Source: Marsupella aquatica (lineage: Eukaryota; Plantae; Marchantiophyta). From it: a stretch of DNA of 64,000 nucleotides. The notes below the pieces were generated by a model. That model was given only the letters and a program-made list of their open reading frames with translations, made no database searches and had not been told where the DNA came from. The stretch spans positions 4,526,480-4,590,479 of the forward strand of contig OZ316898.1 of the NCBI GenBank assembly GCA_973895155.1, given 5' to 3'. Below are positions 1-64,000 of the stretch, piece by piece. The position numbers were made by a program, and so were the translations under genes. Position 1 is the first letter of the stretch. Each line of letters starts with the position of its first letter.

Positions 1-613
1 CTTATTTCCTCTAGGCTTCGGAAGGAAAATTGAGCACAAACTTCACATCGATAAGAGTTAGCCGCCAGCCTGATTCCCGGTTTTCCTTCCTGCGGCAGCA
101 ATTGAATTATTCCCTTCGAACGGTACCACGAGAGAGATAAAAGAATCATTGACAGGTTGTGCGCATCCGTCAAGGGCGAAGAGTCCCCTTTGAACTGCAC
201 GACAAAGTGTGAGATATCAATCTGCCCGGCTAGCTAGGCACCCACTGCTGCCTCGGACCTGCATCTGTGATCCTGATCCTCGACCTTTTAACGAAGAGCA
301 TTTATTCGCCAAGTCAGCGACGTTATTAGATCATCCAGACATTTGATATACAGGGATATTGGGAGGCCGAGCTTTCTCGATTGTATTCACGAGCCAATGC
401 AAACGGCAACTCCCTCCCTCTACTACATCTTCAACTCATCGGAGGCATCGGGTTTCCCGTACAACCTCCGGTGTGCTATTAGCTAGTCCTGCAGGCAATG
501 GCATAGTAGAGACGATATTCTCCGGAATTCCATTTAGTGCAAATGTGGCCGAGGTTATGTACATTGATAGCTACAGTAAGAAATTAATGACAGAAGTGCA
601 TTAATGAAGGCTT

Positions 614-2188
614 TCATGAAAGTTTTCTTTTCAGCTTCCGTTTCATCTCCCTAACTCTAGAGAGAACATTCTGTACGCTGATCTCGAAGGCATCGACGAA
701 TTCCCCATTCTCCCTGGCATAAACCAGCTTAGGTATAATGGACACCACCGCTTCCCTCATTCTCAAAATCTGCTCAGCAGACATGGACGTCAAAACATCC
801 TCCACGACCAATCCGTCACGAATTTCCTGCTCCGACACGAACACCGAGTAAGACCGGGGGTCCTCCGGAAGATGCCAGGAGTACTGTGAGTAGGCCGAAT
901 CCTTGTGAAAGAATACCGGCACGCATCCAGCGATCATGGAGTCGAAGGCGGATCGGCGAGTAGGAGTGTCTCCCCTTGGCTGCAGACAGAAAGATGAATG
1001 AAGGAATGTTTTCATGATTGGCTCCGGGTTGTGGCTGCACTTGAGCACGGAGCAGTTTATGAGTGTACAGTTAGGCGAGTTCGAGCATTGGTCGAGGAGA
1101 TAGTTCCTGATGCTCCGAGGAATGTTCGACCTGGACGCACCGGCGAAGGAGAAGAGGGAGCTCCTGTCAGCATTCCTTACTCGGACCAGCCAGTCCCTTA
1201 ACTCTGATGCAGACGGGTGGAAGGAGGTGAGGTAAGGAATGGCCTGTTCGTGCTTCATCCACGGCTTCCTCTCCATTATGAGAGCTGTGAGGTTCCTCAT
1301 GTGCGGCACCATCTGGAACAATCCTGTTCCCCACAGAGTATGCGATCCATTGCCTAGCAGATAGAAATCCCATGATGTCCGGGCCAGTACGAGGAAATGA
1401 TCCTTGCCCGAGAACCTCTCCCACTCACGTTGCGCATTCTCTTTGATCCACGCGGCCAAGCTCTCTCCATGTGAATACTTCTGAACGCTGCTGTTATACA
1501 AATATTTCAGGGCATCCACGCCGGTGTAGTAGGGAAGATACAATGCATCCGCTCTCGAGGAATCATTCGTCAAACAAGAGTACTTTTGCATCCTCGCATG
1601 AAACACAAGCTCCAGCATGTAGGGATCAGTCTTGTACCAGCCAGATCCCAGGCCTTCGTAATCGCTCATCCCCCAGCTCGGATGGTTCTGCTGAAGGCCT
1701 AGTGATGGTGGCAACGATGGTGCAGCAACAGGGAAAGGAGCATCGCTCTGGTTGTCTCGTGTGAGGGAGGAAAGATAGCGTTGCCCTAGTCCGCTGTTTT
1801 CAGCATGGGGGCAGAAATTTAGCCAGCTGGTGAGACCATACCTGCACTTTCCTATGAGCTCGGTGTTGAACTCGGGAGGGAGGTTGTACATGAAAATCCG
1901 TCGCCCTTCGCACGGGTCTTCGGGGCCTCCCGTGAGATCCAGCTTGACAGTGCCGGCGGGTGCAGCATCGTCATCGTGATGCTTGGTGATGGGCTGAGAC
2001 AGTGTTCTTTGAGTTCTTGCTTGCACTTCGACGCTGGTCCAGCAAGAGAGGAAGACGACGATGCCAACGAGACAGAAATACACGTACGCGTGTATAGGCG
2101 GCATCTTCCTCAACCTCGCCAACCAGAGGTCGACGAGCGCAAACAGCACCTTGGAAACTCGTCTCTTCTCGATGGATTTATCCAACAT
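614..2188 (-). CDS. Exostosin-family (GT47) glycosyltransferase, xyloglucan galactosyltransferase MUR3/KAM1/XLT2-like
   Basis: Intronless 524-aa ORF with an N-terminal TM anchor and GT47 motifs CEGRRIFMYNLPPEFN, WYKTDPYMLELVFHARM, GKDHFLVLARTSWDF, FCLQPRGDTPTRRSAFDSMIAGCVPVFF. Confidence 0.93.
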   Translation of the reverse strand: MLDKSIEKRRVSKVLFALVDLWLARLRKMPPIHAYVYFCLVGIVVFLSCWTSVEVQARTQRTLSQPITKHHDDDAAPAGTVKLDLTGGPEDPCEGRRIFMYNLPPEFNTELIGKCRYGLTSWLNFCPHAENSGLGQRYLSSLTRDNQSDAPFPVAAPSLPPSLGLQQNHPSWGMSDYEGLGSGWYKTDPYMLELVFHARMQKYSCLTNDSSRADALYLPYYTGVDALKYLYNSSVQKYSHGESLAAWIKENAQREWERFSGKDHFLVLARTSWDFYLLGNGSHTLWGTGLFQMVPHMRNLTALIMERKPWMKHEQAIPYLTSFHPSASELRDWLVRVRNADRSSLFSFAGASRSNIPRSIRNYLLDQCSNSPNCTLINCSVLKCSHNPEPIMKTFLHSSFCLQPRGDTPTRRSAFDSMIAGCVPVFFHKDSAYSQYSWHLPEDPRSYSVFVSEQEIRDGLVVEDVLTSMSAEQILRMREAVVSIIPKLVYARENGEFVDAFEISVQNVLSRVREMKRKLKRKLS

Positions 2189-5100
2189 GGAGCTCTCTCC
2201 ATTGATCGCTCGACCTCAGGCTGCAGTCTCCACCCCCCATGCAGCTGAACTGTCCATTTCTATCTCGCGAGACTAGCCACATATGCAACGTACTGCACCG
2301 GAGCCTTGGAATGCAATAACGCGAATGCAATTAACAAGAAGAAATTGATATGACCTCTGGACGAATACAAAGTTAATTACATACGGGACACCGACACGCA
2401 TATGCTGTGACCTGAATTGCTGTTCCTTCTACTTCAAAGATAGCTCCTCACTGTTATCGAGTTGGAAAAGAGCTGATAATCAAACCTCCCTCCCACCCTG
2501 AGACACAACCGGATCGATTGAGCACTTGGTGACAATGTTGGTCATGACCCGCATGAATTCTCCGCAGCTGCAAATCTTTCTCGTCTCTCAGAAATGTCAA
2601 AACCTTCGTCCGTGTGGAAGTTTCCTCTCTCTCCGAAGTTGACGTCCACAACTCTCCCGTCTTACTACCTACGTATCCTGCCTGTGCGATTGCGATGGGA
2701 TCGTGTCTCCCGGTTGGGAGCCGTTTGTTTCTTCGCAGTGTGATTATATTTTAGGCGCAACCTACTGTGCTGTGCTTTGTACTCTATGCAGGCGCACTCG
2801 GCAACAATCCTCGATAACAAATAAGTCTAAATTCTCGTCATTAATCTTGTCCACCGCGGGAGTCTTTCTTTCTAGCTCTGCTTCTGCGTGGCAAGCCCAA
2901 TCAACTGTGTACTTTCACGTCGAAATGCTAGTCCTCCTTCACTCCCTGCGGACCCTGCCTAAGATTGCTAAGGTGCCACACGAGCCTCAATCCTCTTCCT
3001 CGCCCTTGACGCCGCCCCTGGAAGTCTCTGAAGCTCAAAGGAACACATTTGGTTCGTACCCAGCTAGCTCGCTCGCTAGCACCTATAGCTCCAGCAGCTA
3101 CTTCCACAGACGAGTATGCTCAATCGCCAGAGTCCAGCAGGCTCAAACTCTCATTCAAGAATAAGTGGCTAGTCCAATCGTAGCATGGCTGTGAGGAATT
3201 GAGGCCGAATTCTCTACTAAACTGCAGGTCTTTCTCCCGCCCTGCTTCCGTGCACTAATCACTTCACGTCAATCTGTTCTTCGGAAGTTACCCACCCATC
3301 ACCCTCGACGCAGCTCACACGACCAATGTTCTGCACCCCACCTCCCGACTTAATTTCTGAAAGAGGCTCTCGAACTCCCATTGATCGGGTCTGAGCGAGA
3401 CGACCACCAGTCCACCACTATCAGGTAGTTCCGTGTAGCTATAGGGAGGGGTGCTGTACACCCTTTCCGCGCCGGACGCAAATTGATGACCCGTGCTTGA
3501 ACCCAACCAACGCAGGGATGTAAAAGCTACGTAGGCAACGACACCTTCAATGACAGTACTGGAACGACTTTATGCCTCTCGTGCTCTGGGAGGCTCGCCA
3601 TCATTCTCTATGAAGCCCCCCGGACCACCAACCTTCACAAACCATGTACACTTGAACACTCGTTGGCGCGAACGAGCCAACGGGACCCGCACGCCTGAGC
3701 ACGGCGTTCGCGGCAGGTGAAACTCATGATCATGAGCCAGGAAATGAAAAGTTGAAAGACCAACGAACAAAGGAACAAAGAAAAGAAAGATGGGAGAAAC
3801 CGAACAAAGATGTTATTATTAATTAAATAGCCACAGATTGAAGCACGTAAAGATGAGTAGAACGATGAAGGAAAGGCAGAAACGATGAAAAATAACAAGA
3901 AAGAACGAACGAGTGAGAGAGCAGGAAAGGGAGAACAGCTTGTCCACGATTTCCAGAGCCAGATTCTCAAAGGTCCAAAGTCATCTTAATGACATCGTGA
4001 AGGGAGTAAGAAAATCAATTTTAACGACCGATGCTCATCGCAGCTATGGAAGAGGGACAAACACCATCCAAGTCGTTGCTATAGACTTCTCGTCTATTTC
4101 TATTTCTGCAAGGTTGCCAGTGGCTCCAGCAATGCACTCTACAAAGTTGAAGGCCAGGCTTTCAGTCCTTCAGAGTGACAGATGGCGAATGAGGTCTGCA
4201 GTCCGACATTCCCAAGTACTGGCCTTCAGTTCTGAGAACAATATCCAAACAACTTTTTGCAGATGACGACGACAAACGTACGACGGAAACTGTCCGTAAT
4301 CGGAGACAATCCGACATGTCCACCATCCCGTGCATGCCTCCGTACATAGGCTTCATCTTTCTAGCTGGCGGCGGATTGGCGGCCTTCCTCCTACGCGTGT
4401 GAACGATGAATTGTAATGATCTGTACGTCTTATTGATCATACGCCTGGATCAACGCGGCAGAACTTCATGTCGATCATGCATTTGGCATAGAATCTGTGT
4501 GGAATTTCTCAATGACATGATTAATGTCGAAGAAATACATTCCAGGCAAGCAATGCGGTAAATTCGGTCACCATAAATATGCAAGACAGGCATTCCCAGG
4601 GATTTCCCGGTCTTTTCTTCTCAAATTGGGACGATATCACCAACTTTGAGAACTCCCAATACTACCACGAACAAGACAGTGTTCAGGACTGAGGGCGTGT
4701 GTGCCTTAAGAATCGGGCCAGGTTTTTGAATAATTGACGACTACGTCGTTTCCCCGCTCAGGAGCGATACGGGAAATTGTGGCAAACTCCAATCCTGCTC
4801 GGGAGTCAAAGGTGGCGAGTCAGGGCACGACAATAATGTCGTCGAGGCAGGACACATCTGTTCTCTTTGGCACCTACTTGCTGCATGTAGGCAAAAGAAA
4901 AGGGACCCCCCAACTGTCCTCAAGGTGGCGAGCTAGAACGAGACCAGAGGTGGAATCGAAAAGACTCACAGCATCTTGAACTTTCTCTGTCAGGAAATAG
5001 ATGGAGCCTGGGCGACATGCTCGGCGACATGTAGTTCCACAGATGCTTCCAGGCAGAGAACGTTCAGAAATTTTGAGATGAGGAGGACCAGTTTCCAAAA

Positions 5101-7517
5101 CTTCTGATCGACGTGACTTTCCCTTGAACTCAAGAAAATTGTAGGCAGAGTTGGGACCCCGGAAACTGGTTACAAATTAACGTATAACATTCGACCAAAC
5201 ACATCAGTGATTGCCACTATGACAGCAAGTTTATGTTACAACAGTCGACAATCTAGTGACTCGATGGACTATTCCGAAGTATTCATAATTTGTCACAAAT
5301 CTCGATCCCATACTCCATAGTCCACTCAAGCGCGAAGTCGAGCTATTTGGACGTCTGCACAGTGCGTCACGTCCTCGACTGCCAAATCTTCAAACTTCCA
5401 GCAACATTTATTAAAGCAAAATAAAGCGACCGACTTAGTGAGGCATTGAGGTGATCGATGAACTGTTCCCTACAGCTAGCCTCACGACTGTAAGATTGTC
5501 CTGAGCTTTAAGTGCGACCAAGTACCAAGGGTCCAATTCTTGATCGTGCACTGAAGGATGGGAGCAAAATTATCTAGCTTGAAGTCTTCCAAGGAATGCT
5601 TTGCAACCAGCTTTGCAACCTCCTTGAGCTTCAATTCTCAATGTATATAGCTGAGACCTTCGTATGTCTCATTGCTCTCTTCAGACTCATTAATGCAATG
5701 AAAATTGTTACTTCTGGTCTACCTGCTCATGAATCGCCATTTTATTTCAAGGTGCTGCCTTGTTCATAGTGTTTGCAAGTAAGTTATCTTGATTGGAATG
5801 AACATGGGAAATCATTTGTGAAATCCATGTTGTGTAAGGTTTTTCGATTCCTTACTAGCATGAATGCTCGAGAATTGCTCGTAAAATATATGGTGAACCA
5901 TCTTGCTTCTTTCCAACTCCACCCCCAACTAACCTGTGCCCCTAAAATCAGGTTGTTCACCCTAGACCAGAGCCCCTTTATCCCTAGCTTTTGATCGCGC
6001 TGTATTAGACAGATTGTTAAACTTTTGTAAGGGAACATTCCCTGAAATTGAAGCTTGGATGGACAACCATGTTTGACACAATGGTCCAGTGTACCACATT
6101 TTGAGCTTATACCTTGATGAATATGACTCTAAGGTAATTTTTAGTTTTTCATGTGCAAGGTAGTTAGAGTAGGAGGAGACCCTAAAAAACACAAGCCCTC
6201 ATGTTTCATAATAACACAATGAAAATTAATCTAATAAATTTGACCCCTCGGCCTTCCATGATGAGTAACTCAACTAAAATGGCCAAAAATTCACTCTCAC
6301 TTTGATGGAAGTACAACTTACCTACTCCTCTAGCACATCCTCAAAACATTTTTTTGTTGGAATTTTGAGCATCAAGTTAATAGAATGAAACTCAATTTTG
6401 GGAAATGTGGTCCATGGGGTCCATGCGAGCATCATTGTCACCTGTTTATCAAACGATTTACACGACAAATATGTATTTACTCCTATTAAAATCGTTTGTT
6501 ATCGTATGACGGGAACGTGGAGGGACGCTATTAGGATTCTATTGCATGTAGGATGAGTATGTTTATTTTCGCTCCCGAAATGTAATTTTTGATCAAGTCT
6601 ACCGACTAGCCGCTCTGCTTTTGATCAAGTCCCATGGACTACACCACACGCACACTCCTACTGGTCATCGGTGGAGTGCTGTCACCACCCCTCCTACTCA
6701 CATGGTTGACCAAACCGTGCATGGATTCCTTAGACGCTTCTTGGGGAAAGAACACAATTGTGAACTAGAAAAGGTAACACCACACCAAAACTTGAGGAAT
6801 CAAACCAAATCCATATCTTTTGGCAAAACGTCTAACACATTGCAAGGGCAACTCGGCCTCCTACCGTCTGCCCAACTACTGCCTCACTGGGGCAAGTGCT
6901 ACACCTCTACCTCACTACTCTGGCTTGATTCCCTCTTCTGGCTATGAGCTAAGTACTTCCCTAAGCAAACACTAGACGCGGCCTACCCTAGCGGCGCCGC
7001 TAAACCCTTTACTAAGAAACCTCTAAACTAAAACCATGCGGCACACACATGCTTCTAAAACCCTAAACCCTAAACTAACAATGGGGCCGACAGTGCCTTT
7101 GACTGTGCCCCAACGTTACTCCGTGAACCGTGAAATTGCAAGAAACCTCACAATGGCCGAAACTAGGCGCCCTTCCATTTGCACTTCTAAGTTCACCCCT
7201 GGATAGCTCTCCTCCTCCTGAACATGAAGCACTCAACCGCTCTTGAAACGGACATTGGACGACCAAGTTATGGTCGTTTCAGTATCCCGTAAACCCAACT
7301 TCGTCGGGCCCTAACTTGCTCATCCTGGCTCCGTTTGAGGAGCGCCGCCTCTTGTTGGAATCAGTTTCGCGAGCTCTTTCCAACAAGCCCATGAGTGACC
7401 CCTCACAAAAAGGTTGGAAAGTCAAGGGGCCGTACAACCACGTCCGTACGACCACTCTAATCCTCCTCCTCTCCACTCACGGTGCCCTGACTTGAGCCCC
7501 GTGAGTGGGCCTCCTCA

Positions 7518-9307
7518 TCACTCTCCACTGGCCTCACTCCTCTTCTTCTTTACCGGGGTACTCCTTGCACTAGTGCTCCCCTACTTCCTCAAATTGGCCA
7601 AGGCCTGCCACGCCTTAATGTACCCCTCACCAATGGTGTCCTTCCATAAGGCCGCCTCTTCACCGGACCGCAACTCCAACGGTAAAACCTGCCCGGTGGC
7701 CATGGGAGTCCCAGGGGTGACAGATCGGGGTGGCATCCCCGGGGTCCCCGTGTTGACCTGAGCTTCTCATAAAGATTTACGTACCTTCCTGAGCTTCTTC
7801 TCTAAGCTCTTGCTCTTCTCTTGACTCTTCTTGGCTACATCCAATAGGGGTCCATACTTCCCACTGACTTCCCTCACCACCATCTCAATGGCCTTGGAGA
7901 TCAAATCCGGGGAAAGTGTGGAGCTAGGTGTGCAGGGGCTCTTCTGTTTCCCCAGACTCAAGGCCTCACTCCTCTTACCCCTTGTCTCAAAGGTCACCAT
8001 TTGACTCCATAGTGCTCCCACCTAGGCTCTTAACTCCACCACTTCTCCAGAATTCTGCTTCTCTTTGGCCAATGCCTGTTTCAATACTCCAACCTCTTCC
8101 GCTTCCTTGGCCTTGGTGGACAAGGCTCCCTTCAAGTTGGAGATCTCTACGTGAGCTGCTTGGAGAGTTTAACCTTCTCATGAATGGCCTCCTCCTTGGC
8201 CTTGATCACCTCCTTCATAGACAGGGCACTCTGCTCCAAAGTCTCTACTCTGGCGGTGGCTTGCTTGAGAGAATCTCTCAATGCGTGGACTAGTTTGAGT
8301 CCCTCATGGACTCCCTCCCGGAATTCCCGTAACTCTGTCAGGTAGACATCAGGAATGTCGTAGACCAGGGGCTCCTCCAGATCTCCCACAAGTGATTCAA
8401 GCCACTCCAATGTGGAGTCCTCATCCTGGTTTTCTTCCTCTCTATTATCATCCCCAACCGCCGACGATGATCCCTCCGTTAGTTTCCCCAAGATGGTAGT
8501 GGCAATACTCCTGATTTCCGTGGTAAGGGATGATCCAGAGTCTTCCTGTCCCGGGGAAACAATCCACCCTTCTGCTCTGGCCAGTAAAAATGACCCCATC
8601 AAATGTACAGCCCCACCTGGTTTCACACTCCCGGGATCCGCGTCCAATAGCTTCTTCAACCCGTAGTACCACCATCCGTACACATGGGCTGGATAGTTCT
8701 TGATGTCCATAGCTACCACGAAATGCTCTCCATTCACTACCCCGGATTGCACGTTACCAAGGACCCGTTGATGAACCTTGGCCAGAAATCCTTTGTGCTC
8801 AGCATCCTTGACGACGGAAAGAGGAATGGAAGTAGTAGAGGTGGGATTAATCACCCAACCGGCCACCATTGTCAATGTGAGCTCTCCCCTTATGTTCCGA
8901 GGTGTGAATGAGAATTGCTGGTTCTCTAGAAATAGAACCTTAGCTAACTCCATATGGGGCACTACCCGTTGGAGACATTCAAAGTAGATTTCTTCCGTAC
9001 GTAACTCCATCCCGGCCCCAATGTTCCAACTCTTCTCTGAAGGGATTGTAATCTCCACCTTCATGAACTCCGTAAGCCCAGTGGCTTGAAAAATATTCCT
9101 ACAATCCTCCATCACCTTGGCGGAGGTTTTGGGATAAATTTGACGAAAAACCTTCCTCATAACCGGTGCTGGACTTGCTGTCGGTCCAGTACTCATTGTA
9201 GCGTCTCTCTCTTCTCTCTCTCTTGCAATCAATGTCTCAACGTAGTCACGGTAAGCAACCTTGTATCTCCGAATGCGTGCCGCACTAAACTCCGGTTGAT
9301 CCAACAT
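7518..9307 (-). pseudogene. Decayed ~600-codon element-borne gene (globular N-domain, acidic linker, coiled coil, C-terminal PVKKKRS NLS-like motif)
   Basis: 386-aa ORF 8147-9307. After a frameshift near 8170 the coiled coil continues (LQAAHVEISNLKGALSTKAKEAEEV...) through TAG, TGA and TAG stops to a double TGA (7515-7520). Confidence 0.7.
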
Positions 9308-9769
9308 CCATGCCTCCAGAAATCAAATCCTCAATCACCAAATCCCGTCACTCGTAGCAATGTCAATTCCCTGGCCCGAAATGGCCCCCGTATCCCGATC
9401 AATCAATTACCCTCCTCCATTCCCTCAGAAGCCACTCCGTGCTGCTGCCGCTAATGCCCGGAAGAATCATGCCAACAAGCCCCAACAATTGACCAAGAGA
9501 AGAGCTTAAAAAAATAAGTGTAAGAGCTGGTAGAGAGCTTCCGGCATTGGGGAAATTGCTTTCGGAAATGAGTGCAGAGTGCTTCGGCCAAAAAAGGAGT
9601 TGCGCGCGCGGAGAAGGAAGCAAAGAAAAAAACAAAGGGGAGGGAATTCCCGATCCTCCCCGTGTTACCCAGAGTCCACTTCCATGCGGCTGCCACCTCA
9701 CGGCTACTCGCGGCTACCACCTCGCGGCCAGGCAGCTTCCTCCTCCTCGGTCGCAGCTGGTGGGCTCGT

Positions 9770-10320
9770 GGCCCTATGCAGGGCTCGCGGCCCTCCCCTT
9801 CTCCGTTCAGTCGCGGAGCCCTATGCAGGGCGCGCTTCATTGCCTCGGCGTGCTACGCCCCGTTTTGGGGGATTTAATTTCCCCCCTTGGCAGCCTCACT
9901 CACCGCCAGCCCCACTCGCTTTGGGGCCCGGCTCCCGGAACCCTTCCGTAGCGATCCCCTGGTATGGGGAATTAAATTCCCCCCGTCCCTTTACTCCCCC
10001 TCGGCTGCGGCCCGGCTGCCCTTTAAATGGCACGCAGCCCTATGCAGGGCTTGCGGCCCTCCCCTTCTCCGTTCACTTGCGGAGCCCTATGCAGGGCGCC
10101 TCACCCTGCCACGCAGCTATCTTGTGGCACGCGCGCCCTGCATCTTATTTTTTTTGGGGGGGGGGATTTTAACCCCTCCGGCTCGCCCCGTAGCGCCTGC
10201 TCGCCCCACTTGCGGTCTCACCTACGCCCCAGCCAAGCCTGCCACTCGCGGTGGCCCTTCAAACGGGGGATTTAATTTCCCCCTTCCTCCTCCTGCACGT
10301 GGCCCTATGCAGGGCTCGCG
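9770..10320. repeat. Array of palindromic motifs GCCCT-ATGC-AGGGC (x5) and GGGGGATTTAATTTCCCCC-like (x4)
   Basis: First motif near 9771, 9818, 10038, 10084, 10302; second near 9867, 9966, 10160, 10265; partly a ~265-bp tandem duplication. Confidence 0.85.
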
Positions 10321-12170
10321 GCAGCCTCCTCCGTGTCCAGCCCGGCTCCGGCTGCCCATTAAAAAACTTCCCCCTACTCACACTGCCGGGGTCACCTTTA
10401 CTCTTAAAAAAACTTCCTTGCTCCCGGTCCTGTTTTATTTCTTCTTCCCATCAACCTTGCTATTGAGGTCTCAAGAAAATAACAAGGAAATAATGGCCTA
10501 AGGGAAACGGGGTGTCCAATTAGACCGGCCCTAGTTTAAAGGTCCCAACATGCTTGCTTGGCGGGGAGCCTTAGGCATCCGACAATGATGGAATTAACAA
10601 AAAAACAAAAAAAGGCTTATTTACAATGGTTATTTACATGGCACAACCTAGTAAACATTATTGAGGATTTTCAGTGACGGGACCCCGTCACAATCATCTT
10701 CACCATTCCCCCCTTCATGTAAAATAGCTTTAAGTTTAGAGCTAGAAGGATTCAAACTGGCATGTGAGAGTGAATCAGCTCAAACTTCATTGACTTCTGC
10801 ACTTACAATGTTTGAGGGACTGTAGACAGCGAACATGTCATGGTCAGTCCAATTTTGGAGAATACTCTGGGAGTCTATGTTGTATGCATTAGCTAAGTGA
10901 TACACTTGTGGAGAAATTTGGCATCTCCACTACAATCAACTTGTCTAGTGCATTATGGATTTCTGCCAAACCTGGATGACTCATTTTCAGTGCAAAAATG
11001 TCCATAACTGTTTCCAAAACTCTACCCCAAACTGCATGTCTATTACATTGTACACTTATGGATGAGCACATGCTTCCTAAGTAGAGTAACAATTACACCA
11101 AGTAATAAAAGTAGAGTTCCAGAACCTTTCACACAAGCCTTAATGCCCATTCTTTGAATGATAATAGGAATGATGGCAAAAATCATCATGTATGATCATC
11201 ATTGACATATATCACATCTTTCTTCCCATCTACATAAATGTTGATTGGGCCCTAGAATCAGGGTCTAGAGGCTTCACTCTAGAAGCCAAACCCCAACTCA
11301 ACTCTAGCTTCTATGCAATATGTTGTATGCATTTGGAGAATTTTTACTAATTTCTTGTTTTGTGCTCAATCTTCCCTATGTTTAATCAATCTTCAGCATC
11401 TGTGTTCCAGAAGCTAGAATTTCATTTGAAGCCAAAGTTGACGAACACCCTTCAATCTAGAGAGATCTGACAGTCGTAAATTAATGTAAGAACACTAGAT
11501 AACCAATGTTCCTTGCATCCTCTGGTTCACACAAGGTAACATTTACCATAGAGTGAACACAAAAAATTTATTCTTTTCTGTAATTTTGTGGGTCAAATAG
11601 TATAGAATAACTGAGGTCTGGGTGGGGATTACTAGGCTGTAACCCTGCATCCGGAATTTGAGAACAAGCTGACTGGTCGCAATTTGCCAGTCAGCTAGAA
11701 CCCCTGCCCAACCTCAACTTTTACCCCTGCCCAAACCTTGGTTTAGTGCGTGGTTTTTGTCTCCAAAAAGGTTATCTCACTATGTAATTTTCAGGGCACA
11801 AGATTATGAGAATAGCATAGCAAGGAGTAAAAATGATTACCACTCGCACAATTGTCTTTAGTGTTGAAAATTTGCTAGATCCACCTCTCCCAAAAGTTTT
11901 CTCCACTTTTGGTGAAAATTTGCTAGGTTTTCTGTATCCCATTAGCCAGGTGCCCACTTAGTGACAGGCCCCATGAGCCAAAATCTAGCAGTCATTCTTA
12001 AATCTAGGGAAATCTAACCTCATTGGGAAAAATAGATAAAAGCATCTTCTCCTTCACTCTGGCGAAACAAGAAAACTTCAAAAGATTGCACCCATCACCG
12101 GTAACATTTGTTCTATACTTATTGCCCTTCGTGATTTTTCCCTCTGTATCTTTTAGGGCATTATATTATA

Positions 12171-12402
12171 CGAGCCCTATGCCAATGCTTTGCACTGTGC
12201 AAGGAGGGCAGGCCCATAGGGATTGGCCGGGGCATTAGGGGCAGCGGGAAGCAAATATGTGATAGGGGTGTATATTTCTTTCATCAATGGTCAGCAAAAA
12301 CAGCTAATCAAATCCAATGGTTATGGATCTTTCTCGCCCAGGAGCTTTTTTGTATGAGGATGAAGGACTAAAAAAGACTGGATCCCTTATTATAGTTGTA
12401 GA
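12171..12402 (-). mobile_element. Non-autonomous Helitron (~230 bp)
   Basis: Minus strand starts A|TCTACAACTATAATAAGGG and ends with a degenerate hairpin plus CTCG|T. Homologous to 29622-29848. Confidence 0.7.
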
Positions 12403-12642
12403 TGACCATAATAATGCCCTCTAAACAAGCCTTTACTCTATACAAGAGTGGAGGGCGAGTTGCCTCCGCTATGCTCTTTGCCGGGCCAATCGGACTTGCC
12501 CTAAAATGAAGAGACGAAGAATGTACATGTCATAAGAAGTTCACAGACATGCTGTTTTAGACGAGGAGACTGACGTGATGGTGGAGGAGACGATATAGTT
12601 ATGCTGAGTGGAAGGAGCTAAGGAGCTGATGCGAATGCGAAA

Positions 12643-13119
12643 ATGTCGTTCAGTCGCGGAGATCTGCTGACCAAAACGCGGCGGCTCATCAAGGGAAACG
12701 TCATCAAGAAACCTCTGTGGTTCGACGCCGTCTCTAGAATTCCACCCCAGTCAATACGAGTGCGCGATGCTAAACCCCCCAAAATCGAATTCCCTGAAGA
12801 TCGTCTTGTCAAGTCGTACTTGGCTCGGCATCCTGAAGCTCAGTGTATACCCTTTGCGTTGAATAGCTTTGAAGCTCCTGTTGCACGAAGGTTTGCATGG
12901 CAGGTCCTAGAACTGTTGGAGCTAGGTTATTCTGAGGACTGGGCCCGAGATGCAGTTGAGGCAAATTTGGCTGCTGAGGAGAAAGCGATACGCAGACGCA
13001 ATTTGCAAGAGGGACGACCCCTGCCCAAAAGCGCGATGGAGGAAGTGCAAGAAGAGGAGTGGTCGTTCATTGCTAACGGCTTGCGGAGCATGGAACCTGT
13101 CAAGCAGGGAAATGCTTGA
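12643..13119 (+). CDS. mS23: Mitochondrial small ribosomal subunit protein mS23 (MRP-S23/S25 family)
   Basis: MSFSRGDLLTKTRRLI...PLWFDAV...PP, I.FPED.LV..Y...HPE and ARRF...VLEL match the plant mS23 pattern; single-exon 158 aa. Confidence 0.82.
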   Translation: MSFSRGDLLTKTRRLIKGNVIKKPLWFDAVSRIPPQSIRVRDAKPPKIEFPEDRLVKSYLARHPEAQCIPFALNSFEAPVARRFAWQVLELLELGYSEDWARDAVEANLAAEEKAIRRRNLQEGRPLPKSAMEEVQEEEWSFIANGLRSMEPVKQGNA

Positions 13120-14895
13120 CAGCATTTTGGATTTCTCTTTGGTGAGCATAACTGGGAATGCTATATCCATCAGACATTTTTAAGTCTTTGTTGCCAAGGA
13201 CTGATTTCTGTGCGCGCAGCCTTCTTAAATTTTTTATAGATTTGAGCAGCGGCTAATTCAAGTCGAGGAGCTTCGGGATGATCTCGCTAGGATTTTTCGA
13301 AAATCAGGCAGAACGATCGGTGTCTTGCAAGCTGGATTAACTTAGAGCAACCGGTTCGATGATCATATAGACGAATTCACGTCCTCCTGAAGAGGTATGG
13401 GGTCGAATATCTAGTATGGCTCTTAGATTCGTCGGTGGGAGGTGTCTACTCGAAAGAAGATTATGAAAAATTCAATTGGCTGTAAAATTTCCTTCTTCGT
13501 GTAAAGTTATCGCAATTTTTCTGCAGAAATGACGATACGGTCTAGTTGGTTTTGGGCACGGAGTAGTTCAAATTTAGTTGCTTTCTTGTTGTTCACCTAG
13601 TTTCTGGTGCAAGAAACTATTTGGCAATGTTTTCATGGGGATAGCAACCTCGTTTGGATCACGATAATGATTTCTCTCAATTACATGACATCGGAGGTCA
13701 TCCACTAGATGCATTGCAGACAAAACTAGAGATTGCACACAGACTGGAAAGTGGACTGTATGCATTCACACAGCCACGTTGAGTTACTGCTGAACCAGGA
13801 CACAAGCCCTAAAGCATGAGAAAAGTGCGTTACTTTCTTAATGCGAAATCATGTTGTTAAACATTGCTTGCACAACAATCTTGTTGACGCGCAGTGCTTG
13901 TCCCTGGTTTCGAAATCAGTCTCAGGTTGAAAGTTAGGTTATGTGAAATGTGAACTTAGCCATCACTGTGGCATGAGCAGAGGATATACGTCCTGTATGG
14001 TACGCTGTTGCAGTGTGAAGATGTACCTACAAGAAGATAACAATGGTGCAATAATCGCATGGTACGAAAGGTAAAACAATGATTGTTCCTACACAAGAGA
14101 CTCATGACGAAAATTCAAGGATATAGTGAAGAAGGCGAAGCCAGTAAGTCTAGAATCCACACATTCTGTTCCTCTTCATGGTATGCAATCTATTCTGACC
14201 ATTTGTGTATGTATCTGCAAACCATTGCTATAGAGAGACTATGAGACTAGCCAACCACTGTCACCTTTGCTTTGGATTGAAGAATGGAGGCCATCAAAAT
14301 CCGTTCTCACGCATCTACATTTGGTTGTAGAACAAAACATTAGCACAGTTTTCCATAAATCCATCACTTTTGGTGAGTGGGAGTTTTCCTTCTACAGCAT
14401 CTGACATTACTAATTTGCTTCAAGCTCTCGCAGGCCCACTCGGAAACAGCTACTTTCAAAATTTCCCAGGATGTAGCATAGGGAAGATTATACCAGGATA
14501 AACTATGACTTTCATTTGGGGTCCCCATCGACCAAGCACTCTGAGACACTCCCAAGAAAATGAAATGTATGAAGGAAAGGTGCTATCTTAAGAAAAATAC
14601 AAAAATAATTATTCAGGGGGAATTTTGGATTGACATGCTATAATTTTCTCATCAAGAGTCAAATTTAGACAATTCATTACTTTTTCTGCCAACCTGAAAA
14701 CCCCACATGTCAGGCTAATCTGCAACTGTAGATTGGAAATAGGAAGTGAAAATTAAGTTAATATCTGCAAAATAAGTGGGTTAGCCTTCAAACTATAGCC
14801 AAGTGCAATTTTAAGTTATTTGTAATTATATTTTGTCATGGTCCGCTTACTTGGTTTTTCTTGAGCTAAAAATTTGAGGTATATGGAGGGCAAGA

Positions 14896-15094
14896 AGTTC
14901 ACCGGACTCCCACATAGACTTCAATACTCATGTCTTGAAGCAGGTACTTTCTGTGTCTCCACGGAGGGAATAACTCAAGAGATATTTTCAGGGGCAGAAG
15001 TTTGTGGCACTCCCACACCCCCACCCTAAACCCTAAACTCCAGTAATAACTCCAATACTAATGTCTTGAAGCAATAACTTTCTATGTCTCCACT
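14896..15094. repeat. ~85-bp degenerate tandem repeat, split by the PHIS element and continuing at 27499-27604
   Basis: Units ACTCCCACATAGACT...TGTCTCCAC..AG..GA.T.ACTCAAG at ~14896-14970, 15050-15094 plus 27502-27520, and 27517-27604. Confidence 0.75.
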
Positions 15095-15547
15095 AGGGCG
15101 TCTCAAAGTAGCGGGACGACAAAAAGTTGCGGTATTACTGCTCATCCCGTAATTGAAGTTACGGGACCCAGTTACGGGTTCCAACTTGGGCAGGGCGGCA
15201 GCTTTGACCCGCTCCGTTAGGCTTGACTTACGGGTTAATACCCGCTCAAAGCTGAGCGCCCTTACCTTCCCTCTCGGACCATGGGCTGTCAGGCGGCTTT
15301 TGGAGAAGCCACGTCCTCCCGATTCTTGGCCGTTCTAAGTCCAAAGCAACTGATGCCCTCCATTGCACATCCTGAATATGATGGAGTTCAAACCAAACTT
15401 TTAAATGAATTCAAACTGGTGCGTCGTATGTACTTCATGGAGCCCTGATTTCAGCATTGCAAAGCTCAAGAAATTTATGTGCAGAGATCGTTGTGTGTCG
15501 AAGATAAGGCAATCGCAGATTGAAGCACAAAATTACCTGTGACGGTG

Positions 15548-17220
15548 ATGGCTCCAGATAGCCCCGCTGCTCCAGCATATAAGCCTGAGGATGATTCTGG
15601 CTTTCCAGCACCTTCGCATTCAGTGACGGGCTTAGCAATCTCGCTAGGGATTTTTTACAATTTTCAACCTTGGAGTCCAAGTGCTCAACAGATTGCGCCT
15701 CCTGCTCACCGATTCCTCTCAGCTCACATGGCAAATTCAGGTAGCGCTGGATATGTTAGAGGTCGAGGAACATTCAATGCTCCACGACCTGTTCCAACTA
15801 GGGGCAAGGAGACGGCAGACAAATTTCGTCTGAAAGACCAAGACTACGAGCTCATTGTCAGCTACTTGGAAATTCCGGAAAATTTCAATGCCATTCACGG
15901 TGCAGGCAAGAAGACAAGGGTGGGAGGCAAGTATCAGAGCAAGGCCACTGTTTTCCGTCAGATGTTGGCTGCATTGCAACACCATGGATTTCCGCGAGAG
16001 ATAACTGCACCCAATTTGACAAAAAGATTTCAACGATTTGTGAAGCGTTACAAGGATGCCAGAGACGTGAAGTTCCAGTCGGGTGGAGGCCTCACCGAAG
16101 ATGACCTCAGAATGGGCCTTACAGAGGACAAGTTGAACCGACTCTGTCCATACTTTGAGCGCATGCATACCCTCTACGGAGAGAGGCCCAATGTTGCTCC
16201 AGAAGTCCTTGGAGATGTTGGAATTGATGAGACTGACCTGGTCCTGCTGGAGGAGTCAGGTGACACCGAGGGATACTCGCAATATGGCGAGGAACTCCTT
16301 TACCCAGATGTTATCCCAGCTCACACCCCTACTATCATCCTTGAAGGTAAGAAATTGTGGCCTTAGTTGCAATGAAGATGTGACATACATGTTACTTGTA
16401 ATGACATTTCCACTCGCTTCTCAATTCATAATATGTGCAAGCGACATTTGTTCTTTTAGAATCATGATATCCTTGCTTAAAGTAATACTCCTTCCATGAT
16501 TGCCTTGCTCCAGATACACCTGTGCAATCAGAAGCAGAATCGATGCACACCAGTCCCCTAGATGTACCGATGCCTGACACCCTCAGGAACCCGCCCTCTC
16601 GTGAGAATTTCTGGCAACACCTAGAGGGTATTACTGCACACAACATCCACATTGTTTCTGATACATGTCAGTGCCACCAGTGCAAGAATTATGTGAATGT
16701 GGACACTGGGGAGACTAGGCCTCTGCCCACTGGTAGTGCAACTGGTGCTCACAATCCCTTGCAGCCTCGCAAGAACAATGTCCAAGCCACTCCACCGAGA
16801 CCGCCACCAACTCCGAAGGGTACCAAGACAGCAGCACAGGCAGCAAAAGAGGCCCAAGAGAACAAGAAACCATCATTCTCAACAATCTATGCAGATAGGA
16901 TCGCCCAAAAATCAAACTATCGAAAAGAGTTAATCCACTCTAGAGACAAGTGGAAACTGCAGGACCTTGAAGAACGTCGTGCTGCTAGATTGGAGGCTCG
17001 TCAAGAAGCTCTCCTAAAGCGACGTCTCGATCGGAAGCATGAGCTTGTACTACAGCAGGTTGCATCTGAAAATGCCCTTAAAAAGGTTAAGGCTGAGCAA
17101 GATCATGCAGTCGAGATGTCAAAATCGGCTCAACGTATGGCATTGTTGACTACACTCTTTGGCAGCTCCAAGACTCCTGACGAGATTAGGACATTGCTGC
17201 CCATTGTAGACGCAGAGTAG
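15548..17220 (+). CDS. PHIS partner protein (Myb/SANT-like DNA-binding region plus C-terminal coiled coil), 2 exons
   Basis: Exon 1 ends at 16346 (GAAG|GTAAG); in-phase acceptor CCAG|16514. Motifs LIVSYLEIPENFNAIHG, LCPYFERMHTLYGERPNV and C-terminal GSSKTPDEIRTLL are typical of Harbinger partner ORFs. Start may be 15548 or 15728. Confidence 0.75.
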
Positions 17221-17736
17221 ATGCAGGATAGCATGCAGCTTAGAGTAATTGTTGTCACATGGTGGGTTCCTATAAATGTCACAATCATTATTCTTGATCT
17301 TCAATAAATGACACGGTTTTGCACAAGTATGAATGACATAATTTTGCACCCGAAGGGACTATGGAGCATATTTGTGCATACAAGAAACTTCTGAACACAT
17401 ACACACGTAAATCCAGGCATAATGGGCTACACTCTAAACTGTAATTCAGATTGATGTCCTACGTACTAGATAGATGATTGTCTAAATGAACTCCCCAAAA
17501 TTTGCAGAAGTACACCCAATCCCTTGTTCATACAAGAAATTAAAAGTGTTGTTGGCAAAATTGAAGTTGAGTAGTGCAGCGATTGTTGGCTACAAGTTTG
17601 TATAAAACAATTGTGGAGCAGACTGCAGTTACAAAATTTAATTGGCACAACACATGTTTTTTGACAAGATACAAAGGAACTCACTAGTTCCTGATTTATT
17701 TATAACAATTTGCAGAAGATTTTCCACATACAAAGA

Positions 17737-18157
17737 TGTTGAGCATAGACGACGATCGCAACGGCAAGCCCATGAACCATCCAACGCACAATAGTCGACA
17801 CAAGAGATACGTGGTTCACCTCCTTGAGACTACGTCCACGGGAATACACAAGAGAGCCTTACTGAACTCTAAGCCCGTCGGCTATACCGAGTCTCCACAG
17901 TGTAAGCTCTCCCTATCTCTCAAGTGGCTCCATAACAATGAGCCTTGGTTCTACCTCTCCAAGCACACATGCCTCTTATGATATAGTGTGCAACTTAGTT
18001 GTACCTAACCACATAGTTGTACCTAATCACGTAGTTGTACCTAACCACATAGTTGTACCTAATCACGTAGTTGTACCTAACCACGTAGTTGTACCAACCC
18101 ACGTTGTTGTACCAACCACGTCATACCTAACCTAGACGTAAGAGTAAATACCCAACA
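17737..18157 (-). repeat. Copia 3' LTR (421 bp; seven 18-bp units)
   Basis: TGTTGAGC...CCCAACA with tandem GTAGTTGTACCTAACCAC-like units. Confidence 0.95.
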
Positions 18158-18170
18158 ATCTTCCCCTTGA
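18158..18170 (-). promoter_or_regulatory. Polypurine tract of the copia element
   Basis: Minus strand TCAAGGGGAAGAT directly before the 3' LTR. Confidence 0.85.
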
Positions 18171-18348
18171 CTCTGGTCTAGGGGAGAGTAATACTGCCAA
18201 TGTATATGATCCCTCAGCGGGAAGTTCTGGACAGAAACCAAACCGGTTTCCCTCTCTAACTAGAGCAAACCAGAACTAAGCCGTAGCCTAATACATAGGA
18301 ATGAGGAAGAGCATATATCAGTAATTACAATGAATGTTTAAGAAAACT

Positions 18349-21300
18349 CTACTTGTGATGCAATTGCAAAACCTGCAATACGTCACGGTGTCTAGAGAAA
18401 CTCTCCAAAGGAATCACTTTGGTAAATGCGTCAACCGGGTTGAGTTTACCATCAATCTTGACTAGCTCAAACAAATTATCAGACACAGCCTGCCTGATAA
18501 AATGGTACCTGACGTCAATGTGCTTCACTCTGCTGTCCATCACCTGGTTCACAGCAAGGTGGAGCGCACTTTGACTATCACAATGGAGCTTCACATTCCC
18601 CTGTGGCAATCCCATTTCAGTGATAAGTCTATCCAACCAAATCGCTTCCTTTGCTGCTTCCGCAGCTGCAACATACTCCGCTTCTGTAGTAGACTGAGCA
18701 ATACACTTTTGCAAAGTAGACCTCCAACTTATGCATCCACCGCCAAGTGTGAACACGTATCCTGTTGTTGATCTCCTTCGGTCCAAATCTTGTCCATAGT
18801 CAGAATCTACATAGCCAATCAATGATCTAGCATTCTTTGCATTCGCATCAAATAAAAGACCATGATCCACGGTACCCTTCAAGTACCTGATAATCCACTT
18901 CACTGCTTCCCAGTGTACCTTCCCTGGATTCGACATGTACCTGCTCACCTTGCCCATAGCCATGGCAAGATCAGGTCTAGTGCAAGTCATCAAATACATG
19001 AGACTCCCCACTGCCTTGTCATATGGAACCTTTGACATCAACCCCTTCTCTGTGTCATCCGTAGGACAGAACGCTGATGATAACTTGAAGTGTGGAGCCA
19101 ACGGGGTACTTACTGGCTTGTTATTCTCCATGTTGAACCTTGCAATTACCTTCCTCGCATAACTGCTCTGCGTCAACCATAGCTTGCCAGCCTCCAAGTC
19201 CCTAGTGATCTCCATACCCAAAATCCTCTTAGCTGACCCTAAGTCCTTCATCTTAAACTCTGCACTAAGCAGTGCCTTGAGCTTAACAATCTCAGACCTA
19301 TCCTTGGCTGCAATTAGCATGTCATCCACATAAAGTACTAAAACAATGAACCCAAAGACAACATTCTTCACCGGTTTCAAATACACACAAGGGTCAAATA
19401 CACTTCTGTGAAAACCTTGTGACCGAATCCAATCGTCAAACCGCTTGTTCCACTGTCTTGGTGACTGCTTCAACCCATACAAGGATTTCAGCAATCTGCA
19501 AACCAATTCCTCCTGTCCTCTCTTCACAAAACCTAGCGGTTGTCTTATGAAGATCACCTCTTCCAATGTGCCATAGAGGAAAGCTGTGACAACATCCATC
19601 TGATCTAGGAGCAGACCAAACATTACAACAAGTACACACAATAGTCGTATTGTAGAGTACTTAGCAACTGGTGAGAAGACCTCATTGTAATCCACACCTT
19701 TCTCTTGTGTGAATCCCTTTGCTACCAATCTAGCCTTGTAGACCTTCGATCCACCTCCTATGGAATTATCCTTCAGCTTGTAAATCCACTTGCTGTCCAC
19801 CACTTGCTGACCCTTAGGCAGCTTAACAAGCTCCCAAGTTTTGTTGTCCTTTAGTGACTGCATCTCCGTTTGCATTGCTGCAGTCCACTTCTGCTTCTCT
19901 TTTGAAGCACTTGCCTCATGAAATGAAGAAGGTTCTCCTTCTTCCAAAATTAACGCATCACCCTCATCATCAGCTGTAAAATCATCCTCTTGCAGTTGAA
20001 ATGAATCAACCCACTGTCCATACCTTGATGGAGCGCGTACAGTGCGACCAAATGTTCTTCTAGCCGATGACTCCGGTTGATCTGCGTGTGCTGGTACAAT
20101 TTGAAGCTCAACAGCATCCACTTGTTGCTCACCAGCATCAACAAACTCCTCTGGTTCCTCTGGCACAGGAACCAGCTCCATAATTGGAGCAACTCCTTCT
20201 CTCCGGTCATGCACCTCATAACCAATCTCCCCCTCAACGAGATCCGGGATAGGAGATTTTCCTTTGTCAGTACGGGAGACCTGAGTATTCTCCCCCTCCT
20301 TCAATAATCTGGATTCATTGAAGGAAACATCCCTACTGACAACGAGCTTACAGGCAATAGGATCCCATAGCCTATAGGCTTTCACACCACTCTGGTACCC
20401 AAGAAAAACACATTTCCTGGAGGTAGGATCCAACTTGGTCCTATTCTGCTTTGGTGTGAGAGCATATGCATCACTTCCAAAAATTACCAAGCCATGATAG
20501 TCTGCTTGCCGCTTATAGCGCATCTCAAACGGCGTTTTGAAATTGATAGCACTAGAAGGAGAAAGATTTACCAAATAAGCTGCGGTATTGACAGCTTCTG
20601 CCCAAAATTCTTGTGGTAAACCTGATTGGCTCAACATACTCCGTGACCGCTCCAACAGTGTCCGATTGAGCCTCTCAGCGACACCATTCTGCTGCGGAGT
20701 ATAAACTGTGGTGAGATGGCGAGTTATCCCCTGTTCTGAATAGTACTCTTCAAATTCCATTGAAGTGTACTCCCCGCCGTTGTCTGACCTCAGACTCTTC
20801 ACCCTTGTATCCAAACACTTGATCGTGTTTCCAGTCTGATTCTCCACCTGGGCCTTCCACTTCTTAAAAATGGACAAGACATCAGACTTATGCGTCATGA
20901 AATAAATCCACACAAATCTTGAGTAATCATCAATAAATGATACATAGTACAACTTTCCAGAGTGTGAGGGAGTCGGGGATGGACCCCACACGTCACTATG
21001 TATGTACTCAAGAACCGCTTTGGAACGATGAGTTCCAACACCAAAAGCACGACGATGCTGCTTTCCAAGAATGCAATGCTCACAAAACTCTAATTTACAA
21101 GATTGCAAATCAGAAATGAGTCCATTCTTCCGTAAGATAGCCAAACCCTTCTCACTCATGTGGCCTAGCCGTGAATGCCACAGTTGAGTCATCTCCTCGT
21201 GAGACTTGGTTACATTGGCCTCTCCACATACAGTATTGCCCTGTAACACATACAAATTCTTTTGTCTACTCCCCTTCAAAATCACTGTCTCTCCCGACCT

Positions 21301-21621
21301 GACTTGAAGTTCACCATCAATAACGCTCCATTGATGACCATTTGAATCCAACACACCGAGTGAAATCAGATTCTTACGCATGCCAGGTACATACCTGACT
21401 CCGGACACTGTGCGCACAGCGCCATCAAACATTTGAATCTTCACAGACCCAATTCCCTCAATTTGACAGGAGTGATCATTTCCCATCAGAACTGAACCGT
21501 TTGAAACAGAGTAAGAACTGAAAAACTCATGAATGTAACAAATATGAAAAGAGCAAGCACAATCAAGAATCCACACATCATCTGCTCTCCTAGATGACGT
21601 GCACAGGGCATACCCCCAGCT
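18349..21621 (-). CDS. pol: Copia pol (protease, GAG-pre-integrase, integrase, RT, RNase H), in frame with gag after a single UGA
   Basis: WILDCACSFH, LWHSRLGH, HSDVWGP, RSDNGGEY, QNGVAER, KARLVAKGF, SLYGLKQSPRQW, LYVDDMLI, STTEAEY, KHIDVRYHFIR; open throughout. Confidence 0.95.
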   Translation of the reverse strand, partial: SWGYALCTSSRRADDVWILDCACSFHICYIHEFFSSYSVSNGSVLMGNDHSCQIEGIGSVKIQMFDGAVRTVSGVRYVPGMRKNLISLGVLDSNGHQWSVIDGELQVRSGETVILKGSRQKNLYVLQGNTVCGEANVTKSHEEMTQLWHSRLGHMSEKGLAILRKNGLISDLQSCKLEFCEHCILGKQHRRAFGVGTHRSKAVLEYIHSDVWGPSPTPSHSGKLYYVSFIDDYSRFVWIYFMTHKSDVLSIFKKWKAQVENQTGNTIKCLDTRVKSLRSDNGGEYTSMEFEEYYSEQGITRHLTTVYTPQQNGVAERLNRTLLERSRSMLSQSGLPQEFWAEAVNTAAYLVNLSPSSAINFKTPFEMRYKRQADYHGLVIFGSDAYALTPKQNRTKLDPTSRKCVFLGYQSGVKAYRLWDPIACKLVVSRDVSFNESRLLKEGENTQVSRTDKGKSPIPDLVEGEIGYEVHDRREGVAPIMELVPVPEEPEEFVDAGEQQVDAVELQIVPAHADQPESSARRTFGRTVRAPSRYGQWVDSFQLQEDDFTADDEGDALILEEGEPSSFHEASASKEKQKWTAAMQTEMQSLKDNKTWELVKLPKGQQVVDSKWIYKLKDNSIGGGSKVYKARLVAKGFTQEKGVDYNEVFSPVAKYSTIRLLCVLVVMFGLLLDQMDVVTAFLYGTLEEVIFIRQPLGFVKRGQEELVCRLLKSLYGLKQSPRQWNKRFDDWIRSQGFHRSVFDPCVYLKPVKNVVFGFIVLVLYVDDMLIAAKDRSEIVKLKALLSAEFKMKDLGSAKRILGMEITRDLEAGKLWLTQSSYARKVIARFNMENNKPVSTPLAPHFKLSSAFCPTDDTEKGLMSKVPYDKAVGSLMYLMTCTRPDLAMAMGKVSRYMSNPGKVHWEAVKWIIRYLKGTVDHGLLFDANAKNARSLIGYVDSDYGQDLDRRRSTTGYVFTLGGGCISWRSTLQKCIAQSTTEAEYVAAAEAAKEAIWLDRLITEMGLPQGNVKLHCDSQSALHLAVNQVMDSRVKHIDVRYHFIRQAVSDNLFELVKIDGKLNPVDAFTKVIPLESFSRHRDVLQVLQLHHK

Positions 21622-22656
21622 TCATAAAACATACTCATCATTGAGTAAATCAGCTTCTCCATCAGCCCTAGCCACATTTGCCGATGAAGTTTCCGCTGCC
21701 TTTCCCTTACAGTCTCGCTTGAAGTGTCCAACTTGGTTGCACTTCCAACATGTCACTTGCCTCCTCTGAGGGGATTTACCCTTGGACTTAGATCTGGATT
21801 TAGATCTAAACTGGGTTCTACGGTCCCCAGTTGGTCGTTGCATACTCCTCCCACGGTTAACATTGAGGGCAGCACCAGATAATGAAGGCTGTGACGTGAT
21901 GTGCATCTTCTGCTGAAGATCATCACTAAGCAGAGAACTTACCACGTCATTGTATGAAATGGTATCCCTATCACGATGCAACAACACTCGTGATAGGGAC
22001 TGGTAAGATGGAGGCAATGAACTAAGAAGCTGCAGAGCCTTCGTCTCATCATTCAAAGTCTCCCCAAGGTTTTCCAAGTCAACGACCATGTCGTTGAAAG
22101 CATCCACATGGTCTTGCAACTTCGTACCAGATTCCTTCATCCTGAAACTCATCAGTTTGTAGGAAGTGTAGAGCCGGTTCGACAACTCCTTGCGGTGATA
22201 CTTGCTCTGCAATTCCGCAAACAAGGACATGCAATCCTTATGTGCACCTAACTGCTTGATGATGGGAGGCATGAGATAGAGTGTAACACACCACACTCCC
22301 TGCTCCTGCATGCGGTCCCATTGTTTCTCATCAACATCGTCTTCACGAGGGCTCAGCAGTTGGCCCATCCCTAACGCATAAAGTACTCCCTTCACCTGCT
22401 TCTCCCATAGCAAGTAGTCAGAGCGCCCATCATACTTTGTCACTTCATACTTGGGTCCCCCAAGCTTGAAAGTCCCCATCTTCTTCTTTACCGTGAGCTC
22501 CGGTAGTAGTACTGCTTCCTCCACCACACGCCGCACCGGTGATGGTATCGGTGTCACGTGCTCTTCCTCTTGCTCCTCTCTCTGCCCCTGAAACCTCCGC
22601 GGTGATCCTCGTGCTTCAAGTTCCACGTCTTCAAAAAACTCCTCCGAATCACTCAT
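21622..22656 (-). CDS. gag: Copia gag with CCHC zinc knuckle
   Basis: KYEVTKYDGRSDYLLW, LLSSLPPSYQSL, CWKCNQVGHFKRDC. Confidence 0.93.
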   Translation of the reverse strand: MSDSEEFFEDVELEARGSPRRFQGQREEQEEEHVTPIPSPVRRVVEEAVLLPELTVKKKMGTFKLGGPKYEVTKYDGRSDYLLWEKQVKGVLYALGMGQLLSPREDDVDEKQWDRMQEQGVWCVTLYLMPPIIKQLGAHKDCMSLFAELQSKYHRKELSNRLYTSYKLMSFRMKESGTKLQDHVDAFNDMVVDLENLGETLNDETKALQLLSSLPPSYQSLSRVLLHRDRDTISYNDVVSSLLSDDLQQKMHITSQPSLSGAALNVNRGRSMQRPTGDRRTQFRSKSRSKSKGKSPQRRQVTCWKCNQVGHFKRDCKGKAAETSSANVARADGEADLLNDEYVL

Positions 22657-23796
22657 ATGAGAAAGTCACAAAAAATGTTGTTTTTCACAACTTCTCAAAA
22701 AACTCGAAACTCAACACCGCCGCGTAGCCCACAAAGCTAGGAGTCCAATACTGAAAACCAAAATCAAAATCGAAATTTGACGGAAAAGTTATTCAAATTT
22801 CGGTCGAGGTGGGTAAAACCTTGGGAAACTCCCCCGTTTTGACCACCTCAGGGAATAACCAAAATACCAAGTACAACCCGTTGTCGGAATTGCGATGTGA
22901 TTGGTGCGCTGCATTGCCAACTTCAATGGCTACGACCTCGCGGAAAAATATCCAAAAAAGTTACCGTTCGGCGGATGAAATCTTTGTCGGACGGTCAAAA
23001 AATAGCTCTCTGGTTTTTTGGAATATTCTATGACCCTTGTACAGGCCCTGTGGGAATTTTGGAAGAACAATCGAGGGGCTGACATGTGTCCTCGAACCCC
23101 CAAAACCCCCTACCACCCTTCGTCGTCGAAATCTGGTCGCGCGCGCAAAAAATACACACGGCAGAATGTACCCCTCGACACCAAACGCAAGATATCTCAC
23201 TCGGGTTTTGACGAAATCAAGATCCGATTTCAGATTTGGAAACTAGACTCCGAGGCGATGAAGATCGATATAAGAAGCACCCAAAACGAGGAAAGAACGA
23301 GGGAGAAAAAAATTGGTAAAGATGACAGATTTCTCTCAATTGCCATAGCCAATTTCGAATCAGTTTTTCAAAGAGAAAAAAATGGTACCTTGTCAACAAC
23401 GAATGTTGATCAATTGCACTTGGTGCCGTCACCAAGTCCAACAAGGTAATTGATTTTGCTTAGCCTTCCTCTTTGCATCAAAGAGCCAATCCCGGACTCA
23501 AAAACAATCGTCTTGCCTCAATCTCTCCGTTGAGTCAAAACACTTGACGCTTCTCCCTCCGAGTCGATTGCCAACTTTCTTCACAAAATCTAGAACGACG
23601 AAAACTTAGATCTCTCTGCACCACGAGCTCCGTTCAATGATTTCTTCACACCGTTAGAAAGCTCTTGCCCTGATCTATCTGTTGAGCCCATAAACTCCAA
23701 GTTCCATGCGATGGAACTCTGGAAAATCCACCAACACTCAACGCTGGAAAAACCGTCATGAAATCCCGTCACGAACACACGTCACCTCCCAAGCAT

Positions 23797-23808
23797 GCTC
23801 TGATACCA
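23797..23808 (-). promoter_or_regulatory. Primer-binding site for initiator tRNA-Met
   Basis: Minus strand TGGTATCAGAGC, 2 nt inside the 5' LTR boundary. Confidence 0.93.
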
Positions 23809-23810
23809 AT

Positions 23811-24267
23811 TGTTGAGCATAGATGACGATCGCAACGGCAAGCCCATGAACCATCCAACGCACAATAGTCGACACAAGAGATACGTGGTTCACCTCCTTG
23901 AGGCTACGTCCACGGGAACACACAAGAGAGCCTTACTGAACTCTAAGCCCGTCGGCTATACCGAGTCTCCACAGTGTAAGCTCTCCCTATCTCTCAAGTG
24001 GCTCCATAACAATGAGCCTTGGTTCTACCTCTCCAAGCACACATGCCTCTTATGATATAGTGTGCAACTTAGTTGTACCTAACCACATAGTTGTACCTAA
24101 TCACGTAGTTGTACCTAACCACATAGTTGTACCTAATCACGTAGTTGTACCTAACCACATAGTTGTACCTAATCACGTAGTTGTACCTAACCACGTAGTT
24201 GTACCAACCCACGTTGTTGTACCAACCACGTCATACCTAACCTAGACGTAAGAGTAAATACCCAACA
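23811..24267 (-). repeat. Copia 5' LTR (457 bp; nine 18-bp units)
   Basis: Near-identical to 17737-18157. Confidence 0.95.
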
Positions 24268-24368
24268 AGAGATAGCACCAGGTCATCGATTGGATGAGCC
24301 AAGTGCTATGTACTACAAAATAATTGATTCGGGAGGTAGAATGTAATACTTCTACACTAATGTGGAAC

Positions 24369-25869
24369 TTAGTTGCTACGCATATTCAAGCAGCCCCCTG
24401 GCTGCTTGTGAAATTGAAGTGCATATTCCATAATAATGGTTTGCAAGGTTGTTCGAGGTGGTAAAGGACGCCTTCTTCGAATGTTTGGCAAAGTAGGTTG
24501 CTCCTCCCGTTCTGCATCGCTATCTGAGTCATTGTCCAGAAGAATTTCGGAATCTTCTTCGGTCCACATGTCATTACGTGTAATGACAAAATTGTGCAAT
24601 CGTGCACACATGATAATCCATCGAATTAGCCAGGCAATCTCCTTCTTGGATCTCAGTTGGGTACGCATCTCTCTGAGGGAATGCCACCTAGATTTCAAAA
24701 CACCAATGCAATGCTCATTGGTTACCCTACACTTTGCTACACACATGTTGAAGTCCTCCCGCTCCTGGCTGGTATCTGCTCTTTTGTATGCAGAAACCAT
24801 GTGATCCATGGGCTCATATCCACTGTCACCCAAAAGATATTGACCACGGCTAAATAAATGCCTTTGAGCTTGATTGCGATACAACGATGACCTTTTGTAG
24901 CATGTCAGATCAGACACGGACCCGGGCAATCCTGCAAGACACCAAACCCATGTGAACATAGCTTAGTTTGCTAAACATAAAACCTCTAGGGTATACAAAA
25001 ATACCGGCAGCCTTGAGAATGAGGTCAGATGTTAAAAGCATCTTACCAGTGAATAAGTATAAGATCTTTCGCTTGTAGTCACAAACCACCTGGGCATTGA
25101 TTGAGTAGCGGCACTTTCTATCAAAGTAGCATTCCCCAGAGTTTGCTGGCCGCTGAGAAAGAGGGATTAAGGTACCGTCAATGAGCCCAACACAGCCTGG
25201 AAAACCTTTTGTGGAAAACTCTTGAGCAATTGCTTTGCGTTCAGCCCTTGCAGGCCATGTCAGGGATTCCTTCAGTGCATCCTCCAGGGCATGGAAACAA
25301 CGATTTGTGAAGTTGCATAGAGAACCATTACTTACGCCCCAGGTTGGAATCAATCGATTCAGGCAGGAACCGTTTCCTTCATGGCCCAACCGATCAAGCA
25401 TAACAGCAAGTTGCCACTCCACGGGGGCCTGTTGGTTTTGTGAGTCGCTGTAGAAAACAGGGTGCTGGTCAATCAGGTGAACTAGTGCAAAGAAGGATGC
25501 CTTGTCCATCCGAGTCATCTGTCAAAAAATTAATGGAGGGAGCTTGTCAAAATACTGTAAAGCAAACTCCCTTGATTTACTTGTTACTTTCTTGTCAACA
25601 AAAAACCTGGTGCTCTCCATCATGGCATACAACTCCATCAGGTCATGTGGAGCCCCCTCCAATTCAAGAATGTCGGCCTCATCCTCAGAGTCATCTGATG
25701 AATAGAGATCATGGTCTGAATCCGAATTAGATAGTCTGAACTCATCTAGGGAGTCCACATCGCTACCTGAGGTTTGCAAGTCATCATCTGAGCTTTCCAG
25801 AAGAATGTTCAAGACCAACTTATCACGCACAGCCTGCAATTCTTTCTGTCGGTATGATTGTCGAGGCAT
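24369..25869 (-). pseudogene. Harbinger-type DDE (DDE_Tnp_4/HARBI1-like) transposase, 2 exons, one nonsense codon
   Basis: MPRQSYRQ start at 25869; F*QMTRM (TGA at 25522-25524, probably CGA); GCVGLIDGTLIP, YFDRKCRYSINAQVVCD; intron 24932-25046 (GT-AG); GLPGSVSD, YLLGDSGY, RVTNEHCIGVLKSRW, LHNF. Confidence 0.9.
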
Positions 25870-26184
25870 CGTCTCTCCACAAGGAGTTGTTGGAATGAAT
25901 TGTTCTATCGTGAACGCTAGAGAAGTAGGCAACATGTCAGATGAATTCATACCAATTATGGAATAAAAAGAATCCATGCATAATGAAATGACACAGAGAG
26001 TAACACCAACAATAAACATATATCACATTCCAATGACAGAGAGCAATTCATTGTCGTAAGCAAATATAGGTTGTTGTGACAAGAATAGAAGGTGTACATC
26101 AATTATTATATAAAAATCTGTTACATTTTTCCCTATGACGGATGTACCAAAGGGCACAAAACAAATATGCACACATAACACACA

Positions 26185-26871
26185 CTAGCCATCCAAATCA
26201 TAAAACTTCAAAGACCGAACGAGGTCCTCTATAGCTTCTCCAACAGGTTTTGCTGGTTTTTTGTCTGTTTTCTTTGGTGTGCTACCCGATGTGCTGCCGT
26301 GGCTTCCTATAGGGGAATGTGGAGTGACTCGCTCCCTGTGCTTCACATTACACTGTGGAGAAACAAAGCATGCCTGGGTGGGAGGGAGATGCACTACAGG
26401 ACGTTCGTCAAAGAATGTCAAATGCTGGACTTTGATTTGAAAATCATAAACAGATAGCCAAATCTTAACCCTCGGTGACTCCTGCATAATCGAATGCAAG
26501 AACTCGATCTGGGCATGCTCTGTGCACATCGAAAAGTTTATTGCATCACAATCTAGGAGAATTTCTGCAACATCCCAGACTTGAGCAGTGACAGGTTTCA
26601 CGTCCCCATGAATTGCGTCAACGATGCGTACACCAAATCTGAAAGCATACCTCCCTGGAAGCATGTGGTCACACTTGGGTCCGAATTCAAGGGATTTCGC
26701 ACACATTCGGCCTGTTTTCAGTCTGTAAGGACAAGCTAAATAGACGAATCTACGAGGATGGGGATTAGTCGCCACATAGTTCACTACCCACACTAGAGAA
26801 GGGGAGAAAACTTCATTGGCTCCTGCGGCCCTTCTTTCCTCCACTTCGCCTAGTGTAGTCCATGAAACCAT
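26185..26871 (-). CDS. RPA70 C-terminal (DBD-C)-like OB-fold/Zn protein carried inside the PHIS element
   Basis: FVYLACP(x8)CAKSL...CDH...RYAFRFGVRIVD...AQVWDVAEILLDCDA parallels RPA1 Y.ACP...C.KKV...C..C...RY......D...F...AE.I.G..A. Open 228 codons; basic S/T-rich tail. Confidence 0.68.
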   Translation of the reverse strand: MVSWTTLGEVEERRAAGANEVFSPSLVWVVNYVATNPHPRRFVYLACPYRLKTGRMCAKSLEFGPKCDHMLPGRYAFRFGVRIVDAIHGDVKPVTAQVWDVAEILLDCDAINFSMCTEHAQIEFLHSIMQESPRVKIWLSVYDFQIKVQHLTFFDERPVVHLPPTQACFVSPQCNVKHRERVTPHSPIGSHGSTSGSTPKKTDKKPAKPVGEAIEDLVRSLKFYDLDG

Positions 26872-27685
26872 TCTCAAACTCTGCAATGCAGTAGCACTAC
26901 TCAGTTGAAACACGGCGCACAAATATACCAGAATGAGCAAGTAATCGAAATGCATTCCAACAGCACAAGCTTCAGAAAACAGACTTCACCTGGCACTGCA
27001 TGTATGGCTCCTTGCAGCCCCGCTGGATTTCTAGATTGCGTAAGCTCAATCGCCTGCACAAGCTCGATCGCCTGCACAAGCTCGATCGCCTGCCGATTCC
27101 AGAATCGATGCACCCACGTCTCCCAACTAGGTCCACACCAAAGCCCTGTCTGTGCTCTCGAAATGAGCAATCGAGTGAACCAGGCAAGACTCCCAGTCGA
27201 AGTTAGCGATCGAGTGAACCAAGTTCCAAGTCGAAGATGCAGATCGGGAGTACTGAAAATCCGAGCATGACACACCCGCATCAGTCATAGTTTGAACGAT
27301 CTTCAAAAAGGCATACAATGTTCGCGCTTCAACTTGGGCCATCCCTCCCGTTAGCTACAGTTCACGGGTTACGTCTTAGGGTCACGGCACAAAATTACGG
27401 GAGCCGGTTTTGGCCTCCCATAACCCTTATGGAGTAGTCTGTAACTTCCAAGTTACGGACCGGTGTTAACGGGCCCGACCTCTACTCTGAGACGCCCTAC
27501 TAAGTAGAGTAACTCAAGTTCACTGTACTCCCACATAGACTACAATTGTAAAATCTTTTGAGGCACTGCACCTTTTATGTCTCCACCTAGTAGAGTCACT
27601 CAAGTGAAACAAAGTCTCACCATGCTTGAAAATAATTAATGCTGCTTTTAAAAGATTTGAGATGGCTCTTAGGTCTAACTTTAAT

Positions 27686-28577
27686 GAGTTATATGCTTGA
27701 TGGGCCCTTTGGTGTAACTTCTTACCTGATAGCTCCCTATGAAACTTGTCTTACCTAATAGGGCCCCTGTTATACTTTTGTGTCAGTTGTTCTAGCAGTC
27801 ACTCTAACAAATGTTTTCTTGATGCAATGATCAACTGCACCGTCAAGCCCCACACCCAACTTTGCATGGTCGAACAAAATGGTCAAACGATGCAATTATG
27901 GGAACCGCAGAATTGCAGCTGCCGCTGTCCAAACTGCGAAGTGAAGACAATATGGATTATGTCTTCGGATGTGAACCACGGACATTACACAAACTGCGAA
28001 GTGGAGACAATATGGATTATGTCTTCGGATTTGAACCGCGGACGTTACACAACTGCGAAGTGAAGATAATATGGATTATGACTTCAGATTTGAATTTTTA
28101 CTTATCATGGGTAGTCATAGGGCTTACTTTCACGTGCTCCACATAGGTTGTCTTGACGTTTTTGATCTACCACTATCAATTTGGAGGACATGTGCGGTCG
28201 TTATGATCCTGGTACTTCCACTAGCACTTTTTTTGTCACTGGCCATTGGGCATTCGCTTCTGTCACTAGGCACTAGACATCGAGCTTGGAATACATAATG
28301 CAATATGTCTTCATGGCTAAACCCGAGCATCGAGTATCAAGCTTGGAATACATAATGCAATATGTCTTCATGGCTAAATCCGCCCCCACCCTATTTAGAA
28401 CCCCCGTTGTGGTTAACTACACTGTTTGGCACCTCACAAGAACACTGAGTACGACTTATTAAGAGGGAGACTATTAGGTAAAAAAGGTTTTGTAGGGGCC
28501 TATTGGGTAAAAAACGTTTTATAGGGGCCCATCAGATAAGAACGTTTCACCAGAGGGCCCATCAAAGCATATATCTC
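27686..28577. mobile_element. Non-autonomous Mutator-like element (MITE) with long TIRs
   Basis: ~90-bp imperfect TIRs (GAGTTATATGCTTGATGGGCCC... / ...GGGCCCATCAAAGCATATATCTC); 10-bp flanks TAACTTTAAT / AAACTTTGAT. Confidence 0.72.
27931..28092. repeat. ~60-bp tandem repeat x~2.7 inside the MITE; a ~50-bp duplication follows at 28278-28380
   Basis: AACTGCGAAGTGAAGACAATATGGATTATGTCTTCGGAT units at 27931, 27991 and 28050. Confidence 0.88.
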
Positions 28578-28792
28578 AAACTTTGATTGATTGACCAACT
28601 TTATTGTCCTGGATTTGCACCTAAATTGCAAAAAAGGTTGTTAATGTTATTGGTTAACTGTTTAGCCCGCCAACTTTCCTTGTGGTAGCCAAAGATTAGT
28701 TTCCCCAACTTTAATGGGAGTTCATTATCCTAGATGGCTGAGCTTTGAGACACCCTATTGATCTAGTCCAAAATTTAGTCTCTTAGTGGGGA

Positions 28793-29173
28793 TCAACTAC
28801 TATAATAAGGGATCCCACCTAAATCTCCTCATCATTTGTTTACAAAATTGAAAAAGGAGTGAACCAGCCACTACTATTAGCTGTAGTCAAGTGTTTGTGA
28901 CACCCTTGGATTGACTGAAATGGGAAACACAATGGATATACTTGCTTCTCCCGTAGGTCAATACAAGGTACATGTGTTGGGGGAGTATTTTCTAGCAGAT
29001 TACCACTACATGTGAAACACACTGGTAAATGAGCTTTTTTGGCTTTTTGCTATGAAAGAGAGGAATTCTCCTTATTCTTTGGGAAAAATTTGTTTTTCTT
29101 CCTTGTGTTTTTATTCTCATTTTAAATCATCTTGGAGGGAGGGAGAGAGAGTGGAAGGAGAGAAAGGGATGGC

Positions 29174-29234
<61 letters not shown>

Positions 29235-29372
29235 GCACAAGAAACAAATATATGCTCCCTTCACATAGTGCAAGGTGACCACTCCTGATCCCAAGACACC
29301 CTGGCTGTTGTCTCCCGTCTTGCGCCCCCTCCCTCCCAATGACAATTGTGCAACACATGGGCATTGGGCTAT
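28793..29372 (+). mobile_element. Older, longer member of the small Helitron family
   Basis: A|TCAACTACTATAATAAGGGATCC 5' end and degenerate GTGCAACACATGGGCATTGGGCT 3' end match the 227-bp copies. Confidence 0.5.
29176..29231. repeat. (GA)n microsatellite
   Basis: About 28 perfect GA units. Confidence 0.97.
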
Positions 29373-29621
29373 ATACCATGTTATAATATATATAATATAA
29401 TGCTATAACATGTGATCCTACCCAACATGCTCTGTGGTCTGTTTTAGGAAATGAGATTTAAGCTGGACTCAATCCTCAGTTTTTATATGACTCGATTGGC
29501 CTAAAAACCTCCCTTGCCTGGCACTATACTTATGCACTCATGCTTTTACAACACTTTGACAATGACAATATTTAGTAAATGAGATTTGAGCTGGACTCAA
29601 TCCTGAGTTTTTATATGACTA

Positions 29622-29848
29622 CGAGCCCTATGCCCGTGCGTTGCACGGCACAAGGAGGCCGGCCTATAGGGAGTCGGGGCGGGGCATTTATGGGGCAGCA
29701 TGTATGCGCCAGGGGTGCCCATTTTCTCCATCAATGGTCAGGGAAAATAGCCAAACAAATCCAATGGTTATGGATCTTTCCCGCCCAAGTTTTTTTTGTG
29801 TTGGAATGAAGGACAAAAAAGTGTGGGATCCTTTACTATAGTTGTAGA
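29622..29848 (-). mobile_element. Non-autonomous Helitron (227 bp)
   Basis: Minus strand A|TCTACAACTATAGTAAAGG...CCGTGCAACGCACGG hairpin...CTCG|T; no TSD. Confidence 0.78.
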
Positions 29849-31458
29849 TTGGATTGGCTGAAAACCTCCCTCGCGGGCACTATACTTAAGCACTCATTTT
29901 TTTACAACACTTTGACAATGACAGCATGGTGGGGATGATTGCATGGCCGCACTGACACATATGATGTGTCAACAAGCCCAGAGAAACATGACTGTGGTAG
30001 CTCACTTGAGTCACCGTAGGTCCCTAGTGACCCCCATAGGTCTTGGGTTCAAATGTTATGACTGACTTTTTCCTTTATGTGGGGTTTCACAAATTTCCCC
30101 TTCAATTTAAAAAAAATATGTGCCTTAAGAGCTTAGTGCTTTGCCTCGCCTAGGCATGGCCTAGACTTGGTATCTTATCGGGACCACATTGGCATTGGGC
30201 TAGTGCTCTATAGGGCTACTATAGTGCTCTTTCGAGGTACTTCTAATTTACACGGAATTACACTCTGCTACAGGTGTAGTACGAGTTGCATTTTTCCCGC
30301 TCGTTTAGCATTCGAACGATCGTCAAGGTCCAGTCCGTTTTAAAACTCTTTACATCCCGTCGATCGACATCCACAAATGTCCTTCTAACGATACGAATTC
30401 GTTCATTTTGATCGACCATTGACCAGCAATTCGGTCGTCTACTCACAACTTAATCAGTTGTCGAACTGTGGCGTAGATTGATTTCCCTTGGCATGAGATT
30501 ATCACAGGTGTTCAGACTCTGTATGGGTTGGGTGAGCAAAACGTGCTTTGGAAGCCGGTGAGGATTATCACTCTTGACGCCTCTGCTGAAAGCAGATGAA
30601 CGGTGTCTGTTTAAGGATGTGTCCACTCCAGATCACCAGGCATTTCAGCCAGAATTTGCGGTCACTTTCAGGGTTTCTTTCTTTGCAAGTAAAATTGCGG
30701 CGTAATTTGCCTCAATGGATATGCAATCTTCTCTAGTTACTTATGTTTCCTGCGGTTCCGGATCGGTTGTCTCGTCTCAACTCTAGAAATCCTACTGAGG
30801 ATGTTTGGAGTTGAATGTGGGAACCTTGGCAATCGCTACGTCCCCGGAGGCGGATCCCGTCCTGATGGTTGGTGGAAGAAGACGATCTCAAGGACCGAGA
30901 TCGTGTGATACCTTGATGACCTATCGGTCGACATGCTTACGAAATAATGCACAATAAGTCGCAGTTTTCAATCTCTGTTTCAAAAACTTGGTACATTTTC
31001 GTTTGAGCGCACGACAGTGTAAACAGGAGCGACGGAATTTTAGTTATCAGTGAGAATCTTCAATCACTGTATAAAATCGTTGATACTGTTCGTCTGCTTA
31101 TTGGACCCTGTTAGTCACTGTCGAGTTTGATTGTAGACACTGCATATGAATTGTAGCTTTGTTTTCAGAGCTTCAATAGGATTGTAAGTAATCTGGCTAC
31201 AAGGCAGAGAATGGCCAGAATAATTTTGAAATTAACTTTCAAATTTTACAATAGAGCCGGTGGAAGGTTAGGTGACTCTTGAAACTTCTGGCATTACTAT
31301 AGCGACTCATTCATGTGAGTCTGCTGGTTCGTGTGACTGATCGAGCGATTTAGCTACTGGTATTTTTGATTAGTTATCTGGTTCGTTAATGTACCGGGGC
31401 GCAGCCTGTTTGCACTTTTCAGCTGTAACTAGTTGACAGTCCTTATTTCAAATTCAAG

Positions 31459-34400
31459 ATGAGGAGCGCAGACGAACCGAGCTTCAATATCAAACGAGCT
31501 TGCTCTCCGCTGAAACAGGACGATGGAAAGATCATGGTTGACAGAAGAAGCATGCAACACAAGAAGGCTAAGTTTAAATCACCTGTGACAAATGCACTTC
31601 CTCCGATGTCCAAAAATCCGGTTGTTGCGAGCTGCGAATTGAGTTCGGAAATCTGGGGGAACGGTGACAAAAAGCGTGTCTTCGGAACTGACGCAAGCAA
31701 CGTGCAGCCTCTGTCCGAAAGCAGAAACGATGTGCACTCCACTCAGAAAAAATCGGAGAGATCTTATGATGAGCGAAGGAACGCTATGCCTGGCTTTGGT
31801 GGAATTCTGGCAGACATTTTAGAAATCTGCCCGGAAGGAGATATGAAGATTGAGCCCTCTGACGGTATGTCCGATTGTGAAAAGACGACAGCACTGCAGC
31901 CAATGAGTGAAAACTCGGAAGCCGACGACAATGCTACGCAGAAAGCGAAGCCCTCGGAGAGTACCTTGGAAAGAAAATATAATATAGACGGACACGAGGG
32001 TAGCATAGATCGGCGAACGGAGACTCCACGACTGAGTCCGGATAGTGTTAGAAGCACTGTTGCAACTCATAGAAGCTACGTTTTTTGGAAATTCAAAATG
32101 CCTGCAAGAGTGAGAAGTGCAAGCGAAATTCGAGACGAATCAGAGATAACTCCTGATGTTCCCGGCACGCCGGGGCCTCCACAAGTTTTTCGTACACCCT
32201 ACCGATCGTCGACAGTGCCTATCAGCCATGCAAAAGCCAACGAAAGCCGCTCGACAATTGAGGAGAAGATTGCATCAGATTATTACTGTGTGATGTACTG
32301 CATCAGGAAGCCAAATGCCAAGCATAAAGGGCCATGGTCTGATGGTGTCCTCATCAAAAGAGGACGATCTTCAATTCTCCATGACTCGGAAGGAAAGTTA
32401 GTCTTGAAGGATAGCGAGCAGCGCGGTGGAGCTCTGTCCGAAGGCGCCACTTTGCTTGTAATGTCTCAAATCACATTTGAGCAGGATCGCTTTCTCGTGC
32501 TTGAGAAATGAATGTCCTCTTTACACGTACCTCGCTTCACGTCCAAATGACCGAAAATACAGTGCAATGATGCAGATGGGAAAATATGAGCTTGAAGTTA
32601 TGAGTACCAGCACAGAAAAGGAATTTTTAAGCGGAAAAGTGTTCGAAGCAACAGGGGATTCGGCATGCGAAGCCACGGTCAAAGTTGTTCAGAGACGGCC
32701 CTTCAAAAGCTTCCAAGCTCCACCTGTTAAGCTTGCGAGGTAATAATCTGATACAGTTCGGAAATATGCTTCTAGTCATTCTGGTCCATTTCACTGATAA
32801 TGATAAATAGGATTCGCATGAGAACACCGGAGATGACCTGCAGCTGGGCTGGCATTCGACAATACTCACTAACGAATGCAGTAGTTATATCAATGCTCTT
32901 AGGTGCTCATCTATAAAGTTCAATATTCATCGAAATTTTGTTCATACAGAGACTTAGAGATGACCGTCATTCACGGTTTCAAAGAACATCTCTACTATCG
33001 CTGTGTTTCCAGACTAGCTGCGTCCATGTATGTCGTATTGCAAGAATAGTTGCAGGAAATTGTCAGTACGAAGGCTTCAGCGTTCCCAGGACTCAGTTGA
33101 GGTTTGTCACTCACAGGGTTTCCACTGCCACAGTCAAGGTCACTCCAAGCGAGGTTCTAACAACAGAGGTACGCATTATGCAAAGTGTCAATATACGTTT
33201 TACTACAACATGTTCTAACTAGTGGAGGATGAAATTAATTCATACGACGTTCAAGTGCCTTGTATGGACCTCGTTCAGTTTCAATCTCGACTTGCCTAAC
33301 TCTCGGATGATGCCGCGGAGTTATAGGTGAACCCTGCCTTAAAGAAGGACGCATTGGTGTTAAATGCAGATAACCTTCAGACAGGGTGTTCCCCAGTTGT
33401 TGTAGATCCTGTAAGTGCTCAAAGCTCATAGTCTTTATAATGATACTGTTGATCTGTTTCAAGAGTTTCACGGTAGGACAGAACAAGGATAGCTATCAGT
33501 AGAACTGTATCTCGTACACAGAGAAAAGATGGAAGAGCTGGTAGCTTACTGTGTGATTTCCAATCGCAGTATCTCGCATCGAAACTGAGGCCACATCAAC
33601 GAGAAGGAGTTCAATTTATGTATGAATGTGTCATGGGCATTAGAAACCCAATCTTCACTGGGTGCTTGCTTGCTGATGCAATGGGTAAGTCCTCCCTCCA
33701 CCGGTGCACGTGATAGAGCTGAGGTTTTCATTTTGGAACGAAAGCTAATTTGGGTGAATGACTGCCCAGGTCTTGGGAAAACTCTGCAAGTCATTGCTTT
33801 GATATGGACACTAATTAAACAGGTAACGACGCAAATCCAGCATTTCAAAGTTGCTTATGTGTTTTCTTCCTAGCGAGTTTAATCTAAATGGATGTCATCT
33901 GCAAGTGCCCCTCAAGTTGTATGATAACATTGAACTGAAACAGGGTCCTGGAGGGTATCCGGCTGTGAGGAGGGTGCTTGTCATTTGCCCTTCTTCACTT
34001 GTGGAGAACTGGGGGAAGGAGGTCCGTATTTCTCCCTCAAAAAGGCAACACTTGGCTTCTCTATTGTCTTTCAGCTAATATGGAGTATGATCACCTTGAT
34101 TGAACGGTCCGTGTGCGAGTGTACAGGTTCGTAAATGGTTGGGAAATGAGAGGCTTCCTCCCTTAGTCATTCATTCTGGGACCCCAGCAAAGGATGTAAT
34201 TGGTTCCCATCCCCAACCTTGACTTGTGCTACTTGCTAGGTTTTTTTCCCTTCAATTCAGGTTGCTCTCATGCATGTCAATTTGTGGAATTCTTGTGGAT
34301 CTTTCCAAATTTTAGCCCTTTTTGCTTTTCAGGTTCTTAAACCAGAGATGTGCGCGGTGCATGCAGGTAAAGCGCAAGATGTCAAATTTTCAAGTTGGAA

Positions 34401-37400
34401 AAGTGTATCATCTTCTGATCACTTCCTATGAGCTTGTACGGAAGCATATAGATGACTTCAACACAGCTAAACCTGAACTTCTCGTATGTGACGAAGCTCA
34501 TAGGCTGAAAAACTGGTAGGCCGTATATCAATACACGTCTTCTATCAACTAAAACGGGTCTATTGCGTGTCATGCCTAGCATTCTCATCCTGAACGCCTT
34601 TGCTTTGGCTAAAAAATTCCTCCATATTGGAAAACTTTTACCCTCTTTCCCGGTATCGATGCAATCACCAAACATCATTCAGCGATCTTCGTGTCTGTTC
34701 GTTGCAGTGCTGGAAATAAGACTATTGACTCTCTCCTGGGGCTACCGTGTTCGAAGAGACTCATTCTTGTGAGTAATCTTCCCTAATTTAGAAAGTCCTC
34801 AACTGTGTCGGTACCGATTGCTCCATGAATCAATCAACTAACGAATGTCTGCGGAACGAACTGATCACCTTTGGTTTGTGCCTCGTAGAGTGTCCTCAAG
34901 ATGGCCTTAATGTCCTGGAGATATTTGCTTTGACGTGAAAGTTGCAGTAAAAGTTTTAGAATTGAAAATAATCTTGAGACAGATTCTGTTTCTTCCTCTG
35001 CTAGACAGGAACGCCGATTCAAAATGATCTTTTGGAATTTTATGCTATGATTGACTTTGTCAATCCAAACCTTTTGGGTAGTCTTTCGACGTTTAAGAGA
35101 CTATATGCCCATCCGATTGAGAAGAGTCGAGATCGAGATGCAAGGTGAGGTTTTGATTTAAAAGTTTTGGACTTTTCGTGTTAGATTAATATTTCATGGT
35201 AGTAGATACTCAAGGTTAGGCAGAGTTTTGCAATGCTTCCAGCCGCATTATCTCATGGTGCATACTGATACCCCTCGTCGTCACTACAGCGAGAAAGAAA
35301 AGGTCTTGGGACGGGAAAGATCAGCCGAACTGCAATCTATGACACGCTTTTGCATATTGCAAAGGGCTGCCAATGTCAATGCCAAGTATCTTCCAGCCAA
35401 AACTGAGTAATCGTCCTATAACTGTGGTCTTCTTGCCTGCCACCGATACCTTGAGTATAGAGTTCTGTGACTCGATTATCCGTGTTCTTTAATTGAATGA
35501 ATACTCACCAATGCGTCAATCTATATGGCATATTCCAGTAGTAGAATATCTACGAAGGAGAATGGCAAGTAGAATATACATGATTAGGCCTTTTTTTCAT
35601 GCTTCTCAGCATGACACTGCCACTCGTACTTGCATCGGCATAAGTCTCTCAAGTTATCTTGTTGTCCCACAGATATGTGGTGTTCTGTATGCTTCAAAGA
35701 TCTCAAGTTTCTCTCTACCAAAACTTTCTCAAATCCAAGGTTCGAGTCTGTCATGTTTCCCCAGCATTTATTTCGGGCGCTCACTTTTTGAAATTTGGCC
35801 CTTCTGATGAGTCGTGCAGAGTTTCTGTCAGCTGCATATTACTCACTTGAATTGTTTGGTTTATGCAGCTTGTGAGAGACTCTTTAGCATCAGGCCAATC
35901 TGCCTTCGTCTTGTCTGCCATTGGGACTCTCAGGAAGCTTTGCAATCATCCAATGCTTGTAGAGCATGAGCTCAGCAAGGGAAATGTAAATATAACTGGG
36001 GTTTCATCTAGAAACGGAGATGGTCTGAAGCCATTTTCAGGGCAAGCAAACCAAAGGTATAACTGTTTTTTTTGTAAACCTTTCTATTGCTATTGCCAGG
36101 GTTTTGTCATCACGTCGCAGGTATGAGTTTTGAGTATAGATAGCATATAAATTACTCCAAAGTTTCTATTGAAGCATATTGAGTTTATAAGCTCTGGTTG
36201 GGTACTGCGGCCAGGACAGGACGTCAGCAGACTGGAGGTTGTCAGGAAAGCTCTCCTGCCTTCAACGACTTCTATTAGCAATCCATAGTAATACAACCTC
36301 AGGCGTCAAAGACAAGATGGTGGTTGTCTCCAACTTCACCCAGACTCTCGACATCATTCAGGTCTCGGTTCAACTCAAACACGTCAAGTTCAAAAGAATT
36401 ATTCCTCTCAAAGAGGAAAAATGCTTAGTGTTCATGCGTAATGTACAAAATCTATTCATGACATCTCAAAGACTTCGTCCTATTTTTGTTTTAATTCGTT
36501 CTTACCATTTCCTCGAATAAGCGGAAGAGGAACAACAGCCATGCTTCCTAACATGCACCTCATTTTACCTTCTATGTACACTAAACAGTGATACAGTGAG
36601 ACATGAGTAATCCTCTGATAAACTACTTGCTTAGATAATGTGCGAGGGACACGGATGGCGCTGGCTTCGTTTGGATGGGGCGACCAATGTTTCAGAGAGA
36701 CAAGGTCGGGTGGATCGTTTTAATTCAAATGACAGCGATTTCAGTGTGTTTCTACTCTCCTCAAAAGCTGGTGGATCTGGCCTTAACCTTGTTGGAGCGA
36801 ACAGGTGAGAGATGATGACGGCTAAAACGTGTGGTCATACTGGTGCCCTTACGAGAGTGGAGCTGCTTACGCGTTACACTTTCTTCAGTTTCAAGCTCAA
36901 GCTACAGAGATTTCCATTGCATTCTTACTTGTCTGCGGTCCTTATAACAGTTGCCTTGAGATCATCTTCGCTCAAATTTGGACTCCGGTGTGTAGACTTG
37001 AATAAATCAAATTCTTTTTAAAAGTTCAAGCCTCGTTTCGCAGTCTTTTTCATCAGATGTAGTTGGCTGGTTTTGTAGGCTGGTATTATTTGACCCGGAC
37101 TGGAATCCAGCTACTGATGCCCAGGTAATTTGGGGACCCATCTGCATGAAGCAGACATCACTAGCCGTTTCATCAAGTGAACCATAGCTTTCATATTTTT
37201 GTAATCCTCACAATATTTTTGCATGCATTTGAATGATAGCCTCAAAGTAAACTATCTTATTGTTTCCTATCCACAGGCAATGGCAAGGGTGTGGCGGGAT
37301 GGACAGAAAAAATCGGTCTTCATATACAGACTACTCACAACAGCCAGGTAGTTTGGCCAACGCAAATTTTTTTCTGGTCCAAGTCGCCAGGAGTAAGAGC

Positions 37401-39311
37401 CCATCAGGAAATTTGGCCACCTGAACTTAGTCATATGTTGCTGACAGTTCTCACTTCCGCTTATCATGCTATTGAGCAATTTAATGTATACCTTCTTCTA
37501 TCGATCGTCTCAAGTGTCGTCCCTGCCTTGTATTTTGGTCGGTGCAATATAGCATCGAGGAGAAGATATATCAACGCCAGATTATGAAAGGAGAAGTTGC
37601 AGCAGCTTTGGAGGAGCGTGTTGAAGGACACTTTTTGGATGGTGACGGAGGCGGACGACGTCATTTCAGCCGAGAGGAGCTTCGTGAATTATTCAATTTG
37701 AATCTGGTGTGTTCTCAGCCTCAATTATCATAATAGTTCGTAGGGTCTAGTCGAGAAGACGCATACCTTTAAGTTTTTAAAGCATACTTCTCTGTTCTAG
37801 TAAATGGATTACTTGGGGAAATTCTCTTGGAGGGCACTGTCAAGTTGTTCGTGGGTGTGCCTTCCATGCGGTCATTGTACGATACCCGCCATTGTGAGGT
37901 GGTGACCAGGTGGGCCTTGAAGTGTTTTTGAGGAGGTGATTTGAGTTCACTCGAGTCCGAAATATCTGTTCAAGTGGTTTTGAGGAAGTAATTTGAGCTC
38001 ACTCGAGTCCCATATATCTGTTCTAATCTGAGTTTATACGCCACTAATCTTTCACCTGTCTTGAATGGTCGATAGGAGACCAGCTGCGACACGTATGACT
38101 TGCTGTCATCCACTGAATCATCAAGTTCCGAGAGCTGGAGGGATTATTCGAACGATGTTGAGGATCACGCCTTGAAAGAGGCAATCCGCACTGGAGTGGT
38201 GACATTTGTGCACCAGAAAACCTATGTAAAAGAAATTTGTTCGTCTTTGGACAACGTTCATAAAATAGAGGATACCAAACTTGAGGATCAGTCAGGAATA
38301 GTAGACACCAATCAGCCACAACTCTCGTCTTTTGTTTCTGACGGACTTGTCGATGAGATTGACGACCGACCCCTGGACTGCGAGCGACAAAGTACCGACA
38401 CACAGATAGACATTGAATGCAAGCCCATCACACGCCTCGACTGTGAGCGTCAGACAACAAGAAGTACGAGCACAACCTTGTCGAAGAAAGAAGGTGTTGG
38501 AGAGGATCGGGATGCCGAGAGTGATCTATATTCAGTTGCTCCTCATGTCTTTCTCGACGAGGTCGGTGACCCGAAGTCGGAATACGAAGAACAGATCTCG
38601 AGCCCAATACACAGGGAACGCAATGATATAGTCGATCCTAAAGATGAGTACCTACCAAGAAATTGTTTGATCAGTATCTCTTCTAATACAGAAAATGCAG
38701 CCGAGAAAAATTGGGATTACAACAAGTGTGAAGCTGCAATTTCTGGAAGCATCCTCGGTGCGGTGCTCGATGATAGTGGAGATGAAAGTCTGGCCGCGAA
38801 AACTTTAAGCATCGTATCTGAGAGAGAGAACAAATGTGGACCAAGTGTGAGTGTCAGGAAGCAGTATGTCCAGAATGACGACGTCCATGAGGTTCTGGAA
38901 GAATGCGAAGAACAGGCGACCAGCGATCATCCATGCCAACAGCAGAAGAGTATCATTATCGAAGAAGATCGCCAGGCACCTAAAAATCCGACCAGGAGAA
39001 ACATTGAGGATAAGAGCAATGGCAGTCCCGATACAAACTCAGAAGACATATCTTCCGCGGCTTTCTGCATTGCAGAGGAGTTTGACTGCCTGCTGGAAAG
39101 CAACAGCCAAAAGATAATGAAAATGATGCTGAACTTGTCAGTTCCAAATGACGACTTCGATGAAGATGAGCTGGAGGATCTAGATGCACCCTTTCTCTGC
39201 AGCCTAGACGTGGAAATAGAAATGAAAAGAGCAAGCTTTGTGCCCGAAGACCTGTGGCAGGGATTCAAGGTTCAATCATACCCTCCCTTTGGAACCATTA
39301 ACGTGTGTTGA
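31459..39311 (+). CDS. RAD54B: RAD54B/Rdh54-like SNF2-family DNA translocase, multi-exon
   Basis: Spliced motifs [14 protein letters not shown]|[115 protein letters not shown]-terminal YYCVMY..K...KHK.W.DGVL domain as in RAD54B. Exon 1 31459-32457, exon 2 32576-32739; some internal junctions approximate. Confidence 0.85.
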
Positions 39312-41994
39312 ATCTGGACTACTTTCCCAGTGCTGCATGTTATGTTCGGCTGAATCGAGTAGACCAAGGGTTCCAAAGCTGACGGAATTATGGATTGTTC
39401 TTGCTTCTGAAGCTTTTCGCGATTGGATTTCTCTTGGAAGAAAAAGAGGAGAGGGAGGCTTACCGAAACTCCAAGCTGGGTATGTGGGGTCAAGCATGTT
39501 CTTGATTGTTGTGCATCCTCAGTCTAGTTTTTGCAACCTGTAACTGGCACTGTGATGAATTGCGGTCATGTAGGTGTATTGCTTTTGGTTTGAATGATTG
39601 CAGGCCAAATTTTGGATAAATGTAATCGGGACAAGATCACAGACGATGAGAGGTACGGGACAAATACCGTCCTACTCACAACCCACTTACACACCAAATA
39701 ATGCATTAGTTTAGGAACACCAAGATACTGATGATCAACTGCCTATTCGACACAAAATTTGAAATAAGAATTGTTTATCTGAGCGTTTTGCTCTGGATCT
39801 CTCATACTGTTTTTCCACAAAAAAGATGATCCGCCAGCTCTTCTCAGGCTTCGTAATCCTTCCGCGCAGTATATTTTGCAAGGCATTTCCAATGATACGA
39901 GCAGCGGTCAGCAAGAGCTACGGGCATCGAGCTTCTGATGTTTTTCATCTATTTAGCACGTTTGAGCGACAAGAACACCTTAAGACGACCTTCAGCGGAA
40001 GGTAACTTCTTGACTTTGAAAGACCTCTGATAACTGTGTTTCAATTGAAGTGAAACTCTATTCTGCGTGTAGTCATATAGCTATTCCAGCTGCCGGAAAG
40101 GGGACCAGAGATTCCAATTGAACGATGGGAGAATCGAGATGACGCTCTGTAATCCTTCGTTTCACCTTGGTATCATATGTTTCATAATTCTTGAGGCCAC
40201 AAGTTTGCTCATCTTGGTGATGGCCCATTTAATGACCACGAAACCTACGGTCGATGAACGCTCATGCATCAAAATTGGAATTCGACATTCCTTTACTACG
40301 GGTGGTTACGTTTTTTTTTCCTATCAAGAGCATTCTCATGTTCCTTCGCATCATTTGGTGGATGGACCAGGTTTACGCTGGTTCTCATGAGGCATTTCGA
40401 TGGAATGCAAACGAGCAGGGATGAGCAAGCTTGACAATTTGAGGCACCTTTCGCCCCCCATTTGCTTCCTGCAGAGGGAAAGCATGCGGAATACGAACTG
40501 ACCCACAAGTAAGACTGGTGTTCAATTCAAAGCTGCCCCTCTTCACGGGAAGCCAACAACTTTACTCGCCGTTGTGTTTCTACTGGGATACCGGGAATTG
40601 CGAGTTTTTGAGCAAGTCCATGTCGAGATCCAGAAACATAGAGCCCATGGGGGAAATTTTGGTGGGAGCAGGAAAGCAGCCGCCCTCTCAGTTCCAGATG
40701 AGTTACCAACAACGCAGGCGAGGAGGAAGCTATCTGAGCAGCACTTTCAGATCGCTGTAGTACATTCTTCGTCTTGGCAGGTGTCTACCCCGTTAATTCG
40801 TGCATGCCCTTGTGCAGCAGAGATTGCCAGAAATTAAACCTCCTCCCAAATTTAGACATTGGCGCTGCAGAGCAGCGATTATCATTAGATTCTTCTAGTA
40901 CTGCTGCCTTGGACAGAGTTGGCAAATTAAGGGTTGCGAGTTTACGAAGCTAAATCAACGAATTTCAAAGCTTTCCTTCCCTTTTCATCCACAGGTAATT
41001 TGTAACATTGGAATATACTGTACGGCTCCAAGCCATCTTGACCTCACAAATGTGAAGCAAGTGAATACGATATGTAGGGTACGAAATATTATGGGATTGG
41101 ACAATTTGAGGATTGTGGGTAACTACTCGCTTACAGCACTCAGATAAATCTTACCCTAAATTTTGCAATTCGAGATAAGTGAGACGATCCAATAATCACT
41201 TCAAAATCCGAGATAGTACTCTGTAATTTACTTCAGACATTCATCTCTGGGCATTCTTCATGATTCATCTACATGTCTGAAACATCTTTCCTAACAAACA
41301 TCCAATCTTCATGGCATCCGAAGCTTTTGCACTATTTCAAGCCCAATGTCTTCGGATTCTCATCAAGTCGACATTTCATCATTGTGTCGACGAGCATCGT
41401 TCTTCAGGTATTAGAGTTCAAAAACATGTTTTAAAAAGTGTTCATGTTACATGTAGTTTTGACTACTGAAGGTATAAAATTGAGGCGACTTTACACTAAG
41501 AAATACAACATGTCGAAGCCTCATGCAGATTTCCCTTTCTTCATGAACTTCGCATGCGATTCAGGGAAAGAGAACTCTATGGATATCATAAATCCATCTG
41601 AACCTGATCTAGCAAAGGAAACTGTTTCCATCCATTGAGTTCATGCTCATAGGTACTTGAACCACCACTAGCAATGACAACCTGGATACACCATATATAG
41701 TACACTCTTCCTCAAATTGTGGAGCAAAGTGCCACCATAGAAGAGAGGAATGAGTGGAATGTGAAAAAGGAAGAAATCTTGGACCCTCCCCCTTATATAT
41801 GGCCAGTGGCGGTTTAAACCAGTACCTCAAAACGACACTATTCTACTTATGATAAGAAGGTTTGCTCGCAGAGCTGGAGATGAATACCGCGCTGTCTACT
41901 TGTTGCATATGACGGCAGAGGTATCCTTGAGCGTCCTCCATCTGCCGTTACTGCTGTCAGTTTCGAGAATTTGTGATCATTCAGTTTCCGGTAC

Positions 41995-43467
41995 CTATTG
42001 GTCATCATGTCCATCATTTGCCACCAACTGGCCCAAGAGACTTTTCGCTGGAAGATCAGGAGATTGCAACGGCAAGGCTGGGTCTGAAGTAAGGGAGTGA
42101 ATTATAGTTCGAGGAGTGAATTTCACAACTTCCTTGAACATGTCTTGCTCGACGTGTATTCTACTTGCCTCCACCTCCATCTCGAGCTTCTTGCACATGC
42201 TCTCTCCATGGTCACGCAAACGCTTGAGCTGCTCAAGGAATCCTTCATAGGCTTCCACCTATATCCATTTACACCAGAATTAGTTAAGCAGCTCAAATGA
42301 GGCTTCAAAGATTTTGTTCGACGATGACAAACTGAACGCTTGGCATGGACATTCCTATGGAAGAAATAGAGACTCATACCTGCAACTGTAAAATTTGAAG
42401 ATCGTCATTTGCGGTGTCACCGTCCATACTGTGGACAGTGAATTGCTCTGGACTAGGTGGAGACTGGAAAATTGGAGCACAGGCCAGAGAATCTTCCTGC
42501 CTTTTCAATATAATTTCCCAATCAACTATTTCTGCAGCATATCTGCAAATGTGAGCTCTGAGAGATCAGTTGTCTGCTTCAGCCCCTACGAAAATTTAGA
42601 TAGCCAAAGCTTCTTGACTTTAGAGGCATTCAGATCTTCATTTCTAAAAATGTTAGCTTGCAGAGTAGTTTTCGTCTCTCGACATGATGACTGGTTCATG
42701 TTCCTCGAGTTAGGTGATCTCCGAAGCCAGCAGATTTGCGCAAGACAAGAAGGGATCCTGCTACTCCACTGGCGTGTTTCTAAACCTCCCATGTTCATTC
42801 AATAGCTTGTTTAACTCCAAGGTATAGTTTCATAATGAAGCCGGATTTCTTCTCAACTTTATCGGATCTCTGGTTTCAATAGAAAACATGAAATTGTTTA
42901 GGAAGAAATCCTTTATCGCAATAATAATTAACATCTTCTCCTCTTTGCTTAAAATGTCTCGCACACCTGAGACTTCTACTTAATTCTTGGTTTGATGTAT
43001 CGAAGGTCGAGGACAAAATTGAAGGAATGAAGGTCACCCGATACGTACACTTCTTTTTGAGCCAGAAGCATTGCCATCTTCTTCCGTCGTGTCAGCGCTT
43101 CTTTAATTCTCAGCTGTGCTTTTTCTGAGAGGACCGGCTCCTGACTTTTGATAATAGTAGCAGGGGAGGGAAGGACGGCGTTTCTTTTTCGACGTTTGTA
43201 AACGAATCCATCATCGTCCACAACTTCCCACTCTGCTGAACCACACACAAGATGTCAGAATGCTGGCTCGTTTTTTTTTGAATCGACAGAGCAGTAAAAC
43301 CTGATAACACTTCGAACTCCAATACGAGCGTTCGGAGCCCTAAAACTTTCGCTGTGATTTACTGCAATCTTACTATTCTTCGTTGTATCTAGGTAACGCG
43401 ATTGGTTCCATCTTTGCAAGCGATCTCCGCCCAGACCCACATTCCCCAACCACTGCTCCTCATTCAT
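41995..43467 (-). CDS. Small plant coiled-coil protein with WEVVDDDGFVYKRRKR motif (possible Dsn1-N-type kinetochore protein), 4 exons
   Basis: In-phase GT-AG exons 43374-43467, 43049-43235, 42380-42542, 41995-42258 give ...KEVYAAEIVDWE...LQLQVEAYEGFLEQL...TPRTIIHSL. First exon less certain. Confidence 0.7.
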
Positions 43468-45725
43468 CTAGGCAAAGAATAAATAAACTCACTCACCATC
43501 TTTGTCCATCCCGCTCAAACCCTACTCCGCTGCGCTTCACTCCACTGCATTCGCTCCGCGATCAACTGCACCGATAAACTCGTACACATCATCAGCGGTA
43601 ATCGCTTACAACATCGTCTCCTCTCGTCCGAGCTAATCGGCACCTCCACAAATCTATAATTATGTGCCGTGCTTTCCTTTCGGAGGGCTCGAGAACCCGC
43701 CTTCTATATAATTGAGCACTCTGCGATGATGTACGATGGTGGGCAGCTAAAACTCGGTCGCTTACGGTACTTCGCATGTCCTCCGATCCACATTTCTCCG
43801 CATTTCTGCCTCACCACCTCTCTCCAAGCCTTCGAACGGCATTGCAAATTAGGAGCATCTCCATCGATAACTTCTTCACATTACAGTGAAGACTGAAGGT
43901 CCGAAAACATCGGGATAGGAAGAGAACTGGGGAAGCTCGGGAATTGCTGGATGGGTCGCAGAGAAGGGGAGAGAAGCTTGACCGGTGAGGAATGGAATTC
44001 GTGTTGTGGGTACGAGATTGAACTCGGAGCTGCTGCCTGAGGAAGTTGAGGAGAGGATTCGTGAGTGACGAAATTGAGAGGATTCGTGAGTGTCAGTCAT
44101 TCAGTTTGAAAAAAGCGGGAAAGCAAACAAGGCGGGAAAATAGGGGTAAATTAACTTACTTGAACTATTGCTTGGATGGACCAAAATGTTTGACTGTTAG
44201 ACTTGGATAGGCCTAGCATCTTTTGAAACCCAGACATGTGATTGTCTACACTAGACTAGACTACCCCTTCTTTGATAGTGAACAGCGGAAAAATGTCAAA
44301 CAAAATATATTTCTTATTCACATTTTTCCAATGTTTATGAAATGATGAATTATCATGCATGTCATCATTTTAATAATTATACAGAATATACCATACTTTT
44401 TTCTATGCACATTTCTTGTTCTATGCACATATGTTATGGTGGGGCCATAAAACTTATTTTTTAATATAAATAAAAATCATGACAAAAAGTATCCATGATT
44501 ATCATTTGACATACATCATAGTCATGAGTTTTCGCATCCACATGAGCCATGAAGTTATGGTCTAGAGGTTTCACTTTAGAAACCTAGGCTCCAACTCTAG
44601 CTTGTAATTGACACTTTATAATTAAAATGATGAGTCTCTTACAAAATTCTTGGCACATGGTTTAGTCATATGAAAGTTTTCTGCCACAAACAACATGACC
44701 ATTTGTGTTTGTAGAATCTTCTACCACAAACAACCATGACAGTTTGTGTTTGTAGCAATCCGAGGGAAACCAGTTAAAGTTGGATAGGGCCAAAACTTAA
44801 AAAATTTGGGAATTAACATATCAAATAACAAAGAGTGAAGATCAAAAAGTAATTGTTTGTAGCCATTTTATTTATTTTTAAAATTATAATGAAATATCTC
44901 TATAAATTTAATTGATTTAGTAAACAATCAACAACAACTATCTTTAGCGTTTGATCTGATTGATTGATGCATACAATCATTTGCTAACAAATTGGACAGT
45001 GAATGACAATGCACAACAGTCACAAGAAAAGTTGCTACACAACAGTCACAAGAAAGATGCACGTTGTAAATTGACAAATGAGATCAAATGATGATGATTA
45101 ATGATGGTGGTATACATGTACACTTTAGACCCACAATATTTTAAGTGAGTTGGTTGCTATTTTGGGGGTCATATGTCATTTCTATGCTACTTGGGTATGT
45201 TAGCATCCTGAGATGTATCGAAAGAGTTTTAGGCATAATTTTGTTGCCTCAAGCCTATTGGGGTTGATATTTTTTGTGTTGCTACCTAGCTTTTGGGACC
45301 CACTGACTAAACAAATTTGGAAAAAAATAAATTTCCTCAAACTTTCTAATAACCCTCACCAAACCAAATAGATAAGGGAGATTTAAGAGAATGAAACAAA
45401 AAGAAAAATGCAAGATAGGATTGGGGTCAAAAGAAAGAAAACAGGTGGATTGAAGGTGTGATGTTGATGGCAGGTTTGCTCCCTCTTTGCAATTCAGGAT
45501 GATGATTGAGGGTGATGGACTACACATCATGCCAATCTTGGTTCCGAAAGCCAATTTTCCCAGTGCTACACAAATTGAGTTGATTTTCCTTTTATTTTGT
45601 TAATTGCTGCTTTCATTTTGGATTGAAATAGAAATCTTTTCACCCCCATTTGTTCTTACATGGGTCCAAATATTGGGTTTTTGTTATTTCTCTTACATAA
45701 TTATTAGATTCGAGCAACATACTAC

Positions 45726-46930
45726 ATGAATTTTGGCACGCTTCCACGATGTTCTTACATTTGGTTCTCTAAGATTTCTTTGGCACATCCTGAGTATGTA
45801 TTGTTCTCACCACAGCAAAATGAGTTGTGTGTAGGGTATGGAAAATTGCGCCCTGAGCAGATTACATTCCATTGCAAAGAAGTACCAACAGGGTATTCTG
45901 TAGTGTTGTTGACAAAGCTTGTGAAGCCAAAGACCCCTTTACCAGTTCCTAATTTGAATGATGACCCGCCCCAGACAATTATTGCAAATGCTCTGAACTC
46001 TTTGGTGTTTTTGGTGTTGTGGCCAACAGATTACATAGGGACACCTGAAATGTGTGGTTTGTAGTTTTAGCCTAAACTTACAAACAACTGCATGATTGGT
46101 GCCAAATGGTACTGAGATATTTCATAATGCAGAGTTGAATTGAGATTCACTGGATCATCCACTGATCATGTTGTGACAACTTTGTTTGTATGAAATTATG
46201 CATGTGTGTTCAATAGTTAATATGAGTTCTAAAATTCGAATAGAACTATGTTGTCTCTCATGTTTTCATGTAAGACGTGTGTACTTGTATGCTTGAGTGC
46301 TTGAATGTATGCTTGTATGCTTGAGTTGACTATTAGTCATGGTTCTAGTGCTATGTGTAGGCTGCAATTGCCTCAGGTCGAGTCAAAATTTTGACCAAAA
46401 GGGTCAAAGAATGCAGTCGTGAACTAGACTAATGAGTCATTTTGGGTCATTAAGATATGACCGTCATATATTACATCGTGGTCCCCAATAAGACCAACCA
46501 GTCTAGCCCAATCTTAAGATTTTGAAGAATGATTAGTCATCTGTAGTCATCTGCCCATATACTCTAAACTTTTAAGACCAACTAGTCATAATCAGTCGCC
46601 TATGTTCCGATATTGAACCATAGCACCAGTCATATATGCGAAAGGCTACTCTTCCTCACTGACTGTTTGTGACTAATTCATACCTTGTTTTGAGTCATAC
46701 AAATGACTACACCTTCTCCAAATCCCAAAATGCCCAAGTACGGATTTGGTCATTATTAGTCACAAAATGTGTCTTAAACCCTAGTCACATAGCTGATCAC
46801 TCGATTTCAGTCACTTTAAATAAGACGCTATGTCAAATTATGACTGGCTTGATACCCCCCAAACTTTAGTCACAAGGAGTCATGGGCAGTTGTAAAACTT
46901 AGTCATAAAACACCCCGGTTTCTACTAGTG
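45726..46930 (+). mobile_element. CACTA (En/Spm) element relic: accessory-ORF fragment and right terminus
   Basis: Ends ...CCCCGGTTTCTACTAGTG (CACTA TIR) at 46930 after many TAGTCA/TGACTA subterminal repeats; FHCKEVPTGYSVV...PLPVP...LVLWP resembles the CACTA TNP1/Transposase_23-type domain. Left TIR not found. Confidence 0.65.
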
Positions 46931-48115
46931 TTGCCTGAGCCAGGGGCTTCTACGATCTACCAAAACAGAACATTTTGGAGATTACTCGAGCATTTGGCAG
47001 ATTAGGGATGATTCACGAAGATGAGTGATTCTTGGTCTAGTGGAAGGAATAATTGGACAATCACTGAAGCGAGAATCAGGCAGCTGAGGGGTCCTACCAC
47101 AGGAGACTTGAATCTATGCCTATCTTTCAATCATGCTTTACAGGATCTGGTGATCACAGGTGAGGGATCTGAATCCTTTGCCGGTATGTGGAGATGGTTT
47201 GATTTGGATGTGAAAATTCTGCATTTTTGAGCTTCCTACCTACAGGCTATACGAGATGCTCTGACCAAAGGGGTCTGACTTTGAGAGACAGAACCAGATC
47301 TGGGGAAAGAGTTACACGGTTGTTGATTGGGAGGTGGTATGGAAAACGGTTTGGACCTCTGATCTCTCTACTTGGGCCAGGGTGTTCCTTTGGAGGATTC
47401 TTGCTCAGGGGCTCTTCTCTGGATCCAAGGCAAGGACGATTGGGAAGTCTACTTGTGCTTGTCCTCTCTGCCCTGAGACGCTTGAAACCATTCCACATAT
47501 ATTAATTTTCTTTCTGTAGACATGCCAAGTCCTGTTGGGCTGTGATTCATGGATGGCTAGCTGACTAACTTTGCTATCCTGTGATGGACTGGGTGGAGCT
47601 GCTACTATCATCGGCTGGGAAGACCACCATTCACACACTAAGGTTTTTTTTTGTTTTGTATCAAGTTCTTTGGAGCACTGGCTTGCTCGCAATGGCCAAA
47701 CATTCAATATCTCAAAGAAGCGTGTCTTCTTCACTTCTGAGATCCTTGACCATCTCTTGGTTGTGGTCGCTGTCGCGGGTTCATCACAAGAGATCGTGAG
47801 ACTTACCCTGATGCCAAGACCCTTTTAGAACCTGAGCGCATCCGCATTCTTAGAAGTGGAGTCATCAGTTTCAAATCTTTTTGAGGTAGATTTTATAGGA
47901 AACTGACAATTTTGACTAGGATCTTTTAGAGACTTGAAAAGTGGAAGGTAGCTGTCTTCTCTGGGACTCTTGGTGCCCAGTGAGGACCCTCTTTTTCTTT
48001 TGCTATAATGCCACTTGTGGCTTCTTTTGCCTATTTGGCCTGCTGGGTCCCCCCATCCGTGGGGTTCATGCGGAATAAACAAAGAGTTAGATATAATAAT
48101 AATAATAAATAAATA
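46931..48115 (+). mobile_element. Degenerate L1-type LINE 3' fragment (zf-RVT) with A-rich tail
   Basis: WKTVWTSDLSTWARVFLWRILAQGL...CPLCPETLETIPHI zf-RVT motif with stops and frameshifts; (ATA)n/AAAT tail at 48091-48115. Confidence 0.75.
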
Positions 48116-49504
48116 CAGATTTCCTTCTTGCTCCATTCATTCAAGAAATTATTGTTAATTGTAGAAATTGTGGTTTACCACCAGGGAAGGAGGAGGAGAG
48201 TTAGTCTAACCCACCACTAGCCATAAAAAAGGCCATAAAAAAGGGAAGTGTGGAAGACTTCTCCCTTTTTCACATTCCACTCATTCTGCTCCTCTTGTAT
48301 GCTCCAAAAACTCAGGAAAAGGGTACAATTTATGGTGAAATTTGCTGTATTCAGGTTTTGTCATGGGTATTGGTCATTTAAGGGGAATAGTGTGCTATTG
48401 TTCTCCTCCTTGTAATGAACTGGGTTTTCCCTTGCTTGAGCCATGGTTTTTGATCTAGCTTGTGGCCTTTTTGGTGTAAATGGGGTTCCCAACTAGCACC
48501 CCAGTTCCCAAATGCTTTTTGGGATACTAGCCTGGCAACGCGTATTTCATTGCAGCCATGTGAAGGCAAAGAAGTGTCTCAGCAAAATCTTCTCAGTGGC
48601 ATTGCACATCCAAGGTTGGGCCACAACACTGCGTGGTCTGTTGGGAGTTTGTCAGAAGGGCAAGGGCGCAAGGGAGGGATGCAAAAATACTTTTTGGTCT
48701 TTGTTACTTTGTCGGCTTTTGGTTGGGGTCCCCTTGGCTTGTTTTTCTTGGGGCCCTTTCCCCTCTTTTCCTCCCCTGCATTGGGTTGCTTTGCCATTGG
48801 AGTCATGTCTCCCAGTTATGCATTTTTTGCCATTGGGTCATGTCTCCCAGTTATGCATTTTTTGCCCTGCAGTTGGGCACATATATCTATGAGATGCAAA
48901 GGGCTGGGCATGTGCAAAAAGGGTTATGGTGAGGGAGGTCACCCAGAGTCAAGTGCAGCGCACAGGGGTAAAAAGGGGGAGGCAAGTGGGCAGGCTTGAG
49001 GAGGGGTCTGCTAGCAATCCAAGGGGGCCCAAAAAAAAATGGCTTGACAACCAGGATTGGTTTCTGCCGGCAACTCTTTTTGTAAACCAACATAGAAGTC
49101 TTTTGGTGCGATGACATGTTACAGTGGCTTATTTTGAGGCAACACTAAGTTGAAAGGAACAATATTGCATCCTCAAAAGGATTAAATAAATTTTTTTCCA
49201 TGAGGAGTCCAGTCCCTACTTGTATTTACTCACATTTCAAGCCCCAAAAGTATTAGCCCATGATTGTCATGGGCGAATCTCGTACCTCTCACCCTGTGAC
49301 TCCCAGCCACACATCCTAACCAGCAACATACTGCTCAAATTGCAATTATAGTGTGTGAAGTCAAATCTGTATAGAAACAATTACCTATATTTTTTGGTTA
49401 CTTCTCGTCCCCCCCTCAATACAGTTGTGTCGTGCTTCTTCGGGTTCCCCGCTTTGTAAACTTTCATCTTTATAAACAGTTATATATATTTTTTGTTACT
49501 TTGT

Positions 49505-49535
<31 letters not shown>

Positions 49536-50539
49536 TTTCTAGTCCGCCCTCAATACAGTTCGTGTCGTGCTTCGGTTCCCGTAAACTGGTTCAGACTGAT
49601 GTACAGGATGAGGCCCCTCCCTCACCATCGCTCGTCTCGTGGAGAGCTTTCGTATAAACCCTCCGTATCTTATCCTTCACATCACCCAGACCACATCGTT
49701 TTCGAGGTTTCCGAAATTTTGTGGACGAGATCTGAACACACATACGTCGTACAACCCTGGAGAATCCTCAAGGTGTCGCTCCTTGCAAACAGACTCGCAA
49801 ATTTCACGAAGGACACGACTACAGTCCGGTAGCTGCCGACGACCATGACGACTCGTTGTACGCCTTGACTGGAGCACAATCGGGTCCACTCCTGCCATGG
49901 CACGTACTTCGCCGTTTTAGAGGAGGACTCTTACCATCAATCTGCTCCTCTCGATCGAACCTCCTTCCATTTTTGGTCTGCATGGTCGATCGATCGCCGC
50001 CCTGCCAAGTCGCTCACCGTAACTTTTGCCAAGTGGACAACACTTGGACTCGCACGTTTTCCGTCCCTTCCACAGATGTCACGGAGGAGCATCACCAATC
50101 TTATGCAGTGACTTGGTGTCAACCCTGAATTCATGCATGCCATATACGGATTTAGCATTCAATTTGATTAATTAGCGAAGGAAATCCGAGCTTGAGTTGA
50201 ACATGAGGATACTCGTCCATCGATTGGTTGCCAGCACAGACTCAATAATATCCCACACAATAATGGATCCAGAATGTACCTTAAATTGTTGAGTTTGAGC
50301 ATTTGTAAAAATTGTGCGGGCGATATATGGTATCTTAATTAACGAGAGGTGGAAAAAATTTGCAATTTTAGATCTCTGAAAACCAATGGCTACGGAAGGT
50401 GACGGTGTGCACGGAATAATTATTATTCAGATCTCCCGCTTGGAGAGACTGGAAGGTGCAACGCTAGACACATCGAAAAAATCAACGCAAATTCGAAAAG
50501 AATGAGACCGACACCGAAACTGTGATCACTAGCACTAAT

Positions 50540-50576
50540 CACGTGAGATTCCCTCCTGGCTCCGGCTGTTATAAAT
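50540..50576 (+). promoter_or_regulatory. G-box (CACGTG) and TATA box of the ELIP-like gene
   Basis: CACGTG at 50540-50545 and TATAAAT at 50570-50576, ~200 bp upstream of the ATG. Confidence 0.55.
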
Positions 50577-50774
50577 TCCCATCAGATCTCCTCATACTAC
50601 ATCATTTGACAAACTCTCAGCCCAGCAGTCTAGCTCTTGTACAGTAATCAACAACGCATACTGAACTCTTTTTGAATCAGCTAGCAACACCAAGAGCAGA
50701 TCGATCAAAGGCCTTGCAGCTAACTTGTAGAATTCTTTGCGTTCTGTTCGAGCTTGAAACTTTGTTAAGGCATC

Positions 50775-52011
50775 ATGGCAGTAAGTTTGGGAGTCATGCA
50801 GGCGTCGATGGCAGCAGTATCAGCCCCAGTGGGAAGCTGGGCGACCCATCGTCCAGCATTGAAAGGAGGAATGGGGATGTTGCCTCTTGCAGCACCTAGG
50901 AGAGCGACCTTACTCCGATGCCAAGCTGGGGAGAGTCCTTCACTGCGCGATGCCGTAGACAAGGCGACGAAGAAGGAAATCACAAAGGAAGATATCCTCC
51001 GCCACCAGGAATTCGACGAATCTGAGAAGAACGCGGTGTTCGGAACCAAGCCTGCCAAAGGCTCTTTCTACCGGAGCGAAGAGAACCCAGAAGGAGCTGC
51101 CGGCTACCCACGCCCGGAAATCGAAAGGCGACCCGAGACCGGCGACAGGAGCATCGGAAGTATTTTCGCATTCGACGGTGCGGCTCCCGAGACCATTAAC
51201 GGACGACTGGTACGTGACTGACCGCATTCCTATAAACTATCCTCATTGCTTTGTGGATCTGTCGTCGATTTTTTCGGCATGATCGGTTTCCTTGCAATTT
51301 TGACGGAAATCGACCAGTGCAGATTCCCAGCTCTTGTAAAGTGCTTGGTCGTGTCCCATATATGTCGCGGGTGCTCGCGACACGCTCACAGTCTCGCCCA
51401 ATCTCACAGTGACTTGAGCTTACTTTTTTTTAAAGAATCATGGCTGTCGGAGCTTAATATATATCTGACTTCTCGCCTATCAGAGTCATCGAGACTGAAA
51501 GTAAAAATGTGCTCAAATTGCTGGAAGTGAGAATTTGCTAAATGTTGCTTCCTTAGTGTTTTGGTATGCGTGACAGTAACCCGAAGTCCTATGAAAATGG
51601 CAATGCCAGTAAGCATCATCCATGTATGTATCTTGTATACACAATTGAGTTGTGCAGTGTAATCTGCTGAGCATTTTGGGTCTGTTTACTGACCTTTTTG
51701 TCAACGTACTGCTGCGCATTCAGGCTATGGTAGGCTTTGTGTGGGCCTTCCTCGCCGAGAAGGCGACTGGACTGTCTGTTGTGGAGCAAGTGTTCACTCC
51801 AGGCACCACCGGACTTGTTTTCTTCATTGGTACGGTGCAGCTTCTCGCTTACGCGTCCCTGGTGCCTATCGTAAACGGAGAATCAACAGACGCGCGCAGC
51901 TGGGGTCCGTTCAATGCCCGAGCTGAGCGATGGAACGGTCGTCTGGCCATGATCGGGTTTGCAGCTTTGCTGCTCGATGAGTTCATTCGCCAGACCCCGG
52001 TCTTCCACTGA
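50775..52011 (+). CDS. ELIP: Early light-induced protein (ELIP)-like LHC-family chloroplast protein, 240 aa, 2 exons
   Basis: Exons 50775-51209 and 51724-52011; transit-peptide-like N-terminus; FAFDGAAPETINGRL|AMVGF and AERWNGRLAMIGF chlorophyll-binding helices with a middle TM helix. Confidence 0.88.
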
Positions 52012-55000
52012 GCTGTCACTCCTTTGAACGTGGCCCGTAGAAGTAAATTTGTACACTAAAGATTTTCCCCAATGCCAGAGTAGCTTCGCTCACATTGTAC
52101 AGAAGTAAGCTAGAAAATCGATTTGTTCGAAAGCTCTCTATTGGAGCTGCTAGCTGCGAATTTTTTATTATTTTGACAACTCGTAAGCATATGTAACTGG
52201 TTGTCACCTAGTGACTTCAATAAATTTGAGCGTTCTTTTCTCTACGTTTGCAATGTTTGGAACAACGATGATAGTTATCATCTATCATCGTTGTTCCATA
52301 CTCAATTTGAGCTTTCTCCCGATCTTATTGTCATCATGTCTTTGATTGCTGTCCCAAATTTTCTCTTGCTCTACTACTTTACTCAAATTGAACATAAAGC
52401 AACAACTAATGTGACTATTACAGCTTATTGTTTAGTGTAAAAGCATGTGGCGACTACCAAACTCTTTACGCCTCACACCAAATTATAACTTTTGCAGTCG
52501 AACATTTGTTGATGTACACTGATCATATCCTCTATGCATGTACATGTTCTCGAAAAACGATGTGTTTCGAATTCATCCGTAAGATGGAAAGTGCAGTGCA
52601 AACACGGTTTATTAATATATACAAAATTGGTGAAGAAAAGAATTTAACAAATCTTGGAAATTTGAATTCAACACTGTTTTCGAGTGTACCAGGACATTGA
52701 GAATTATCTAAAATTACCAGCGGCAATATAGAAAGCCTTTTTCCACGCAGGTGGGGAAAGAAAACTGAACGCGAGTGGGTGAGTGGAAGTAAAGCATCTG
52801 ATGAAAAATCTATTGCCGTGTATGAGAAAATTCACTCGGATTGGAAGTGTGATTCAGTACAACTTCAGACCGATGCGCAACCCTTTCTTCACATATTTCG
52901 GTGCTGAATCATCGATTTATTCATTCAATGATCGGCTGAGGTAACTTCAAATTTGTAAGCTGCAACTTTGTGCTATCTACTAATATGAACAATTGATAAC
53001 AATGAGATCCTGAGGTGGGGCAACGCTGCCAAAGTTAGGTTCGTTGGATAGACCATAATATCACAAACCGTTCATTTCACTCAAAAGTCGCATATGATGG
53101 TATGCGCTCAATGGAAATGACTGCGCCATTCTTTTTGACTTTGGTTAAACTCATCGTTTAAAAATACTCGATGCGAGCTAGAGTTGAACAGCATCATTTA
53201 TATCAATTTCCACGTCGAGCGTTCCAATTGAAGTGAACACATTTCTGACTTCCGCCGACAATGTTATTTTTTGTGACTCAATTTACTCCAAAGATCGAAT
53301 TCGTTAGTTTATGGACATCTCTGGAGTTTATTGCTTCCGCATCCAGTTGGGCGTTGAGTCAGCGAAGTCTACATTGCTAAAGGCAGAGCATCGTGCGAGT
53401 CATTGTTTAATCGTGATAATAGTTGAAGCGGAAAAACTTCTAGCGTGCTCAAAAGAGGAAGGCTATGCTGAGAGCCCCGCAAATCTTTTAACAAATGTCA
53501 GTAAGTAGGTTCCGATAGTCCACAAATCCCGTAATTATATTGTTTGTTTTCCATCAAAGCTTCTAAGAAATGTCAGTAAGTTCCGATAGTCCACAAATCC
53601 CTTAATTATATTGATTCGTCTTTCCCGTGTGTTTCGACAGAGGCGTGAGGTTTCTTTCAGTAATTCGATATAGTAGGTCTTGCCTAACTTATTGTCATGA
53701 CATATGTCGTCGTCTGTCATGACATAATGTCGTCGTCTAGACATAATGTAAACTTTCCATTGACAGCTACTGAAATAAAAATGGTACAAAGGAACTTTCG
53801 GTTCTCTTCATTGCCGCAGGCGTCATTGCTATCATGGAGATTGCGGACTCGGTTAACAAGCACAGCTCCAAGAATAGGACATTGGACCGATTCCGCATCA
53901 TTGCTGCAGGCGTCGTGTGGCATATATGGACATTTCCATTGACAGGCACATCTCCAAGCAGTCCGTGCTGAACTGTAATTAATCGATACTGTTGTCCACC
54001 ATTTCCTCGTTCTCTGAGACCTCAAGATGTACATGCCGAGACAGTTGTGTATAGCTAAAAGATTACTCACATCCACTCTCACTCTTCTCGACTTCTTAGT
54101 GGGTCCTTTGGTTTTTGGTTCCTTTGTTGCTGTGGGGGACTCCTTGGCTCGTTGGACCCCTTTGGTCGCCTTTTCCCTCGGGTTTCCCCTTCCAGTTCCC
54201 TCCCTTTATTGGGTTGCATTCCCTTCGGGACCCTGTCTCCAGCTTCGACGTTTTTGTCCTTTGGCACTGTGATGTATAACAAGCCGAAAGAATTGGAAGT
54301 TTTCGTTAGGGAGCTTGAGAGAAACAGTCCCGGTCATCTCATATTGGGACGGCAGCAGCGTTGAAATTTCGGTATCCTGTTTGAAACGTGTTTCTTATTG
54401 ATCCCCCTAGATTTGAAGAAAAGCATCAATTTAACCTGTTTCAAACGTGTTTCTTAATGCTCCCCCTAGATTGGAAGCGAAGCATCAGTTTCAAGCAACG
54501 CTGCAGGAAGCATCCTGGCGAGTTCTCTTCGGTAGTAGAGTTTTCGCCTGGGCTTTCTGCGAAGCGAAAATTTGAGCAAATTTTGCCTATGCAAAATTGA
54601 GAGCCTGCTGCAGTAATCACCGAAGATGCTGCTCTTTATGTGATCTTATCGACTAAACCCTGAACCCTGAACTTGTCTCCTTGTAGCGTAATTGCATTCT
54701 AGTATTGTTAATATGTCCGAGAAATCGCGCATAGAATCAATTCACGGGGCAAAGTAACTTTCAGTCAGGCGTACGGACAATGCTCCAGTAAGACAATTCA
54801 AGAGCACACCGTCAGCTCAACGTACTGGGAGGGGAAAGAATGGGTAAGGAAATGTTGGCCTCAGCTTGTTGTAGTTCTGTACCTTGTTAACACTTTAACA
54901 ATACTTCTTTATTGAGTACATGGAAACCTCGTGGCAGTGCCCTCGCGGTGCTTTATGCCGATTGTCAGTCAGATCCAGAGGAAGAAAATCATGAAAGCGG

Positions 55001-55481
55001 AAGCAGATTACAGCTGGATCAGGGCCTAAACAGAATCATGGTTGTTTCCGGACACTGTTCCTCGCAAATCTACTTGCAGGTCAAGCTTGAGCCGCGAGAC
55101 TGTCATCGTGGACACGTCCACGCGTATGGAGTGGATTCGACCTGCAGCAGGGGCTGGTCCTGGTGGCAACTGTTTCGGAGTTGATGGCACTCTAGCAGCT
55201 CCTGTGCAGAAGTGATCGAGAAGTACGAGAGAATGTCTCGAAATCGTCCTCACTCTAGCAGCTCCTGTGCAGAAGTGATCGAGAAGTACGAGAGAATGTC
55301 TCGAAATCGTCCTCACTCCTAGTTCTCCTGTGTTTTTCCAATTGAGGAGCTAGGTCATCGAACTCTTCTGCATATTTCACTTGGCCATTAGTGTCTGCTG
55401 GCATTACGATCTCGTGAGGTTTGGTCAAGTGCTTCTTGTGTTTCCTTCATCGTTAGTATCGTTACTCTCCTGAAACTGGAG

Positions 55482-57684
55482 ATGAGCAGTCCTGGTCGCC
55501 CGAGTATTTTCTCGGCCTCGGCTGGAAGGGGAGCCGGCTTCGATCAACCATCAGACGTAAATGAAGGCAACACAAATGGAGGGACTGCATTACTGCCCTC
55601 AAATGGTAGAGCATCATTTACTAATTCTCGCATTTTCGATTCGGCGCGATTGCCACAGCTGTCAAATACATTCCCACCTGTAGGACAAGCGGCTGCAAGC
55701 TATGGTAGAGTATATTTAAGTCATGATTCCGCATTCCCTGTATTGCTTTTGAGGGCCCAAACTTTTCATGTGTCCCTTGAGAGTGAACTAAGGCTTAAGA
55801 CTTTGGTCGATATAATTCGTTTCATTGGTAAGTGATTACAAAAATATGTTGACTACATTTCGCATTACCATGAGTAGTCACAACCAGATTTCGCGTCCAA
55901 CATGATTCGCAACGCACACATTGTAAATTCCCTTCTTTGCTTATAAACAAGAAAGATTATTGATTGGCAACGATTTGTATACTGCTGCCGAAAACTTTAG
56001 GGTCTTCTTGGTTCTCAAAATTCACCTTCCTCTTCCGTGCCGGCGTTGGATGTGATGCAGGAGGGACAACCGACTACATATTAACAGAAATGGCATCAAT
56101 AGCTGCTAATGGGCAAGAAAGAACTGGGCAGAATGGATCACTGCCCTCGAATAGCAGAGCGTCAATGGCAAATATGAGTCGGACTTCGAGCACCTCGCGA
56201 TTGCTTGGGCAGTTTAGTTGCCCGTGTACATTTCCGTGGACTCACACCACTCCAAGCAATGGTAAATTAGGTTTTAGAAATGCAAGATGTTGTCCTGTCT
56301 TTCGTGCGTTTTAGGGGACTGACATCTTCTTCGGAATCATTAGTCATCAAGAGGTTGAAGTAAAGCTCGCCGAGTTGAGACCCTTGGTTTCGTTTCAGTC
56401 ATTATTATGATAAGTTTTGCAGTCACCACCAATACGTGATCTGTTTGCTTGGAATATTAGTCAATTTTTTCACGTTGGGTCTATCCTAATTTCTCTGCTC
56501 CTCAAGGTTGACCGTCATCGTCTCCTATGGCAGGTGCTGCATGTCCTGGCCCTGAACATTTTAAGGTGAGACATCTGTCACAAGCAGAGAAGTACCATCT
56601 CGAGAAACCACGTCCATATCTGCAAACCATGAGTTGCTCCAAGGTATTTAAGGAGCCTCTTGACCGGCTAAAAGTGTGGCCTCGGTTCTTTCAAACGACA
56701 GAAGCGTCAGGCACAGAGCTTAGAAAAGGATATGTGACTCTTTGGACAACTTTCATCCTCGCGGTAAGGGGAAAGACTTAAAACGTCTCATATCTTCCGC
56801 CTTTGTTCACGGTATCTACTCTGGCTTGAGTTGTGTATCAGCGTTGATTGTCACTTCTCTCATTTTGTTACAAAAATGTATGTCTGGACCTTAACCCCTT
56901 TTTTAGTTTGCAGAAGAATAAAAAACGAGAAGAACATTTCACTGTATGGCATATAGCATTTTGTTTATTCCTGTATGGAAGTGCGTTGACTCGTTCTGTT
57001 GCCCTTTTGACACATGTTTGGAAGGAACTAGAAGATCTATCCGATCACAAAAGAATTTCACGCACAATAATGGTCAAGTAATTACTGAGGTCTTGATAGT
57101 ACTTTAGGTTCTATCTGTCTGTATTTGTTAACTAATTTATTCCACGACTCACTGTACAGCCAGTTCATTGGAAGGCAGACTTTAGCTAACATTCTTCCGT
57201 GTTGAGAACAGTTTAGCTCAATTTCTCATCCACCCGCATCTATGAATAACCTGTGAATGGTCTTTTGGAACACGTGCAGGAGTCACTCCTAGCTGCGATT
57301 GCAATCCAGCCCTTTGTTTCGAACGTCGGCAATCTCACAGGTTTGCAGCTCAAGATATACGGACTGGTGTGGATGCTGGCCCTGATCATTAGCTTTATGA
57401 GTCTTGGTGTCACTGCCCTTTTCTTGGGTTACTTGCATGGTAGCCCGGCGAAACTTACATACATGTGGGTCTGCAATATCGGTGCATGGATTGGTGTGCC
57501 TGCAGTTCTAGTATTACTGGCTACTTTCGTGAGCCTTGGTGCCGTCGCCTATAGTTCATGGGTCATTTATGGGCAAAGACTGGGGATACTTTGCACAGTT
57601 ATAGAAGTGGTCGTTATTGTTTTTGCTATTGCCACTTCTACTGCTCTCGGGACGGCCTCTGGAGCAGCGCAAGCCCTGGATTGA
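55482..57684 (+). CDS. Uncharacterised 4-TM membrane protein (PGG-domain-like architecture), 4 exons
   Basis: In-phase exons 55482-55704, ~56088-56261, 56534-56763, 57280-57684; four hydrophobic helices in the C-terminal half; low-complexity N-terminus. Confidence 0.65.
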
Positions 57685-58580
57685 GGACCCGCCAAAATTG
57701 CGTGTGAATATATCTGCGAAAGGAATTGCATGTGCTACACAAAATGATTTCTAGTAAGATCGATCTGGATCTCTGAGATGCTTGCTGCTCTCCAGCTCAA
57801 TTACTAAGGCATATTCACCAATTACTCACTGATTAGCTCACAAGAATTGAGACTTGTTCGCTGAGCTCTCCATCTTGACTTCAGGATTCAAGGTCTGCGG
57901 TTCCATATTTCGCTCTTCTTCTCCTAAACTGAATGGCTTGAGTAATTAGATTTGTTGTCGAAAAGCGAATGCCTTAGCCTAGTGCAAAGAGGTAGGTATC
58001 GGGGCTCACTGTACATAATATGGGAGCTTCATTTGAGTGCCTTTTGGACCACAACACTAAACTATCTGAACATAATACTCGCACCTGACCCTGGAAGAAG
58101 TGCAAAAACCAAGGCAGTTGTTGCTTGGCCGATCAGGCTCGCCATTTGTTTGCAAGCTTGATAAAATCAGGCTCAATAAGGACTTTTCCATGTTTCGTAG
58201 AGTGTCCATGCTTACTGGTTTGACTGCATCCAGGATCGATTTCACTAATTCCGAAAATTTCTCATCATGTCAGAATTTCAGAATACTTTTTGGAAATCGG
58301 AAAAGTGCTTTCCGGAATTTTCAAAATGTAACTTTTGGAGCTTTCAAAGAAGGGTGTTGGAATCTCCACGTGCTGCTTTTGGAAATTTCATCAGCTATTT
58401 TTGGACACGGAACTTTGGGAATCACTGTGGCTCAAGACAAAAGCGTTCATCTGGACCACTAACTTTTAGGACACTGTTCAAAAGACTACAATCGAATGTA
58501 ACGAGCATCACAATCTCGAATTTTCATTGCTCTTGGCAGAGAGCTTGTAGTACTGCCGATGCTTCTTCCTAAGGACTCAC

Positions 58581-58616
58581 CTGTCTGTTCTTGACATTGA
58601 CCTTGTTTCCACAGAG
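58581..58616 (-). pseudogene. Ran GTPase exon fragment
   Basis: Translates LCGNKVNVKNRQ (plant Ran LCGNKVDVKNRQ, G4 region), followed by a GTGAGT donor. Confidence 0.6.
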
Positions 58617-58632
58617 AGCCATTGTGGCACGT

Positions 58633-61600
58633 GACCCCGGTCTTTCACTGAGCTTCCACCACTCCTTTGAGAGTGGCACGTAGAAGAAAATTTGTACACT
58701 ACAGATTCTCCCCAATGCATGACTAGCCTCACTCACATTATACAAAAGTAAGCTAGGAAAATGATTTGTTCGATGGCTCGATACGAGCTGCCAGCTGCGG
58801 AATTTTATATTTTGACAACTCGCACATATATGTAACTTGCTGTCAAACCTACCGAGTTCAATGAATTTAAGCTTCTTTTCTCGACCATTGCAGTCTTGGT
58901 ATGCATGAGGTGACTATTACAGTCGTTGTTCAATGTTCAATTTGGGCTTTGTCCCTAGCTTATTGTCACGATGTACGTCTTTGGTCGTCGTCCCAAGCTT
59001 TCTTTTCCTGTAGTCTTGTTATGCATAAGGCGACTATTTCAGTCGTTGCTCAATGTTCAATGTATGAACACGTTGCTTCTGGTTATGACTACAAAACTCT
59101 TTTACTCTACACCAGATGTATGTAACTTCTGCGTCAACATTTGAAGTATGTTGATCAAGTCCTATGTAACATATTCCGAAGAAAAATGTGTGTCGAATAA
59201 ATTGAAAGCACATTGCAAACGCGGTTCATTAATATATGGAGTTGGTAAAGAAAAGAGTTCGAGAAATCTTGGAGATTTGTGTCCAACATTGTTTCCAGGA
59301 TTTCATAAATTACTGGGAGCTTCACACGACTGTGCGAACGATCAAGTGGTACCAGCAGCAATCTAGGAAAGGTTTGCACGCAGGTGGGAAGAGGGTTGGC
59401 GCGGGTGGGTAGGAGAGAACGATCTCTAAACGAATTTATGGCCGTGAATTTGAAAAGTCACTCTAATTTCAGTTGGAAGAACGATTCAATTCCACCTAAG
59501 ATCCTCTTTCTTCACATTTTCGGCGCTCAAGCATAAATTTTGGTTCATTCAGTGATCGGCTGAGGTGACTTTGAATTTGTAAGCTGCGATGTTGTGATAC
59601 TCGACCAATATGAATTCAACTGAAAGCAATTACAGCGCGGGGTTGAGCGACGTGCAGCATTTAGAAGATAGCTAGGGAAGCAATAATCCTCTCACTCTGC
59701 CAAATTTGGACTCGTTGGATAGACCACAATATCACAAACCGTTCATTTCACTCGTTACTCAATGCTGGCATGAAAATTTAGCTTGTGCTGTTGTGGAAAT
59801 GACTAGCACCATTCTTTTTCGCCTTTGCCAAACTCATAGGTTCAAAAATACTCGAAGCGAACTAGAGTTGAGCAGCATCATTTACATCAGTTTCCACTTT
59901 GAGCGTTTCAATTGACGTGAATACATTTGTGACATCTACAGACAATGTTATTTTTAACTTCTCAATTTCTGCGAGATCGAATTCGTTAATTTGCGGTCAT
60001 CTCTGGAGTATATCGCTTCCGCATCTAGTTGGACATTGAGTCATCAAAGTCTACATTGCTAAAGACAAAGCATTCTTCGAGACATTGTTTAACCGTAGCA
60101 ATATTTGAAGCGAAAAGACTTCTAGCGGTAACCGTAACAATATTTGAAGCGGAAAGACTTCTAGCGTGCTCAAACGAGGAAGGTTATGCAGAGAGCCTTC
60201 GAAGCTTTAAGAACTGTCAGTGAGTAGGTTCCGATAGTCCACAAATCCCTTAGTTATATTGACTAGTTTTTCCCCTGTCTTTCGACGGAGGTGTGACGTT
60301 TCTTTCAGTAATTTTCGATCTAGTAGGTCTTGCCTAACTGATTGTCATGATATCCTTGGTCGTCGTCTAGACATAATGTAAACTTTCCATTCACATCTAC
60401 TGAAAACAATGGTACAAAAGGAACTTTCGGTTCTCTTCATTGCTGCAGGGGTCATGTTGCTATCATGGAGATTGCAGACTCGGTTAACAAGCACAGCTCC
60501 AAGAATGGGACATTGCACTGATTCCGCATCATTGCTGCAGGCGTCGTGTGGGCTATATATGGACATTTCTATTGACAGGCACATCTCCAAGCAGTCCGTG
60601 CTGAACTTTGATTAATCGATACTGTTGTCCTCCGTTTGTCCTCCGTTTCCTCGTCCTCTGAGACCTCAAGATGTACTTGTCGAGTTAGTTGTGTATAGCT
60701 GAAAGATTACTCACATACACCCTCACTCTTCTCAACTTCTTAGTGGGTCCTTTGGGTTTTGGTTCCTTTGTTGCTGTGGGGGACTCCTCCGCTTGTTGGA
60801 CCTCTTTGGTCACCTTTTCCCTCGGGTTTCCCGTTCCAGTACCCTCCCTTTTATTGGGTTGCATTGCCTTTGGGACCCTGTCTCCAGCTTCGACGTTTTT
60901 GTCCTTTGGCACTGTGATGTGTAACAAGCCGAAAGAATTGAAAGTTTTCGTTACGGAGCTTTAAAGAAACAGTCCCGGTCATCTCATATTGGACGGAAGC
61001 AGCGTTGAAATTTCGATATCCTGTTTCACACGTGTTTCTTATTGATTCCCATAGATCTGAAGAGAACCATCAGTTTCGAGCAACGCTGCAGGAAGAATCT
61101 CAGCGAGTCCTCTTCAGTAGAGTTTTCGCCTGCGCCTTCCGCGAAGGGAAAATTTGGGACAATTCTGTCTCTAGATTAGGAGCCAGCTGCAGTAATCACC
61201 GAAGATGGTATCTTATGTGATCCTACAAGAAACCTTTTGCAGTCTAAGTGTCGCACCTTTCTACCTGACTTGTATCCTTGTGTCGTAATTGCATTCTAGT
61301 GTTGTTAGTAAGTCCGAGAAACCCCGCATATGGAATCAATTGGACGGGCAAGGTCACTTTCAGTCACTCGGATGGACAATGCTCCAGTAAGACAGCCCAA
61401 AAAAAGTGTTGACGATTCAAATAGCACGCCGTCCGCTTCAAGTACTGGGAGGGGAAAAGAAAGGGTAAGGAAGCCTTGGCCCCAGCTTGTTGTAGTTCTG
61501 TACCTTTTGAACCCTTCAACAATATTTTATTGAGTACCTGGAAACGTCGTGGCAGTGCCGTCGCGGTGCTTTTATGCCGATTAGTCAATCGATGCAGAGG

Positions 61601-62132
61601 AAGAAAACCATGAAACCGGAAGCAGATCTACAGCTGGATCAGGGCCTAAACAGAATCATGGTTGTCTCTGCACACTGTTATTCGCAAATCTACTTGCGAG
61701 TCAAGCTTGAACCGCGAGACCGTCATCGTCGACATGTCCACGCGTATGGAGTGGATTCGACCTGCAGCAGGGGCTGGTCCTGGTGGCAATTGTTTTCGAA
61801 GCTGATGGCTCTGTAGCAGCTCCTGTGCAGAAGTGATCGAGAAGTACGAGAGAATGTCTCGAAATCGTCCTCACTCCTAGTTCTCCTGTGTTTTTCCAAT
61901 TGAGGAGCTAGGTCATCGCACCTTACTGCATATTTCACTTGGCCATTAGAGTCTGCTGGCATTACGATATCGTGAGGTTTGGTCTAGCGCTTCTTGTGTT
62001 TGTCTTCATCGTTAGTATCGTTACTCTCTAGAATTGGAGATGATCAGTCCGGGTCGCCGGAGTATTTTCTCGGCCTCGACTGCACCGGGAACCGGCTTCG
62101 ATCAATCATCAGACGTAAATAAAGGTGACACA
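58633..62132 (+). repeat. Diverged segmental duplicate of 51993-55574 (ELIP 3' end through the first ~30 codons of the membrane-protein gene)
   Basis: Colinear blocks, e.g. 53311-54600 vs 59990-61220 and 54700-55574 vs 61290-62132. Confidence 0.92.
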
Positions 62133-62492
62133 GGATTTACAGGATTAGCACAGTAAATGGTGCAATAATCAGGGTGATTACTTGTGCAATAATCAGGATT
62201 GCACAAGTCAGGATGGTACTCTGGTAGTGAGTGTTGTTGGCAACAATTTTTCAACTTGGTGAAATACTGCCAAAATAGTCCCTTGTGGCCATATGGTACA
62301 AAGAAAGATCACGGGAACAAATCTTAAGCAAGATTGCCAAAATGTGACTTCAGTTGTACTGTTGTGGTTAAGGAGAAAATAATAATCAAAATCTAAGTTA
62401 GTTGTAGTTGGATTGGCCGGATCCTTGAATTTATGATAGTTGTCCTTATTCAAGAAAGTTCTACTGGAGGACTTTCCATAAGCTAAGTAATC

Positions 62493-63876
62493 ATGGAAGC
62501 AAGTTTGGGAGTCATGCAGGCGTCGATGGCAGCAGTGTCAGCAGTGGGAATCTGGACGACCCATCATCGAGCATTGAAAGGAGGAATGGGGATGTTGCCT
62601 CTTGCAGCACCTAGGAGAGCGACCTTACTCCGATGCCAAGCTGGGGAGAGTCCTTCTTCACTGCGCGATGCCGTAGATAAGGCGATGAAGAAAGAAATCA
62701 CAAAGGAAGATAAATCACAAAGGAAGATATCCTCCGCCACCAGGAATCCGACGAATCTGAGAAGAACGCGATGTTAGGAACCAAGCCTGCCATAGGCTCT
62801 TTCTACCGGAAACATCTACTCCAATTCAAGTTATTTATTCTCAGTGACGATATAATAAGCTCGCGTCTTTGCCCCTCCCATTGCGTTCCTCAAAGATTAA
62901 ATATATTATACAATGAAGTGTGGGCCTTTAGTTTGTACCAATGTTTCCTTAGATATTAATACATAAGAAGAGAATCCAGAAGGAGCTGCTGGCTACCCAC
63001 GCCCGGAAATCGAAAGACAGGAGCATCGGAAGTATTTTCGCATTCGACGGTGCGGCTCCCGAGACCATTGACGGACGACTGGTACCTGACTGACCGCACT
63101 CCTACAAACTTTCCTCATTGTTTTGTTCATCTGTCGTAGATTTCTTCCACATGGTTTCCTTGCAATATTGATGGGAAATCGACCAGATTCCCATATATAT
63201 TTTGTGAAGTGCTTCGTCCTGTCCCATGTATGTCGTGGGTGCTCGCGAAACGCTTACGATTTCGCCCAATCTCATAGTGACGAGGGTACCTTTTTTTTAA
63301 AGAATCGTGGCTGCCGGAGCTTACTATATCTGATTTCTCGCTAGCATATTAGAGTTATCGAGATTGAAAGTTATTTGAAATTAGAAATGTGCTCAAATCG
63401 CTGGAAGCGAATATTTGCTAAATGTTGCTTCCTTAGTGTAATGCAATGCATGACAGTAACCAAGTCCTGTGAATCTGGTAAGCGTATCCATGTATGTGTC
63501 TTCTATACACAACTGACTTGTCCAGTTTATTCTGCTGAGCACTATTGATCTCGTTACTGACCTTTGTGTCAACTGCTGCGCATTCAGGCTATGGTAGGCT
63601 TTGTGTGGGCCTTCCTCGCCGAGAAGGCGACTGGACTGTCTGTTGTGGAGCAAGTGTTCACTCCAGGCACCACCGGACTTGTTCTCTTCATTGGTGCGGT
63701 GCAGCTTCTCGCTTACGCGTCCCTGGTGCCCGTCGTAAAACGGAGAATCAACAGACGCGCGCAGCTGGGGCCCGTTCAATGCCCGAGCTGAGCGATGGAA
63801 CGGTCGTCTGGCCATGATCGGGCTTGCAACTTTGCTGCTCCATGAGTTCATTCGCCAGACCCCGGTCTTCCACTGA
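62493..63876 (+). pseudogene. ELIP-like pseudogene (duplicate of 50775-52011; homology runs to the window end)
   Basis: 17-nt duplication at ~62712, ~155-bp insertion at 62810-62965, ~17-nt deletion at ~63015, +1 A in exon 2; no upstream promoter homology. Confidence 0.9.
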
Positions 63877-64000
63877 GCTGTCATTCCTTTGAACGTGGCA
63901 CGTAAGTAAATTTGTACACTAAAGATTTTGCCCAATGTCAAGAGTAGCTTCGCTCACATTGTACAGAAGTAAGCTAGTAAATCGATTTGTTCGAAGGCTC

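Follow-up and report, generated by a model that had tools for sequence, protein, structure and literature searches.

Transposons of the Harbinger type are thought of as two-protein systems, in which a transposase works with a Myb-like partner, and RPA-like genes have been regarded as characteristic of Helitrons, which move by rolling-circle replication. What, then, is a gene resembling one module of RPA70 doing between the ends of a cut-and-paste transposon in the liverwort Marsupella aquatica? The gene (here the OB gene, and its product the OB protein) lies in a stretch of 64,000 nucleotides that is called the window below. An initial annotation of these letters had described it as the third component of a PHIS transposon, coding for a diverged, stand-alone OB-fold protein. 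I find that the OB ORF is probably a real coding gene and the long-retained third gene of a liverwort lineage of Pangu-type PHIS elements. That its product serves as an ssDNA-binding accessory factor is a more tentative reading, which I place a little below an even chance.

The host element and its open third gene

The element was called base by base at 15095-27498, a length of 12.4 kb that falls to ~5.8 kb when a nested copia retrotransposon is taken out (Table 1). Its TIRs belong to a 21-nt inverted repeat (15094-15114 and 27479-27499, 90% complementary) whose 16-mer core is present in the window at the two element ends only. The first bases of the element are AGGGCGTC, with ACT on either flank, and GTTACGG subterminal motifs stand at 15158 and 15171 at the left end and at 27452 at the right. 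The Pangu group of PHIS elements is described as having a 5'-ANT-3' TSD, TIRs starting AG or GG, and a transposase accompanied by a second ORF (PMC4482050). The window element is assigned to this group on its TSD (ACT, an instance of 5'-ANT-3'), its TIR start (AG) and the DDE_Tnp_4 domain of its transposase, features that it shares, along with the second ORF, with the Pangu elements of Han et al. (2015, PMC4482050).

The transposase is a DDE-type enzyme of the PIF/Harbinger/IS5 kind, PF13359 (DDE_Tnp_4) being matched on both exons, which were searched separately and unspliced. It begins MPRQSYRQ at the ATG at 25869, matching the MPRIS of two related elements (L003 and L002, described below). 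In exon 1, which was compared with these relatives by reading through its stop, written as * or X, the in-frame TGA replaces CGC of L003 and CGA of L002. The element is further interrupted by the copia insertion, with an LTR pair at 17737-18036 and 23811-24110 (99% identity) and gag-pol ORFs at 18349-22656 on the minus strand. Thus, this copy is dead and no longer autonomous, and for the same two reasons the open OB frame in the window copy alone says little. Towards the left end, the putative Myb/SANT-like partner ORF, which has a weak, sub-threshold match to Myb_DNA-bind_4, shares 52% identity with a gene that L003 carries on the minus strand at its far end. The ORF that follows it, for which a Pfam search matched no family, is like its L003 counterpart in both order and orientation.

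The OB gene has its own start and stop, and it is flanked by the 5' subterminal repeats on one side and by the transposase gene on the other. The maximal ORF (26185-26955, minus strand) is open over 256 aa and contains YLACP, CAKSL, CDH, RYAFRFGVRIVD and VWDVAEILLDCDA, exactly the strings that had been read from it initially. Its description as lying inside the TIRs, co-oriented with the transposase gene and directly upstream of it, is borne out by the TIR coordinates and by a spacing of 315 nt to the ATG at 25869. Because the start that homologues share is the Met at 26871 (MVSW...), I take the conserved CDS to be 26185-26871, and the 28 codons upstream of it, which are not conserved, are probably non-coding. 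Supporting this, similarity to other copies in read contigs stops at 26872, one base 5' of this ATG, where 26872 is joined to 27346. A candidate 5' UTR intron can be read from the letters, and its edge at 26880 is one base off the 26881 given earlier. The read contigs contain no joint across 26880-26989, and among the runs in which the locus is present none is listed as RNA.

Within the window the OB gene stands alone, tblastn and a family HMM run against the six frames having found no second copy. In read contigs from three runs representing two organisms, the OB stretch is multi-copy, its depth resembling that of the remaining element and greatly exceeding that of the flank at 27522-27654. 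Pieces of the OB gene that are 95-100% identical also occur in a third organism. Another copy, also seen in read contigs, carries a 76-bp gap inside the OB ORF (26526 joined to 26603).

Table 1. Features of the Pangu-type element, listed along the forward strand of the window.
Feature	Position	Strand	Basis or remark
Left TSD ACT	15092..15094	.	Fits Pangu 5'-ANT-3' TSD (PMC4482050)
Left TIR, AGGGCGTCTCAAAGTAG...	15095..15114	+	Inverted repeat and 16-mer search
Putative Myb/SANT-like partner ORF, first part	15539..16366	+	Myb_DNA-bind_4 E 0.02, weak, sub-threshold
Second ORF or exon of partner gene region	16522..17220	+	39% identical to L003 3861-4553
Nested Ty1/copia retrotransposon interrupting the element	17737..24330	-	LTR pair and gag-pol; ends approximate
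Transposase exon 2, DDE_Tnp_4 C-terminal part	24369..24931	-	PF13359 E 3.3e-19; acceptor TTGCAG/
Transposase exon 1, TGA in frame at 25522-25524	25047..25869	-	PF13359 N-terminal part, E 4.6e-6
CDS of predicted RPA70 DBD-C-like zinc-ribbon OB-fold protein, 228 aa	26185..26871	-	81 homologues, model, fold matches
Upstream extension of maximal ORF, 28 non-conserved codons, probably non-coding	26872..26955	-	Homologue starts and joint
Candidate 5' UTR intron	26880..26989	-	Boundaries CAG/GTGAAG and TTGCAG/, read from letters only
Right TIR	27479..27498	-	Inverted repeat and 16-mer search
Right TSD ACT	27499..27501	.	Read from letters

Family and fold of the OB protein

Searched exhaustively with phmmer, a set of 1.84 billion representatives returned 81 matches to the OB protein, 10 of them below 1e-30, so the OB ORF is no chance ORF. 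The matches are mostly 200-270 aa long and align from residue 1, and every named homologue comes from a liverwort, either Calypogeia fissa or Riccia sorocarpa. Canonical RPA70 is absent from the 81 matches, which argues that the OB gene is no recent copy of a host RPA70. These 81 representative clusters, the named members of which are all liverwort, define a family outside the coverage of Pfam. One match of 1023 aa (P0031) was discarded as a translated tandem repeat.

In a family alignment made from 54 of the 81 homologues, Y44, C47, C57, C67, H69, F79, D85 and Q121 are near-invariant. The four putative metal ligands of the motif Cys-X9-Cys-X9-Cys-X-His (C47, C57, C67 and H69) are each kept in at least 50 of the 54 sequences, and aromatic residues at 77 and 99 as well as K/R at 59 and 78 are also conserved. 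With a pI of 6.3 in the window protein and a family median of 7.7, the OB domain does not count as basic.

Taken singly, the window protein had no Pfam match even at E 1, only chance matches in the PDB by phmmer, and none at all in a word-indexed homologue search, where a profile recovered two known members only. The family says more. Six of the 54 members have sub-threshold Pfam matches to CDC24_OB3 (best E 1.2e-4) and two to Rep_fac-A_C (PF08646), although the family scores below the Pfam gathering threshold for membership of the latter. The sole PDB match of the family profile is the DBD-C of yeast Rfa1 at E 0.11, where the alignment spans the predicted zinc ribbon together with the aromatic strand LWLTLFD, with which a conserved aromatic of the OB family aligns. 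In this alignment, putative ligands 1 and 3 coincide with Rfa1 Cys residues, whereas ligand 4 is a His and the spacing is unlike that of RPA70. In the ESM Atlas, 24 of the 30 nearest clusters are Rep_fac-A_C, with a score of 0.92 and 181 shared features.

AlphaFold2 run on the 54-sequence alignment gave a model with a pLDDT of 87.4, compared with 34 for the single sequence. The model consists of an OB domain (residues 1-156) that is rich in strands and has helices inserted at 102-130, a disordered, basic, NLS-like linker (157-209) and a conserved amphipathic helix (210-222, pLDDT ~91). The first Foldseek match in the PDB is human RPA70 DBD-C (1l1o_F, E 7.9e-6), and further matches include 8rk2_A, other RPA trimer cores, Teb1 OB-C, yeast Rfa1 and Pyrococcus RPA. 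VIA-align, run over 48,161 chains, gave Z 13.6 for Teb1 OB-C and 13.2 for Ustilago maydis (U. maydis) RPA70, and Z 12.9 with 23% identity between residues 1-156 of the model and human RPA70 439-599. The best of these matches cover 136-139 residues at an rmsd of 2.7-3.3, whereas generic or unrelated OB folds reach Z 7-8. Residues 1-156 are thus predicted to have the RPA70 DBD-C fold, comprising an OB barrel, a zinc ribbon and a helical insert. I consider the assignment solid on the strength of Foldseek and VIA-align, with weaker support from the sequence profiles and the language-model features. The diverged resemblance to DBD-C that had been noticed initially from the letters, and the OB-fold match expected from it, are both confirmed at the level of the model.

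The predicted architecture is that of one module detached from its usual company. The OB barrel and the helical insert are common to RPA70 DBD-C, its telomeric paralogue Teb1 OB-C and the model of the OB protein, and the insertion after strand 1, a zinc ribbon in the first two, is a putative one in the third. Unlike RPA70, however, the OB protein is transposon-encoded and stands alone at 228 aa without DBD-F, DBD-A or DBD-B, and it has a C-X9-C-X9-C-X-H motif where RPA70 has four Cys at other spacings. Its C-terminal helix, in contrast to the trimerisation helix of RPA70, sits beyond ~50 disordered residues.

These features bear on what the protein may do. DBD-C is the domain through which RPA70 builds the trimerisation core, together with RPA32 and RPA14. 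The OB protein might be an RPA70 mimic, its C-terminal helix joining or sequestering host RPA32/RPA14 and thereby changing how checkpoints signal, or which repair route is chosen, where the element has excised. The structures matched best are indeed RPA trimer cores (1l1o and 8rk2), and the helix at 210-222 is both conserved and confidently modelled, but the long disordered linker separates that helix from the OB domain, and the strand aligned with Rfa1 LWLTLFD carries conserved aromatics and basic positions that fit DNA contact at least equally well. I regard mimicry as improbable. As an ssDNA-binding accessory factor, the reading tentatively preferred here, the OB protein would be supplied in trans alongside the transposase and its Myb-like partner. 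Such a protein would act as a zinc-dependent ssDNA- or end-binding factor in excision, integration or donor-gap repair, and its C-terminal helix may oligomerise or dock on the transposase, the Myb-like protein or host RPA32/RPA14. It might alternatively be an adaptor for the transposase or for the Myb-like partner. Against the accessory role count the His as fourth putative ligand, the OB domain that is not basic and the usually weak ssDNA binding of a lone OB fold. The roles first suggested for the protein (binding of ssDNA, competition for RPA32/14, targeting of replication forks and action against silencing) are conjectural.

Linkage to the transposase and other settings

The contexts of relatives were obtained by exact protein look-up. 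The initial annotation had proposed looking for the ORF in other copies, and the order of OB gene followed by transposase recurs in four diverged elements (L002, L003, L013 and L015) at OB identities of 32-48%. L003, a run contig of 5,965 bp, keeps the window order in full. Its identities to the window are 48% for the OB gene, 53%, 76% and 61% for the N-terminal part, core and C-terminal part of the transposase (the last measured on exon 2), and 52% and 39% for the two partner ORFs on the opposite strand. GTTACGG subterminal motifs stand at both ends of L003, as they do in the window. The OB gene of L002 (39%) is followed by co-oriented DDE_Tnp_4 genes, that of L013 (42%) by an internally deleted transposase and that of L015 (32%) by a frameshifted one. 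A gap of ~200-315 nt separates the stop codon of the OB gene from the MPR... at which the transposase conservedly starts, and since each gene has its own start, the two are not a fusion.

The two genes also appear to have diverged in step. OB identities are 48% between the window and L003, 39% between the window and L002 and 35% between L003 and L002, while those of transposase exon 1 are 66%, 45.5% and 45.5% for the same pairs, so that the divergence ranks of the two genes agree. In a quick maximum-likelihood tree, a single 21-row clade with an SH-aLRT of 96 takes in all five OB genes that are linked to a transposase. The recurrence of this order in four diverged elements argues for a retained accessory gene, and against both a nested Helitron and a recent passive capture.

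The nested Helitron was one of the circumstances that the initial annotation itself had named as fatal to its proposal. Since RPA-like genes are typical Helitron cargo (PMC11417382), the OB gene might sit in a separate Helitron inside the Pangu element, but no Rep/helicase ORF lies between the TIRs, and the adjacency of OB gene and transposase, with its short gaps, is conserved across the four elements. A single ancient nested insertion is inadequate to explain such adjacency unless it has become part of the element. On the ORFs between the TIRs and on this adjacency, I consider the nested Helitron very improbable.

Passive capture, in which the OB gene would be a functionless transduplicated fragment of a host RPA70-like gene left open by chance, had also been argued against initially, on the grounds of strong divergence with an open frame. 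The conclusion is supported by the position of the gene, which is kept in diverged elements, but the appeal to an open frame does not carry far, because the open frame of a defective copy proves little. The window copy is otherwise decaying, with a nonsense codon in the transposase and a copia insertion, and at least one other copy has the 76-bp gap in the ORF, as a functionless fragment might. However, the exhaustive search returned no canonical RPA70, and frame, start codon, putative zinc ligands and position are kept across elements whose synonymous sites are saturated. Across nine coding sequences, drawn from called ORFs and hence biased toward intact frames, dS is saturated, dN is 0.35-0.7 and every frame is open, which together point to long-term purifying selection. 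Owing to the same saturation, NG86 mostly fails between diverged members. L003 and L004, at 99.2% identity, have 4 differences that are all non-synonymous, a number uninformative for dN/dS. Passive capture is largely refuted and, in my view, very unlikely.

The OB gene is also found away from Harbinger transposases. No such transposase lies within 8 kb of the Calypogeia fissa homologues L001, L006 and L012 or of L008 and L010/L011, and three of the eight examined members of the linked clade (L001, L012 and L008) are without a related transposase within reach. A sister clade of 33 rows includes genes from Calypogeia and Riccia sorocarpa whose surroundings are different. The neighbours of unlinked homologues have RING, PHD or coiled-coil matches or none, and one homologue, from Riccia sorocarpa, is convergent with a gene that has a MULE domain. 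A TIR pair enclosing the OB and MULE genes was looked for in L007 and none was found. The OB gene is therefore not obligatorily tied to a Pangu-type transposon. Of the three-component PHIS transposon first proposed, the third gene within the TIRs of a Pangu-type element stands, whereas exclusive association of the family with that type does not.

These settings raise the question of whether the OB family is a promiscuous cargo, or a small mobile cassette, for which Pangu was only one of several acquisitions and which may serve a general role of transposons against the host (silencing or the DNA-damage response). The relatives without a Harbinger transposase and the MULE-domain neighbour favour such a reading, and there is a precedent in the TET/JBP genes passed among 11 DNA-transposon lineages, Harbinger included (PMC12730594). 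On the other hand, five of the eight examined members of one well-supported clade are linked to the same transposase type in the same position and with congruent divergence, no terminal repeats enclose the OB gene alone in the window, and the non-Harbinger settings are known by their neighbouring genes rather than as demonstrated transposons. I judge promiscuous cargo unlikely, though with an appreciable share of the probability, and continue to favour a gene long retained by the Pangu-type lineage.

Relation to known transposon-borne genes

The nearest parallels come from two directions. The first is the recurrent RPA-like cargo of Helitron-like elements, the function of which is unproven (PMC11417382). 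Helitron RPA-like genes and the OB gene are alike in being transposon-borne RPA70 homologues, and the former too are recurrently kept in autonomous elements. The two differ in their carriers, the OB gene being borne by a cut-and-paste element that has a DDE transposase, TIRs and a TSD of 3 bp and the Helitron gene by a RepHel rolling-circle element, and in their content, the OB protein being predicted to consist of the DBD-C module alone. The contrast drawn here covers carrier and domain content. To my knowledge, the role of Helitron RPA-like genes has never been demonstrated.

The conservation of a DBD-C-only relative of RPA70 in a cut-and-paste lineage suggests that the benefit of the module is not tied to rolling-circle replication. 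A stronger claim would be that a cut-and-paste DDE lineage needs an RPA70C-like protein of its own, which either coats an intermediate, single-stranded or with a flap, that arises as Pangu elements transpose in the IS5-like manner, or takes the place of RPA70 with host RPA32/RPA14, so that gap repair favours the element. I hold this to be doubtful in the extreme form just given, and indeed rather unlikely, but if true it would offer a tractable handle on the long-unexplained Helitron RPA genes. More generally, a small single-domain OB protein could serve to test what the RPA module does for transposons.

The second parallel is with Harbinger-type elements that carry an accessory gene beside the transposase. 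HarbingerS, which is related to Harbinger2/Pangu, carries a SET methyltransferase, and PHISTA carries a TET/JBP dioxygenase (PMC12730594). The initial view that PIF/Harbinger elements normally encode a transposase and a Myb/SANT partner and nothing else must be qualified by these precedents for third genes. Unlike the OB gene, however, the cargo of HarbingerS and PHISTA consists of chromatin- or DNA-modifying enzymes and is found in oomycetes and rust fungi, whereas here the module is predicted to be of an OB-fold, nucleic-acid-binding type and the host is a land plant. A full-text search found no paper pairing Harbinger with RPA70, RPA-like or DUF223, within a searchable literature that is incomplete. 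The combination described here is a transposon-borne RPA-like gene, by its predicted fold reduced to DBD-C, in a cut-and-paste Pangu element and from an unannotated liverwort family. Described Pangu elements average ~3.5 kb and have two ORFs (PMC4482050), whereas the liverwort lineage has the extra OB gene and measures ~5.8 kb without the copia insertion.

Coding capacity and internal structure of the Pangu element

Exon 1 of the DDE_Tnp_4 transposase carries an in-frame TGA at 25522-25524, a site at which two related elements have arginine codons (CGC and CGA), and the window copy is therefore non-autonomous. The stop fits a C-to-T change at a CpG. GTTACGG motifs lie in subterminal positions both in the window element (15158, 15171 and 27452) and in L003, a contig carrying a related element (298, 311, 343 and 5932), and these are candidate binding sites for the Myb-like partner.

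Upstream of the RPA70 DBD-C-like OB gene, joints in read contigs (breaks in similarity to the window) reveal that 26873-27345 is missing or replaced in other copies of the element. An 18-nt unit, AAGCTCGATCGCCTGCAC, is repeated in about 2.9 tandem copies at 27042-27093 on the upstream side of the same gene. A nested copia element (17737-24330) separates the transposase from the Myb-like genes, and its LTRs contain an 18-nt tandem repeat array (about 17957-18176 and 24031-24304) that translates as a VVPNH-repeat ORF.

Surroundings of the element ends

The two outer flanks of the element, 14895-14936 and 27516-27557, are 81% alike, and thus the Pangu element inserted into another repeated sequence. 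The neighbouring MITE-like unit is itself a high-copy element, given its very high depth and the contig breaks at 27685/27686 in read contigs.

MITE-like unit and its repeats (window coordinates)
Feature	Position	Size	Remark
MITE-like unit	27685-28578	about 890 bp	adjoins Pangu end
TIRs	27685-27718 / 28544-28578	about 34 nt	
Inner inverted arms		54 nt	
Tandem repeats	27930-28108	60 nt each	three, inside the unit

OB-family relatives outside Harbinger contexts

An OB-family gene of Calypogeia fissa (L001, 8001-9477) ranks second by E-value among the listed relatives of the window protein, with 45-48% identity; the ORF that follows it encodes a PHD finger. I found no transposase within 8 kb of this gene, which may belong to a decayed element or may have left its transposon. 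Riccia sorocarpa (L007, 8001-15041) encodes a distant, intron-containing family member of 357 aa, convergent with a MULE-domain gene.
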